From: Octopus vulgaris
Lineage: Eukaryota
Length of the DNA: 64,000 nt
Direction of reading: 5' to 3'
Assembly (NCBI GenBank): GCA_951406725.2
Contig: OX597816.1
Location: 3,348,001 to 3,412,000, forward strand
Position numbers and translations under genes: made by a program
Notes under the pieces: model-generated
The model's database searches: none
What the model saw: only the letters and a program-made list of their open reading frames with translations
What the model was told of the DNA's origin: nothing
Part shown: piece by piece, positions 1-64,000 of the stretch
How the letters are laid out: each line of letters begins with the position of its first letter
Numbering within the stretch: the first letter of the stretch is position 1

Positions 1-113
1 ATACGGATCGGTAATTTTTGGAGTCAATTAATGGAAAAATCGATGCAGTGAAAATATTTGAAGATGTTTTAGCTCTTGCGATATGCACCCTTTGTCTGTC
101 TGTTTGTCTCTCG

Positions 114-168
<55 letters not shown>

Positions 169-258
169 TTTCTTATTCTTTCTCTGTCTCACCCTCTCAT
201 CTATTTCTCTGTCTATTCACCTTCAGACACATCATGCACTTCCGGTTCTATATAAATT

Positions 259-295
<37 letters not shown>

Positions 296-458
296 ATTTG
301 TGTGTACATATCTTTATTTGTTTGCATGTATATAAGTATACATGTGTGCGTGTATGTATGTAAGTAGATTTCTCTCTATATATGCACATATGCGTATACA
401 TATATATGTATATGTATAAATATATGTATAAATATATGTATATATATATGCAGATTTA

Positions 459-799
<341 letters not shown>

Positions 800-906
800 C
801 TCTATCTATCTCTCTATCTCTCTATCTCTCTATCTCTCTCTCAATCAATCTCTCTCTCTCTCTCTCTCTCAATCAATCTCTCTCTCTCTATCTATCTCTC
901 TATCTC

Positions 907-984
<78 letters not shown>

Positions 985-1119
985 AGCCACCTCAACATGG
1001 CTGTCCAATCGAACGGACATATACATATATGCAGGTATTTATGTGTGTGTTTGTGTGTGTGTGTATGTATATGTGTATGTGAGTGAATGTGTGTGTGTGT
1101 GTGTGTTCGTGTGCACGCG

Positions 1120-1199
<80 letters not shown>

Positions 1200-1302
1200 A
1201 TCTCTCTATCTCTCTATCTCTCTCTCAATCAATCTCTCTCTATCTCTCTCTCTCTCTCAATCAATCTCTCTCTCTCTATCTATCTCTCTATCTCTCTATC
1301 TC

Positions 1303-1364
<62 letters not shown>

Positions 1365-1505
1365 AGCCACCTCAACATGGCTGTCCAATCGAACGGACAT
1401 ATACATATATGCAGGTATTTATGTGTGTGTTTGTGTGTGTGTGTATGTATATGTGTATGTGTGTATGTGTTTGAATGTGTGTGTGTGTGTGTTTGTGTGC
1501 ACGCG
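800..1505. repeat. ~380-bp tandem duplication
   Basis: Unique core tatcagccacctcaacatggctgtccaatcgaacggac occurs at 981 and 1361, with matching microsatellite flanks. Confidence 0.9.
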
Positions 1506-1539
1506 CGTGTGTATGTGTGTGTATGTGTGTACATGCATC

Positions 1540-1825
1540 TCGGCGTCAGTGTTGTGGCAAGATGTAAGCCAACGCAGTTGTTGACAGAACCGGGGATTCC
1601 GCTCTCCCGGTTCACGTGCAGGAGCGCGCGCGCACGTCCGCACCGCCTGCAAGAAGACGTGGGCCAGCGCGCGTGTGCACGTCCGCGAACGTCGCCGAGA
1701 ACCGTGATGGCGGTGGTTCGAGTGTGGAAGGCGGGCGAGGGAACATTGCATGCTTCTACGCACATGTATTATGTATACGTGTTGTGCGTAGGAGTGTGTT
1801 CCGACCAGAGATTTCTCGTCACATG
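1540..1825. promoter_or_regulatory. CpG/GC-rich unique island, possible cis-regulatory element
   Basis: Many CpGs, gcgcgcgc tracts and cacgtg at 1613 in an AT-rich background. Confidence 0.3.
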
Positions 1826-2404
1826 ATCAGTTTGTTTTTCATTTATATTGGGGTTTTTTCTTCTTTTCCTTTATATATATATACACATATATATATATAC
1901 GTATATTGTTATTAGTGTTATTATTATTATTTGTAGTAGTAATCGCAGTATTAGTAATCTTTTGTGTGTGTCGTAGACATCCGTTTCTTGAAAGTCTCTC
2001 GGATAAGTTTGGCACTCGACTAGTAAGCATGCGTTCAGACGCTTTCGCATCAACAATCACAACCACCACCACCACCACCACCTCTGCGACTACCTATGGC
2101 TCCACCCCCACCCACTCAGAAATGTTTCCTGTTTTAACATCATCAACATCATCATCATCATCATCATCATCATCGTTGTCGTCCTCATCAACATTATCAT
2201 ATTCATCTGTTTTTATTTGTTTTCTTTTTTTTCTCTCCCCCCCGTTGCTGTAAATCTTTAAAAAGCTCCGTTCCGACATGTACTTGCATTATAATTCTTC
2301 CAACTGGCTTACATTGCGGACCGAGGCTTACCCAGGATCCAATATTTATATACAACACGCATAGACATATGCGTGTGCACATATCGAAATGTTTCCTGTT
2401 TTAA

Positions 2405-2450
<46 letters not shown>

Positions 2451-2769
2451 GTTGTCGTCCTCATCAACATTTTATTCAGCTTCGATGCAATTTATAATTC
2501 TGGGGATTCTTCGTTTACCTTACCAATATTTCTATATACATTCGTGCATAAATATATATATATGATATATGCAAACATATATTTATATATACAAACATAC
2601 AAGTGTACATGCATAGATACATACATACATTCTTGCACACACAGACACATACATACATACAGATACATTGAGCAATTACATAAATATAAACATTTACATA
2701 CATATATATATAATATATATATTTGTATATATATATGTATATACATATATATATATATATGTAAATAGA

Positions 2770-3366
2770 AGCATGCATACATGCATACACACATGATTAC
2801 ATAAACACATACATACATGCATACATGTAAACATACTTGTATGCAGGCATGCATGCATACACACACATATATTCATACATACATATAAACATACATACAT
2901 ACCTCCATACATGCATACATACATATATACATACATACATAAATACATGCACACACATACATACGCATACATACATACACACATACATGCATACCCACAT
3001 ACATACATACACCATACACACATACGTACATACATACACATACATACAAATATACATACACACATACATACATACATACATACATGCATACACACAGACA
3101 TACACACACATACATACAGACATACATACACATACATACACATACATACATACATACATACATACATACATACACACACATACACATACATACATACATA
3201 CATACATACATACATACATACATACATACATACATACATACATACATACATACATACATACATACATACATACATACATACATACATACATGTATACACA
3301 TACATACTTACATAAATACATACATATATACATACATACATACATACATACATACATACATACATG
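2770..3366. repeat. Degenerate to perfect (CATA)n microsatellite
   Basis: Direct reading; source of the HTYI/MYVC ORFs. Confidence 0.95.
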
Positions 3367-3584
3367 CGTGCACACAAATACAAACACAGAGGAAATGAAA
3401 CAAAATACTGAAGCGTTGCAATCCTAGAAAATGGCAAACAAACGGAATTATAAGACTGAAGAATTTAACCAAAAAGGATTCTACTCGCACCCGCTGTAAG
3501 TTACCCGGATTTATTTTATTTATTTATTTATTCCTTTTTAATACACCTTTCCACATTTACATGTTTTACAATAGTGAACTGGGG

Positions 3585-3830
3585 ATGCATGGCCTACTGG
3601 TTAGGGTGCTGCACTCTTGGTCCCAAGATCCTGGTTTCGATTCCAAGGCCGAGAGGTGAGGTGTGTTCTTGAGCAAAACAGTTCGTTTTACGTGCTCTCA
3701 GTGCTAAAGGAGCAATTCTGTGATGAACTGGTGTCCTGACCTGGGCGTTGAAGGTAGGGTGGGGGACAGTGTTGTGATCTCGGTGATTAAATCGCTAAGG
3801 AAACCACGCTACGAGTCCTTGGACTAGACA
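3585..3830 (+). mobile_element. Degenerate tRNA-derived SINE (CORE-like central part)
   Basis: A-box-like tggcctactggtt, B-box-like ggtttcgattcc, then gtgttcttgagcaaaaca as in the SINEs at 23400 and 28697. Confidence 0.6.
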
Positions 3831-3949
3831 CAGTAATGTCCACGGGACCTTACTAACTGATAAGTGAACTGACAGAAACAGGAGAGAGAGAGAGAAAGAG
3901 AGAGAGAGGGAGAGAGAGAAAGGGAGAGAGAAGTCAAATAGTGAGGTTT

Positions 3950-4118
3950 CAGGGCACCACTCACACGGGATTTTATCTCACCTTTTATAAAGGCGCTGCC
4001 GGGATATATTACTGGTATGTAAACTTACATGCGAAATTACATTCCACTTAAACATACGGTAGGCACCTCAAGCGACCACGTTCAGGCTTGGCCTTTGCGA
4101 CTTCATTCAAATATCATT

Positions 4119-4191
<73 letters not shown>

Positions 4192-4208
4192 GTATGTATA
4201 TATGTATG

Positions 4209-4242
<34 letters not shown>

Positions 4243-4272
4243 TGTATGTATGTATGTATGTCTGTATGTATG

Positions 4273-4344
<72 letters not shown>

Positions 4345-4700
4345 TATGTTTCAACCAAAGATTGGTCCAGGCCATGTCTAACTTAATAGCACCACCTGAT
4401 AGGATTATCTAAATCTTGTTTAAGTCAAGTTTTGTTTATGGTCCATTCAAGTAGTGAGTTTTTGTTGGGTGAGTTGTATCCAATTATGGGTGGCTTATCT
4501 GGTATTCCTTGAAGGAATCTATCCAGACTCCGTTTAAAGTTGATGGGATCCTTTTCCTCTTTGATCTCTTTCGGGACAATGTTAAAAGGGCAGGGCCTGT
4601 TGAGGAAAAGAAATTATGTTGCAATGTACATGTATGCTGTGATCTTGAATTGGGAGGGGACGTATGGCCCGTGGTCCCAGTCTTGGATGAACCTTGAAGC
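3950..4700 (-). mobile_element. 3' end of a CR1-group LINE, frameshifted, with a (TA)/(TATG) tract in the 3' UTR
   Basis: Minus-strand translation gives FFSSTGPAL..NIVPKEIK..FKRSLDRFLQGIPDKP..GYNS..NSLLEW, a typical CR1-group ORF2 C-terminus. The left boundary is uncertain. Confidence 0.7.
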
Positions 4701-4959
4701 TAATATATGTGTATGTATGTATATGTGTGTGTGTCTGTGTATACATATGTATGTAGGTATGTATATACATATATATGCATGTGTATGTATATATATGTAT
4801 ATGTATATATGTATGTACATATATATAAATGGCGGTGCCCCAGCATGGTCACAACTCGTGAGCTGAAACTAGATAAAATAAAATAAGATAAAATAAAATA
4901 TGTATATATACATACATATGTGTGTGAGTGTGTGTGTGTATGTGTGTATGCCTTTGTGC

Positions 4960-5328
4960 TTGTGTATGTTCTACACCACCGCTTGACAACCAATGTTGGT
5001 GCGCTTACGTTTTCATAAGCTAGCGGTTCGGCAATAGAGACCGATATAACAAGTATCAGGCTTAAAAAACATTGTACTGGGCTCGATTCATTCGACTAAA
5101 AATCCTTCAAGTCGATGCCCCAGCATGGCCGTAGTCTGAGGACTGAAACAAGCAAAAGGTAGGTGTGTGTGTGTGGTTAAGATGGTCACTTTGTTACCAA
5201 GTGCTCTCGGGTTCAGTCTCACCACAAACCATCTTAGGCAGGTGTCTTCTACATTCGTCTCGGGTCAACCAATGACTTGCGAACGAATTTATTGGACAGA
5301 AACTGTATGAAAGCCCATCGCGTGCGCG

Positions 5329-5382
<54 letters not shown>

Positions 5383-5578
5383 CGTGTGTATTTGTCCTCC
5401 CACACTGCTTGACAACCAGTCTTTGGTTTGTTTACGGCCCCATAATCTCGCGGCAAAAAAGATCGAGAAAGGCGGGAAAAAAAACCCCAGAGTCTAGACA
5501 AATAAATAACAAATAATGTTCTTTAAGGCTGTGCCCCAGCATGGCCGCCATCTAATGACTGAAACAAGTAAGAAGGAA
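4960..5578 (+). mobile_element. Two type-A SINE copies (3' half at 4960-5160; near full-length at 5170-5578)
   Basis: Shares gcttgacaacc and cagcatggccg..gactgaaacaag with the copy at 24672. Confidence 0.8.
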
Positions 5579-5889
5579 ATAAATGTAGAAAAGCATGAAC
5601 ATGACAACGTCCCCTTTTTGCCCTTCGCTTTAAGTGTAATTATGATGTGGCATCTACTTAACTAAGAAATAAGCATCGAGGTCCACCGTGAGCGAAGAGT
5701 AACGAAGGGTGTCAGATAAGGGCGCTGCCAACTGGCGTCGGTTCCTGGGTGAAGTAATTTCACTTCCCTTAGCAAAGCAATGTTCTTGGAAAACTTATTC
5801 GTAGTTTTGAGGTCAACGAAATTGGGATTTCAAAAACATCGAGGAATATGGCAACAATATTATTCTATGTAAGAAAAAATATCGGAACA

Positions 5890-6217
<328 letters not shown>

Positions 6218-6387
6218 TAAAGTTGTAAGCTTTCGTTTCTTCTGTCACTCAAATTGGAAATAAACTTAAAATAGAAGTGTGCTCATTCCACCCATTTCAC
6301 TCTGTTCCTTGACGAAGATTTCAAAATATTGATAGATGATTGTAACATATATATGCATATATATAAGCATATATATATATGTGTGTC

Positions 6388-6531
<144 letters not shown>

Positions 6532-6659
6532 CTGACAATGTTGGAGGGAATGGAGGGATGTTGGATTGTTCATATGCCTATTTTTGTATTTGTGGAATAG
6601 TATTATTGCACATTCTTTGGATGTATGTCTATATATACATATCTGCTATATATATATAT

Positions 6660-7024
6660 AGCTTTCTGCACTTCTCATCTCCATGCCAGCACTCCACACG
6701 GATTTACTACTGGATATTCTGATTCTACTTTCACGGATTTCGTCGGACTCTTTCGTTGATGTAAAATCGCTCCAATATGCCACCACTTTTGAACTACTTC
6801 GAACTCTTCGAACCATTGACCTTTCTGATTTTTCATACCAGTCGCCATGCTTGACCGTTAAATCTACAGGTTTTTTTCCCTTCTCTCTGCTTATTTTCTC
6901 TCATTCTTTTCTGCTGAAGAGCGTAGGCTCGAAACATAAAAAAACTTTCTCAGTTATCCTAGCGTCAAACTATTACACCTGATTGTTGTTCATACAAATG
7001 CCTTCGTTTTTATAAATTTCAACA

Positions 7025-7025
<1 letters not shown>
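6660..7025 (+). mobile_element. Penelope-like terminal repeat with a minimal HHR motif
   Basis: ctgaagagcgtaggctcgaaac at 6914. Related copies at 34600 and, more loosely, 19400 and 43080; all end next to (TA)n. Confidence 0.6.
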
Positions 7026-7090
<65 letters not shown>

Positions 7091-7312
7091 GCGGCGAGCT
7101 GGCAGACACGTTAGCACACCGGGAGAAATGCGTAGCCGTATTTCGTCTGCCGTTACGCTCTGAGTTCAAATTCCGCCGAGGTCGACTTTGCCTTTCATCC
7201 TTTCGGGGTCGATAAATTAAGTACCAGTTTCGCACTGGGGTCGATGTAATCGACTTAATTCCTTTGTCTGTCCTTGTTTGTCCCCTCTATGTTTAGCCCC
7301 TTGTGGGTAGTA

Positions 7313-7320
<8 letters not shown>
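7091..7320 (+). mobile_element. Type-B tRNA-derived SINE, full-length monomer
   Basis: A box tggcagacacgtt, B box gagttcaaattcc, central ggtcgactttgcctttcatcctttcggggtcgataaattaagtacc, tail ..ccccttgtgggtagtaaa. Confidence 0.9.
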
Positions 7321-7368
<48 letters not shown>

Positions 7369-7688
7369 CGCTTCATGATAATAGTCGTTTCAATGAAACT
7401 GTATCCTTCCGATACTCCTCGTTACATCTGCGTTCTTTGTGATGACTCTAAAGAGATGGAGTCGACCTTCAAGTCTTGAAACAGCCAAGATTGAAATATT
7501 CTCCAGTGTTTCTATGCATTACTTGTGGTATGGTAACCTTATGCGTCATATGTGTTTTCTTTGCAAACCAGAGTTACTCCGACAGATGTTTCCATAAACC
7601 ACACAACTGTCGTCACCATGAATGGGTGGAAAATCAGTGTTAGATACATCTTGCTTTTGCAGGTTATATGACGTATGTATACATAAAC

Positions 7689-7721
<33 letters not shown>

Positions 7722-7891
7722 ATATTAAATTAGAGATAAAACCACTATTAGGCAAATCAAACAGTAAAAATCATAAGCCAATACATAGAAAAAAATTAAT
7801 TAAAAAAATATAAAATATAAATATAAAAAATATAAATATAAAATTCCAAATTAAAATATTTAAATTAAAGTTAAAATTTTAAAAATTATTT

Positions 7892-7975
<84 letters not shown>

Positions 7976-8054
7976 TTGTATGTATACATAAACACAGATA
8001 TACACACACACATATATAAGACAGGTCCAAATATTGATATTTTGATGTTTTGTA

Positions 8055-8122
8055 TGTCGTTGATACACGCGTTTCGCGCAGTTATGTGAGAGAGTACTTA
8101 CGCATCCTCCTCAGGCAAGTCG
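8055..8122 (-). ncRNA. Degenerate hammerhead-like motif
   Basis: Minus strand: CUGAGGA..gcgta..tgcgc GAAAC gcgt GUA. Confidence 0.45.
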
Positions 8123-8480
8123 TTTTATTTCATTGATTTACAGATCTTTACTCGTAACTCAATCTCATGAGCATTACCATATTATTATGCAATAATTTCT
8201 CTTCTATGATGTTAGGGGATAATCTAAAGGAAGATTTGGCTACTGTTTGTGACAAAGAAATAACGCAGTGGTTTATTTACAGGATTATCTGTGGATATGA
8301 ATACAGGTATATGTGCATACATGTGTGTATGTGTATACATGTGCATGTCTGTATGTATGTGTATGTGTGAATGTATGTATGTATGCTTATATGCATGTTT
8401 CTGTGTGTGTGTGTGTGTGTATGGATGGTAAACGCTGTATACACCAGGCTTGTGGTGTAATTGGACCTTGTCTGTTCTCT

Positions 8481-9064
<584 letters not shown>

Positions 9065-9679
9065 ATATTTCTCTTAAAGGTTGGAGTTCAATTATATCGA
9101 ACAGGCTGCCAACCGACGACTATCCACAGGCGCGATCCCACTACTGCTCGACACGGGTTCTTTAGCCTACTGCGATTCAGCCCTGGACTGAGGCGACCCT
9201 CCCAAGACAACCTGATTTTGATGAGCTCTCTCTCCAGTGCCATATTGGTGCCGTTCAAGAATTTGGACCTGGAGATCTTCATTTCCAGCGACTTCGAGGG
9301 CCACCTCCCAGTGGTGTCGGGCGTCAACGAAGAGCCCTCGACTACAACAAGACGACCAAAGTTTTTTTTCTTTTTCCAAGGTCTGGCGTCTCCCGCCCCT
9401 AAGCCCTAGACCATCACCTAATCCCCCTCACCCGTCTTGTTGCTTAACAACAACAACAACAACAGCACCATATTGATGCCGAGTTTAGTGCGGACACCCG
9501 CAAACCATCCCCAAACCAGCCAACCAACCAAGCCTCCGGGTAGCTGGTTACAGGAGCACGCTACGACGACCAGCACTGGTTGTCTATTGGAAACTAATGA
9601 CGGAACTTCACTGAATTTTACGGATGCCAGTCTCTGGAAATTACAGACACTAAACGCAAAGTTCGATGACCTCCTCCTC

Positions 9680-10145
9680 CTGTGGTATTGAGCAAATATT
9701 CTGCTCAATACCACAGATTTGCCTATCAGTTGTTTGACCTTAACCAGTTGACTATGTCCCTTAGTGGCTAACGATATGTGCATCTCTGATCATGAGTAGA
9801 AGTAGTGGGGGAGCATCATAGCCCTGTGGTGAGAGGGATTCTTTGGGGTGTGGATAATTCACCTCTGGAAACATGGGTGTTTCGTTCAAAATCCTTAAAC
9901 AACCCTTATTCTGGGACCTTTTGAGCGAGATGGGCTACTCGACCAGAAGAAAATTCTAACTGGGCCCCACCTGCAAGGTCATGTGCTGTTTATCTTGATA
10001 TGAGATCACCATGTCACGCACATATGGTTGTGATGCATGTGCCTAGTGTACCCTTATCAGACGGGTAGTCATGATGTGTATACTGGACTTTGTATATTTT
10101 ACCCCAGTGTCACTTTGATGGCATGCACTACTCTCTCACTCAATA
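9680..10145 (-). repeat. Interspersed repeat adjoining (TAA/TGA)n, possibly a LINE 5' region, ending in a 15-bp fold-back
   Basis: Recalled as a common Octopus-type repeat. Hairpin ctgtggtattgagca/tgctcaataccacag at 9680-9716. Confidence 0.45.
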
Positions 10146-10169
10146 ATGATAATGATATTTACTTCTTAT

Positions 10170-10790
10170 TTTGGCTCAAGATCAGTAATTTTGGGGGAGA
10201 GGACTAATCAATTACATCGAACCAAGGGTTCAACTGGTAGTATTTTATCGACTCCAAAGAGTAAAAGGCAAAGTCGACCTCTGCGCAATTTGAACTCGGA
10301 ACATAAAGACAGACGAAATGCCGCTAAGCATTTTGCCCGGTGTGTTAACAATTCTGCCAGCTCACCGCTTAAAAAAAAAAAATAAAAATAATAATAATGG
10401 CCTCAAATGTTTCCACAGCAGCAGCCATTTTGGGGGAGGGGATTAGTTGATTACACCGACCCCAGTGATCAACTGGTACTTAATTTATGCCCCCACCCCC
10501 GAAAGGATGAAAAGCAAAGTCGACCTTGGCGGAATTTGAACTCAGAACGTAACGGCAGACGAAATACCTATTTCTTTACTACCCACAAGGGGCTAAACAC
10601 AGAGGGGATAAACAAGGACAGACAAACGGATTAAGTCGATTATATCGACCCCAGTGCGCAACTGGTACTTATTTAATCGACCCCGAAAGGATGAAAGGCA
10701 AAGTCGACCTCGGCGGAATTTGAACTCAGAATGTAGCGGCAGACGAAATACCACTAGGCATTTCGCCCGGCGTGCTATTTCGCCAAATGG
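10170..10790 (-). mobile_element. Cluster of type-B SINEs, including a tandem multimer
   Basis: Repeated gaaaggatgaaaggcaaagtcgacctcggcggaatttgaactc; multimer junction gaaatacctatttc at 10561. Confidence 0.85.
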
Positions 10791-10805
10791 TGGAAATAAT
10801 CTAAT

Positions 10806-10857
<52 letters not shown>

Positions 10858-11286
10858 TACTACTACTACTACTACAATGACGACGACGGCGATTACTACT
10901 TCCACTATTATTTGTCCGTACTCCCTCCCCTCCTCCTCCTCGTCGTCCTCCCACTCCTCCTTGTCCTCTTTCTCCTCCTCCCACTACTACTTGTAGTCAC
11001 CGCTCCTTGTTATAGTTCTCCGCCATATTTATATATCTTTATTAACCCACCCCGCCATCCCGAGCTATTATGACTTACAAACCTGTCACTTGTTTTAAAC
11101 GAGGCAGTATATCATCATATAATTAGCATAATTATATGTAATATATGACAATATATTACATTTTATGTGGAGACAAATACATTTGAGGTTGAACATTATC
11201 GATAAACTTGATGAGAGTTTGAGCACTTCATGTATCTATTCTCTCAATCTCTCTTTCTCTGTGGCACACGCAAATACTCAAATCAG

Positions 11287-11388
<102 letters not shown>

Positions 11389-11789
11389 TATATACGTAAA
11401 TGTTGGACAGTAAAAATGAGTCCTCAACACTGCATTCGGTGTTCCGTAATCTAGAAAGATTTTCAAAATCGTTAGTTTCAACGTGAGAATCGCTATTTTT
11501 GTAATCTTTAATGTCCTGTTTGTTCCACCATTAAAAGAACCATTAGCGCAGACAGCCGACATATACCATTTCGCTGGCAACAAGGGGAGTACAGGATGAC
11601 AGTCAGCCAAAACCGTCGCTATGCTGTCTCTCTTCTTTCTTCTCTCTGTGGGGTTAATAATCTAAAACTTTAGTTACAGTTTCTCATTAAAACTACATAA
11701 TAGGCAGAATTGTCTGATTAAGGCAGTAGGGTGTTCTGAGGAAGTTTTGGCTGCTATTTCTACCAGGTCTAGCTACCATGTAGAGGTCT

Positions 11790-12890
11790 ATCTCATTGAT
11801 ATTATATATTCCTTATGCTTTCCAAAACCGAGTTACAGATTTTGACGTATGGAGTATCAAAGGATTCAGTACTATTTTGGCTACAGATTAAACTTAATTT
11901 TCATTCACATATTTGTATTTCAAAAGTTTAACATAATCTTTTCTATAAATCATCTATCGTAAAAATTTTATACGACCACGTCACATTTTCTATATGTGTG
12001 TCTACCTTAAATGACGTCAGTCATCACGACACACACCTTCATTCACTCACTCTGTCTCCCTTTTTCTCTGTTCTTTTCGCTTTATCTTCTTTCATTTTCT
12101 GCTCTCTTAAATAAAATTTTTACGGATACAACTGCTTACAAAAATAGGGATTAATGTATAATTTCTGTCTATGTTCATAATTTTTTATTTACAATATTGG
12201 GAAAAATATGTCACCAAAGAAAAGACGTAATCTCTTCAGAAACAAGTATAAAGCAAGGAGGATTGTAGACAACCGAAGGTGAGAGTCTGAAGAGAGAAGT
12301 GAGATGAGATTTTCTCAACAACAGCAAATGCATGTTGCAGCACTTAATGCTGGATCATTTAATCAATGTTTTAATGATTAGAAAGAGGTCCAATAGAACA
12401 GCTCTCAGAAACAGACTACGTAAAAATTCATTCTTCACAACTCCTGAAGCTGTTTTCAGATATGATCCATCCCATTCTTATAAAAATAATAACTCTGTCC
12501 AAATTGGTATGCTAAACACAAATTTTCTTTTCTGTAGAGCTTTCAAACTTTCAAATGTAACAAATGATATATGCTGCTCAGGCGGTCAGGTAACATTGCC
12601 AGCACTACCAGCTCCTTCTCAACCTCTTATGGATCTTCTAGAAGGCACTTCCATCCAGTCAAAGAATTTTCGGAACGATATCAGACAATACAACTCTGCA
12701 AATGACATCTTTTGGTGCATCTAAGAAGATAGATAAACATGAATTAACGACGACGTCAAAAGTTCAAGGGCAATTCTATCACCTCATTGGTTCCAAGTTA
12801 CCCACAAATGAACAACCACAGTTCCTCCAAATTTACTTTATGAGTGATGTAGGACAACAAACCCGAAGGAGTTGTCAAGATTTCAGATGA
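11790..12890 (+). mobile_element. Helitron fragment (pseudogenised Rep-helicase N-terminal region)
   Basis: CCSGGQVTLPALPAP..LL..SKNFRNDIRQYNSA, then MTSFG..KVQGQFYHLIGS.LP..PQFLQIYF after a frameshift; these are hallmark Helitron motifs. The left boundary is approximate. Confidence 0.85.
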
Positions 12891-13143
12891 TGGGTCGTGT
12901 TAGACACAGCGCCGACTGTCGCAAAAGAGAGTATATCCACTAACAGCTTCTCGGTGCGTTCAAAAATCACATAACCCCACAGGTTAGGGCCTGAAATACT
13001 CCAAACATGTTGCTTAGCCTATCATTTACTCCACAAATATTTTGTTGTCAATGCTGCACTTTCCCATATCACCTGTTTGAATTATATACATTCATGTATT
13101 ATATATATATATATATAAACACACACACACACATATATATATA

Positions 13144-13192
<49 letters not shown>

Positions 13193-13199
13193 ATATATA

Positions 13200-13237
<38 letters not shown>

Positions 13238-13706
13238 CATATATGTGTGTGTGTGTGTACTTCACCATGAAATCCTTTCAATATAAAAAACAATTCAATC
13301 TAATTTAACTACACAATGATTATGCAAGCGCCATTAGCATTACTCACACACACACATACACATACAAACACACACACATATACACAGATACACATACACA
13401 CATATATACCTTACACACACACACACATGTACACGTCTTGTATTTGAATATGTTTTATTGGCCAATATATCCACAATCCATCAATTTGTCAAAATTTCTG
13501 ATTTATTGTTACAGGTGTGTACATTAATAATACTATCGGGAGACCATCAGATACTAATGTCACCAAAGCCAATTGTTCTCGACTATCGTTTTATAATTCC
13601 ATGAACATAAAATATTCACAAACAGAGACAGGCTTTAACAACAAAAACAAATACATATATTAATAAACAAATAATAATAAATCTTTCAAAAGTACGCTAA
13701 ATATCT

Positions 13707-13742
<36 letters not shown>

Positions 13743-14515
13743 AATATATATGTAATCTCTTAGTTTCACGTACAAGATCATTTTACTATCTTACTTATGA
13801 CACTTAAAATATTTATGAGGTTTATATCGAATTACCAATTTTTTTCTTTTGCTCCGCTCCCATTCATTTTTTTTTTTCTTTTGAGGTTAATAAACTGCTT
13901 ATCTCCCCTTCATCTACCGCTCTTTAACGTGTTTGAAAAATGTACGATCTGGTCTCCTGAATCGCGTGTATCCCTACAATCTCCACATAGTTTTATTATT
14001 GCCATATTAAATGTAATAGAGCATATTGAGAAGATTATTCACAGCAAACCGTCTTTCTTTCCCATAATTTCCAAATAATTATTTAAATTTGATCAAAAAC
14101 ATTCTCCTAAATGAAATCCTTAATGTATAAAATCTTAAGGTATAAAATGCCTCTTAAGATCTGTCCCTAGTGAGAGGACTACTACCAACGACGTTCTAGC
14201 CGTGACCATTCCGTTTTTTTTAAAAGTATGCTGGACTACATTATCCAATAGATCCTGCCAGTATTCATTTCATCATTTTGTAAAAACACCACGTAATTTT
14301 ATTTAAGTTAAGTTGTAATGATTGTATGTCTGTCATATTTTCTATTATTACCCATGATGGTGAAAGTAGATATATTACGGGTATCATGCTAGTATGTATG
14401 TATGTATGTATGTATGTATGTATGTATGTATGTATGTATGTATGTATGTATGTATGTATGTATGTATTATGTATGTATGTATGTATGTATGTATGTATGT
14501 ATGTATGTATGTATG

Positions 14516-15352
14516 TTCAGTTTTATTTCAAGATTTCTTGCCAATAGAGAAAGAGCCGGTTTCTAACCTAGATTCAAGACTCGTTCATTAGAATTTCAAT
14601 AGCAACATGGTATTTTTGTATGTATATATGTATGTATGTGTGCAGATATGTATGTTTTGTATGCTTATGTATGTATTCTCGTGCATATAGTTGTATATCT
14701 AGACATGCTCATATATATATTTAAGTGATAAACTTCTGCAAAGTTTTACAGATTTTTACGGTTCCAGTGATGGATTGGACCTGTAGCCTTCGAATTAGCT
14801 TTTTCCCTTCTGGTTTTGAGAAACATAATTTCTCAAATTTGGTATTTAGGCAGTGTGTTATATATCCCAGGGCTCCAATAATTATAGGTATAAACCTGCA
14901 CTTGTAATCTGGATAGAGTAATAATAGATTTCTCAATAGTTCAGCATAGGTGTTCTCTTTGACACTGATCTTCAGCTTTATGTTAACTTTTGCTGGGCAG
15001 CTAATTTCCACAACTGTGCACATTTTCACTTCTCTATCCCAATATTTCCTCTTCCTGGATTGCAAACGCATCTCTTTCAAAGTAGGAGGTAGTAATCCGG
15101 CTATTCGTCCATGATGGACTGCTTTGGTGACAATGTCGGAGCTTTCTCGCATCCATGCATAGTCTTCTGCTCATATAGATTCATCTTTTCACCTGATGAT
15201 ATGTTACGGTAGAGTCATGCAACTTCTTTGGGCTTATATTCTAGGTTATCAGACAAAGAGCGTTGCTCAAGGAGCTGCCTTCCAAGGCTTATGATGTTAT
15301 CAGCTTCATGTAGGCAAACTTGGTCAAGGGATGGACTTCGACTCTTGGTGGT
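14516..15352 (-). mobile_element. R4/Dong-like RLE LINE 3' fragment with an internal deletion, flanked by (TATG)n
   Basis: QKTMHG and FAIQEEEI joined to WDRE..VVEISCP..KENTY..IPIIIGALG (restriction-like endonuclease end). Confidence 0.8.
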
Positions 15353-15555
15353 TATGTATGTATGTATTTATGTATGTATGTATGTATGTATGTATGTATG
15401 TATGTATGTATGTATGTATGTATGTATGTATGTATGGATGGATGGATGTACGTGTGTATATGTGTGTGTCTATAAATTAATATATAGAATTGTCTTGTAC
15501 CTATAAGTAGAAAAGAGTGTATATATATATGCGTGTGTATATATATATTCTTTCC

Positions 15556-15762
15556 TTCTTTTATTTGTTTCAGTCATTTGACTGTGGCCATGCTGGAGCA
15601 CCGCCTTTTAGTCGAATAAATCGACCCCCCCCCTGGACTTATTCTTTGTAAGCCTGGTACTTATTCTATCGGTCTCTTTGCCGAAGCATTAAGTTACGGG
15701 GACGTAAACACACCAACATCGGTTGTCAAGCAATGACTGGAGACAAACACAAACACACAAAC

Positions 15763-15818
<56 letters not shown>

Positions 15819-15960
15819 GACGGGCTTCTTTCAGTTTCCGTCTACCAAATCCACTCTCAAGGTTTTGGTTGGCCCGAGGCTATACTAGAAGACACTTGCC
15901 CAAGGTGCTACGCAGCGGGACTGAACCAAGAACAATGAGGTGAGAAGCAAGCTTCTAACC
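15556..15960 (-). mobile_element. Type-A SINE
   Basis: Matches the 24672 copy. Confidence 0.85.
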
Positions 15961-16099
15961 AGAGAGAGAGATACACTTGCATACATATATATGATTGCCT
16001 ATTGATGTACACACACACACACACACACACACACTGTTAAGAATGGTTGTCCGTAATACTAAAAGCGTATCTGCTCATCCATTTAGTCTTGTATTTACA

Positions 16100-16116
16100 A
16101 CTACTACTACTACTAC

Positions 16117-16174
<58 letters not shown>

Positions 16175-16239
16175 GCTGTTACTACTATTACTAATACTAC
16201 TGCTGTTGCTGCTGCTGCTACTCCCACCACCACCACCAG

Positions 16240-16270
<31 letters not shown>

Positions 16271-16820
16271 GTCGCCGCCGCTGCTGCCGCCACTGCAACA
16301 ACGACTCCTGTGGATTACAAAGGAAGCACTCACTACACCCCTTCCAACTATGGCCCTCATTACGACAGCCATCAAGATTACCGCTAAAGTCAGCACCAAT
16401 ACCGTCAATGGTATTCTTATTGCCATTATATACCAACTACAATGAAAACTGCAACCACCACCCCCGCCACCACCACCACCACCACGACCAACACCAACAG
16501 CAACACCGCTACCACTACCACCACCACCGCCACCACGACCAACAACAACACCACCACCACCATCACCATTACCACCACCATCGCTACCATCACCCCTCCC
16601 ACCACAGCTACCATGAAAGCCACTGCAGACAACAGCCACCAGACTACAACCACGACCAATACCAACGCAGATGGCCATCAATACTTCCAGAGAGAGAGGA
16701 ACCTCCACCACCACCACCACCACCACCACCACAACAACGAATACCACTAGCACCACCACCACCACCACCACCACATCCACCCCCATTTCAGCTCAAACAA
16801 CAGCAACAACAACAACTATA
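16100..16820. repeat. Compound trinucleotide repeats (CTA/CTG/CAC/CAA)n
   Basis: Direct reading; open in several frames on both strands. Confidence 0.9.
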
Positions 16821-17042
16821 AAAACCAGGCCAACACTTAGCACAAAGCAAACAAACAAGGTCACAAACAAATGAGTGTTGTAAAAGCTGGACCGGAAATT
16901 GTTGTTTTGTATGAATTATTAAAACGAAAGCCTTCTCTTCAAATTATACAAGAATGGAGTACATATGTGCACAAACATGGCGCACATTATTTATGCAAAT
17001 TTTGATTTTACAACGTTGTAACTAATTCTAACATTGGCACAA

Positions 17043-17587
17043 GGCGTGGCTGTGTGGTAAGAAGCTTGTTTTCCAACCCACATGGTTTCAGGTTCAGTCT
17101 CACTGTATGGCACCTTGGGTAAGTGTCTTCTATATTCCGCCGAGGTCGACTTTGCTTTTCATCCTTTCGGGGTCGATAAATTAAGTACCAGTTACGCACT
17201 GGAGTCTATGTAATTGACTTAATCATTTTGTCTGTCCCCTCTATGTTTAGCCCCTTGTGGACAATAAAGAAGTATATAATAGCCACGGCTGATCAAAGCC
17301 TTCAGACGGAAACTGAAAAAAGCCCGTTAAGTGTGTGTATGAGTGTGTGTGAGTGTGTGTGTGTGTGTGTGTGTGTCATTGTGTCATTGTGTCTATGTTT
17401 GTCCCTCACTACCGCTTCACAACCGGTGTTGGTGTGTTTACGCCCTCATAACTTGGTGGTTAGAACAGAATAAATATCCAGCTTTAAAAAAATTAAGTAG
17501 GGTGGGGGGTCGATTTGTTTGACTAAACTACTTCAAGAGGGTGCTCCAGCATGGCCGCAGTCTAATGACTGAAACAAACAAAAAGTA
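17043..17587 (+). mobile_element. Type-A SINE interrupted by a 5'-truncated type-B SINE (~17135-17272)
   Basis: The A head stops at gtgtcttctat and resumes at tagccacggctgatcaaagcc. Confidence 0.8.
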
Positions 17588-17864
17588 AAAAAAAAAAATA
17601 GGAACAAGGAGTGAAACTTTTGAGGTGGGAGAAAATTTAGGTATTTTATCGAATTTGGGAGGAGGAAAAGCGGAAATCGATTATGGTGGGGCTGGGGTTT
17701 GAACTCATGTTGTAGAAATCTGGGACAAATATTTTCAGGTGTTTTGATCGATGCTCTACCGATTCTGCCATTCCACCTCCCCTTATAAATTAATTACACT
17801 GATAAAATTATCTTTTAGATATACCTGACCGAAATAAATACCGAAAATATTAGTTGTAGAGTTA

Positions 17865-18314
17865 AGGCGGCGAGTTGACAGAATGGTTAACACGCCGGAC
17901 AAAATGCTTAGCGGCATTTCGTTCGTCTCTACGTTCTGAGTTCAAATCCCGCCGAGGTCGACTTTGCCTTTCATTCTTTCGGGGTCGATAAAATAAGCAC
18001 CAGTAAAACACGGGGGTCGATGTACTCGACTTGGTCCCTCCCCCAAAATAGCTGGTCATGTCAAACTAATATCTGTTTTGAAGGCGGCGAGCTGGCCAAA
18101 ACGTTACCACGCCGGGCGAAATGCGTAGCCGTATTTCGTCTGCCGTTACGTTCTGAGTTCAAATTCTGCCGAGGTCGACTTTGCCTCTCATCCTTTCGGG
18201 GTCGATAAATTATGTACCAGTTACGCACTGGGGTCGATGTAATCGACTTGATCCGTTTGTCTGTCCTTGTTTGTCCCCTCTATGTTTAGCCCCTTTAGTG
18301 GGTAGTAAAGAAAT
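17865..18314 (+). mobile_element. Two type-B SINEs (17865-18060 short tail; 18082-18314 long tail)
   Basis: Family match. The second copy is flanked by the direct repeat caaactaatatctgt (18062 and 18316). Confidence 0.9.
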
Positions 18315-18397
18315 ACAAACTAATATCTGTCATGATTGAATTAAATATTGATCCAAACAATCGTTTGCTTCGATCAATTTTTTAAAAATATTTATAA

Positions 18398-18592
18398 ATG
18401 CAACACGGAATTTTGGTCGCGGTTTCAAAGCGATGAAAATATTTTGGCAAATTTATTTTAAATGTTGAAATGAATCTAACGGTTTTTGTGTGTTTCTTAA
18501 ATGGCTTATAAACACCTTCCACGCTGCAATTGTTTTCGTTCCAGTACACCATCTCAGATCAGGTCACTTGCTATGCAAGTACATCTCCGTAA
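18398..18592 (+). mobile_element. Fragment of the G3-C8 hammerhead element family, core deleted
   Basis: Near-identical to 50913-51090 but lacks gtcagtgaaca. Confidence 0.8.
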
Positions 18593-19261
18593 TTATAGAT
18601 AACTATATTAGATAAATTTCGATCGTCTTCGTACCATAGTTTACACCCTTTATCTGATCTTATATAATAATTCAGTGGTTTTTAAGGCCAACTTATTCTT
18701 GATTTGATGCGTACGCTGTAGAAAGTGATGACGAGTTTCTGGTCTACCAATTTTGCGGTACGTGTTCGATTCTCAGTTGGCAACTTTAGTTCAGTTTCCC
18801 CACCTTCGATTGTGCAATTTCTGTTCCTAACTAATAATAATAACGCTTCTAAGTTTTAGCACAAGTTCGAGGATTTGGAGTGGGGAGGTGTTAGTTTGTG
18901 AGCCTAGCGCTAAGTTTGTACTTACTATAACGATTCCGAAAATACGAAACGCAAGGTGGACACAGCGGAATTTGAACTCAGAACGTAAAGAGCCGAAATA
19001 AAATAACTGCCCGGCATATTTTGTTCGCTGCCCAACCAATCCACTAGATTTTCCAATGGCATATTGTATGCATCAGTATTTGACGTGACACACCCACCTC
19101 ACAAGAATTTCTATTGGAAGTATAGGTTTCGAGTTATACTCTCTGAATAACATTTCCTCGGAATATTTTACCATATATGTTACAATCTTACTAATTTTGG
19201 TTTCACATGAGGGAATTTTTCCGACATATGTGTTTTCAAGATGTTTTAATATAGACTGGAC

Positions 19262-19360
<99 letters not shown>

Positions 19361-19399
19361 ATTATATTGACCTCGTGAAGACGACCTGCAATTTTTTTT

Positions 19400-19581
19400 T
19401 ACCTGTCCTCCATCATTTAAAAAGAATTCAGTCTCACATGTGATCTTCGCATTTCTATGCTTTCATGTGTCCGACGAAATATAAGCTCGAAACGTCATTA
19501 CCCTCCTTCTTCCATTTTCCTGAGCGCCTAATAATAATAATACTGTAATTGTTCCACGTGTTGTTGTTTTTTATATGTTTT

Positions 19582-19585
<4 letters not shown>
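19400..19585 (+). mobile_element. Penelope-like terminal repeat with a degenerate HHR
   Basis: ccgacga..gctcgaaacgtc, then cctgagcg..ccacgt..gttgttttt as at 43080. Confidence 0.5.
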
Positions 19586-19676
<91 letters not shown>

Positions 19677-19854
19677 GGCATGTATATATACATACAAACA
19701 TGTATGTGTGTGTGTGTCTGCGTGTGTGTAAAGCACACACCTTTCTTATATTAGTTCAAACGTTTTTTAAAAAGATATTAAATAGCAAAGATTTCAATTT
19801 TATTAACATATGTTAATAAAAATATATTTCAAGTGATCATATACCAACATCTTC

Positions 19855-19911
<57 letters not shown>

Positions 19912-20250
19912 TTAAACAAACACGCGTTCACCTGGAAATCAGAAATATCGATTTACCATAATTTACCATAATGTTTTTGTTAATTCTGAGGTCGTAGTTG
20001 ATTTGCTAAAAGTCAAGACCGTTCCAACCGTAACCGTCCAATCTTTTTGTGCATGAAGGGATCACAAGACCACATTATTTAACTGTCCCTTTTTATGATA
20101 ATACGACGTAATTTGAGAGAGATTTTGGCTGTTATTTCTTGCATATCGAATCAGCATCTACAGACACCTGCATTGTCTGGTTAATTCTGAGGTCACCATC
20201 ATTAATAGTATATGAAGATGTGTTTGTGTATGCGTGTATATATATATATA

Positions 20251-20283
<33 letters not shown>

Positions 20284-20678
20284 ATGTACATGTGTGTATG
20301 TCTGTGCGTCGATGTTGACCAGTGTTGCAAACAAAGAGCGCCATGATGTTGCTAGTTTGATTGATGACATGGCGTTGCTGTTAAAGCGGTGAGTCTTTCT
20401 GTTTGGTCAGCTGAGCAGCAATTTTAAACCACTTATAACGGTGGATGTGTGTGTATGTGTGTGTGTGTATGTATATATATATGTATATACATATGAATAC
20501 ATACATACACCCACACGCATATGTAATTAACATGTATATAAACAGGTATATATATATATATATATATTTCATTATGGCGCAAATAATTTACGAGAAGGTA
20601 GACATGTTTAGCATGTCCTTTGATTAGTTTTAATATATATACGTATGTATATATGCATATATATGTGTGTATATGCGA

Positions 20679-20724
<46 letters not shown>

Positions 20725-20926
20725 CTGTACGTGTGTGTATGAATAGATATATATATTAACTTATATAGATATATATATTAACTTAGCGGTTCGGCAAAAG
20801 AGACTGATAGAACAAGTACTAGGCTTACAAAGAATAAGTCCTGGGGTCGATTTGCTCGACTAAAGGCGGTGCTCCAGCATGGCCACAGTCAAATGACTGA
20901 AACAAGTAAAAGAGTAAAGAGTAAAA

Positions 20927-20974
<48 letters not shown>

Positions 20975-20987
20975 GCATACATATATA

Positions 20988-21026
<39 letters not shown>

Positions 21027-21338
21027 TCTTACATACATATGCGAACACACAGAGTAAGATTCAAGTCCCTTTAGTAAAGATGCAAAATGGTTAACGACAG
21101 AAATCAATGGAGCTAAGTAGAGATTCTAAATGTACCCCTCGTCCTCCAGTTCCTCTGTTAAAACCCCTCATCACCTCACAACCCTCATCATCCCCGACCC
21201 CGGTTTACAATTATCGAATTCTTCTGACTCCCGTAGCTCCGTTGGCTGCCACGGCTCAGGAGTTTCAGCATAGTTAGTCCACCTCTCTGGAACCATGGAA
21301 CTGCGAGCAGCAGCGAAAACCATCAGCCGCACACACAC

Positions 21339-21419
<81 letters not shown>

Positions 21420-21437
21420 CACACACACACATTTATA

Positions 21438-21760
21438 CAGGATATCCTCGAAAATATTTACACATTTGAATAGCTGATAACTCGCTTAATTTTTACTTCT
21501 TTTTCGATTCAACTCATTAGAAACAATGACGGGAGCCAGACTAGGCTTTAGAAACAGGAAATTTGTCATAATTTGCTGCCGGAAGTTAGGAAACGCAATC
21601 GAAGTGCAAAGGTAGATTAAGCGGGAGTTTGGAACAGACCCCTCCACGTGACTTGCCGTCCCTCGAATTAAAAATGTGAAGCAGAGGGAACTTTCCAGAA
21701 GGTTCTACAGCAAACGTTCCAGAAGACCGGAACATCGAGGATCCCCACAAAGAAAGAAAG
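21438..21760 (+). mobile_element. Tc1/mariner-superfamily transposon 5' relic
   Basis: Begins TA|CAGG. Degenerate translation KFVI..NAIEVQR*IKREFGTDP..EAEGT resembles the N-terminal HTH of these transposases. Confidence 0.7.
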
Positions 21761-21941
21761 GATATTAGGAACTTAGTCCCAGAGTTGAAGAAAATCTGTG
21801 CGGCAAGCGAGTTGTGAGATGAAATATTCAGAGATTCAATGAGAGCGATTACATATTATAGAGTAAGAAGTTGGAAAAATTATGTCTTAAAAATCCCAGC
21901 AGAGATGAGTTCATAATGGAAACAATATTGTATTAGTAAAT

Positions 21942-22090
21942 ACGTTCTGTGTTCGAATTCCGCCGAGGTCGAATTTGTCTTTAATCCTTTCGGGGTCGAT
22001 AAATTAAGTACCAGTTGCATACTGAGGTCGATCTAATCGACTGGTCCCTTCCCCCAAAATTTCGGGGCCTTGTGCCCAGAATAGAAAAGA
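21942..22090 (+). mobile_element. Type-B SINE, 5'-truncated, short tail
   Basis: Family match. Confidence 0.8.
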
Positions 22091-22104
22091 GTATTGTATT
22101 GATG

Positions 22105-22545
22105 GATAAATAGATAAAGTACAGCGATGAGCATTAAAGAAATGTTTTGAAAGTTCTTACGATCGTTTCATGAATATTTTGCCTCTCAAAGCGAAATCTG
22201 AAGTTGAAAAGCAATATTAGAAAGTCTATCCCCTCACCAGAGGAAAGGATGAATTTCAGTGAAGGAAATTCGAATGAGGGAAATGCTATTTAAAATCGAA
22301 TGAGAAAGATGTTTCAAAATTGTTCGTATAAATCTATGTTGGTATAAATTTGAGCGAAAAGTTTTGAAAAAAATAAGATAAAGATAGGCGCAGGTAAAAA
22401 TCCGTAATTGCTGTGTAGAGATGGAATTCCCATAATCCAATTCTTCTTCCATTTTGAGAGGTTGTATATTCATGAAACGAACGGAAGAACTTTTAGAACG
22501 TTAAAAAAATGTTTTCTATTGATCGTAGATGTACTTTATTTATTT
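22105..22545. repeat. Diverged inverted repeat carrying HHR stem-III remnants
   Basis: 22144-22196 versus 22447-22499; minus arm reads tgaaacgatcgtaagaac. Confidence 0.6.
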
Positions 22546-22671
22546 CTAATGATCTTAGGTGTACTTAATTTCTTTCTTAATACAATATTACTTATATTAT
22601 GTACGGTGGTTTTTAAGATATAACTTTACCAACATTTTACTCTCTAATATATATATATATATATATATATG

Positions 22672-22969
22672 TAGGGAGATGTACTCGCATAGTAAGTGAT
22701 ATGATCTGAGATCGTGTGCTGAAACGAAAACAATTGTAGCGTGGAAGGTGTTTATAAGCCATTTAAGAAACACACAAAAGCCGTTCGATTCACTTCAACA
22801 TTTAAGTTTAATTTGTCAAAATATTTTCGTCGCTAAAATCGCGACCTGTTCACTGACAAAAATCCGTCTTGCGAAAATATTTTGACAAATTAAACTTAAA
22901 TGTTGAATTGAATCGAACGGCTTTTGTGTGTTTCTTAAATGGCTTACAAACACCTTCCACGCTGCAATT
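22672..22969 (-). mobile_element. Fold-back element in (TA)n with a G3-C8 hammerhead
   Basis: Arms 22732-22829 and 22872-22969; both ends abut (TA)n. Confidence 0.85.
22812..22860 (-). ncRNA. Minimal type I hammerhead ribozyme, G3-C8 core variant
   Basis: uuuguca GUGAACA g gucgc gauuuua gcgac GAA aauauu U ugacaaa: 7-bp stem I, 5-bp stem II, palindromic stem III. Confidence 0.7.
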
Positions 22970-22994
22970 ATATATATATTTATAAATTTATAAA

Positions 22995-23290
22995 TGAGGG
23001 TGAAAAATTTGATATTAATTTAACAATACCATCAATTTAACACCAAGTGGCTTAGCACATAAAACTAGGGAGATAATACAAATTTATACATAAATTATAA
23101 GAGAGTTACTACTATGTGGATAGCTCTAGTGCTAAAAATAGCTCCGTTACTAGTATAGCCACAGAAAGATGTTTCCAAGAAGAAATAACATTACATTTAA
23201 CGGAAGGAAAGTGAAATATTTCTGTGGCTATACTAGTAACGGAGCTATTTTTAGCACTAGAGCTATCCACATAGTGGTAACTCTCTTATA

Positions 23291-23298
<8 letters not shown>
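22995..23298. mobile_element. Fold-back element between (TA)n tracts
   Basis: ~80-bp near-perfect arms at ~23089-23167 and ~23219-23297, plus a one-sided extension related to 34837-34910. Confidence 0.8.
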
Positions 23299-23363
<65 letters not shown>

Positions 23364-23399
23364 CACACACATACACTCATAACAAGCATTCCACCGCAT

Positions 23400-23705
23400 A
23401 CAAGTGTTCCAGATGAACTGGATCAACGGAACAGTCTATTTGTGAAGTTAATGTGCAAGTGGCTGAGTACTCCACAGACACGTGTACCCTTAACGTAGTT
23501 CTTATGGAAATTCAATATGACACAAAATATGACAAAGCTGGCCCCTTTGAAATTACGGGTACAACTCGTTTCACTCAGTTGAGTGGACTGGAGCAACGTG
23601 AAATAAAGTGTCTTGCTCAAGGATACAACGCGTCACCAGGAATCGAACTCACGACCTTACGATCTTAATCGGAATCCCCTAAACCATTAAGCCACACGCA
23701 TTCAC
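23400..23705 (-). mobile_element. Chimeric tRNA SINE (CORE-like middle, type-C tail)
   Basis: gtgtcttgctcaagga..ggaatcgaactc head; tail matches 54925-55100. Confidence 0.75.
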
Positions 23706-24671
23706 CCTCGTATACGCATACACACACACACATACATACGTATACGCACACATACCCTCATTCATATACATTGAAGAAGGAAAAAGCGAACGGCATCATT
23801 CTCGCTTCGTCCCTTAATTACCAATATTTTCTAACCCCAACCCATCAACTACTGCTCCTCTCTCTTCCCTCTCTCTCTCTCTCTCTCTTCTCTCCCTCCC
23901 TCCCACCCTACGTACCCATCCACTTACCTATGTTTCTACCTTCCTACCTTATATACCTATGTATCACCTTTCTAGCTACCAAACAATCTACCCACCCGTC
24001 CACCTACCTTCAACTTACCTCTAACCTACCTATCAATCTCCACTCCCACCCACACACCCGCCTTGTACCTGCTCATATCCTACCCCACTCCACCCCTACC
24101 TACCCATGCTCTTCTACCAACCTTTGTCTCTTCCTATTTTCCTATTTGCTTTTTCTAAACGATGTTACATCTACTTACCTCCTCCCTACCACTTTCCTTC
24201 CCTTCCTGCCTCCCTACTTACCATCCCATTCAATGTCTTTCCCACTCACCCATCCACCCACTTAAATATTTACCTGCCTATCACTTACCTTTGTCTCACC
24301 TGTATTTATGTCAACCTGTTATACTCCTCAATTAGACTAAAATTTCTGAGACATAAAATAAATACCTGTGAATTTGTGACGCGCATGCTTAGAAGAGCTA
24401 TCTCAAACAATGAGACTAGAAAAAAAAGGAAATTCGAAGTTGTGGCATTCATGCCTGTTCCAAATGCAGAAATGGATTTAAATGAGGAATTTGAGACTAA
24501 AAATCTATAGTTTTTCAGTCCTTGTTACCGTTGGGTGAAATACGAAATTTTAATTCTGATGAAATACCTTATATTTTTAAGGAAGCGGGGTACGGAGGGG
24601 ATGGAATTTATCTAAACAGCTAAATCTTTCTCAATTTACACCGCGCAAAGAAAGGGTACAAATAATAACAT

Positions 24672-24837
24672 AGGCGCAGGAGTGGCTGTGTGGTAAGTAG
24701 CTTGTCTACCAACCACATGGTTCCGGGTTCAGTCCCACTGCGTGGCACCTTGGGCAAGCGTCTTCTACTATAGCCTCGGGCCGACCAAAGCCTTGTGAGT
24801 GGATTTGGTAGACGGAAACTGAAAGAAGCCCGTCGTA

Positions 24838-24907
<70 letters not shown>

Positions 24908-25120
24908 TGTGTCTGTGTTTGTCCCCCTAGCATTGCTTGACAACCGATGCTGGTGTGTTTATGTCCCCGTTACTTAGCGGTTCGGCAAAAGAGACCGATA
25001 GAATAAATACTGGGCTTACAAAAGAATAAGTCCCGGGGTCGAGTTGTCGATTAAAAGGCGGTGCTCCAGCATGGACACAGTCAAATGACTGAAACAAGTA
25101 AAAGAGTAAAGAGTAAAAGA
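24672..25120 (+). mobile_element. Type-A tRNA-derived SINE, full-length reference copy
   Basis: A box tggctgtgtggt, B box ggttcagtccc, CORE-like caccttgggcaag, internal (TA)(TG) tract, (agtaaa)n tail. Confidence 0.92.
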
Positions 25121-27124
25121 GTCTGAGATACACAAATAAGTCGTGGTGGTCACGACAGGAATATATTTAGTCACAGGTCTGCTCACCCAGTGTTTGTATG
25201 TGGGGTGGACAAGGACAAAAATCCCCTTGGTACATTACTGGTATTTATTCAATTGACTGAGAAAAGGTAAAATGCGGGGTGAAACCCGGAAGAATTTGAA
25301 CCTGGAACGTAGAAGTCGTGATGAAATGCTGCAAAACAAAGATGCTGTGCCGCGCGGCACCATTTGAGGCAATGGAAGAATTGAGGTTTTGTCGATCTTT
25401 TATCTATTATCTCTTACTCGTTTCAGTCATTAGACTGTGGCCATGCTGGGGCAGCTCCATGAAGAATTTTAGTCGAACGAATGGGGCCCATTCTAGCTTT
25501 TTTTTTTTTTAAGCCCGGTATTTTTTCTATCGGTCACTTTTCCTGAACCGCTAAGTTACGAAGAAGTTGATAGAAGTAATATTTCCGATATTGCAGTAGT
25601 TTTCATGCATAGGTAGAGCCTCCGTCGAACTCGACGACGAGCATTCGACTGTATGACGAAATGCATCCCTTCTTTCGAAATTAACATGTAAGTGGCAGAA
25701 TATTCCGCAGACAGGTGAAGCCATTTAACATAATTTTCTGACCGAAACAGAATAACACAGTGAACCGAGGCGGGACCTTTAAATAAAAGGTATAATCCGG
25801 GTGGGGGAGAGAAAGAGGGGGGAAGGGAGAGAATAATTTATTAAAGTCTTAATCTGGTTGTTTAGTTATTGATAAGCCCCGCGCTGTGACAACGTGACCT
25901 TGTCTGTGTGACTGGCACGTATGGCGCGCCTCACCGACCGACCGACCGACCCCGGTTGCTGTGTCTGTCCATTATTTATCAGTAGTGGAACAGCCCACTT
26001 CTCACTTGGGGCTGTCCGCCACAACAGTTATTGAGACGGAAGGGTGAATGGCAAAGATGAGCAAGGGCAGAATTTGAACGCTTGAGTGTTGTGGGATGTG
26101 AGGTTGATTTGCGAAGATTCCATTTGTTCGTTTTGCTTGGCCCAGTTTGATGTCACCAAGAAGATAGGAAAAAATCATTCACCACCACCACCACCACCAC
26201 CACCATCTCTTGATGAGACGCTGTGTGATCTCAATATTCTAAGATTCATTTGAAATCTTTCCTGGCAGTTCGGTGGACAGCGGTTTTACATAACATCATC
26301 CATTTTCGATCTATTACTGGATGCACCTCATCCCCTTGTTACCAATTCGTCTCTGTTGGTTGTTGGTCTACCCGTTCACATTGTTCATTTGTGGGTTGAC
26401 GCTAGTCCCATGGTCAGGTAATTCGCCCATCGGCTTCCTGGGTAGAATTTGAACTGAGAACACAAACAACCAGAACAGATACTGCACGGATTCCGCCCGA
26501 CGACCCAACGCTTTCGCCAGTCGATAACACTTCGCCTCTACTTTATCTATCGATCTCTGATAGATTGGAAAGCAAAGTTAACTTTGGCAGAATTTGAACT
26601 GAAAGCGACAAAAACAGGAAACGAACGACGCAAGTGCTTTTCTCTCCGATGCTCTAACGACTCAACCAATTTTCTGAGATATCTACGGAGGAATAAGTCA
26701 CAAGAAAATACCTACAATGGATTCAAAACTAGGACCGTTAAGTTAGTAGATCAATCGTTTATCCATTCAACCATTTCCTTTCTACTTAAACAAGACCAAA
26801 CCCTTCACAAACTTACAAGAGCCCTTTTGTAGAGGTCCTTCGAAGTGTGAAACATTTCCGTACGGTTGTACACAACGTGTGTAAGCATGCGTGTATTTAT
26901 GTGTGTCACCGCACCATTCATTTCAAATGCAGATATCATGGCAAATCTCCGCAGCGTTTCAATTTATGACTCCATGCTTGTATGATTAATCTGCCTGCTC
27001 ACCTACCGACCTATCCACCTACTCACCTATCTAACTTCCCTCCCAGTTACACCCACCTACCTATCGGGGCTGGGCTAAACTACAACGAGACCTGTAGCAT
27101 ATGTTATAAAAGGGGCTCTCTTTC

Positions 27125-27542
27125 TCTTTTTACTTGTTTCAGTCATTTGACTGCGGCCATGCTGGAGCACCGCCTTTAGTCGAGCAAATCGACCCCGGGA
27201 CTTATTCTTTGTAAGCCCAGTACTTATTCTATCGGTCTCTTTTTTGCCGAACCGCTAAGTGACGGGGACGTAAACACACCAGCATCGGTTGTCAAGCAAT
27301 GTTGGGGGGACAAACACAGACACACAAACATATACACACACAAACATATACACACACATACATATATATATATATACATATATACGACAGGCTTCTTTCA
27401 GTTTCCGTCTACCAAATCCACTCACAAGGCATTGGTCGGCCCGAGGCTATAGTAGAAGACACTTGCCCAAGATGCCACGCAGTGGGACTGAACCCGGAAC
27501 CATGTGGTTGGTTAGCAAGCTACTTACCACACAGCCACTCCT
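27125..27542 (-). mobile_element. Type-A SINE, full-length
   Basis: Near-identical to the 24672 copy. Confidence 0.92.
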
Positions 27543-27761
27543 CTGAATATTTTTTTTAAAAGGGGGCGCTACATTATGAAACCTCGCTATTTTATCGAAT
27601 TACAATTATGTTTATCGATCAAACTGTTTATTAAAACAAACAATCCAGAACCCCTAAGATTAAGGACCCCTAAGAAGGGGTTCGGTTGGAGAAATCGGTC
27701 GTCATTGATCTTCTAAATATGTATTTCTCTGGAGAGCTGAATAATATCTTGTGTCTTTTAG

Positions 27762-28130
27762 CTTTTCCTTGTCTCAGTCATTAGACTGCGGCCATGCTGG
27801 AGCACTGCCTCGAAGTCTTTAGTTGGACAAACCAAACCCAGTTTATATTTTAAGCCTGGTACTTATTACATCGGTATCTTTTATCGAACCACTAAGTTAC
27901 TGGTAAGTAAACAAACCAGCACCAACACTGTCAAGCGATGATAATGATAGTGGTGACACACACACACACACACACATTCGACGGGCTTCCACGCAGTTTT
28001 CGTCTACTAAATTCCCTCATAAGGCATTGATCTGCCCGGGTCTGTAGCAGAATATGTTTGTCCAATGTGCCACGTAATGGGACTAGACTTGAAACCACAT
28101 GGTTGCAAATCGAGTGCCTTAACCACAGAG
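27762..28130 (-). mobile_element. Type-A SINE, diverged
   Basis: Family motifs gactgcggccatgctggagca and ctggtacttatt. Confidence 0.75.
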
Positions 28131-28423
28131 CTATCAATGTGGCTATAATCCTATGAATCAAACTGCGTATTTACAAACTAATGTATAGAGATCTGCTGGT
28201 ATAAGGAGTCGTAGACGAAATGAATCTAGGAGGTTCACTGTTTGTTATTTATGGTAAACCTGGAGGACGACGTGGTTTGGATGCAGTAAACCATGAGGAG
28301 CATTTGAACAGAGGGACCCGGTCCTCCACAGATCCTCATTTCGTTTTAAACCAAACCTAAAATAGCAGAGTTTAAATGTTAAAACTTTACGGGAAATGAT
28401 TAATGTATATCAACTGTATATTG

Positions 28424-28462
<39 letters not shown>

Positions 28463-28556
28463 CGTACATACATATATACACACACGTATACATACATATA
28501 TATATATACATATGTATGTATGTATATGTATATATACATATACATACGTATTTATA

Positions 28557-28607
<51 letters not shown>

Positions 28608-28640
28608 TGCTTGCATGTATATATATATAAATATGTTTGC

Positions 28641-28696
<56 letters not shown>

Positions 28697-28965
28697 CATG
28701 TGATCGATTAGATTATCGGATGTTGTTATACCTCGCTGGTCACAATGCGCTCTACTTCGTTTTTAGCTTTCGAATGATGTAACTCCTTCTGGCTGGGTGC
28801 GCAGGCCAACATTCGTCCGTTGCAGTGTGACCCATTTACAGCTGAGTGGACTGGAGCAACGTGAAATGAAGTGATTTGCTCAAGAGCACAACGTGCCGCC
28901 CTGTCCGGGAATCGAAACGACAATCATACAATCTTGAGTGCAACATGTCTAACTACTCGGCATGC
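28697..28965 (-). mobile_element. tRNA SINE with a CORE-like domain and an RTE-type tail
   Basis: B-box complement gggaatcgaaac; tail matches the 3' end of the RTE at 61190. Confidence 0.75.
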
Positions 28966-29638
28966 TACATCACATACAAAAACTATGTAACACAAGTTAG
29001 ATATTTTCTCCAGTCGCAATTCTAATCTACATTTTCGTTATGTATAGCGACAGCAGTATTAGTTTAAAATAGCAGTCTGTGCATCAGACTTAAAGAAGAT
29101 ACATCTTTGAAAGCCCAATTAGTTGCAGTATTCATCCTGAGATAGTATACCTGGTAGACGTTATAGTGTTAGAAAAAACACAAACGTAATCAGTTGCAGA
29201 CGAATATCCTTCCAGTAGTGGCGATAGCATTGTTAGATGTGCATTTCTGCCTCTTTGAGCTTCGTCAATAACATTTATCCACTGGCAAGCGGATGCTAAG
29301 AGGAAATTCTCGCCACCGATATAAGGAAACAGTTAATGAAAAATTCACAGATGCTGTAATTCGCTGACCGGCTGAATAAAACCTTATGTACAGAGAAGCT
29401 GTAAAATGTAAATTTGTTTTTGTAGTTTAACGTTGAAATTGTGACTGTTTTAGTTTAAACTTATTATTTGTTATTAATAATTTTAATTAATGGTATAAGG
29501 TTAAAACAGAAAATAGACTGGTTTTGTTTTTTATTTAATAATCTCTTGTTAACTGGGGTGGTTTTCATTGCGGGGGCGATAAGATGTTATCAGTAATTGA
29601 ATTCGTTTAATTTTATGAGAGAAAAATATTCTTACATC

Positions 29639-29672
<34 letters not shown>

Positions 29673-29674
29673 TA

Positions 29675-30062
29675 TGGGTTCAAATTTTGCCACAAGGGCA
29701 ACAATTTGAGGGGAGGGGTGAGTCGATTAAATTGACTGCTGTGTTCAACTGCTACTTATTTTATCGACTCCGGAAGAATAAAAAGTAAAGTCTATCTTGG
29801 CGGGATTTGAACTCAGAACGTAGCGGAAGACGAAATACCTATTTCTTTACTACCTACTAGGGAATAAACACAGAGAGGACAAACACGGACAGACAAAGGG
29901 ATTAAGTCGGTTATATCGACCCCAGTGCGTAACCGGTACTTATTTAATCGACCCAGAAGGATGAAAGGCAAAGTCGACCTCGGCGGAATTTGGACTCAGA
30001 ACGTAGCGGCAGACGAAATACTGCTAAGCATTTCGCCCGGGTGTGCTAACGAGTCTGCTAGT
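29675..30062 (-). mobile_element. Type-B SINE dimer adjoining (TAA)n
   Basis: Multimer junction gaaatacctatttc at 29832. Confidence 0.85.
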
Positions 30063-31152
30063 TCGTATAACAACAACAACAACAACAACTACTACTACTA
30101 CTACTATAATAGAGCTCAATTAATTAGTAGTAGTAATTATTAGTATTTAAATCAGAATTGAGATAGAGACTTGTTGCTTTTCAGCTGTGGTTACCATTGA
30201 GTGAAATACAAAATTTTGAATATCGTGAAGCAACTTATATGTGGAAGGAAGATGAATAGAACGGATGAGATTTAAGATAGCATATTGTCCGATGTTGTCA
30301 AGGGTTCTGCTGACTCACCTCCTAATTTTGATAAACCTAAGCAAAAAACGGGGCGAAAATTTAAACAACAAGAAAGCTTTGAATGTATGAATTATTTATT
30401 GCGCACGGTTCTGTGTCTTTGATATCAAATATCCAATCGATCAGCTGAGAGTGACTGGTTCATAGAACACATGGAACTGGAAACGGTTCTGATTCCATGT
30501 TGCCAGAATCATTAGAGGGCGAATAAAGTGTCTGGTGGTATTTCTTCCAGCACTTTGCGTTTGAGTTTCGAATCTTGACGGCAGTGACATTACCTTTTGG
30601 GGTTGATGAAATTAAATACCAATCAAGTACTGGAGTTAGTGACATCGACTAAACCCTCTCCCTTCAAAATTTCAGGCTTTGTGTCTTAATTAGAAACAAT
30701 ATTAACTAATTAATCGGTTTCTGATGACTTAAATTACGAAATCATAGGTACATAATCAGTTATAAACAAGATCATTGGTCCTTCTTTGATTCACTGGTTC
30801 GAGGGAGCTTCTACCTGACGAGACTCAACAAGATCGAAACATCGGTTGTTCCAGAATCTCTTTTACTAATCGAGTGTTTTATTTTCGCCATAGAGGGCGT
30901 AAAAAACCGTTTTCCAAATACGAAATACACCAGCGACTGGAATATTCAATATCGAATCTGCCGGAACGTAGGTTCTGGGTTCAGTCCCACTGTGTGGCAC
31001 CTTCGGCTGGTATTTTCTCCTATAGCCTAAGTATTTTCTGATATAGTGGGCCGTCCAATGCCTTGTGACTGGATTTGGTCGACGAAAACTGAATGAAGCC
31101 CATATGTATATATAAATATATACCTCCGGATATCCTTGTTGCTTATTTTGAT

Positions 31153-31233
<81 letters not shown>

Positions 31234-31244
31234 ATATATATATA

Positions 31245-31296
<52 letters not shown>

Positions 31297-31297
<1 letters not shown>

Positions 31298-31847
31298 CAT
31301 GTTAGGTCCCTTTCGAGTGCTACTAGTAACATGTAACTCAGTACAACCTGTTGCATTGTCGGATCGTCGGCGACTAAACCGGCAACCCCACCAAGCTTGC
31401 TTAGTGAGGAGGGTGTTTATTGGACACCCTGCGGGATGAAAAACAAAACCCGTCAAAGGGCGGAGGAACTCTTGAGAGTCAACGGCCATCCAATAAATAT
31501 CTTAAGGCTGTATCATGCGCGGGGACATAGAAATAATCGGACTGAATACCCGATCGCGTGGTTAAACCATTGGGAGTGAAGGACTCCTAGCCTTTGTTAG
31601 GGAATCCTTCTAGGAGAAGGTAACTCAGGTAACTGGGATAACTCCGACATAAAACCTGCAACTCAGTGGTTACCGATGATGTTGACTTGTTCTTCTTTTC
31701 GGATTATCGCTGCTGTTGCTTAGTGAGTGGGATTGACTCAGTGCACAGCCTTTCCTCACTTTAAAAAAAAATCTTGCACTGGCATTGCACGATAACAACA
31801 TTGATTAAGCTTCGTGCAATGGCCATACTCGATAACGAGGGGGCAGA

Positions 31848-31850
<3 letters not shown>
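31297..31850 (+). mobile_element. ~550-bp non-coding insert in (TA)n, resembling an RTE 5' UTR-derived element
   Basis: Precisely bounded by (TA)n; ctaggagaaggtaactc..aaacc recalled from RTE 5' UTRs. Confidence 0.5.
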
Positions 31851-31917
<67 letters not shown>

Positions 31918-32343
31918 GTATGTATGCATGTATGTATGAATATATATACATATGTATATATATATACTCTTTTACTTGCTTCAGTCATTTGACTGCGGCC
32001 ATGCTGGAACACGTGTGTGTTTGTGTGTGCGCGCATTTGAGTGTGCTTTTGTATCTGTGTTTGTCCTCTCAACTGCTTGACAACCGGTGTTGCTGTGTTT
32101 ACGTCCCCGTAGCCTAGCTGTTCGGCAAAAGATACCGTTAGAATAAGTACTAGGCTTAAGGAAGAAAGTATGTACTGGTGTCAATTCATTCGGCTACAAA
32201 ATTCTTGAAAGGCGGTGCCCCAGCATGGTCGCAGCCTAATGACTGAAACAAGGAAAAGATAAAAGATAAGTCATCGGACAGTTCCATTGTTTTGTGAAAG
32301 GGAGGAACCAATTTGACACACACACACACACACACACATGCAC

Positions 32344-32386
<43 letters not shown>

Positions 32387-32587
32387 CACATACGTACACA
32401 GAGAGACAAGTAGGACACAGACAATGCAGTTGTCACAAATTACTAATTGTGATTAATAAATCACTTAATTAATAATCCATTAATTTCTAATTAGCTGTGA
32501 GTTATCGGGTTCGTTGGTAACAAAGCACACGAAAAAATATTTGGAGTGGAACGACCTGGGTCACAGGATTTTTATAGAGAGAGGGGG

Positions 32588-32637
<50 letters not shown>

Positions 32638-32879
32638 AGGAGGAGGAATTAAGTGATTTTTTAGAAAGTTGGACCGTGAAGCTGGTTGAGTAGAAATTAC
32701 GTCATCAATTAACTTCAATGTCTCTGTATTTCCGAAACCCTGGGTCGACCCGACTGAGAGGCAGCAGTTCGTATCCTTCTACCAGCGTTACTAAACAATC
32801 ACCAGTTTAGTCTACCAAGCCTCGTCTAGTCTTTTACTTGTTGCGGTGATTGGTCTGAGACCCTGGGAGGCCATCTTGA

Positions 32880-33043
32880 AAGGTTTTGGTGACTCATATC
32901 CAGCCCAGCATTTACATTTTAGCCTAATATTTATTTTATCGATATCTATTTGTCGAAACACAAGGTTTTAGTGACTCATATCCAGCCCAGCACTTACATT
33001 TTAGCCTAATATTTATTTTATCGATATCTATTTGTCGAAACAC
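32880..33043. repeat. 82-bp tandem duplication
   Basis: aaggtttt(g/a)gtgactcatatccagcccagca..gtcgaaacac occurs twice. Confidence 0.92.
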
Positions 33044-33317
33044 TTGTGGTATGGAACATAAACAAAGGCACCGTATTTTTTGCCAAGAGGTGTCAGTGAA
33101 CAGATAGATGTAGACATGGGAATATTCTTTTATCGTTTACATATTTCAGTCATTAGACCACGGCCATGCTGTAGCACCGCCTTGAAAAATACAAATACAC
33201 ATACATACACACACACGCACACATACACATCGACCTCCTACAATTGTAGATGTGTTTCAATCCTCCATCATTTTCTTTCCTTTAAGAAAATGTTGAGGTA
33301 TTGAAAAGTCTTTTATT

Positions 33318-33820
33318 TTTTTACTTGTTCAGTCGTTCGACTGCGGCCATGCTGGAGCCTAGGACTTATTCTTTGTAAGCCTAGTACTTATTCTGTCGGA
33401 TTCTGTCGAACCGTTAAATTACGGAGACGTAAACACACCAACATTGGTTGTGAAGCGATGGTGGAGGGACAAACACAGAAACACACACACACATATATGT
33501 TAGTTAGTTAGTTAATTTGGCTCAAAAGCAAATAGCAAGGCCATGTAGGGGGACATGGAGTTAAGTACAGGGTGGTGTTCATGTAAAGAGTTCAGGCCAC
33601 TTGAGGTCAAGGGAGGCTTTGAACAAAGCGGTCGTCGGCATCTTCACCATCTCGTCATATATATATATGTACGACGGGATTCTTTCAGTTTCCTTCTACC
33701 AAATCCACTCACAAGGCTTTGGTCGACCCGGACACTTGCCCAATGTTCCACGCAGTGGGACTGAACCCGGAACCATGTGGTTGCGAAGCAAGTTTCTCTC
33801 CCCACAGCCACACCAACGCC
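33318..33820 (-). mobile_element. Type-A SINE interrupted by a CR1-like 3' end (33498-33652) with a (TAAC)n tail
   Basis: The insert translates VKMPTTALFKASLDLKWPELFT* on the minus strand. Confidence 0.75.
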
Positions 33821-33942
33821 TAACCACGACTGTTGTAAGTAAATACAAAACCTTATGTATTACTACTTTTAGGTATGGATGGAGTTATTCTATAAAGATA
33901 TCTGAAGTGACGTTAACTTGCGCCAGCAATTCTGTTTTGCTT

Positions 33943-34321
33943 GTGGAAGCACTCCGTCGGTTACGACGACGAGGGTTCCAGTTGATCCGAATCAACGGAA
34001 CAGCCTGCTCGTGAAATTAACGTGTAAGTAGCTGAGCACTCCACAGACACGTGTACCCTTAACGTAGTTCTCGGGGATATTCAGCGTGACACAGAGAGTG
34101 ACAAGGCTGACCGTTTGAAATACAGGTAGAACAGAAATAGGAAGTAAGAGTGAGAGAAAGTTGTGGTGAAAGAGTATAGCAGAGTTCACCACCCCCACCT
34201 GCTGGAGCCTCGCGGAGCTTTAGGTGTTTTCGCTCAATAAACACTCACAACGCCCTGTCTGGGAATCGAAACCGCGATCCTATGACCGCGAGTCCGCTGC
34301 CCTAACCACTGGGCCATTGCG
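33943..34321 (-). mobile_element. Type-C tRNA-derived SINE, full-length, ~21-bp TSD
   Basis: Reverse complement of the 54718 copy; TSD gccagcaattctg(t/c)tttgctt at 33922 and 34321. Confidence 0.92.
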
Positions 34322-34599
34322 CCAGCAATTCTGCTTTGCTTAATATCCCGCAGAAAACAATTTTATTCCTGCTTGGTTCATAGTGAAGAACTTCAGTGCA
34401 GCTACGAGGTAAAGCTGTTTCTGGAGGTCGATTGGTGACGTAGTATAAAGTATTCTTGTGTTACATGAACGATCGGTGACTCACAGTCTTGGAATGAACA
34501 AAAACCACGATAGCAGCGAATTCTTCCCGATTCTATAAAGCCACATTGCTGTTCCGTCTAGATCAATGGGCTGACCTAGATCTATCTACATTCGCCATG

Positions 34600-34783
34600 T
34601 TGGACCGCAGAAATTTACAAGTTTTTCTTTTCATTCTCTCTCTGTTTATTTTCTCTTATTCTTTTCTGTAGAAGAGCGTAGGCTCGAAATGTAAAAGACT
34701 TTTACGTTTTTCCCGAGTGTCAAACTAATACACTTGCTTGCTGTTCATGCACCTGTCTTCGTCTTTTGTTTTTCTAAAATTTC

Positions 34784-34790
<7 letters not shown>
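34600..34790 (+). mobile_element. Penelope-like terminal repeat with a degenerate HHR
   Basis: gaagagcgtaggctcgaaatgtaaaaga; paralogous to 6880-7025. Confidence 0.6.
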
Positions 34791-34836
<46 letters not shown>

Positions 34837-34839
<3 letters not shown>

Positions 34840-35267
34840 ATAATAAAAGGGTAAAATTAATTAATTATTAATTAATAACTTTACCAAGTAGTGTTCAGTA
34901 TGTAAAAAGACCATTTACGGTATATTTAAAACATTACGTTATATAATTAGGGTTCAGTAAAAAGATTTACTTTACCACACACCGAACTTTTAGAAATAGC
35001 AGCCAAAAATCTTAGCTATTTCCTCTACTATAAGAAGAGTCTCCCAGACAATGTATACTCAAGAGCAATTCACGTAGGTATAGAGGGAAAAATACGTGTG
35101 ATCTTTCGTTATTTTTCCCTCTATACCTGCGTGAATTGTTTTTGAGTATACATTGTCTGGGAGACTCTTCTTATAGTAGAGGAAATAGCTAACATTTTTG
35201 GCTGCTATTTCTAAAAGTCCGGTGTGTGGTAAAGTAAATTTTTTTACTGAACCCTAATTATATAACG

Positions 35268-35271
<4 letters not shown>
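34837..35271. mobile_element. Long fold-back element in (TA)n
   Basis: ~160-bp arms at 34933-35094 and 35110-35271 with a ~15-nt loop. Confidence 0.88.
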
Positions 35272-35334
<63 letters not shown>

Positions 35335-35413
35335 ACAAAGTGGAGTTGTAAGGTACCGCAGTGGAATTATATATGAAAGAAGGTTTGAAAATGCAATTTT
35401 GAAAGATGTTTAT

Positions 35414-35459
35414 TTACTTGACCGGTTTCACTTTTTTAGAAAAAGATTGTCAAAAGTAA
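35414..35459 (-). ncRNA. Minimal hammerhead ribozyme, U3-A8 core variant
   Basis: uuacuu UUGACAA u cuuuu..aaaag u GAA accggu C aaguaa. Confidence 0.65.
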
Positions 35460-35463
35460 CATG

Positions 35464-35875
35464 GAATCTTTTCGGTTTGAACGGCAGTTTTTTCTACCGG
35501 TGTCATATGAAACTGTCACCCATAATTATGACCCTAGTATCGATGTATTGCACTTCAATCTGTTTTAAGGTTAGGGTTAGGGGTGGGGGGAAGGGTATCT
35601 TTTTTTCTTCAGAAATGTAAATAAACCCAATCTGTTTCTTAAACGAGGGACATATTCATACGGCACAGAATGTTTTCACCTCAATAGACGTCATTGATTG
35701 GCTGAAATTGCAGAAATTGAAGAAAAACAACAACAAATATTTTACAAACTATAGAATTTTCTCAATAAAGCCAAGAGAAAAAATGTTTTATAAACACATT
35801 CTACCAGTATACGAAGTTCAAAAGTTTAGTTACGTGGAAATTATTTTAAAAACTGCCGGTCAAACGAAAAGATCC
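35464..35875. mobile_element. MITE with ~28-bp TIRs and an 8-bp TSD (Merlin-like or hAT-like)
   Basis: TIRs gaatcttttcggtttgaacggcagttttt / aaaaactgccggtcaaacgaaaagatcc; TSD gtaacatg at 35456 and 35876. Confidence 0.85.
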
Positions 35876-36808
35876 GTAACATGTAAAAGCTTTGTTGTGT
35901 TAGGTACTGGTTGTCACAAAATATTACAATACATATATATACATTCTTTCATAATAATAATAAGAACATGTTAAAACAGTTTACAAAGGAAAATCTTGGG
36001 AAAATATTAAAAAAAATTGACAAGTTCATTAAAATGTTGGGTACAAAAGATTACGATACATATATACATTCTTTGATAATAATAAGAGAATGTTAAAAAC
36101 AGTTTACAGAAAGAATTATTAAAAAGTTCAGAGGAATATTGGTATTGTATCTGTATATATATACGCAGAAAATTATAAGTTCAAAAAGATTACATTTTGG
36201 TAGTATATAAATGTACAATGACGGAGAGATATTTAGTGGCTCAAATTTGTGGTACGAGTCGTGTATCTATCAACCCAATTGTGTATCTTTTATGCTGGTG
36301 AAATCTTTTAAGGAAGGAAGCTTGTGTCAGTTCCTCTCGTGATAAGTTCCTTGGGTATTCCAAAAGATTGAAGAACTGGCGGTTGTGGAATTGCGTATAC
36401 ATGTGTGTACGCGCACTTGTGTGTTATGCAAGTTCCGGTTAGATTTGTGACATAGTGTATGGTGGAAATGGTATTATTCTGTAGACGCTGGATATAGTTC
36501 CACGAGTTGTATTCCCGAGTATTTGCTACGGTCGGAAACTATTTATCGTATTTGCATGTTTGTCCTTTGACGTAATCGACTCTAAATACGCATTCAAACA
36601 TGCAGACAAAACTCATGTAGACACCCGTATAACTACCAGTACACTCATACACAGCCATTCATGTGTGAGTGTGTATGTATATGTTTGAGTACGTATGTAT
36701 GTGTGAGTACATATGGATGTGCGTATAACAATATCGATTTCAAAGAATTAAAAGTTGAAAGAATTAAAGGTGGAGCAAGTCGTATGAATCAACGATGATT
36801 ATCAATAA

Positions 36809-37269
36809 TCTCTCTATATATAAAACTGAGAATGTGTCTGTGTCTGTGTCTGTGTGTGTCTGTCTGTGTGTGTCTGTCTGTGTGTGTCTGTCTGTGTGTT
36901 TTCCTAAAACTTGAGAACTACACAACCAATTTCATTCAAATTTTACACGTGTCTTACTTAGGGTCCACGGAGTGTCATGGGCAACGCTCTGGGCGCCATT
37001 GGGCCCACTGTCCAAGTTTACGAGACCACATTGAGCGCTATGGTTCAATATGACTGGAATTTTAGAATATGCGCATAAAAACCAGTAGTATGGGATATAT
37101 GTGGCACGATTACAATTTTTGGTGGGGTGTGTAAAGAGGTAAATAACCCTCGTCTGCAATTTTGATGAAATTCGAAACGTAGATATTCCAGTTCATTAGA
37201 GAAAATATAACAGAAAAGTCTAATTCTTCAATTGTATGTAACACGGGCAACGCCGGGTAGCTCTGATAG
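36809..37269 (+). mobile_element. Non-autonomous Helitron
   Basis: A|TCTCTCTATATATAAA start, internal (TCTG)n, subterminal cgggcaacgccggg hairpin, ends (g)ATAG|T, no TSD. Confidence 0.85.
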
Positions 37270-37678
37270 TCCTTGAATAAACAAGCGAGATCTTTCTTTG
37301 GACAGAAACCTATTATGTTTAGCATTAATTATGGTCGTCCTTGACGGGAAGTCTGGCAAACGTTCACCAGTTAGCGGACACTAATGGTCTCTCTGATGAC
37401 ACCGTTAGAGGAAACGCGACTAGTGATTAGGGATGCTTCTTATGGCCAATAACTCGTTTATTACCCCCAACAGAAAAAGAAAAAAAACCCAAAACAAAAC
37501 AAAACCCTTGTCGAAAACTAAACATTTAAATAAAATATGAACAAGCAAAAAAAAAACAAAAAAAACACAAAGATGGCTATAAACTAGCCAGATTTAAATA
37601 TAAGCCCGCCTCCCCATCTGTAACACTTACAAATATATATATATATAGATGTATGTATGTATATATATAAATATATAT

Positions 37679-37731
<53 letters not shown>

Positions 37732-38414
37732 TATATATATATATATGTGTGTGTGTATGTATGTATGTATGTATGTATGTATGTATGTATGTATGTATGT
37801 ATGTATGTATTACAGTGAACAATAACCTCTGTCCCATTCTGCTGCAGACTGATGATGGCGATGTAAACGACTTATATGGCGGCTCTTAGCCATGACTATT
37901 AAATGTTGAATGGTAATTTGCATTGCAGACGTGAGGGATGTTGAAAGACAGCGAAAAAAAGAAAAAGTTACAAAATAAAATAAAAAGGAAGTTAAAAAAA
38001 AATAAACCCGAAACCTCCCCCCGACACAGTTAAATAAACCTGTAGGTTGTGTTCAGTTCCATATTTTTTATTTTAATTTCCGGCAGGCATCGAGCGCCCT
38101 CTTGGTGCTGTGTTAAGCGCAGTGAATGCCAGATCCTGCAAGCCGACCTCCTTACACGTGCCGTCGCGTGCGGAAAGTGATGATAATAATAATAATGATA
38201 ATAATAATAATAGTAATAAGAGGAGCAAATAAATAAATAAAAAAAAAACGAGAGGAAAACGTCGCTTCTCTTTGGGGACCGGGAAGGAAGGATGAAGTGA
38301 GACTCACAGGTGTGTGGGTCCGTGAGACACAGAATCTGACAGACAATGATGACGCGTGTTAGTTTCCGGTAAAATGTGAATCACTTCCGTTCTAAATGTT
38401 TGTATGATTTGAAA

Positions 38415-38448
<34 letters not shown>

Positions 38449-39227
38449 CACATCTATATATATATGTAAATGTATAAACGTACATGTAACTCTTTTTTTC
38501 AAAATGGTGACAAGAATTGGTTTATAAACATCTAGCACTACTACTACTACTACTACTAATAATAATGGTTTTAAATTTTGCCGCAAGGGCAACAATTTTG
38601 CGGGGAGGGGATGAGACGATTACATCGACGCCAGTGTTCAGCTGGTCCTTAATTTATTGACCTCGAAAGGATGAAAGACAAAGCTGACTTCAGCGGAATT
38701 TGAACTCAGGACGTATCGATGGCGAAATATCGGTGAGCATTTCGTCCGGTGCATTAACGATTCTGCCAGGTCCCCGTCTTTATTAATGATAATAATCTTT
38801 TCTTCTGTAGGTACAAGGCATTTTTAAAATTTCATTTTATTTTTTATCAATTCTAAAAAGGTGAAGGGGCAAAGTAGATATAGGCAAGATTTGAACTCAA
38901 AACATAAAGAGCTACGAGAAATGCCGCTAAGCATTTTGTTCGACGCACCAGCTCGCTACTTTAATAATAATAATAATAATAATAATCTTTTCTACTGTCG
39001 GTACAAGGTCTGAAATTTGGTGGGGGGGGGGGCTAAGTCTATTACATTGATCCCCCCTCCCTCTCCAGCGTTCAACTGGTACTTATTTTATCGATCTCGA
39101 GAGGATGAATGGCAAAGTCGACCCCCGCAGAATTAGAACTCAGAACGAAAAAACGGATGAAATGCCGCTAAACAGTTTGCCCCGTACGCTTACAATTCTG
39201 CTCGCTCGCCTCTTTAATAATAATAAC

Positions 39228-39282
<55 letters not shown>

Positions 39283-39283
<1 letters not shown>

Positions 39284-40700
39284 TTTCCTTCTTTGCCACA
39301 AGGACGAAGGATGAGGGGACAATACAAAGACAGACATAAAGTGTGGTGGTGGTGGTGGGGGGTTACATATAATAAAATGATAAACGAAAACAGGAAATGA
39401 ATAAATAAATAAAGTATGCAATTAATTAAATTAAGAAAAAGAAGACACATATACATAGCATAGAAAGGTTTAAAAAAAGTGGCGGGAGGATGATATAGAT
39501 GTGGCCCTCCTGATACAGGATGACCTCTAGGGATAATCGGGGAACCCCACTGTCCGAGATTTCCCTGAAACCCTAAGAACACGTGCCATCCCCAATTCCT
39601 TCTCTCCGACTCACAGCTCTACACTGAGAGAGGCACCGTCCGCTCTTGCCATTTTCGCAACTTTCACCCACCTTTCAATAAACTCACTCGAGGACAGCAC
39701 TTACCCCTCCACTCTCAATTTCCTTTTCAAGTGAATCTTGAAGAAATCAATGAGAGCTCTACCAAAGAGGAATGTATCTGTCCTCATATTTTTCAGCCTT
39801 GTCCAGTAAACAACCTCTTTCGCCACAGCCACCAGACAAAGGAAACACGCCTTGCCTGCCCGATTGAAGGAGGACAGCAGTGCAATCATCACTACAGATT
39901 CGACCGACAGACGGATCCGTCCCTCATGTGACAACAACTGTTCACCATAACCCCGGATACTGAACGAGGGCGTGCAGAACGGTTTCGTTTCTCTTCGCGC
40001 ACCTCGGACAAGCTCGTCTGACAGCACATCGGTGCCTGTAGAGTTTATCTCGAACCGGTAGTGCCCGCCCCCATTCCCCCGGTAGCACCGCCTGGCGAAG
40101 GGCATCTGGAAATTATCCATGATAGTTCCCGACCGGTAAGTCCTCCGGAACAGACTGGCCAGTTCGTTCTCGTCGGAGCCCAGAGTCCCCCCGAGAGCGT
40201 CGTCGCACTTCCCTTCCAGTAATCTCTCTATATATAAAGCTGAAGTTGTCTCTGTGTGTATGGCAGGTTTGGTAGCCTTCAACCAACACTATCTCCTCCG
40301 AAACACTGCGGCGCAAGTCGACCAAAATTGAAAGTATGATAGAAGAAGTCTTGCTCTTCCTTCCGTAGAAAAAAAATTAATATCGGACCATGTAAACACC
40401 AAAACTTATTTACATCAAAAAGATGCTTTTTTTCTATGAAAATCCCTATTTTTTACGATTTTTTGACTGCCGTGTCGCCATTTTTCGGTGTATTTCAACC
40501 AGAAAAATGTTCACTTAAAGGGAATAACAAGCTACATAATGCAAAATTTTTACTTTTCAAAAATTCCAATTGTAAAGGGTCGAAACAAACCCGAGCAACG
40601 CCGGGCGATACTGCTAATCCTCTATAAATTTCTAAAGCGGAACATTCACCGATACCATCGCCGGACTGGGAGAAGGCTGTGAGCGCCTGGAGACATTCTA
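39283..40700 (-). mobile_element. Tx1/L1-like LINE 3' fragment, split by a Helitron
   Basis: Degenerate ORF ..IYRG|LLEGKCDDALGG..LVAVAKEVVYWTRLK..FFKIHLKRKLRVE, then a 3' UTR ending at (ATT)n. Clade assignment is from memory. Confidence 0.7.
40223..40617 (+). mobile_element. Non-autonomous Helitron inserted at an A|T site
   Basis: TCTCTCTATATATAAA start, cccgagcaacgccggg hairpin, CTAA|T end; removing it restores the LINE reading frame. Confidence 0.88.
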
Positions 40701-41219
40701 ATCAGGAATACGATGGCATTGACAATGCTGTCGAAGAAGACGACAACGTTGATGATGATGTTGATGTTGATTGACAATGCTGTCGAAGAAGACGACAACG
40801 TTGATGATGATGATGATGTTGATATGCTGCTGATGTTGCTGCTGCTGATGGTGGTAGTGGTGGTGATGGTGATGGTGGTGGTGGTGGTGATGGTGATGGT
40901 GGTGGTGGTGATGTGAACGATGAAGGAATTTCAGTAGAAAGTTTTTAAAAAGACGGAAAACTCTCAAACTCTTAAGAATAGATGACCAATCTACATTGTA
41001 CGTTCGACAGCCGGACTAATTCGTTAATTATTTATTCAAAAAGCAGAAATGAAGAAGAAAATAGAATTATATAAATAGATAAATAAATAAATAAATAGAT
41101 AAATGACAGCAGAAGATTGAAAGATAAGGAAATGATAGCCATTTACATCTACTTGTAAATTAGTCACGTGATTCAGCAATCAATCGTGCGTTTTCCTTGG
41201 TTCATCATCATCATCATAA

Positions 41220-41265
<46 letters not shown>

Positions 41266-41339
41266 CATCATCATCATCGTCGTCATCATCATCATCATCA
41301 TCATCATCAACCTCATTATTATTATTATTATTATTATTA

Positions 41340-42230
41340 CTTTTTTTTTTCTTTTTTCAAATTTGCTTCCATTTCTTGCCGAGTGTCTTCCCGACTCCCA
41401 GGGCAAAGAAACTCATAGTATACATTGGTAGGCCATTAAACCAAACTCAATAGTTCGTTCATTTAAAAATTTTTTTTTTTTTAAGTTAAATTAAAATACA
41501 TGAGCAGCAACAGTTCTCACATCGACAATGCTCTTCTCAATACGTGTGATGTACCAGTTAAGACAATCTTTTGCACTTCTTGCAGGGATGGTAAGCCAGG
41601 GATCATTCTCATATAATTTTCGGTTTCCTTCTTGATCATTCCTAGTGCTCCTACGATCACTGGTATTGTAACCGCCTTGAGATGCCACATTTTCTCAATT
41701 TCAATGAGCAGGTCTTTATATTTTCTGAGCTTGTCAAACTCTTTCGCTGAGATATTATGATCACAGGGGATGCTCATGTCGATCAATAAGCAAACTTTAT
41801 TGTTTTGGTCTTTCACAACAATATCTGGTTTATTGGTCTTGATGGTTCGGTCTGTATGTACTGGAAAGTCCCACAGAATCGTTACATTTTCTCCTTCAGT
41901 TACAGCCTCGGCAGTTTTGATATTGCAATGCTGACTTATTAGCCAGTGTAGATATTGGCTAACTCTGTCATGTCTTAATTTATACTCCACTGGTGCTAAG
42001 ACTTTACATCCAGAGATTAGGTGGTCCACTGTTTCAATCATGTCGTTGCAGAATCGGCATTTTAGGTCTGCTCCATTTTTCATCACATTGGCCTGGTAGT
42101 TCCGGGTTAATAGGCTTTGATCTTGAGCAGCCAGGATGAAACCTTCGCTCTCTGCTTTTAGCCCTGAGCTCCGTAGCCACTGATGGGTTTGCTTCTGGTC
42201 AACATCAGCTTGTTTGCTGCGGGCCACATA
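41340..42230 (-). mobile_element. R4/Dong-like LINE, 5'-truncated, in (TAA)n
   Basis: ORF 41517-42227 has AAQDQ, a CCHC knuckle (CRFC..ETVDHLISGC), RHD, and the KPD..D..K..KY restriction-like endonuclease. Confidence 0.92.
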
Positions 42231-42319
<89 letters not shown>

Positions 42320-42454
42320 TTACGAGATTGAAGTTACTCTTGACGAAGTGAATTCCACCATATTTATTATACTAAACTTTTTGACTGAATAATTTTTTCC
42401 CCAATTCTTTTCTTTCTTTTTTCATTCCTTCCTTCTTGCTACCTTTTGTGAAAG

Positions 42455-42598
42455 ACTGAGTTCAAATTCCGCAGAGGTCGACTTTGCCATTCATTCTTTC
42501 AGGATCGATAAATTAAGTACCAGTTACGCACTGGGGTCGATGTAATCGACTTACCCCCTCCCCACAAATATCAGGTCTTGTGCCTATAGTAGAAAGGA

Positions 42599-42600
<2 letters not shown>
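42455..42600 (+). mobile_element. Type-B SINE, short tail, followed by (TTA)n
   Basis: Family match. Confidence 0.85.
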
Positions 42601-42661
<61 letters not shown>

Positions 42662-42684
42662 ATTGTTGTTGTTGTTGTTGTTGT

Positions 42685-42846
42685 TGCCTTTGCGCAGCTT
42701 CTAGCACTGCAGATGTATTACAGTGTCGGCTGTTCTCTATCAGTGAACTAAGGTAACACCTCTTTCTTTTGGAGCATCTTCCGGAGTATTCGAGCGGTTC
42801 CAAGCAGTGATATTTTCTGCAAGTGCTCCACACTTATTAAGGCCCC
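42685..42846 (-). mobile_element. 3' end of a second R4/Dong-like subfamily
   Basis: Reverse-complement match to 59490-59645. Confidence 0.8.
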
Positions 42847-43079
42847 TATTTGTACCATGTACTATTTATTATTATTATTATTATTAACATATAGAACGAT
42901 CCTTCATCAGTTGTCGGCTGTGTATCTACTCCACATTTCGATGCATATATATATATACATATATATGTATATATATATATGTAAGTATGCGCATATATGT
43001 ATACATAAATGCAGATGTGTGAGTGTGTGTGTGGGGTGGGGTGGGGTGGGGTGGGGGGGGGGTGTATGTGTGTGGTGGA

Positions 43080-43270
43080 TTGTTGGCAATCTTTTTCTTC
43101 CATCTCCCTTTTCTCTTGTACTTTCCTCTGTCTCCTATTTCTGAAGAAGATATTTGCTCGAAACGTAAAACAACCTTTCTTTCTTTCCCTGAGCGTCCTT
43201 TAATACTTTGCATGTACCACGTCCTTGCGCTGTTGTTTTTTCTTGTTTTTGTTCTTGTTTTTTTTTTTTG
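43080..43270 (+). mobile_element. Penelope-like terminal repeat with a minimal HHR
   Basis: ttt CUGAAGA agatatttgctc GAAACGUA aaa at 43141-43170. Confidence 0.6.
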
Positions 43271-43900
43271 GAGAGAGCCGGAATTATTTGTATATATACA
43301 TGTCAAAGTCTGCCGTCGGTGTTGACGATCCAGGTGGTGCCCACTCAAAATGAAAAGCATAAATATTAAATATTAACTATAAAATTATAAATGATTTCCA
43401 ATCCATTATAAAACTGCTTAATTAATGCGTGGAATTCCATGTATAATTAAATAAACAGATAATATTCATGCTATTAGGCATAATTTTTGTTGTCTTTGGA
43501 GCGCGTAAGGCTATTAATCGCACGCGACAGGAGTCTCTGATAGAAAGAAAATAAAAAATTGTGCTTACATTATAGAATAGGAACGAGGTGCACTCACGTT
43601 ACAACGCCTATGTGTTTGTCTCTAATGATTGAATTTATAAATACCATGACTGTACCCAAGATTGCAATAGCTAAATATGCAAATGAGTGTGCGCGTGCAT
43701 GTGGGTGTATGTAAAGGAAATTCCATCGAAAATATGCATACGTCTGGTTAGGATATTCTGCTCATGTTTGTTTGCCTGAGTGCGTAGGTAGAAGTCACCC
43801 GATTGGATCATTTTCCTAAGTGTATATGCACAGGTATTTCTATTGGCAAATGGAATAAGTATAAAAATGAACACTGTCAATTTAATTTTAAAAATTCCAT

Positions 43901-43990
43901 ATGTGACTGATGAGTGCTCTACATTTTAAAACTGATGTAATACTTACATTGTTTAATTAAATGAAGTAGCATGAAACGATTGTACTACAC
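43901..43990 (+). ncRNA. Hammerhead motif, canonical core, long stem II
   Basis: tgtga CUGAUGA gtgct..agcat GAAAC gatt GUA ctacac; followed by ggatatccttgttgcttattttga, also seen at 31128, then (TA)n. Confidence 0.6.
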
Positions 43991-44020
43991 TACCTTTGGA
44001 TATCCTTGTTGCTTATTTTG

Positions 44021-44092
<72 letters not shown>

Positions 44093-44391
44093 GTATATGT
44101 ATGTGTTCTTTTATATTTTTTATTTGCTTCAGTCATTTGACTGAGGCCATGCTGGAGCACCGACTTTAGTCAAACAAATCGACCCCAGGACATATTCTTT
44201 GTAAGTCTGGTACTTATTGTATCGGACCCCATTGCTGAATCGAAGTTATAGTGACGTAAACACACCAACATCAATTATTAAGCGATGGTGGAGGGACAAA
44301 CACAGACACACAAACATATATATATATACACATTTATACGACCGGCTTCTTTCAGTTTCCGTCTACCAAATCCACTTACAAGACTTTATAT

Positions 44392-44626
44392 ATAGGAGAG
44401 GAAAAATTATAATAAGGTAGAATGCTAAATTGAAAGTAAATTTTAATAAAAATGGGTGTATGGAAAATTAAAAAAGAAAAAATAATAAATCAAACCGGTT
44501 TTTACTGTATTATTATTTTTCTGTTTTCATTATTATTTTTTCTTTTTTAATTATCCATACACCCATTTTTATTAAAATTTACTTTCAATTTAGCATTCTA
44601 CCTTATTATAAATTTTCCTCTCCTAT
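44392..44626. mobile_element. Fold-back element truncating a type-A SINE (44105-44385)
   Basis: ~97-bp arms at 44392-44488 and ~44530-44626; loop contains aaaccggttt. Confidence 0.85.
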
Positions 44627-44694
44627 CATTTTTCCACACTAAAAAAACAAAGAAACACACACATGTATACGCAGACATTCTGTTCCGTTGTTAC

Positions 44695-44771
<77 letters not shown>

Positions 44772-45467
44772 TATACAGACACATACATATACAGACATAC
44801 ATATGCAGATAATTTTGCATACAGATATAACTGTACAAATACGTATATGCATCCATACTCAGGAAAGTGGGAAGATCGAGGAAATTAAATAAAAATTTGA
44901 ATAACAGTATATAAAGATATAAAATTAAGTAATTATGAACTTTAAAGAATACATTTCGATTAGTTTAAAAGTAATAAAAGTTGGGCATTTTGATTTCAGT
45001 TGCAGGATGTTACATGTAGCATATTAAAGTAGAATGGTTGTGATGCGGCAACCCAGTTCCTTGAGAGAGGTCTTCTTTGTAGTGCCTGCACTTCTCGAAT
45101 ACCTCCGATCTTTAATGCAAGTAATGATAATATTTGTAGCGTTACACTGAAGTGTTTATTGCAGGAAGAGGTCAGTGCGGAGACATGAGTTCGCATCGTA
45201 TTCGTGATTTTACTAATTACATCAGATCAGTTTGTGTTAATGCTTTGTAGTCTTTGAAACATTTAACATGCGCGCGCACACACCCACACCCACGCACGCG
45301 CGCACACACGCACTTCAATCATTGGTTACCTGACGAAAGATTTGATATATTTATCTATATCTCTCTATTTGTCTGTCTGTCCGTACATCCATCTATCTGT
45401 CTGTCCCTCCGTCTGTTTGTCTGTCTGTCAACCTATCTCTCTCTCTCTCTATATATATATACATGCG

Positions 45468-45499
<32 letters not shown>

Positions 45500-46228
45500 C
45501 ATACACACACATATACATATATATATATACACATACACATATATATATATACATACGTATATATATATACATATATGCATACACACACACATATATATAC
45601 ATATATACATAAGCACACACATATATATATATGAATATATATATATTTATTTATATATATATATATAAGTATGTATGTGTGTGTGTGTGTTTATAATGCG
45701 TACACGTGTGCGATTTGTCTTTTTGTTGTTATTGTTTTGATTCTCAGTATTGTGTAAATAATCAAGAAAAATAATATAAAATTAAACAAAAAAAAAAGGG
45801 AACTAGCCCCAAACTTCAATAAAAACAAACAAACTTAACGTAATCTGGTTGGAAGGCAGCTTGTAGTTTGTCGTATCAAAACTCCTTTAAAGCTGTTCAG
45901 TATTAATTTATTGGCAACGGAGAGTTTGAAAGGCCACGTCGAAACATCCCACTGAGTTGGGCGCCAGCCATATTGGCAGAGGACAAAAGCTTGACATCAA
46001 ATATGACACAGTGTTAATGATAAACGTGGCCGAATAAGTCTTCATCACTCGTAATACTTTGCTTTGTACCAATAAATCCCGACTTCTCCAGTAGCGATAA
46101 ACTTAATTGTCCTGGTTTGTTAAAGGAAACCAGGGAGGAGGTGGGGTCTCTCGGCCCATCTCCCGCACTATATGTATATTGTATGTATATATGTACATAC
46201 ATACAATATATATATATATATACATGTG

Positions 46229-46291
<63 letters not shown>

Positions 46292-46348
46292 CATATATAC
46301 ACACACATATACATACAAATATATATATATATGTATGTGTGTGTGTGT

Positions 46349-46386
<38 letters not shown>

Positions 46387-46404
46387 CATTTATATATTTG
46401 CATA

Positions 46405-47004
46405 CTCTTTTACTTATTTCAGTCATTTGACTGCGGCCATGCTGGAGCACCGCCTTTAATCGAGCAACTCGACCCCGGGACTTATTCTTTTTGTAAGCCC
46501 AGTACTTATTCTATCGGTCTCTTTTGCCGAACCGCTAGGTAACGGGGAAATAAACACACCAGCATCGGTTGTCAAACAATGCTAGGGGGACAAACACAGA
46601 CACACAAACACACACACGAATATATATACATATACGACGGGCTTCCGTCTACCAAATCCACTCACAAGGCTTTGGTCGGCCCGAGGCTATAGTAGAAGAC
46701 ACTTGCCCAAGGTGCCACGCAGTGGGACTGAACCCGGAACCATGTGGTTGGTAAACAAGCTACTTACCACACAGCCACTCCTGCGCGTATGTATATATAT
46801 TTTGTTCTTTTACTTTTTTCAGTCTTTTGGCTGTGGACATGCTGGAGCACGGCATTTAGCCGAATAAATCAACCCCAGAACTTATTCTTAGCAAGCCTAG
46901 TGCCTTTGCCGAACCGTTAAGTTACGTGGACGTAAACACACCAACATTCGTTGTCAAGCGACGGTGGGGGGAACACAGACATACAGATATATACATACAT
47001 ATAG

Positions 47005-47039
<35 letters not shown>

Positions 47040-47105
47040 CGACAGGCTTCTTTCAGTTTCCACCTACTAAATCCACTTACAAGGCTTCGGTCAGCCCGAG
47101 GCTGT
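46405..47105 (-). mobile_element. Two adjacent type-A SINEs (46405-46787 and 46805-47105)
   Basis: Family match. Confidence 0.88.
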
Positions 47106-47439
47106 ACACTTACACACTCTCTCACACACATATATACATGCACGAATACTTACTACACACACACGTATATATATATATATATTCACGTGCATATTTATAT
47201 ATGTTTGTGTCTGTAAAGATCACAAACAGCTTCAGCTCCTCAGTGCACACGTACGCATGTTGTCCGAACAGAGGTATGAAGTAAAAAGCAGGATATTATT
47301 GGAACATCGATGGGAGAGGTTCGATACTGACCTGTGTCTAGAAAGTGTCTTGAGTCGACTGAATGCAGCATGACATATATGATGCATGTATACATGTATG
47401 TATATATAAATATGTATATATATCTGTGTGTGTGTGTGC

Positions 47440-47505
<66 letters not shown>

Positions 47506-47773
47506 ATGTGTGTGTGTGTGTGTGTGAGTGTGTGTGTGTGTGTGTATTCTTTTAGTCTTTTATTTGGAGCACTGCCTTTAGTCGAATAAATCAACCGCAC
47601 CACTTATTCTTTGTAAGCCTAGTATATATTCTATCGGTCTCTTTTGCCGAACCGCACCGCTGGGTTACGAGGACGTAGACACGCCACCATCGGTTGTCAA
47701 GCGATGGTGGTAGGTGAAAGACAAACACAGGCACACAAACACACACATACATATGTATATATATATAAATATT

Positions 47774-47808
<35 letters not shown>

Positions 47809-47971
47809 GTTATCGCCATACTAATATGGCATTCTTATAAAAATAAGAAAAAAGCTGTCCGCTTATTGGCTCCATGAGGCCATCGCCTTAAGTTAGCTAT
47901 TTGATACACAAACTGTATCCATATAACCTTCGAACAAGGGAGGTCAGTCGCTCCACACTACTTGACCGGCA

Positions 47972-48013
47972 GCTACAGACGCGTTTCGGGGTATTGCCCC
48001 TTTTCAATGCAGC
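47972..48013 (-). ncRNA. Minimal hammerhead ribozyme, U3-A8 core (copy 1)
   Basis: gcugca UUGAAAA gggg caaua cccc GAA acgcgu C uguagc. Confidence 0.8.
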
Positions 48014-48333
48014 GTAGCCAGCCAGTAGGTCTCGCTTCCGACAATCTCTGTTCGATGGTTTTATTTACCTAGTTTCGGTGGAATACATCCACTTGTTTTT
48101 AATAATAGAAATATTAAAATAACTAAGTCTCTCTAAAAGAGAACAGCGGCAGCGTTCCCGGAAAATAATAGTTATCGCCATACTAATATGGCATTCTTAT
48201 AAAAATAAGAAAAAATCTGTCCGCTTATTAGCTCCATGAGGCCATCGCCTTAAGTTAGCTATTTGATACACAAACTGTATCCATATAACCTTCGAACAAG
48301 GGAGGTCAGTCGCTCCACACTACTTGACCGGCA

Positions 48334-48375
48334 GCTACAGACGCGTTTCGGGGTATTGCCCCTTTTCAATGCAGC
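48334..48375 (-). ncRNA. Minimal hammerhead ribozyme, U3-A8 core (copy 2)
   Basis: Identical to copy 1, 362 nt away. Confidence 0.8.
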
Positions 48376-48716
48376 GTAGCCAGCCAGTAGGTGTCGCTTC
48401 CGATAATCTCTGTTCGATGGTTTTATTTACCTAGTTTCGGTGGAATACATCCACTTGTTTTCAATAATAGAAATATTAAAATAACTAAGTCTCTCTGCCG
48501 GTCAAGTAGTGTGGAGCGACTGACCTCCCTTGTTCGAAGGTTATATGGATACAGTTTGTGTATCAAATAGCTAACTTAAGGCGATGGCCTCATGGAGCTA
48601 ATAAGCGGACAGATTTTTTTCTTATTTTTATAAGAATGCCATATTAGTATGGCGATAACTATTATTTTCCGGGAACGCTGTTCTCTTTTAGAGAGACTTA
48701 GTTATTTTAATATTTC

Positions 48717-48782
<66 letters not shown>

Positions 48783-48984
48783 ATATATACGACAGGCTTC
48801 TTTCAGTTTCCGTCTACCAAATCCGCTCACAAGGCTTTCGGCTCGAGGCTATAGTCGAAGACACTTGCCCAAGGTGCCACGCAGTGGGACTGAACCCGGA
48901 ACCATGTAGTTGGTAAGCAAGCTACTTACCACACAGCCACTCATATATATAAATAGACATATATATGAATATAAACGATAAACG

Positions 48985-49258
48985 GTAAACGTCGCCCTTT
49001 TCAATCCAGGCTCATGGGCCCAGATTCCCTGTTTCTGTGGCATATGTGTCCTCCCACCCCCACTAGCTGGACTGGACGCCAGTCCATCGCAGCGTTACTC
49101 AAGAAACAGGAAGAGAGAGTGAGAGAAAGTTGTGGCGAAAGAGTACAACAGGGGTCGCCCCCCCCCCCCTGACGGAGCTTCGTGGAGCTTTTAGGTGTTT
49201 TCGCTCAATAAACACACACGACGTCTGGTCTTGGAATCGAAACCGCGATCCTCCGACC
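48985..49258 (-). mobile_element. Type-C-head SINE with an alternative tail
   Basis: 49097-49258 matches type C; tail ctgcgatggactggcgtcc..gaaacaggga is different (V-domain-like, from memory). Confidence 0.7.
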
Positions 49259-49316
49259 GTTAAATACGGAGACATCGTCTTCTGCGCAAAAGTTTCATGT
49301 AAATTATTCTTCATAA

Positions 49317-49734
49317 CTATTTCTTTACTATCCACAAGGGGCTAAACACAAAGGGGACAAACAAGGAGAGAGAAACGGATTAAGTCGATTACATCGACCC
49401 CAGTGTGTAACTGGTACTTAATTTATCGACCCCGAAAGGATGAAAGGCAAAGTCGACCCCGGCGGAATTTGAACTCAGAACGTAGCGGCAGACGAAATAC
49501 CTATTTCTTTACTACCCACAAGGGGCTAAACACAGAGAGAACAAACAAGGACAGACAGACAGATTAAGTCGATTGTTTTGACCCCAGTGCGTAACTGGTT
49601 CTCATTTAATCGACCCCGAAAGGATGAAAGGCAAAGTCGACCTCGGCGGAATTTGAACTCAGAACGTAGCGACAGACGAAATACCGCTATGCATTTCATC
49701 CAGCTTGCTAACGATTCTGCCAGCTCGCCGCCTT
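49317..49734 (-). mobile_element. Type-B SINE tandem dimer
   Basis: Multimer junction gaaatacctatttc at ~49494. Confidence 0.9.
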
Positions 49735-50761
49735 AGGATTCTTCCTGCCGATACCATTATGTGTGGTTCCAGCACCATTATGCTGAAAATGCAGATTTTC
49801 ATACCTGCCTGACAAAGGAATCCGATCTAATTTCAGAATAAGAAAATACTGAGACATGCAATCGCGAAACTCCCTTTTCCCAATAACTCCCACGTTTTGC
49901 TCTCTTAATACATGGATTTCCCCTTAATACTTGGAAATTCCAGAATCTTTCACGAAGTATTCATTTGATGTACTGGGTTCACATCATCCGGATCATTAAA
50001 ATATACCATTCCTCATTTTCGTTCTCTTTGAAATGGATCCCATGGATTCCTTTTCGATCCCAATTCGCGAGGATATTCTTTGTGTAGATTGTAGAAATGT
50101 TTTAATGGAACTTTTGTTTTTCTTGCAAATGGTTGGGAATTTCATTTCATTCACGTCGGGGCTTAGCTCCACTTGGGATACCATTGTCTCCGCTTCGTAA
50201 AATATGGATTCTTTCTCAGCAGAAAAATCTTTCTTCTTACTAGGCTCCCGAACTCACATAATTTTAAACTTCGTGAATTAGTTTGTATATTTTCCCTACA
50301 TTAATTTCTGCTAGATTATTCCGTCACCCCCACCCTTTCTCTCTCTCTCTCTCTGTTCATAATAAAATGATATGGTATAATTATTAAATAATGCAATATA
50401 ATTAAAAATAATAATTTATGATAATTAAGAAGTTCTCAATTCCCTCGCACTGATGAGATCCAAATAGATTGAAATGATTATATATACGACTACTGAAGAC
50501 TTTACAGTTGAATAGGAATATCAAGGACTCCATATTTAAAACGAGAGAGAGAGAGAGCAATTCAGATTATGTGGTATATTCTATCCTATCAAACAGAAAT
50601 TGTTTCATTGTCGGAAAAACAAGGATTTCTGGTAAGACGATGCTCTCCTTTGCAATGGAATAACCAATGAGACAACAGATTGCTAGAAAAATAAAATGGG
50701 TGAGGCGCTAATATTTTTCAGCTTCACAAATTTGGAATTGGGAAGAAAGAAAAAGTAAAGT

Positions 50762-51090
50762 GGAAGGTGTTTATAATCCATTTAAGAAACACACAAAAAC
50801 CGTTAGATTCACTTCAACATTTAAATTTAATTTGCCAAAATATTTTCGTTGCTTTGAGACCGCGACCTGTTCACTGACAAAACTTTGTGCTGCATCTCCG
50901 TGTCAGTGAACAGGTCGCGGTCTCAAAGCAACGAAAATATTTTGACAAATTAAATTTAAATGTGGAAGTGAATCTAACGGTTTTTGTGTGTTTCTTAAAT
51001 GGTTTATAAAACACCTTCCACGCTGCAATTGTTTTCGTTCCAGCACACGATCTCAGATCAGGTCACTTGCTATGCAAATACATCTCCGTA
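50762..51090. mobile_element. Fold-back element with two divergent G3-C8 hammerheads and a 12-bp TSD
   Basis: Arms ~50760-50879 and 50901-51021; HHRs at ~50833-50879 (-) and 50901-50947 (+); TSD aaaaagtaaagt at 50750 and 51091. Confidence 0.88.
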
Positions 51091-52427
51091 AAAAAGTAAA
51101 GTCTTTTATATTTATATTTTTGAATATTTAAAGCCAAATTTGTTTGGTTTAGTAAAATTAATAAGTTTAAGTATGAGAGAAACAGTTAGATTTGGGTGGT
51201 AGAAACAGTGTTGCGTTGTGAGAGTTAGGTGGAGACAACGTGTAAAACAATTGTGAAAAAGATCACAATTATATAATAATAAAAAGGAAGAAAAACTAAA
51301 ATCGAAAAAGAAAGGGATAGGCTTAAAAACTGAAATTTTAGTTAAAATGAGAATGAATTTTGAGAAGGAAAGTGCTACGCTTTTAGCCGAATGAAACTTG
51401 TTTTGAATTTCAAATCAACCGAGAAAGAATAAAGATATCAGTTGAGAACGAGATTGTAGGAAAAGGTAAAGGTTCGAAGTGAGATCGTGCGCTAATTTAA
51501 GTGTAACTTGATAAAGAGATAATAAGTAAAAGTGGGGGAGGAAGAGGGTAGGGAGTTCAAGAATAAAACAGAAATTTATTTTGAGATTTTGGTGGGGAGA
51601 TAAATTATTGAAAAGTTTATTGATAGATATGAATCGTGAATGATCTTTGAATTTTTTTGCGGTTTGTTTTCTTATAAAATCTATTAAAATAAATTTGAAA
51701 CGTAGATATTAAAACACCTGAGAAGCGAGCGCTAAGAGTTTGATTAAAAGGAATTGCAATTTGATTTAGAGAGCAAGTGAGATTTATTAGGATTTGATGT
51801 GAAAAGAAATCAAACACTAGATTCGAACCCTCCACTTCGCGTCAAAAAAAAAAAAAAAAAAGGAAGTAACATCTCACATATGAGAGCGGCGGTGGTTGTA
51901 CTTCAGGGGAAATGTTGTAATCTCAGTCACTAACACACCACAGAGAAGAGGCAGCTGACCCCTAATGAGCTCAAGGACTCGAGACAGTTCTTACGATACA
52001 GTTTATACATCGCCAACGTGAAGACGTGAGGCTTTTTGGTTAGAATATTTGGCTAAATATCGTAGATGGTGAGTTCGATTCACGGTGGTGTCCTTGAGCA
52101 AGACACTTTATTCCACATTACTCAAGTTTACTCAGCAGGCAAAAATGAGTTATACCTGTAATTTAATGGGTCAGCCTTGTCCCATTTTGTGCCTCCCGTA
52201 ATCTCCCTGAGAACTAACGTGCTAACGATTCTGCCAGCTCACCGCGTCTGTGGAGTACTCGGCTGCTTACACGTTAATTTCATCAGGAGGCTGTTCCAGT
52301 TGATAGGATCATTTGGATCGCTCGTCGTTGTATCTGACGGAGGACCAGTACATCGCCGACACGTACGCAAACACATCAAAAAGAATGTAGCAAACTAAAG
52401 CTTAAAGGGTGAATATTCTCTGTCAGT

Positions 52428-52848
52428 ACCTATTTCTTTACTACCCACAAGGGGCTAAACACATAGAGGACAAGCAAGGACAGAGAAAGGGATTAAGCCG
52501 ATTATATCGAATCCAGTGCGTAACTGGTACTTATTTAATCGACGCCGAAAGGATGAAAGGCAAAGTCGACCTCAGCGGAATTTGAACTCACAACGTAACG
52601 ACAAACGAAATACCTATTTCTTTATTACCCACAAGGGGCTAAACACAGAGAGGACAAACAAGGACAGACATAGGTATTAAGTCGATTACATCGACCCCAG
52701 TGCGTAACTGGTACTTAATTTATCGACCCCGAAAGGATGAAAGGCAAAGTCGACCTCGGCGGAATTTGAACTCACAACGTAACGACAAACGAAATACGCC
52801 TACGCATTTCGCCCGGCGTGCTAACGTTTCTGCCAGCTCGCCGCCGCC
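52428..52848 (-). mobile_element. Type-B SINE tandem dimer
   Basis: Multimer junction gaaatacctatttc at ~52607. Confidence 0.9.
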
Positions 52849-53574
52849 TTATTCTCTGCCAGTTACCATCTGAAGCTAGAAGAAGGCAGAGTCTCTACAA
52901 TAAATGTCTCCAAAGCTTGTGTTTTTGTTTTGGGTTCAAACCCAGATGGGATTGATTTTTTTTTTTTTAATCCTTTCAATCAAGTATCAATCTGGTGTCT
53001 ATTTAATCGACTCCAGCCTCCCCACACACACACCGTGTGGCCTTGTGTTAATGTTAGAAATCAATATATTTCCTGTCTGGTTTTCAATTTTCTATTTCGT
53101 TAATTGCTATTACATGTGTCTTTAGAAACTAACAATAAACAGGCGCTGTCCTCGTCGCACGACAATGAACCAGTGACTCACAGCTCAAACGCTATCATTG
53201 AACTCGACTCAAATCATGTCCGAGAAAGAAAAACAGAAAATTTTAAAACGATGAAAGACTTACTGACATAATATAGGAAATACACAAAAATCACAATAAT
53301 AATAAATTTATTGATAATTTTATTGATTTCGTTTTTTTTTTCTTTTCTTTTGAGCTTCAGTTCAGTTTCCCGTTTTATTTTTCCTAAGCGAGCAACAACA
53401 GTCGTTTGGCTGACCGTTCATCAGCTTAATGCCAATTACTGAGGCTATTGATGAGGACGGAAGGCCTTATTATTTTCACTTAGGCGTGTAAAGCACCGAA
53501 CAGGATAAAGTAAATCTTTTATTTCGTTCTAAACTGCCACAATCAATGTTTCCATTCTAAAGTTGTTTCATATA

Positions 53575-53950
53575 AGGCTGTTGTTTAGCCCCAGCTACTC
53601 TTGATCGAGCAGACTTGTCATCAAAGGTGTTCCACCTGTGACCATCCCATCTTTTCAGCAAGTATCTAAATCTATATCAACCAATTCGTCTTCACATTAT
53701 TTAAGATTTGTAAGGTGCGATTTGAGGGAGATATGGCTGCTATTTCTCGTCCTGTTTGTTATTGTCGTTGTTTTTGTTTAGCTCCTGGTAAATCTGATTG
53801 AACAAACTTAGAATGAAAGGCATTCCAACCATGGCCATACCGACATTTTTTAATACTCAATGTGTCCATTCATAAAGATACCAGGGTAAGACTTGTGTGA
53901 TATTTGATTGCTATTTTTAGCAAATCAAGTAACCACATAAAGAACCGTTG
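53575..53950 (+). repeat. Two tandem copies of an old interspersed repeat
   Basis: gtgaccatccc..gagat(a/t)tggctgctatttct; relatives near 11740, 14200 and 20030-20140. Confidence 0.6.
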
Positions 53951-54717
53951 TCGGGAGAGGCGGGAAAGGATAATTTGCGGTGTTTTTTACTTTATCATTA
54001 ACGATAAAATTAACAGGAAACCAGGACTTGCTCCCATTTGCAGTGAGGGTTTACCTTTATTCCACGGTGATCGTCACAATTAATCTCTTACGTAGATTAT
54101 AAAAGTTGGTGAGGTTGAAATTTTGTCTGTTGGTGTTACTAATTATACAACAGAGACATCAACACGTTGTAATTCTGTGCTGGTTATTTTTCTAGAAGGT
54201 AATTGAAAGCCACGGATATAAATAAGTGAACCTGTGTATTTGAACCAACGATATCAATTTTACTGATAAATATGTTAGGGATACACGCACCTGCGAGCCA
54301 AGTCAACGTTTGTGTAATTGGAGACCGTTTAAGTTTATCTGAAAACGAAAACAAAAGTGTTAAAAGGGATATGCTGAGTTTTCTAAAATAATGGCTAATA
54401 AGGTATCTCTGTATTATTTACAGAATTCGCAGCTGGTCGAATCACTGAAATGACATTCTACTGACCTCTGTCACTGCAATCTGCTTTAGCTAATCATATT
54501 TTGCTCTTTAATTACTTCGCCATGGTACCATTTTGAGGTACGGTTCATCGTGGAGAGCTGTGTCACTGGCGAATGTTTTGTCGTCAACTTTAATATAACA
54601 TTTCTAAAGTCAAATACTTCTATATATTCTTGCAGAAGAGATGAATAATGCCATAACGGGATAATGATATAATGGTACCTCGCGATTCCTGTCAGCGTTA
54701 CCGTAATAATAAATAGT

Positions 54718-55100
54718 GGAGGCGCAATGGCCCAGTGGTTAGGGCAGCGGACTCGCGGTCGTAGGATCGCGGTTTCGATTCTCAGACCGGGCGTTGTGAG
54801 TGTTTATTGAGCGAAAACACCTAAAAGCTCCACGAGGCTCCGGCAGGGGGTGGTGGTTATCCCTGCTGTACTCTTTCACCACAACTTTCTCTCACTCTTA
54901 CTTCCTGTTTCTGTTGTACCTGTATTTCAAAGGGCCGGCCTTGTCACTCTCTGTGTCACGCTGAATATCCCCGAGAACTACGTTAAGGGTACACGTGTCT
55001 GTGGAGTGCTCAGCCACTTACACGTTAATTTCACGAGCAGACTGTTCCGTTGATCGGATCAACCGGAACCCTCGTCATCGTAACCGACGGAGTGCTTCCA
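54718..55100 (+). mobile_element. Type-C tRNA-derived SINE, full-length, 11-bp TSD
   Basis: A box tggcccagtggtt, B box ggtttcgattc; TSD aataataaata at 54705 and 55100. Confidence 0.92.
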
Positions 55101-55429
55101 ATAATAAATAAGTCCCGCAACACACCGGGGCGCCACAAAGGGTATCTAAGTAGACTGCTGAGTTTTAAAAAAATGTAGTTTCAGACTTTAGATATTTTAT
55201 GCAAATGCTTGAGAGCCTTGAAAAAATAGTAATAATTTATTGTTTCATTATGCACAGCATAAGTAATAAAGTAAATTAAATAACAGTGACGTAGATAATC
55301 CTTCTTAATCCATTCCGTTAGATTTGAATGTGAAGACGTTAATCGCTGTTGTATCTTATCCTTGAAGAACAACGCCCCCTTTCAGACAATTTATCTTCAC
55401 TATACACGCTGTTCATTGGCGTAGAGAGA

Positions 55430-55645
55430 CTCCGAGACATTAGTGTTTCGACCTGGTTGATTCTTGTCAGCCAACGCTACCCTGGGGCCAATAAATCCAA
55501 ACAAGGATTCTGGCTCTTCTTTATAGAATTCATCAAACAAATTATTCGGCTGATGCATGCTCATGTCTTCTAATCCAATGATAATTTACCATACTCATGG
55601 ACGTAGCTTAGACTGAAGAGACATAACCAGGTCGAAACGTTGCGA
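55430..55645. ncRNA. Diverged head-to-head pair of hammerhead motifs
   Basis: Plus: CUGAAGA gac ataaccag gtc GAAACGUU at 55613. Minus: cugacaa gaatcaaccaggtc GAAAC at 55445-55470. Confidence 0.55.
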
Positions 55646-55849
55646 TGTTGTAAATTCCCCTTAGTTCAATAAATCGATTTTCTGAAAGAAGTTGTTCTCC
55701 GAAGATGGAGGACGACAACAGCGATATTCACGCTCAAATTTGCCGGAACGTATTAAGACTGAGCATGTATGTCATCGCTTTGAATCCCGCTGTTCTCTGC
55801 AATGCTTCATTGAGGTGAACTAGAATTTTCTCCATGATTTATCTTTTCA

Positions 55850-56180
55850 CCTTTTACTTGTTACGGTCATTAGGCTACGGCGTTGGTTGAATGAATCGAA
55901 CTCAGTGCTATTATTTCATAAGCTTGGTACTTATTCTATCGGTATACTTTGCAGAACCGCTAGATTACAGGGACGTAAACACACCAACACCGGTTGGCAA
56001 GCGGTGGTTAGGAACAAACATACATGTGCACGCGCATACACACACATACATATACGGCGAGCTTCCTTCAGTTTCCATCTACCAAATCCACTCACAAGGT
56101 TTTGGTCGGCCCGAGGCTATAGTAGAAAACACACGCTCAAGTTGCCACGCAGAGGGTCTGATCCCGGAACTACGTGGTCG
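55850..56180 (-). mobile_element. Type-A SINE, diverged
   Basis: Family match. Confidence 0.8.
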
Positions 56181-56837
56181 GGGTTCTTAGTTAATAACCT
56201 GTACGACATGGAATGGAATGAATAGTTCCTGAATTAAGCCAGCAGTTTTGAGGGGAGGGGTTTTCTCGACACTATCGAACTCAGTACTTGACTGGTACTT
56301 TATTTTATCGACCCTGAAAGGATGAAAGGCAAAGTTAATCTTGGTGGGATTTGAACTCAGGACGTACAGAGCTGCTATGTATTTTGTCCGATGCTGCCTG
56401 TCAATAATGAATTTGTGGAGAGCCCATTTCTACCAAAGCGACTGGTACTTTTTGTGTCGACCTGCGAAAATAGAAAGCAAATTTAATCTCGATAAGATTT
56501 GAACTCAGAATGTAAAAAGAACGAATCTTATTGCTTATCTCCTGCCACCGACCTTGTGGCTAATCGGTCGATGTGTTAATGACGATTGGAGCAGATTTCT
56601 CGTCATTAAACGACTTGAAAAACACACGCTGTTCTTTGGATTGGTTGTGAAGTCTGCAAGGCTCTCACCTTTTGGCTTTTACGTCTTTTAGTCATTAGAA
56701 TGCGGCCAGGCTGGGGCACTGTCTTCAATGGTTTAGTTGAACAAATCCGCTCCAGTCTGGTACTTATTCGATCGGTGTCTTTGCCGAACCGCTAAGTTGC
56801 AGGGACCTAAACAAACCAGCACTGGTTGTCAAGCAGT

Positions 56838-57020
56838 GGTGGGGGGTGATCCCTGCTGTACTCTTTCGTCACAACTTTCTCTCACCCTTTCTTCTGTTGG
56901 CCTGCTCGCTTAGCCAGCGGGGTGGCGTCATTTGAAGGCTAAAACAATGCGAAGCGCATTGTGACCAGCGATGTGTAGCAACTTGCGATAGCCTGGTCGG
57001 TCACGGTGATCACGGTGATA
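56838..57020 (+). mobile_element. Type-C-body SINE with an RTE-type tail, nested in a type-A SINE (56677-57260, minus)
   Basis: gatccctgctgtactctttc..gaagcgcattgtgaccagcgatgtgtagcaac. Confidence 0.75.
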
Positions 57021-57030
57021 TATATGTATG

Positions 57031-57078
<48 letters not shown>

Positions 57079-57789
57079 CATACATACACACACACACATA
57101 CACACGCAGTCTCATGTTTCTTTCAGTTTCCGTGAACCAAATCCTTTCACAAGGCATTGGTCGTTCCTGGGCCTTTATTGGAAGACACTTGTCTAAGGTG
57201 TCGCGAAGCGGGATTGATCTTAAAACAACGTGGCTGCAAAGCAATCCGGTGACGGACGTGAAAGCACTCCAGCACATCTCGAAGACACCCTTCATCAAAG
57301 AGCTGCATGTTACCGTAATCTACAGAATGGTACCTCATCGACCACGAGTTATAAAGTTGAATTTTTCCGTTTGATGTTGTGTTTTTTTGCCCAAAGCACA
57401 AAAAATGGCGCCAGAGATCTCGACGACATGGAAATATTATAAGAGAGAAATAGAGGGAGAGAAAGAGAGAGAGAGAGACTCGGCCAGCTGTGACTGTCCA
57501 GGTTTGCAATAAGCATCAACAATGCCTAAATGGAAGGTTATTCATCTTGTTGTTGTTGTTGTTGTCTTTGCCATTATATCGTTTTGTATTTATTTATGTT
57601 TTATTTGTTTCCCTACCTTCTGGACCTGGTGACAGGTAGTTTTACCTCTGTAAAATTGGGGAAATGGAAGCGAAAAGTTGATGAATAAATAAAGAACGAA
57701 AGTGACAGATACAACAACAACAACAACAGCAACCATGAAATATAATTACTTTGTTCACGCTCCTCCACAACCGATACTTTGGCAATAAC

Positions 57790-57964
57790 GGTGACGACGA
57801 CTATTGTGCTGATGATGATGATGACAACGACGACGACGATGATGATGATAATGATGATGATGATGGTAGTGGTGGCGTGATGTTGATAATAATGATGACG
57901 ATGATGATGATGGTAATGATCATGATGACGACGACGAGGCTGAAAAGTGATTATGACGATAATA

Positions 57965-58020
<56 letters not shown>

Positions 58021-58034
58021 TATGATGATGATGG

Positions 58035-58068
<34 letters not shown>

Positions 58069-58106
58069 GGTGGTGGTTATGATGATGATGATGATTATGA
58101 TGATGA

Positions 58107-58137
<31 letters not shown>

Positions 58138-58320
58138 GGTGGTGGTTATGATGATGATGATGACGATGGTGGCGGTAAGGTGATAATGAAGACGACGATG
58201 AGACTGATTTGTGATGTTGATGATGGTTATGACTATGATGACAATGGTTGTGGTGGTGGTGGTGGTGGTGATGGTGGTGGTGATGGTGTTGATGGTGATG
58301 GTGATGATGACGACAACAAT
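57790..58320. repeat. Compound (GAT/GGT/GAC)n repeats
   Basis: Direct reading. Confidence 0.92.
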
Positions 58321-58384
58321 ACACACACAGAGTAGCATTGGTCGGTTACTCGAGTAAGTCGCCTTGATGGCAGCGGGCGCTTAG

Positions 58385-58580
58385 GAAAGTCACGTGCTCG
58401 ATGAAAGACCACGTGTCAGGTAAAGTCACGTGCCGCAAGAATAGTGCAGCGGACTCAGTCCCTCGTAAAATGACAATTACAGGCGATCAGCTACTTGGAC
58501 AACAACAACAACAACAACAATAGAAACAAAAAAGAAAAAAGAGAATGAGAAAAACTCTCTCCCTTAGCCGCCATCTTGTT
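58385..58580. promoter_or_regulatory. Three CACGTG E-boxes plus a YY1/Pho-type site
   Basis: cacgtg at 58391, 58410 and 58427; gccgccatcttg at 58567. Confidence 0.4.
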
Positions 58581-59136
58581 CTCTTGCTTTATTGTATCTA
58601 TTTGTTATTTATTTATACGCTGCTATATTTGATTGGCTGTTGTTTAATATGGTGTAATTATCAGCAGAGACCGCTTTAGCTTTAAACAAAGAACTAGCTG
58701 TGTTGGTTTTTAGCTAAATATTTCCTCGTTCCTCTCAATTTACGTTATGACGACAGCAACAACAACATCAGCAACAACGATAATTTCGAGGAGAGATGAA
58801 AGGCAAAGACAATCCTGGCCGGATTTTCCACCTTAAGCGGGTAAAAAGGCGTAACGAAACGCCGCCATCCGTGACCTCCGTTTTCTACCTTTCCATAAGA
58901 ATATTTTTTTGCAAGACAGGCTCTTTCTGTTGAGCTACCATTCATATGGCACCATTTCATAACATCTAATAACCGTTTCTAGTGCAGACACTGAACCACT
59001 AATTTGTAGAGAGGAGTCGATCGGTTAAACTAACTTCCGTACTCGACTGATACTTTGGTTTGTCGAGTTGGAAAGGATACATGGCAAAGTTGACCAAAGT
59101 TGACACGATTTGAACTTAAAATGTAAAGAGCCATTT

Positions 59137-59645
<509 letters not shown>

Positions 59646-59659
59646 TAATAATAATAATT

Positions 59660-59868
59660 TCAAATTTTGGCACAAAGCCAGCAATTTCGGGGTTGGGGTA
59701 AGCCGATGGCATCGCCCCCAGTGTTCAACTGGTACTTATTTTATCTACCCCGAAAGGATGAAAGGCAGAGTCGACCCCGGCGGAAATTGAACTGAGAACG
59801 TGGAGACGGGTGAAATACTACTTAGCATGTCGCCCGGCGTGCTAACGATTCTGCCAGCTCGCCGCCTT
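59660..59868 (-). mobile_element. Type-B SINE, short tail
   Basis: Family match. Confidence 0.85.
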
Positions 59869-60375
59869 ATCTCCACTCAATAATAATAATTTCAAATTTT
59901 CGCCCAAGGCTAGCAATTTTAGGCGGAGGTAGCAAGTCGATAACAGCAACTCCTGTAATTGACTTGTACTTTATTTTATCGACCCCAGAAGTTGTGGATT
60001 CTATCATACCAATGAAGTTGAATGTAATTTGCAGGAATATATTAGGGCGAACTTCCAACTAACTTTTGTTTTTTTCCTGAGAATACTGAAAAGGATTTTC
60101 GATTTGTGTAACGCTACTTTGCAAACTGCCTTGCGTAATACTGACTGCCGACTTACTGAAACACGTGTAAGTCTTATAAAGCTTAAAGTACCAATTGTGT
60201 TTTCTGTGCTTCTTATAACACTTGTGTGTGTCTGTTTGTATCTATCAGTTTGTGTGTTTGTGTTCCTGTCTGTCTGTATGTCAACACATAGTTATGCTGT
60301 TAACGAGGAACGTCTTTTAACAAGGATTTGCTCGATATGGAGGGATTGGGGGTTTAATAACAGCAGCAGCAGCAA

Positions 60376-60745
60376 GGAGGCGCAATGGCCCAGTGGTTAG
60401 GGCAGCGGACTTGCGGTCGGAGGATCGCGGTTTCGATTCCCAGACCGGGCGTTGTGTGTGTTTATTGAGCAAAAGCACCTAAAGCTCCACGTGGCTCTGG
60501 CAGGGGGTGGTGGCGACCCCTGTTGTACTCTTTCGCTCCAACTTTCTCTCACTCTTTCTTCCTGTTTCTTGTCCCCGACTTCCTACGCAACCACTGAGCC
60601 TGGATGCATATTCATCCATCCATCGATGCTCTCGGTGTCTGGGGTTGACCTGCTTTCTCTTCTGCGGGTCTTACGAATAGCAAAGGACCACGTTTCGGAC
60701 TTCTCCCACTCTGGGACGAAGACCGCTTCGCTCAACAGCGCTCAA
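60376..60745 (+). mobile_element. Type-C-head SINE with a fourth tail type, inserted in (CAG/CAA)n
   Basis: Near-identical to 54718 up to ~60570, then unrelated; flanked by aacagcagca on both sides. Confidence 0.8.
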
Positions 60746-61189
60746 CAGCAGCAACAACAACAACAGCATCAATTATACTTCTCGCAGACTAAACTGCAGT
60801 GGTACAGTCACATTGGCTATTTGTAGGCCAAGCTACACGTCGGCAAGTTATTCTGCCGACTGATCAGAAGCCACCGATTCAGAACCAAATATGATATTCA
60901 GAGAACATTTACTGAAGTCCCTTTACGTTGTGTTTAACCGTGTCCGGCCGCAACCAGTTCCCCGCTTTATTCTTCCAGCGTCGTTTAAAAATATCAAGAG
61001 GCATGACTGTGTGGTTAAGAAGCCCTCTTTGCAACCACGTTGCTTTCAGGTTCGGCCCCACTGCATGGTACGTTGGGGGAAGAAGTGTCTCAGCCCCACG
61101 ACCGGCCATTGTATTGTGAGTAAATTTGGGAGACAGAAGCTGTTGTGTAGAATCCAGTCGTGTGTACACACACACACAGGTATATTTCA

Positions 61190-61990
61190 CATTATCAACT
61201 AGACCATCAGATGCTGTTATACACCGCTAGTCACGATGCGCTTCCAATTTTATCTTGATTGCGTCATTCTTTTCTCTCTTCACCCAAATTGCTTTACCAA
61301 ATTCTCTTCCCATCGTCGTGGAGACCTTCCAAGTGGAACTTTCCGATCTCTTGGATACCACTCGGCAACTTCACGGGTTCGCTTATTCTCTGTAAATCTT
61401 GCAACATGTCCGGAGCAGTGGAATTCCTGCTTTTGCTATTCTGCGATCACTCGGTCATTCCGCTCCGTTCTCGAATTCTCTCATTTCGAATATGCTCTCA
61501 TAGTGATCTTTCTAGTATGGTTCTTTCCAAGGCCCTTTGCGTCGTAGCCACTCGATGTTCTATCCTCTCCGCAATAGCCCACGTCTCCCTTGTATATGAG
61601 AGCGCATGTAGGACAGCGCAATAGAAGAGCCTGGCACATGTGACATTGTTTAGCTTCGTTTTGAGCTCATACCCTTTCATCCCCCCCTCATTCTCTTTGA
61701 GATTTCAACATCCGTATCGCGACACGTATCCCCTGTGCGCCCGAACTAAACGTCCTCTTTTACCGCCGCAATTTCATCGTTCCCCACCTCTATTCGGCTT
61801 TGTGCTACGTCTTCCGACTGCATATATTTTGTTTTCATGCGGTTCATGTTTAGATCTATTGCTAAACTCTGAGTGACCAACTTTGTCAGCATGGCCTGAC
61901 AGAGCTGGCCTGTGGTTTCAGCAATAACCACAATCTCTTCTGCGAATCGAAGGTGTTTTAGATGGTCGACATTGATGTTCACGACACCTG
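61190..61990 (-). mobile_element. RTE-clade LINE 3' fragment (degenerate RT)
   Basis: HLRFAEEIVVIA (FADD-like), N..KTKYM, LSY..ETW, GHVAR, W.P..GR.P.RW. Confidence 0.85.
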
Positions 61991-62066
61991 TCCTGTTTCG
62001 TCTTAATGTGTTTGTCTGTCCTTGTTTGTCCCCTCTGTGTTTAGCCCCTTGTGGGTAGTAAAGAAA

Positions 62067-62115
<49 letters not shown>

Positions 62116-62465
62116 TACACACACACATACATGCGCGCGCGCGAAGTCTCATGACCATTTCTAGACATGAAGTAAAGAACTTTGGAGAGATGGTATCCCA
62201 TTGCTTGACACCCTGGTCTTAAAAAAACAACACTCATAAGTACACCGGTCGATTTGTTCAACTAAAACCCTTCAAAATGATACTATAGCATGGCCGTATT
62301 CCAGTGCCTGAAACAAGTAAAAAAAAGATTAAAAAAGAATATACGAGAATTTCGATTTATGCCAATGTTCAGACAAGAAAGTTGACAGGTTGGCTGAGAC
62401 TTAGATCTTCAGGTGAAATACATTATTTACATTGGACGGATATTTGTCCTCTTCTTGTTTGTTGT

Positions 62466-62512
62466 TATCGCAACGTTTCGGCTGATTTACTCTCCAGCCT
62501 TCATCAGGTGTC
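62466..62512 (-). ncRNA. Minimal hammerhead ribozyme, canonical core
   Basis: gacac CUGAUGA a ggcug gagaguaaau cagcc GAAACGUU gcga; stem I is imperfect. Confidence 0.7.
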
Positions 62513-62593
62513 TTGGGAAAATTTTGAACTCAACCCTGGGTTCTCATTCCTACGGTATTTTTTGCTGATTTTATTATCATTATTTATTCAAGG

Positions 62594-62668
62594 CACTGCC
62601 TGGAATTGAACTCGTAATCTTCGACTTCGTAGCCCGCGCTCGAAACCATTATGCTATATGCCCGTGGG
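62594..62668 (-). mobile_element. tRNA-like Pol III head upstream of the HHR
   Basis: gggcata tagcataatggt (A box) .. gagttcaattcc (B box); not a complete cloverleaf. Confidence 0.6.
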
Positions 62669-62737
62669 CAATTATAGGGGGAATTTTAGGGCTTATAAAC
62701 CTAAAAAGTTTTGTATCTTTGATACCTGTTCTCGTAT

Positions 62738-62791
<54 letters not shown>

Positions 62792-63029
62792 TATTTTAAC
62801 TCGATATCATCTCCACCTCTAACACAACACATGTAATGCTTGATACATTACGATCCATCAACAACAGATCATCTCCGGCCCCAAACACCATGTACAAAAA
62901 AACTACGAATAAATTAAATAATACCGGTATTATTCAACCCAAGAATAACAATCGGGAAGTACGTACCGTAAACTTACAACATAAAATGTACGAAAAACTG
63001 AGTAAGTGAAAGCACGCTATAAAAAGAAA

Positions 63030-63126
<97 letters not shown>

Positions 63127-63152
63127 GTAATAATAATAATAATTATTATTAT

Positions 63153-63635
63153 TGTGAAAGACCAAAACAATAAAGTTTGCTTATTGATCGACATGAGCAT
63201 CCCCTGTGATCATAATATCTCGGCGAAAGAGTTTGACAAACTCAGAAAATATAAAGACCTACTCATTGAAATTGAGAAAATGTGGCATCTCAAGGCGGTT
63301 ACAATACCAGTGATCGTAGGAGCATTAGGAATGATCAAGAAGGGAACCGAAAATTATATGAGAATGATCCCTGGCTTACCATCCCTGCAAGAAGTGCAAA
63401 AGATTGTCTTAACTGGTACATCACACGTATTGAGAAGAGCATTGTCGCTGTGAGAACTATTACTACACATGTAGTAATAGTTTTTTAATTTAAAAAAAAA
63501 TTTTTTTTAAATAAATAAACGAACTATTGAGTTTAGTTTAATGGCCTACCAATGTATACTATGAGTTTCTTTGCCCTAGGAGTCGGGAAGACACTCGGCA
63601 AGAAATGGAAGCAAATTTGAAAGAAGAAGAAAAAA

Positions 63636-63636
<1 letters not shown>
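63153..63636 (+). mobile_element. R4/Dong-like LINE 3' fragment in (TAA)n
   Basis: Near-identical to 41340-41815; ORF 63154-63453. Confidence 0.92.
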
Positions 63637-63702
<66 letters not shown>

Positions 63703-64000
63703 TAATAATAATAATAATAATGTTTGTCTACAACCAATGACAACATAATCACTAGTTTAAATCGTGAGATGATTCCATCGTCGACATACCGTTCCTCTGT
63801 GCCAATGTTTCGAGTCAATATTCAAGAGCAAATTCTTCTAATTTCAGATATTTTTTTATTTGTTTGTTTCGTCCTTATTTGAAATGCAGTTTAATTGTGT
63901 CGAGTGCAGCGAAGATTCTTTTGATGTCAACCGCTTGAAAGTCTCCTTATTTCTCCGATGCAAACTCCTTGTTTTAAGTTGAAATAAATTAAAACCGCCC

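What the first reader, a model, noticed from the sequence alone, without database searches (positions are those of the whole stretch)
22672..22969. Fold-back element family with an inverted-core (G3-C8) hammerhead and a UUU cleavage triplet
Seen: uuuguca GUGAACA g gucgc..gcgac GAA aauauu U ugacaaa, with all three stems formable. The same motif occurs twice at 50762-51090, and a core-deleted copy lies at 18398. Known: swapping C3-G8 to G3-C8 keeps the tertiary pair. Inference: this is a repeat family with a doubly atypical HHR that standard descriptors would overlook.
Basis: partly seen in the sequence, partly recalled or inferred. Interest (0 to 1): 0.82.

Follow-up and report, generated by a model that had tools for sequence, protein, structure and literature searches.

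The report
Swapped-core hammerhead in active Penelope retrotransposon
The fold-back repeat is the short front end of a young, very abundant Penelope-type jumping gene, and it carries a hammerhead-shaped RNA motif in which two paired core letters have traded places compared with its sister family; it is likely a slow natural variant of a known self-cutting RNA, but cutting has not been shown.

Summary
The motif is real (minus strand, 22860-22812). Helix III is a bare 6-nt palindrome that can pair only in a dimer. The 'fold-back family' is the pseudo-LTR (RNA 5' end, hammerhead, first 30 codons) of a Penelope-like retrotransposon whose ~1,080-aa RT/GIY-YIG parent I found. Inverted arms, two 3' ends about 60 nt apart and 6-15-nt target duplications are the known Penelope pattern. 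G3-C8 belongs to the young intact parents (33 of 38 ORF-linked copies). A 55%-identical sister family has C3-G8, so the swap looks compensatory. UUU is not special: a C3-G8 relative has it too. Against activity: positions 3 and 8 are no more conserved than flanks among copies, an unpaired G3/G8 lineage also spread, and copies show no excess of ends at the cut site. Other Penelope families here use U3-A8 and A3-U8. I found no natural G3-C8 in the papers searched, but one key paper was unavailable. The scan noted this motif before elsewhere in this genome and in others. New variant of a known kind.

The parts
22672..22871 (-). Left arm: nearly whole short unit of the Penelope-like element (subfamily B), from about 10 nt inside the RNA 5' end to the outer 3' end (end B), next to a (TA)n tract
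22812..22860 (-). Minimal type I hammerhead motif: stem I, core G3-U-G-A-A-C8-A9, extra G, 5-bp stem II, GAA, palindromic AAUAUU, U17; predicted cut between 22819 and 22818
   Evidence: cut site inferred from hammerhead numbering
22672..22762 (-). First ~30 codons of the parent ORF (ATG at 22762-22760, MAYKHLPR...); 22731-22672 is the ~60-nt 'tail' between ends A and B
   Evidence: ORF continues from this ATG in L288 and L289
22872..22969 (+). Right arm: 5'-truncated inverted copy that starts at the end of stem II (no 5' half of the core) and stops at end A, followed by (TA)n
50760..50897 (-). Left arm of second inverted insertion (subfamily A), reaches the AGATG 5' end; G3 at 50874; stem II mismatch
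50901..51091 (+). Right arm of second insertion, G3 at 50906, ends at end B; stem II mismatch
50750..50760 (+). Target-site duplication AAAAAGTAAAG, repeated at about 51091-51101
18398..18592 (+). Solo short copy (subfamily A) with an internal 11-nt deletion at about 18415 that removes the 5' strand of stem I and the core

Best explanation
The repeat is the front end (pseudo-LTR) of a young Penelope-like retrotransposon, and its G3-C8 motif is likely a slow, dimer- or protein-dependent hammerhead whose 3-8 pair was likely restored by a second, compensating change. Shown: the unit sits 0.9-1.4 kb behind the RT/GIY-YIG ORF and, in tandem copies, runs straight into the ORF start; the young parents carry G3-C8; a sister family has C3-G8 at the same place. 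Inferred: the RNA starts at AGAUG about 20 nt before stem I. The element's protein nicks both strands of AT-rich or (TA)n DNA and starts reverse transcription at two internal sites, 31 and 92 nt into the ORF. When it uses the sites next to the RNA 5' end, only a 145-206-nt piece is copied, which explains the mass of short copies. Extension of both strands, often from two different RNAs, gives the head-to-head fold-back with one arm ending at each site and a 6-15-nt duplication. The templates are uncut RNA, so any cutting is slow, regulated, or removes RNA from the pool (it would separate the cap from the ORF). The window's fold-back copy itself is probably inert, since its long hairpin removes stem I.
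For: Parent found by following long copies: L201 and L267 (ORF >=1,000 aa, RT motifs, Pfam GIY-YIG 25.5 bits over cut-off 22.6). ORF start inside the unit (L288, L289). Many near-identical young copies. 33 of 38 ORF ends with a downstream motif have G3-C8, 4 G3/G8, 1 U3/C8; 15 of 53 had none within 2.6 kb. Sister family, 55% identical over 815 aa: CUGAUGC-G, stem II GUCAC/GUGAC, in 12 of 19 loci. Metagenomic relative L318: CUGAAGA-G, stem II, AAAUUU, U17. Inverted pairs: 58 of 74 have one arm ending at A and one at B. Duplications in 17 of 21 pairs outside (TA)n, against 1.7 with shuffled flanks. Subfamily A arms differ at 15 of 139 polymorphic cells (10.8%) against 3.7% background, like random partners (12.7%). 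63 of 131 arms reach the 5' end. Literature: minimal hammerhead traits and U3-A8 variant (PMC4209133); two internal RT starts, both strands extended, C3G/G8C partly rescues a Penelope hammerhead, which cuts only with protein (PMC11167929); inverted pLTR, tail, 8-10-bp duplications (PMC3846280, PMC8557442).
Against: No cleavage data. Within the family the core is no more conserved than flanks (27 of 1036 against 181 of 5645, p 0.33). A G3/G8 lineage without the 3-8 pair spread as long and short copies (13 of 235 arms). Only 2 arms end near the cut site, 4.2 expected by chance. Helix III is very weak, and the modelled double hammerhead (-27.8 kcal/mol) is less stable than two monomers (-29.8). 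The sister family has A9C, which hints at relaxed catalytic constraint in the whole lineage. In subfamily B the two arms are more alike than shuffled partners (3 of 70 against 17%), and only 1 of 73 pairs mixes subfamilies A and B, so the two-RNA step is not general or not proven.
Confidence: 0.62

Rival explanations
1. Same Penelope pseudo-LTR, but the hammerhead no longer cuts; its shape is kept as a binding or translation-control element at the RNA 5' end.
For: Active G3/G8 lineage; A9C in the sister family and U4C, U3-A8, A3-U8 cores in other Penelope families of this genome; no ends at the cut site; hammerhead mutants insert normally in vitro (PMC11167929).
Against: The 3-8 pair is Watson-Crick in every other family examined in the table (C-G, G-C, U-A, A-U), and 12 of 16 core-region letters match the sister family. 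The 3-8 pair belongs to the active fold (established knowledge), so keeping it suggests selection on catalysis.
Confidence: 0.3
2. An independent retrozyme-like family that replicates through hammerhead-cut circles and only borrows Penelope enzymes.
For: Very high number of short, ORF-less copies; retrozymes are proposed to derive from pseudo-LTRs (bioRxiv 10.64898/2026.07.22.740005, part 1 read); an earlier scan note reports a satellite of this motif (e1-8672697, not checked).
Against: In 90 tail-selected loci I saw no head-to-tail array of the unit itself; one locus repeats it within a 426-bp period. Copies are not permuted at the cut site and end at the RNA start, or run on into the parent's upstream sequence.
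Confidence: 0.05
3. A DNA transposon or MITE with terminal inverted repeats, in which the hammerhead look-alike is chance.
For: Long inverted arms and target duplications.
Against: Arms have variable inner truncations and two different outer ends; solo arms are common; the unit is contiguous with an RT/GIY-YIG ORF and contains its start; a homologous motif with compensatory changes sits at the same place in relatives.
Confidence: 0.02

Closest known systems
Minimal type I hammerheads in pseudo-LTRs of metazoan Penelope-like elements (Cervera and de la Pena 2014, PMC4209133; parts 1-2 of 4 read, supplements not seen)
   Same: Position in the pseudo-LTR; extra nucleotide between 9 and 10.1; G10.1-C11.1; palindromic helix III needing a dimer; solo and opposite-strand copies; a natural swap of the 3-8 pair is known (U3-A8 in Schistosoma Cercyon).
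   Different: The pair here is G3-C8, which the text read does not report; a G3/G8 lineage coexists.
Poseidon element of Anolis, PAc (Frangieh et al. 2024, PMC11167929; parts 1-2 of 4 read)
   Same: Two internal RT start sites inside the ORF start define a tail; AT-rich targets; both strands extended; hammerhead near the ORF start; uncut RNA is the template.
   Different: G3-C8 is an engineered, partly active mutant there and the natural state here; the tail is ~60 nt rather than 30-40; the ORF starts 92 nt after G3, not inside the ribozyme; the protein has a CX3CX2C linker and a long insertion in the RT fingers.
Neptune/Nematis-type C-terminal endonuclease Penelope elements (Craig et al. 2021, PMC8557442; passages and supplement passages read)
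   Same: C-terminal GIY-YIG with CCHH-type residues, CX2-5CxxC linker, (TA)n insertion bias, inverted 5'-truncated copy, tail.
   Different: DKS instead of DKG, a long fingers insertion not seen in the three Nematis rows read, only ~20% identity to this genome's Neptune-like family; clade not assigned.
Natural hammerhead core variants (Perreault et al. 2011, PMC3088659; section 8 read)
   Same: Covariation of the 3-8 pair in nature (U3-A8).
   Different: G3-C8 is not named in that section; those ribozymes are not tied to Penelope elements.

Membership tests
Penelope-like element (EN+) | Single ORF with RT and C-terminal GIY-YIG endonuclease | tested here: met
   L267 ORF, RT motifs by eye, Pfam GIY-YIG 25.5 bits > 22.6; Pfam RVT_1 did not score
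Penelope-like element (EN+) | Pseudo-LTR that includes the ORF start, from partial tandem copies | tested here: met
   L288, L289: unit runs into MAYKHLPR... ORF; same unit follows the ORF end
Penelope-like element (EN+) | Inverted 5'-truncated copy and optional tail at one end | tested here: met
   58 of 74 inverted pairs end A+B; tail 61 nt
Penelope-like element (EN+) | Short variable target-site duplication in AT-rich DNA | tested here: met
   17 of 21 pairs outside (TA)n, 6-15 nt; shuffled mean 1.7, max 5
Nematis or Neptune clade | Placement in the RT tree with reference sequences | not tested
   Linker motif fits both; no reference proteins in hand; ~20% identity to local Neptune-like ORF
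Minimal type I hammerhead | Stems I and II around the core, G10.1-C11.1, extra nucleotide after A9 | tested here: met
Minimal type I hammerhead | Palindromic helix III for dimer formation | tested here: met
   AAUAUU, 6 of 6 self-complementary, but only -0.2 kcal/mol
Minimal type I hammerhead | Literal core CUGANGA...GAAA | tested here: not met
   GUGAACA; no Rfam hammerhead among 33 matches at E<=10
Minimal type I hammerhead | Watson-Crick pair between positions 3 and 8 | tested here: met
   G-C in 66 of 78 arms; C-G in sister family and L318; exception: G3/G8 lineage
Minimal type I hammerhead | NUH cleavage triplet | tested here: met
   UUU in 75 of 78 arms; H = any but G (PMC8495972 passage)
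Minimal type I hammerhead | Self-cleavage at position 17 | not testable with these tools
   No raw RNA reads offered; genomic copies show no excess of ends there
Non-LTR retrozyme | Head-to-tail tandem monomers, each with a hammerhead | tested here: not met
   Window copies are solo or inverted; no unit-length array among 90 tail-selected loci

The most novel reading that the evidence does not exclude
One genome preserves a compensatory walk through a ribozyme active site: C3-G8 (sister family) to an unpaired but still mobile G3/G8 lineage to the now dominant G3-C8, a catalytically active natural form of a lab-made mutant, while other Penelope families in the same genome use U3-A8 and A3-U8. 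In addition, the fold-back insertions record a dimeric Penelope enzyme copying two different RNAs in one event.
Probability: 0.3. Interest if true: 0.66.

Novelty: new variant of a known kind. Interest (0 to 1): 0.48.

Why it matters
What hammerheads do in Penelope elements is open: they are nearly universal, cut poorly, and were dispensable for insertion in vitro. This family offers a natural series (C3-G8, G3/G8, G3-C8, plus U3-A8 and A3-U8 families) together with a young parent whose ORF is intact, so activity and its role can be tested directly. It also shows that CUGANGA-based searches miss whole abundant families. It is a variant of a known system, not a new kind.

Tried and rejected
Rfam over the window and over the motif: no hammerhead among listed matches, only hairpin and microsatellite noise (75 of 225 rows not shown). 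First parent hunt through Pfam GIY-YIG found Neptune-like families that share no sequence with the unit. A search with the 30-codon peptide gave only short copies, which I then used as the core-blind sample. Related loci in viral and prokaryotic collections: none. Sequencing runs: no RNA holder listed, contigs only; no splice joint and no start, end or strand information. Splicing as the cause of the sharp 5' end: the upstream sequence looks like a branch point and acceptor, but no matching donor turned up in three parent 3' regions; I prefer a transcription start with a cap-copied G (19 of 28 AG-ending arms have GAG where the template has C or T; p 9e-9 against 18% G), but this is inference and microhomology at junctions may add to it. 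Polarity of G3/G8: tree unresolved (22 rows, 17 of 27 young B rows left out) and ages not different (3.9% against 2.9%, p 0.72). MAFFT alignment of the short motifs was wrong in places and one row was given on the wrong strand; I used the descriptor table instead. Lunse et al. 2017 (PMC5785218) is not held, so its variants are unseen.

Full report
OBSERVATION. The motif is on the minus strand at 22860-22812 as described: 7-bp stem I, GUGAACA, one extra G, 5-bp stem II, GAA, AAUAUU, U17. Stems I and II are the predicted fold (z -2.6). Helix III is a loopless palindrome, so it can pair only between two molecules, and weakly. The pair at 50760-51091 has the motif in both arms, each with a broken middle pair in stem II. 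The 18398 copy has lost 11 nt including the core. Rfam shows no hammerhead among 33 matches over the motif.

THE FAMILY. The window lies in a 2.8-Gb genome, octopus-like by size and repeats (recall; earlier scan notes say the same). Two DNA searches gave 60 close loci. For a sample blind to the core I searched with the 30 codons at the other end of the unit (150 rows) and took 90 loci: 10 returned, 20 picked for long open frames or clustering, 60 in list order. The unit is about 206 nt. It has a sharp 5' limit at AGATGCAGC and two sharp 3' ends, A and B, 61 nt apart. Of 74 short inverted pairs among all loci then held, 58 have one arm ending at A and the other at B. Of 42 pairs with both termini recognised, 21 lie in (TA)n and were set aside; 17 of the other 21 have a 6-15-nt duplication, against 1.7 with shuffled flanks. 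Copy number is roughly 10^4-10^5. This is the published anatomy of Penelope-like insertions (PMC8557442 and PMC3846280, passages).

THE PARENT. Some copies continue upstream. Following them led to L201, where the unit lies about 0.9 kb behind a GIY-YIG ORF end. That ORF has many near-identical copies; L267 holds over 1,000 open codons with RT motifs, a CX3CX2C linker and GIY-YIG. In tandem copies L288 and L289 the unit runs directly into the ORF start, MAYKHLPR..., whose ATG lies inside the unit, 92 nt after G3; ends A and B fall 31 and 92 nt into the ORF. So the unit is the pseudo-LTR. Of 53 distinct ORF 3' ends, 38 have the motif downstream: 33 G3-C8, 4 G3/G8, 1 U3/C8. G3-C8 is therefore the state of the young parents, not decay. 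The closest database proteins are 31-53% identical and nearly all unnamed. I could not assign the clade.

IS THE SWAP COMPENSATORY? The N-terminal search exposed a sister family with a 1,312-aa ORF, 55% identical over 815 aa. In 12 of 19 loci it has, upstream of its ORF start, CUGAUGC-G, stem II GUCAC/GUGAC, GAAA-GAAC-U, then U (7 loci) or C (5 loci). One of 5 metagenomic relatives, L318, has a complete CUGAAGA-G motif with AAAUUU and a UUU triplet; L321 looks similar by eye; the other three show none or are cut short. So C3-G8 is the outgroup state, stems I and II changed while keeping their pairs, and UUU is shared with a canonical-core relative. Other Penelope families in this genome have U3-A8 (L093) and A3-U8 (L092), so all four Watson-Crick forms of the 3-8 pair occur here.

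RESULTS AGAINST ACTIVITY. In the core-blind sample 66 of 78 arms are G3-C8 and 56 keep all 11 core letters. The core differs in 27 of 1036 cells against 181 of 5645 in flanks (p 0.33); G3+C8 in 12 of 171 against 61 of 1434 (p 0.12); only core A/T letters are marginally lower (10 of 676 against 120 of 4211, p 0.04). More telling: GUGAAGA (G3/G8, no pair) occurs in 13 of 235 distinct arms, long and short, on several backgrounds, so that lineage was mobile. By parsimony it is the half-way state, but the tree leaves it in an unresolved basal group and its age does not differ. Of 131 arms, 63 reach the 5' end and only 2 end near the cut site, 4.2 expected: templates are uncut RNA. The double hammerhead is predicted less stable than two monomers. 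In the window's own fold-back, a read-through RNA forms a -163 kcal/mol hairpin that abolishes stem I.

MECHANISM (shown versus inferred). Shown: anatomy, parent, ORF start, two ends, duplications, core states. Inferred, largely by analogy with the Anolis element (PMC11167929, main text read: internal RT starts, both strands nicked and extended, predicted dimer, C3G/G8C partly rescues, cutting needs protein, mutants insert normally): RNA starts at AGAUG; reverse transcription from the nearby sites A or B gives the short copies; both strands are extended, giving the fold-back. In subfamily A the two arms differ at polymorphic sites as often as random partners (15 of 139; background 3.7%, shuffled 12.7%), which fits two RNA templates; in subfamily B they do not (3 of 70), and 1 of 73 pairs mixes A and B. 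The extra G before AGATG in 19 of 28 arms fits a copied cap; an intron ending there is the alternative (Penelope has one near its start; PMC2377424, passages). The hammerhead most likely cuts slowly and conditionally; a dead structural relic is the main rival.

NOVELTY. Minimal hammerheads in pseudo-LTRs and a natural U3-A8 swap are known (PMC4209133, parts 1-2; PMC3088659, section 8). G3-C8 appeared only as a laboratory mutant in my searches: 'G3-C8' 1 paper (PMC3884650, passage), 'C3G'+'G8C' 2 papers, 'G3C8' absent from 25 listed of 29, nothing further (listings only). Lunse et al. 2017 on Penelope hammerhead variants was not held, and the supplements of PMC4209133 were not read; either may already hold this variant. 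Earlier notes of this scan describe the same motif elsewhere in this genome and similar ones in other genomes; they are unchecked AI notes and were seen after my reading was formed. Verdict: new variant of a known kind, interest 0.48.

Noticed in passing
window:47803-48496 (minus strand; cores at 48369 and 48007): A 362-bp tandem (1.9 copies, 98% alike) with a type I hammerhead in each unit: U3-A8 core UUGAAAA, palindromic ACGCGU, GUC triplet. It looks like a retrozyme or another Penelope pseudo-LTR dimer and is a better candidate for activity than the finding itself.
   Followed up: partly
window:50448-50485 (+): CTGATGAG-ATC...GAT-TGAAA, a degenerate hammerhead-like stretch.
   Followed up: no
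L092 (G000:C4:864500-871000): Neptune-like element flanked by inverted pseudo-LTRs with an A3-U8 core (AUGAAUA, ACCGGU, GUC).
   Followed up: partly
L097, L098, L104; L088, L105; L094: Further Neptune-like families with odd hammerhead-like cores read by eye: U4C (CCGAAGA), U3/G8, and GCAA in place of GAAA.
   Followed up: no
L322-L325 and others: Young sister Penelope family with many intact ~1,312-aa ORFs, a long asparagine-rich insertion (like those reported in Adineta, PMC3846280) and an A9C hammerhead core.
   Followed up: partly
G000:C16: 24 of the 40 best matches to a long subfamily-A 3' region lie on contig C16 (2% of the genome), spread over 55 Mb; the query came from C16. Possibly a chromosome with its own element history.
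   Followed up: no
L091, L110: Young Neptune-like family (781-aa ORF, many identical copies) with repeated CCAAT/CRE-like motifs and a TATA box in its 3' region ahead of a U3-A8 hammerhead.
   Followed up: no
window:9132-9268 (-): Partial match to metazoan SRP RNA, 55.7 bits, under the gathering score of 70; probably an SRP-derived repeat.
   Followed up: no
window:41517-42371 (-), 59120-59566 (+), 63010-63453 (+), 14721-15170 (-): 3' fragments of non-LTR retrotransposon ORFs with a restriction-like endonuclease motif, judged by eye from the translations.
   Followed up: no
L121 (G000:C27:32594500-32601000): The short unit repeated within a 426-bp period, probably a local tandem amplification with flanking DNA.
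   Followed up: no

What the first reader, a model, noticed from the sequence alone, without database searches (positions are those of the whole stretch)
47803..48721. Tandem 362-nt unit bracketed by two U3-A8 hammerheads: candidate cephalopod retrozyme or circRNA producer
Seen: two head-to-tail units, each carrying gcugca-UUGAAAA-gggg(caaua)cccc-GAA-acgcgu-C-uguagc on the minus strand, no protein-coding ORF, an inverted partial copy, and (TA)n flanks. Known: C3-G8 is a tertiary pair in the hammerhead core and U3-A8 preserves it. Minimal HHRs with a palindromic stem III in Penelope-like elements and metazoan non-LTR retrozymes cleave as dimers and can give circular monomers. Inference: cleavage after both GUC sites (47978 and 48340) releases a 362-nt monomer, or about 356 nt without the 6-nt duplication near 48145 that the inverted copy lacks. 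Searches for CUGANGA would miss this core.
Basis: partly seen in the sequence, partly recalled or inferred. Interest (0 to 1): 0.9.

Follow-up and report, generated by a model that had tools for sequence, protein, structure and literature searches.

The report
Hammerhead mini-retrotransposon with Penelope footprints
This is one of roughly a thousand recent copies of a small non-coding jumping element whose repeats each carry a predicted self-cutting RNA motif, and whose insertion scars show it was likely pasted in by the enzyme of a Penelope-type retrotransposon, probably from a cut and possibly circular RNA; a new variant of a known kind of element.

Summary
47803-48722 is one insertion of a young, non-coding, 362-nt repeat family (890 exact copies of the hammerhead core, 1,932 of a downstream 29-mer, in G000). 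Each unit carries a type I hammerhead with a U3-A8 core and a palindromic stem III; the window's tandem transcript folds, unconstrained, into the double hammerhead. Sister subfamilies down to 82% identity keep the core and swap the palindrome (ACGCGT, ACATGT, ACTAGT). The insertions show Penelope-like (PLE) anatomy: (TA)n targets, 5' truncation, an inverted second arm and two fixed 3' ends 63 nt apart; in 50 of 51 clean two-armed insertions one arm uses each end. Long arms always continue into further units, never into an ORF, so this is a non-autonomous PLE-type element (retrozyme-like), not just a terminal repeat. No autonomous parent was found in a partial search. U3-A8 is published for Schistosoma PLEs and occurs in an autonomous PLE of this genome, so the core is not new. 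Cleavage and circles are not shown; 5' ends pile up just 3' of the cleavage site, which is suggestive only. The '6-nt duplication' is a deletion in the inverted arm.

The parts
47803..48164 (-). Full 362-nt unit; its 3' end at 47803 is the short (tail-less) fixed end, unit position 362
48165..48496 (-). Second unit, 5'-truncated (unit positions 31-362), head-to-tail with the first
47972..48013 (-). Hammerhead 1 (type I, U3-A8 core, 4-bp stem II, palindromic stem III); predicted cleavage between 47978 and 47977
48334..48375 (-). Hammerhead 2, identical; predicted cleavage between 48340 and 48339
47978..48339 (-). Predicted 362-nt monomer between the two cleavage sites; strongly self-paired
   Evidence: z -5.5 linear and circular; release is inferred
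48495..48665 (+). Inverted second arm, unit positions 193-362; its 5' end lies 5-7 nt 3' of the cleavage site; joined to the first arm over a 2-nt overlap
48666..48722 (+). Tail of the second arm (unit positions 1-63, with a private 6-nt deletion); ends at the second fixed 3' end
47755..47802 (.). (TA)n target, left side
48723..48760 (.). (TA)n target, right side

Best explanation
The locus is one insertion of an abundant non-coding repeat family with a conserved hammerhead motif in every unit and PLE-type insertion ends, likely copied into (TA)n by a Penelope-like element's reverse transcriptase and endonuclease acting in trans on a template that is probably the hammerhead-cut monomer, circularised or re-entered. 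Steps. (1) Shown: dispersed, young, 5'-truncated arrays with inverted arms and two fixed 3' ends 63 nt apart. (2) Inferred: a locus with two hammerheads is transcribed; the two fold as a double hammerhead through the palindrome and cut out a 362-nt monomer. (3) Inferred: the monomer is ligated to a circle (or the RT jumps end to end), which lets one unit be copied into 1-6 tandem units. (4) Inferred: the PLE protein cuts both strands of a (TA)n tract and primes cDNA from both DNA ends, one at the RNA site at unit 362 and the other at the site at unit 63; the two truncated cDNAs join over microhomology, giving the head-to-head structure with a tail on one arm only.
For: Family size and youth: 890 and 1,932 exact motif copies; best copies 99% identical. 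PLE anatomy: 137 of 151 family-A arms end at one of two sites, 118 of those 137 run into (TA)n; 58 of 84 insertions are two-armed; 50 of the 51 with two canonical ends have one end of each kind, binomial p 2e-14 (7 pairs with a broken end set aside); 22 of 25 in subfamilies B/C (14 set aside). This matches the tail, inverted copy and microsatellite bias described for PLEs (PMC8557442, PMC3846280 passages) and the two internal RT start sites and two-strand cleavage and extension shown in vitro (PMC11167929). Non-autonomy: 67 of 135 arms with canonical ends exceed 425 nt and all consist of unit repeats; no PLE ORF continues a unit in register in 170 unit loci, some overlapping. Ribozyme under selection: first 100 of 1,809 degenerate matches have A8 in 100, U3 in 97, and a palindromic stem III in 98, in three different spellings (counted by eye); compensatory changes in stems I, II, III across 13 subfamily representatives, covariation 0.156 against 0.110 +/- 0.005, 0 of 500 shuffles; the unconstrained fold of the window's tandem transcript is the double hammerhead. 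Single-unit template: variants shared by 4 or more loci are carried by all covering units of a locus in 149 cases and mixed in 27, the mixed ones mostly at CpG or homopolymer sites. Cleavage trace: 12 of 80 arms in the chromosome-1 set start at unit 188-204, 7.1 times the rate over 52-187, p 8e-6.
Against: No cleavage, transcript end or circle was observed. The 188-204 window was chosen after seeing the data; a larger peak lies at 217-232 (19 of 80) and another at 16-51 (12 of 80), so RNA structure alone makes such peaks; no arm starts exactly at 188-189 and the closest (190) have TA microhomology; B/C show only 3 of 99 ends there, in a sample biased to long matches. About 85% of passes read through the site. 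Homogeneous arrays can also come from homogeneous linear source arrays or later DNA duplication (L112 shows a two-unit pattern). The covariation shuffle ignores relatedness. No autonomous family shares the unit's sequence among those read, and the best candidate helper, P1, shows a single 3' end with no 63-nt tail in 38 mapped ends. Published minimal PLE hammerheads cleave weakly in vitro, 8 of 9 Xenopus retrozyme dimers did not cleave, and the PAc hammerhead was dispensable for insertion in vitro.
Confidence: 0.7

Rival explanations
1. Same non-autonomous PLE-mobilised element, but the template is an uncut linear read-through transcript of a genomic array; the hammerhead is kept for another step (trimming, protein-assisted late cleavage) and no circle is made.
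For: Most cDNAs read through the cleavage site; hammerhead mutants did not affect PAc insertion in vitro and no reads ended at its cleavage site (PMC11167929); arrays of 5-6 units exist that could serve as sources.
Against: Linear copying with 5' truncation can only shorten arrays, yet single new variants are fixed across 4-6 units and both arms; the whole monomer, not only the ribozyme, keeps a compensated fold.
Confidence: 0.2
2. The unit is the pseudo-LTR of an autonomous PLE not yet found, and the arrays are truncated products of that element.
For: Anatomy is that of PLE ends; only 50 of 6,136 GIY-YIG candidates and 38 P1 loci were read; 190 PLE families are listed for Octopus vulgaris (supplement row).
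Against: All 67 arms longer than unit plus tail are made of more units; four subfamily groups down to 82% identity keep the same 355-363-nt period.
Confidence: 0.07
3. A satellite-like repeat spread by DNA-level duplication, with a decayed, functionless hammerhead look-alike.
For: Some local duplications exist (L171, L112).
Against: Dispersed 1-6-unit arrays with fixed 3' ends, ragged 5' ends and inversions; invariant core with compensatory stems.
Confidence: 0.03

Closest known systems
Metazoan non-LTR retrozymes (Cervera and de la Pena 2020, PMC7229834; Li, Clavereau and Pollet 2026, bioRxiv 10.64898/2026.07.22.740005)
   Same: Tandem non-coding units of 170-400 nt, under 50% GC (41.7% here), a type I hammerhead per unit, self-paired monomer, dimer-dependent ribozyme as in the axolotl elements, PLEs proposed as mobiliser.
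   Different: Those were defined on canonical hammerheads and shown to give circles; this one has a PLE-type core (U3-A8) and is untested. The passages read propose PLE mobilisation from co-occurrence and pLTR homology; here the insertion ends themselves carry the PLE signature, while homology to a pLTR was not found.
Endonuclease-positive Penelope-like elements and their pLTR hammerheads (PMC4209133, PMC8557442, PMC3846280, PMC11167929)
   Same: Partial tandems, inverted 5'-truncated copy, tail on one end, AT-rich or microsatellite target, hammerhead with palindromic stem III; U3-A8 as in Schistosoma Cercyon.
   Different: No ORF; tail is 63 nt rather than 30-40; the repeat is the whole element.
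MRC1 and other non-autonomous Chlamys elements of Chlamydomonas (PMC8557442, passage)
   Same: Non-autonomous PLE with multicopy head-to-tail insertions.
   Different: Those mostly share 3' ends with an autonomous family and most Chlamys lack hammerheads; here the hammerhead is conserved and no sequence partner was found.

Membership tests
Type I hammerhead ribozyme | Core C3-U4-G5-A6-N7-G8-A9, G12-A13-A14, A15.1-U16.1, H17, with 3-8 pairing | tested here: met
   Met as the U3-A8 variant; 97 of first 100 family matches U3-A8, 3 C3-A8, none G8
Type I hammerhead ribozyme | Three helices, supported by covariation | tested here: met
   Stem I 6 bp, stem II 4 bp, stem III only between two copies; double changes in all three
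Type I hammerhead ribozyme | Self-cleavage after H17 | not testable with these tools
   Only the indirect 5'-end excess at 188-204
Metazoan non-LTR retrozyme | Tandem non-coding 170-400-nt units, GC under 50%, hammerhead in each | tested here: met
   362 nt, 41.7% GC, longest ORF 38 aa
Metazoan non-LTR retrozyme | Highly self-paired monomer | tested here: met
   z -5.5 (A) and -6.0 (B) against dinucleotide shuffles
Metazoan non-LTR retrozyme | Canonical hammerhead with loop 1-loop 2 contacts | tested here: inconclusive
   Helix sizes are canonical but the core is U3-A8 and stem III needs a dimer; tertiary contacts not modelled; Rfam models do not hit
Metazoan non-LTR retrozyme | Accumulates as linear and circular monomer RNA | not testable with these tools
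   Only contigs were available; a circle junction has the same sequence as the tandem
Metazoan non-LTR retrozyme | Large target-site duplication when present; no PBS or PPT | not tested
   (TA)n targets hide duplications; PBS and PPT were not searched
Autonomous EN+ Penelope-like element | ORF with RT and GIY-YIG domains | tested here: not met
   None in the window or in register with any unit in 170 loci
PLE-mobilised element (cis features) | Partial tandem, 5' truncation, inverted 5'-truncated copy | tested here: met
   58 of 84 insertions two-armed; 5' ends ragged
PLE-mobilised element (cis features) | Optional 3' tail between two RT start sites, on one end | tested here: met
   63 nt; 50 of 51 and 22 of 25
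PLE-mobilised element (cis features) | AT-rich or microsatellite target | tested here: met
   118 of 137 canonical ends followed by (TA)n
PLE-mobilised element (cis features) | Sequence shared with an autonomous partner | tested here: inconclusive
   None in the families read, a small part of the genome's PLEs; three direct junctions with P1-type elements

The most novel reading that the evidence does not exclude
This family records the full retrozyme cycle in genomic scars: a U3-A8 double hammerhead cuts out a 362-nt RNA that is circularised, and a dimeric PLE protein primes both ends of a cut (TA)n tract on that circle, obligately one at each of two fixed RNA sites, rolling around it to make tandem arms. 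The one-site-per-end rule would be a general property of PLE integration, and the lineage would have lived as a protein-free circle long enough to lose likeness to its helper.
Probability: 0.3. Interest if true: 0.72.

Novelty: new variant of a known kind. Interest (0 to 1): 0.5.

Why it matters
How animal retrozymes are put back into genomes, and what PLE hammerheads are for, are both open in the papers read. This family offers about a thousand near-identical recent insertions of a 362-nt element with PLE-type ends, small enough to test whole in vitro. The near-absolute one-end-each rule puts a number on a feature so far described as 'often at one end', and predicts how a dimeric PLE protein uses its two RT start sites. 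It also shows that screens for canonical cores undercount retrozymes. The ribozyme variant itself is not new.

Tried and rejected
Search for the autonomous parent: GIY-YIG family search (50 loci read of 148 listed, 6,136 candidates), P1, P4, long flanks of 40 unit loci, and the oldest subfamily as query: no shared sequence; the search is partial. Sequencing runs: no RNA holder listed on record; four runs guessed to be RNA were laid as contigs, which cannot show starts, ends, strand or circles, so they are not used either way; laying of larger runs to look for a parent is left open. Intron idea (donor-like AG/GTAAAT near unit 97, acceptor-like near 332, which would put the hammerhead in an intron): no such joint and the acceptor AG is lost in subfamily C: rejected. 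38-aa ORF across the unit junction: stop in B, ATG lost in C: rejected. Rfam scan: only simple-repeat miRNA noise. P1 as parent: no shared sequence and no tail; kept only as possible helper. Earlier findings of this scan: three look-ups, nothing. Lunse et al. 2017 on PLE hammerhead dimers is not held: seen only as a reference title.

Full report
Observation. The region holds one full 362-nt unit (47803-48164, minus), a second unit lacking its first 30 nt (48165-48496, minus), and an inverted arm on plus (48495-48722) made of unit positions 193-362 and 1-63, all inside a (TA)n tract. Unit positions count along the minus strand from 48164. Rfam gives no hammerhead hit at these places at E<=10. 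The 6 nt near 48145 are the family majority and the inverted arm has lost them.

Family. G000 (2.8 Gb, 227 contigs; the host was not identified by any search) has 1,117 first-look candidates for the unit, the 40 scored ones with best matches at 99%, 890 exact copies of a 32-nt core and 1,932 of a 29-mer at unit 245-273. The first 100 listed matches of the latter fall in about 50 insertions, which suggests near a thousand insertions (my extrapolation). A relative met by chance beside a PLE led to sister subfamilies B and C, 82% identical to the window's family A, with the same period.

Ribozyme. In a single copy stem III cannot close. The unconstrained fold of the window's tandem transcript is the double hammerhead, the two ACGCGU palindromes paired with each other (-170.9 kcal/mol, the same as when the pairing is forced). 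A degenerate pattern gave 1,809 matches; in the first 100, position 8 is A in all, position 3 is U in 97, and stem III is a palindrome in 98, spelled ACGCGT, ACATGT or ACTAGT (counted by eye). Across 13 representatives 96.5% of cells pair, with double changes in stems I, II and III and in helices outside the ribozyme; covariation 0.156 against 0.110 +/- 0.005 in shuffles that ignore relatedness. The predicted monomer folds at z -5.5, B at -6.0. So the RNA structure is under selection; activity is untested. U3-A8 is not new: it was described in Schistosoma Cercyon PLEs, about 1,300 hits (PMC4209133; abstract, results, discussion and part of methods read), and an autonomous 781-aa RT/GIY-YIG family here carries it with a palindromic ACATGT.

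Insertion anatomy. I mapped 151 arms in 84 family-A insertions: the chromosome-1 set (all listed matches up to 150 Mb) and a second set picked by full-length or core matches. 137 arms end at unit 354-362 or 54-64, both natural ends reading ...CTATTAT, and 118 of these run into (TA)n; 5' ends are ragged. 58 insertions have two arms facing outward. Of the 51 with both ends canonical, 50 have one short end and one tailed end (p 2e-14); the exception in fact runs on past the tail; 7 had a broken end and were set aside. B and C give 22 of 25, with 14 set aside. The window's own insertion follows the rule. PLEs are described with partial tandems, an inverted 5'-truncated copy, a 30-40-nt tail often at one end, and microsatellite bias (PMC8557442 and PMC3846280, passages). 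In vitro, an anole PLE protein, predicted to be a dimer, cuts and extends both strands at AT-rich DNA and starts at two internal RNA sites whose distance is the tail (PMC11167929, parts 1-2 read). The simplest reading is that each DNA end is primed at a different one of the two sites.

Non-autonomy. 67 of 135 arms with canonical ends are longer than unit plus tail, up to 2,000 nt, and all are further units. No PLE protein match continues a unit in register in 170 unit loci, some of them overlapping, and the window has no PLE ORF. No autonomous family read shares the unit (50 GIY-YIG loci of 6,136 candidates, 38 P1 loci, P4). Three loci join a unit directly to a 5'-truncated P1-type element (L115, L209, L237). 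P1 is young, abundant (5,964 candidates) and TA-targeting, so it is a candidate helper, but abundance alone could give such hybrids, L237 can be read as separate insertions, and P1 shows no tail in 38 mapped ends.

Template. Variants seen in four or more loci are carried by every covering unit of a locus in 149 cases and mixed in 27, the latter mostly CpG or homopolymer sites; single new variants fill 4 of 4, 5 of 5 or 6 of 6 units, across both arms in some. Copying linear arrays with truncation cannot multiply one unit, so a one-unit template copied repeatedly is the most economical reading; homogeneous source arrays and DNA duplication remain possible, and 139 of 146 locus-private variants sit in one unit only, as later mutation would give under any model. 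In the chromosome-1 set 12 of 80 arms start at 188-204, just 3' of the cleavage site, 7.1 times the upstream rate, as run-off from cut RNA would give. Against this: the window was chosen after the fact, a larger peak lies at 217-232, no end is exactly at 188, and B/C show 3 of 99.

Comparison. It works like a metazoan non-LTR retrozyme (PMC7229834, passages; PMC7761336, passages) and meets the sequence-level features; circles and cleavage, which define the tested members, could not be tested. A 2026 preprint (parts 1-3 of 5 read) argues from vertebrates that such elements are non-autonomous PLE derivatives, and non-autonomous head-to-tail PLEs are known from Chlamydomonas. Five answered full-text searches with hammerhead, Penelope, retrozyme, mollusc, octopus or cephalopod terms listed no paper on a cephalopod element of this kind; an Octopus vulgaris repeat annotation has no mention of hammerheads or retrozymes in text or its one held supplement. 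Repbase and Dfam could not be searched and the preprint's supplements are closed, so the family may already be catalogued under a Penelope or unknown label.

Verdict. Real, well conserved, and a new variant of a known kind: a retrozyme-type unit with a PLE-type hammerhead and clear PLE insertion scars. Interest 0.5: lower than first scored because the core and the concept are published, kept up by the one-end-each rule and by how directly the family lets retrozyme mobilisation be tested.

Noticed in passing
L161-L168 (e.g. G000:C2:34639500-34647500): P1: young, very abundant autonomous PLE (ORF about 1,070 aa from the first Met, 4.5-kb tandem period, TA-targeting) whose hammerhead core reads CUGUUGA (U at position 6) in every copy printed; an unusual core that is fixed in the family.
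   Followed up: partly
L061 and L035-L060: Autonomous 781-aa RT/GIY-YIG family with a U3-A8 hammerhead about 75 nt before its 3' end; many identical intact ORFs, so probably active.
   Followed up: partly
L115:3698, L209, L237:1457: Direct junctions between this family's units and 5'-truncated P1-type elements, consistent with template switching or mixed two-armed insertions.
   Followed up: partly
L229 (G000:C1:150604000-150613999): P4: another PLE-like ORF of 1,245 aa with a long asparagine-rich insert before the RT, like the N-rich inserts described in rotifer Penelopes.
   Followed up: no
family A, unit positions 217-232: The strongest 5'-end peak (19 of 80 arms); may be RT stalling in the long stem or a transcription start site.
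   Followed up: partly
window 50436-50503 (+): Weak Rfam HH9 match (21.6 bits, E 0.13) with a CUGAUGA core; probably a decayed hammerhead of another repeat.
   Followed up: no
window 6906, 43133, 55605 (+), 62515 (-): Other minimal-hammerhead-like motifs with canonical C3-G8 cores; the one at 6906 resembles the P1 motif. Likely PLE end fragments.
   Followed up: no
window 50770-51010: Near-perfect inverted repeat (110-nt arms at 97%, 21 nt apart), MITE-like or fold-back.
   Followed up: no
window 49314-49700 and 52427-52800: 184-nt tandem duplication inside a SINE-like repeat, present twice.
   Followed up: no
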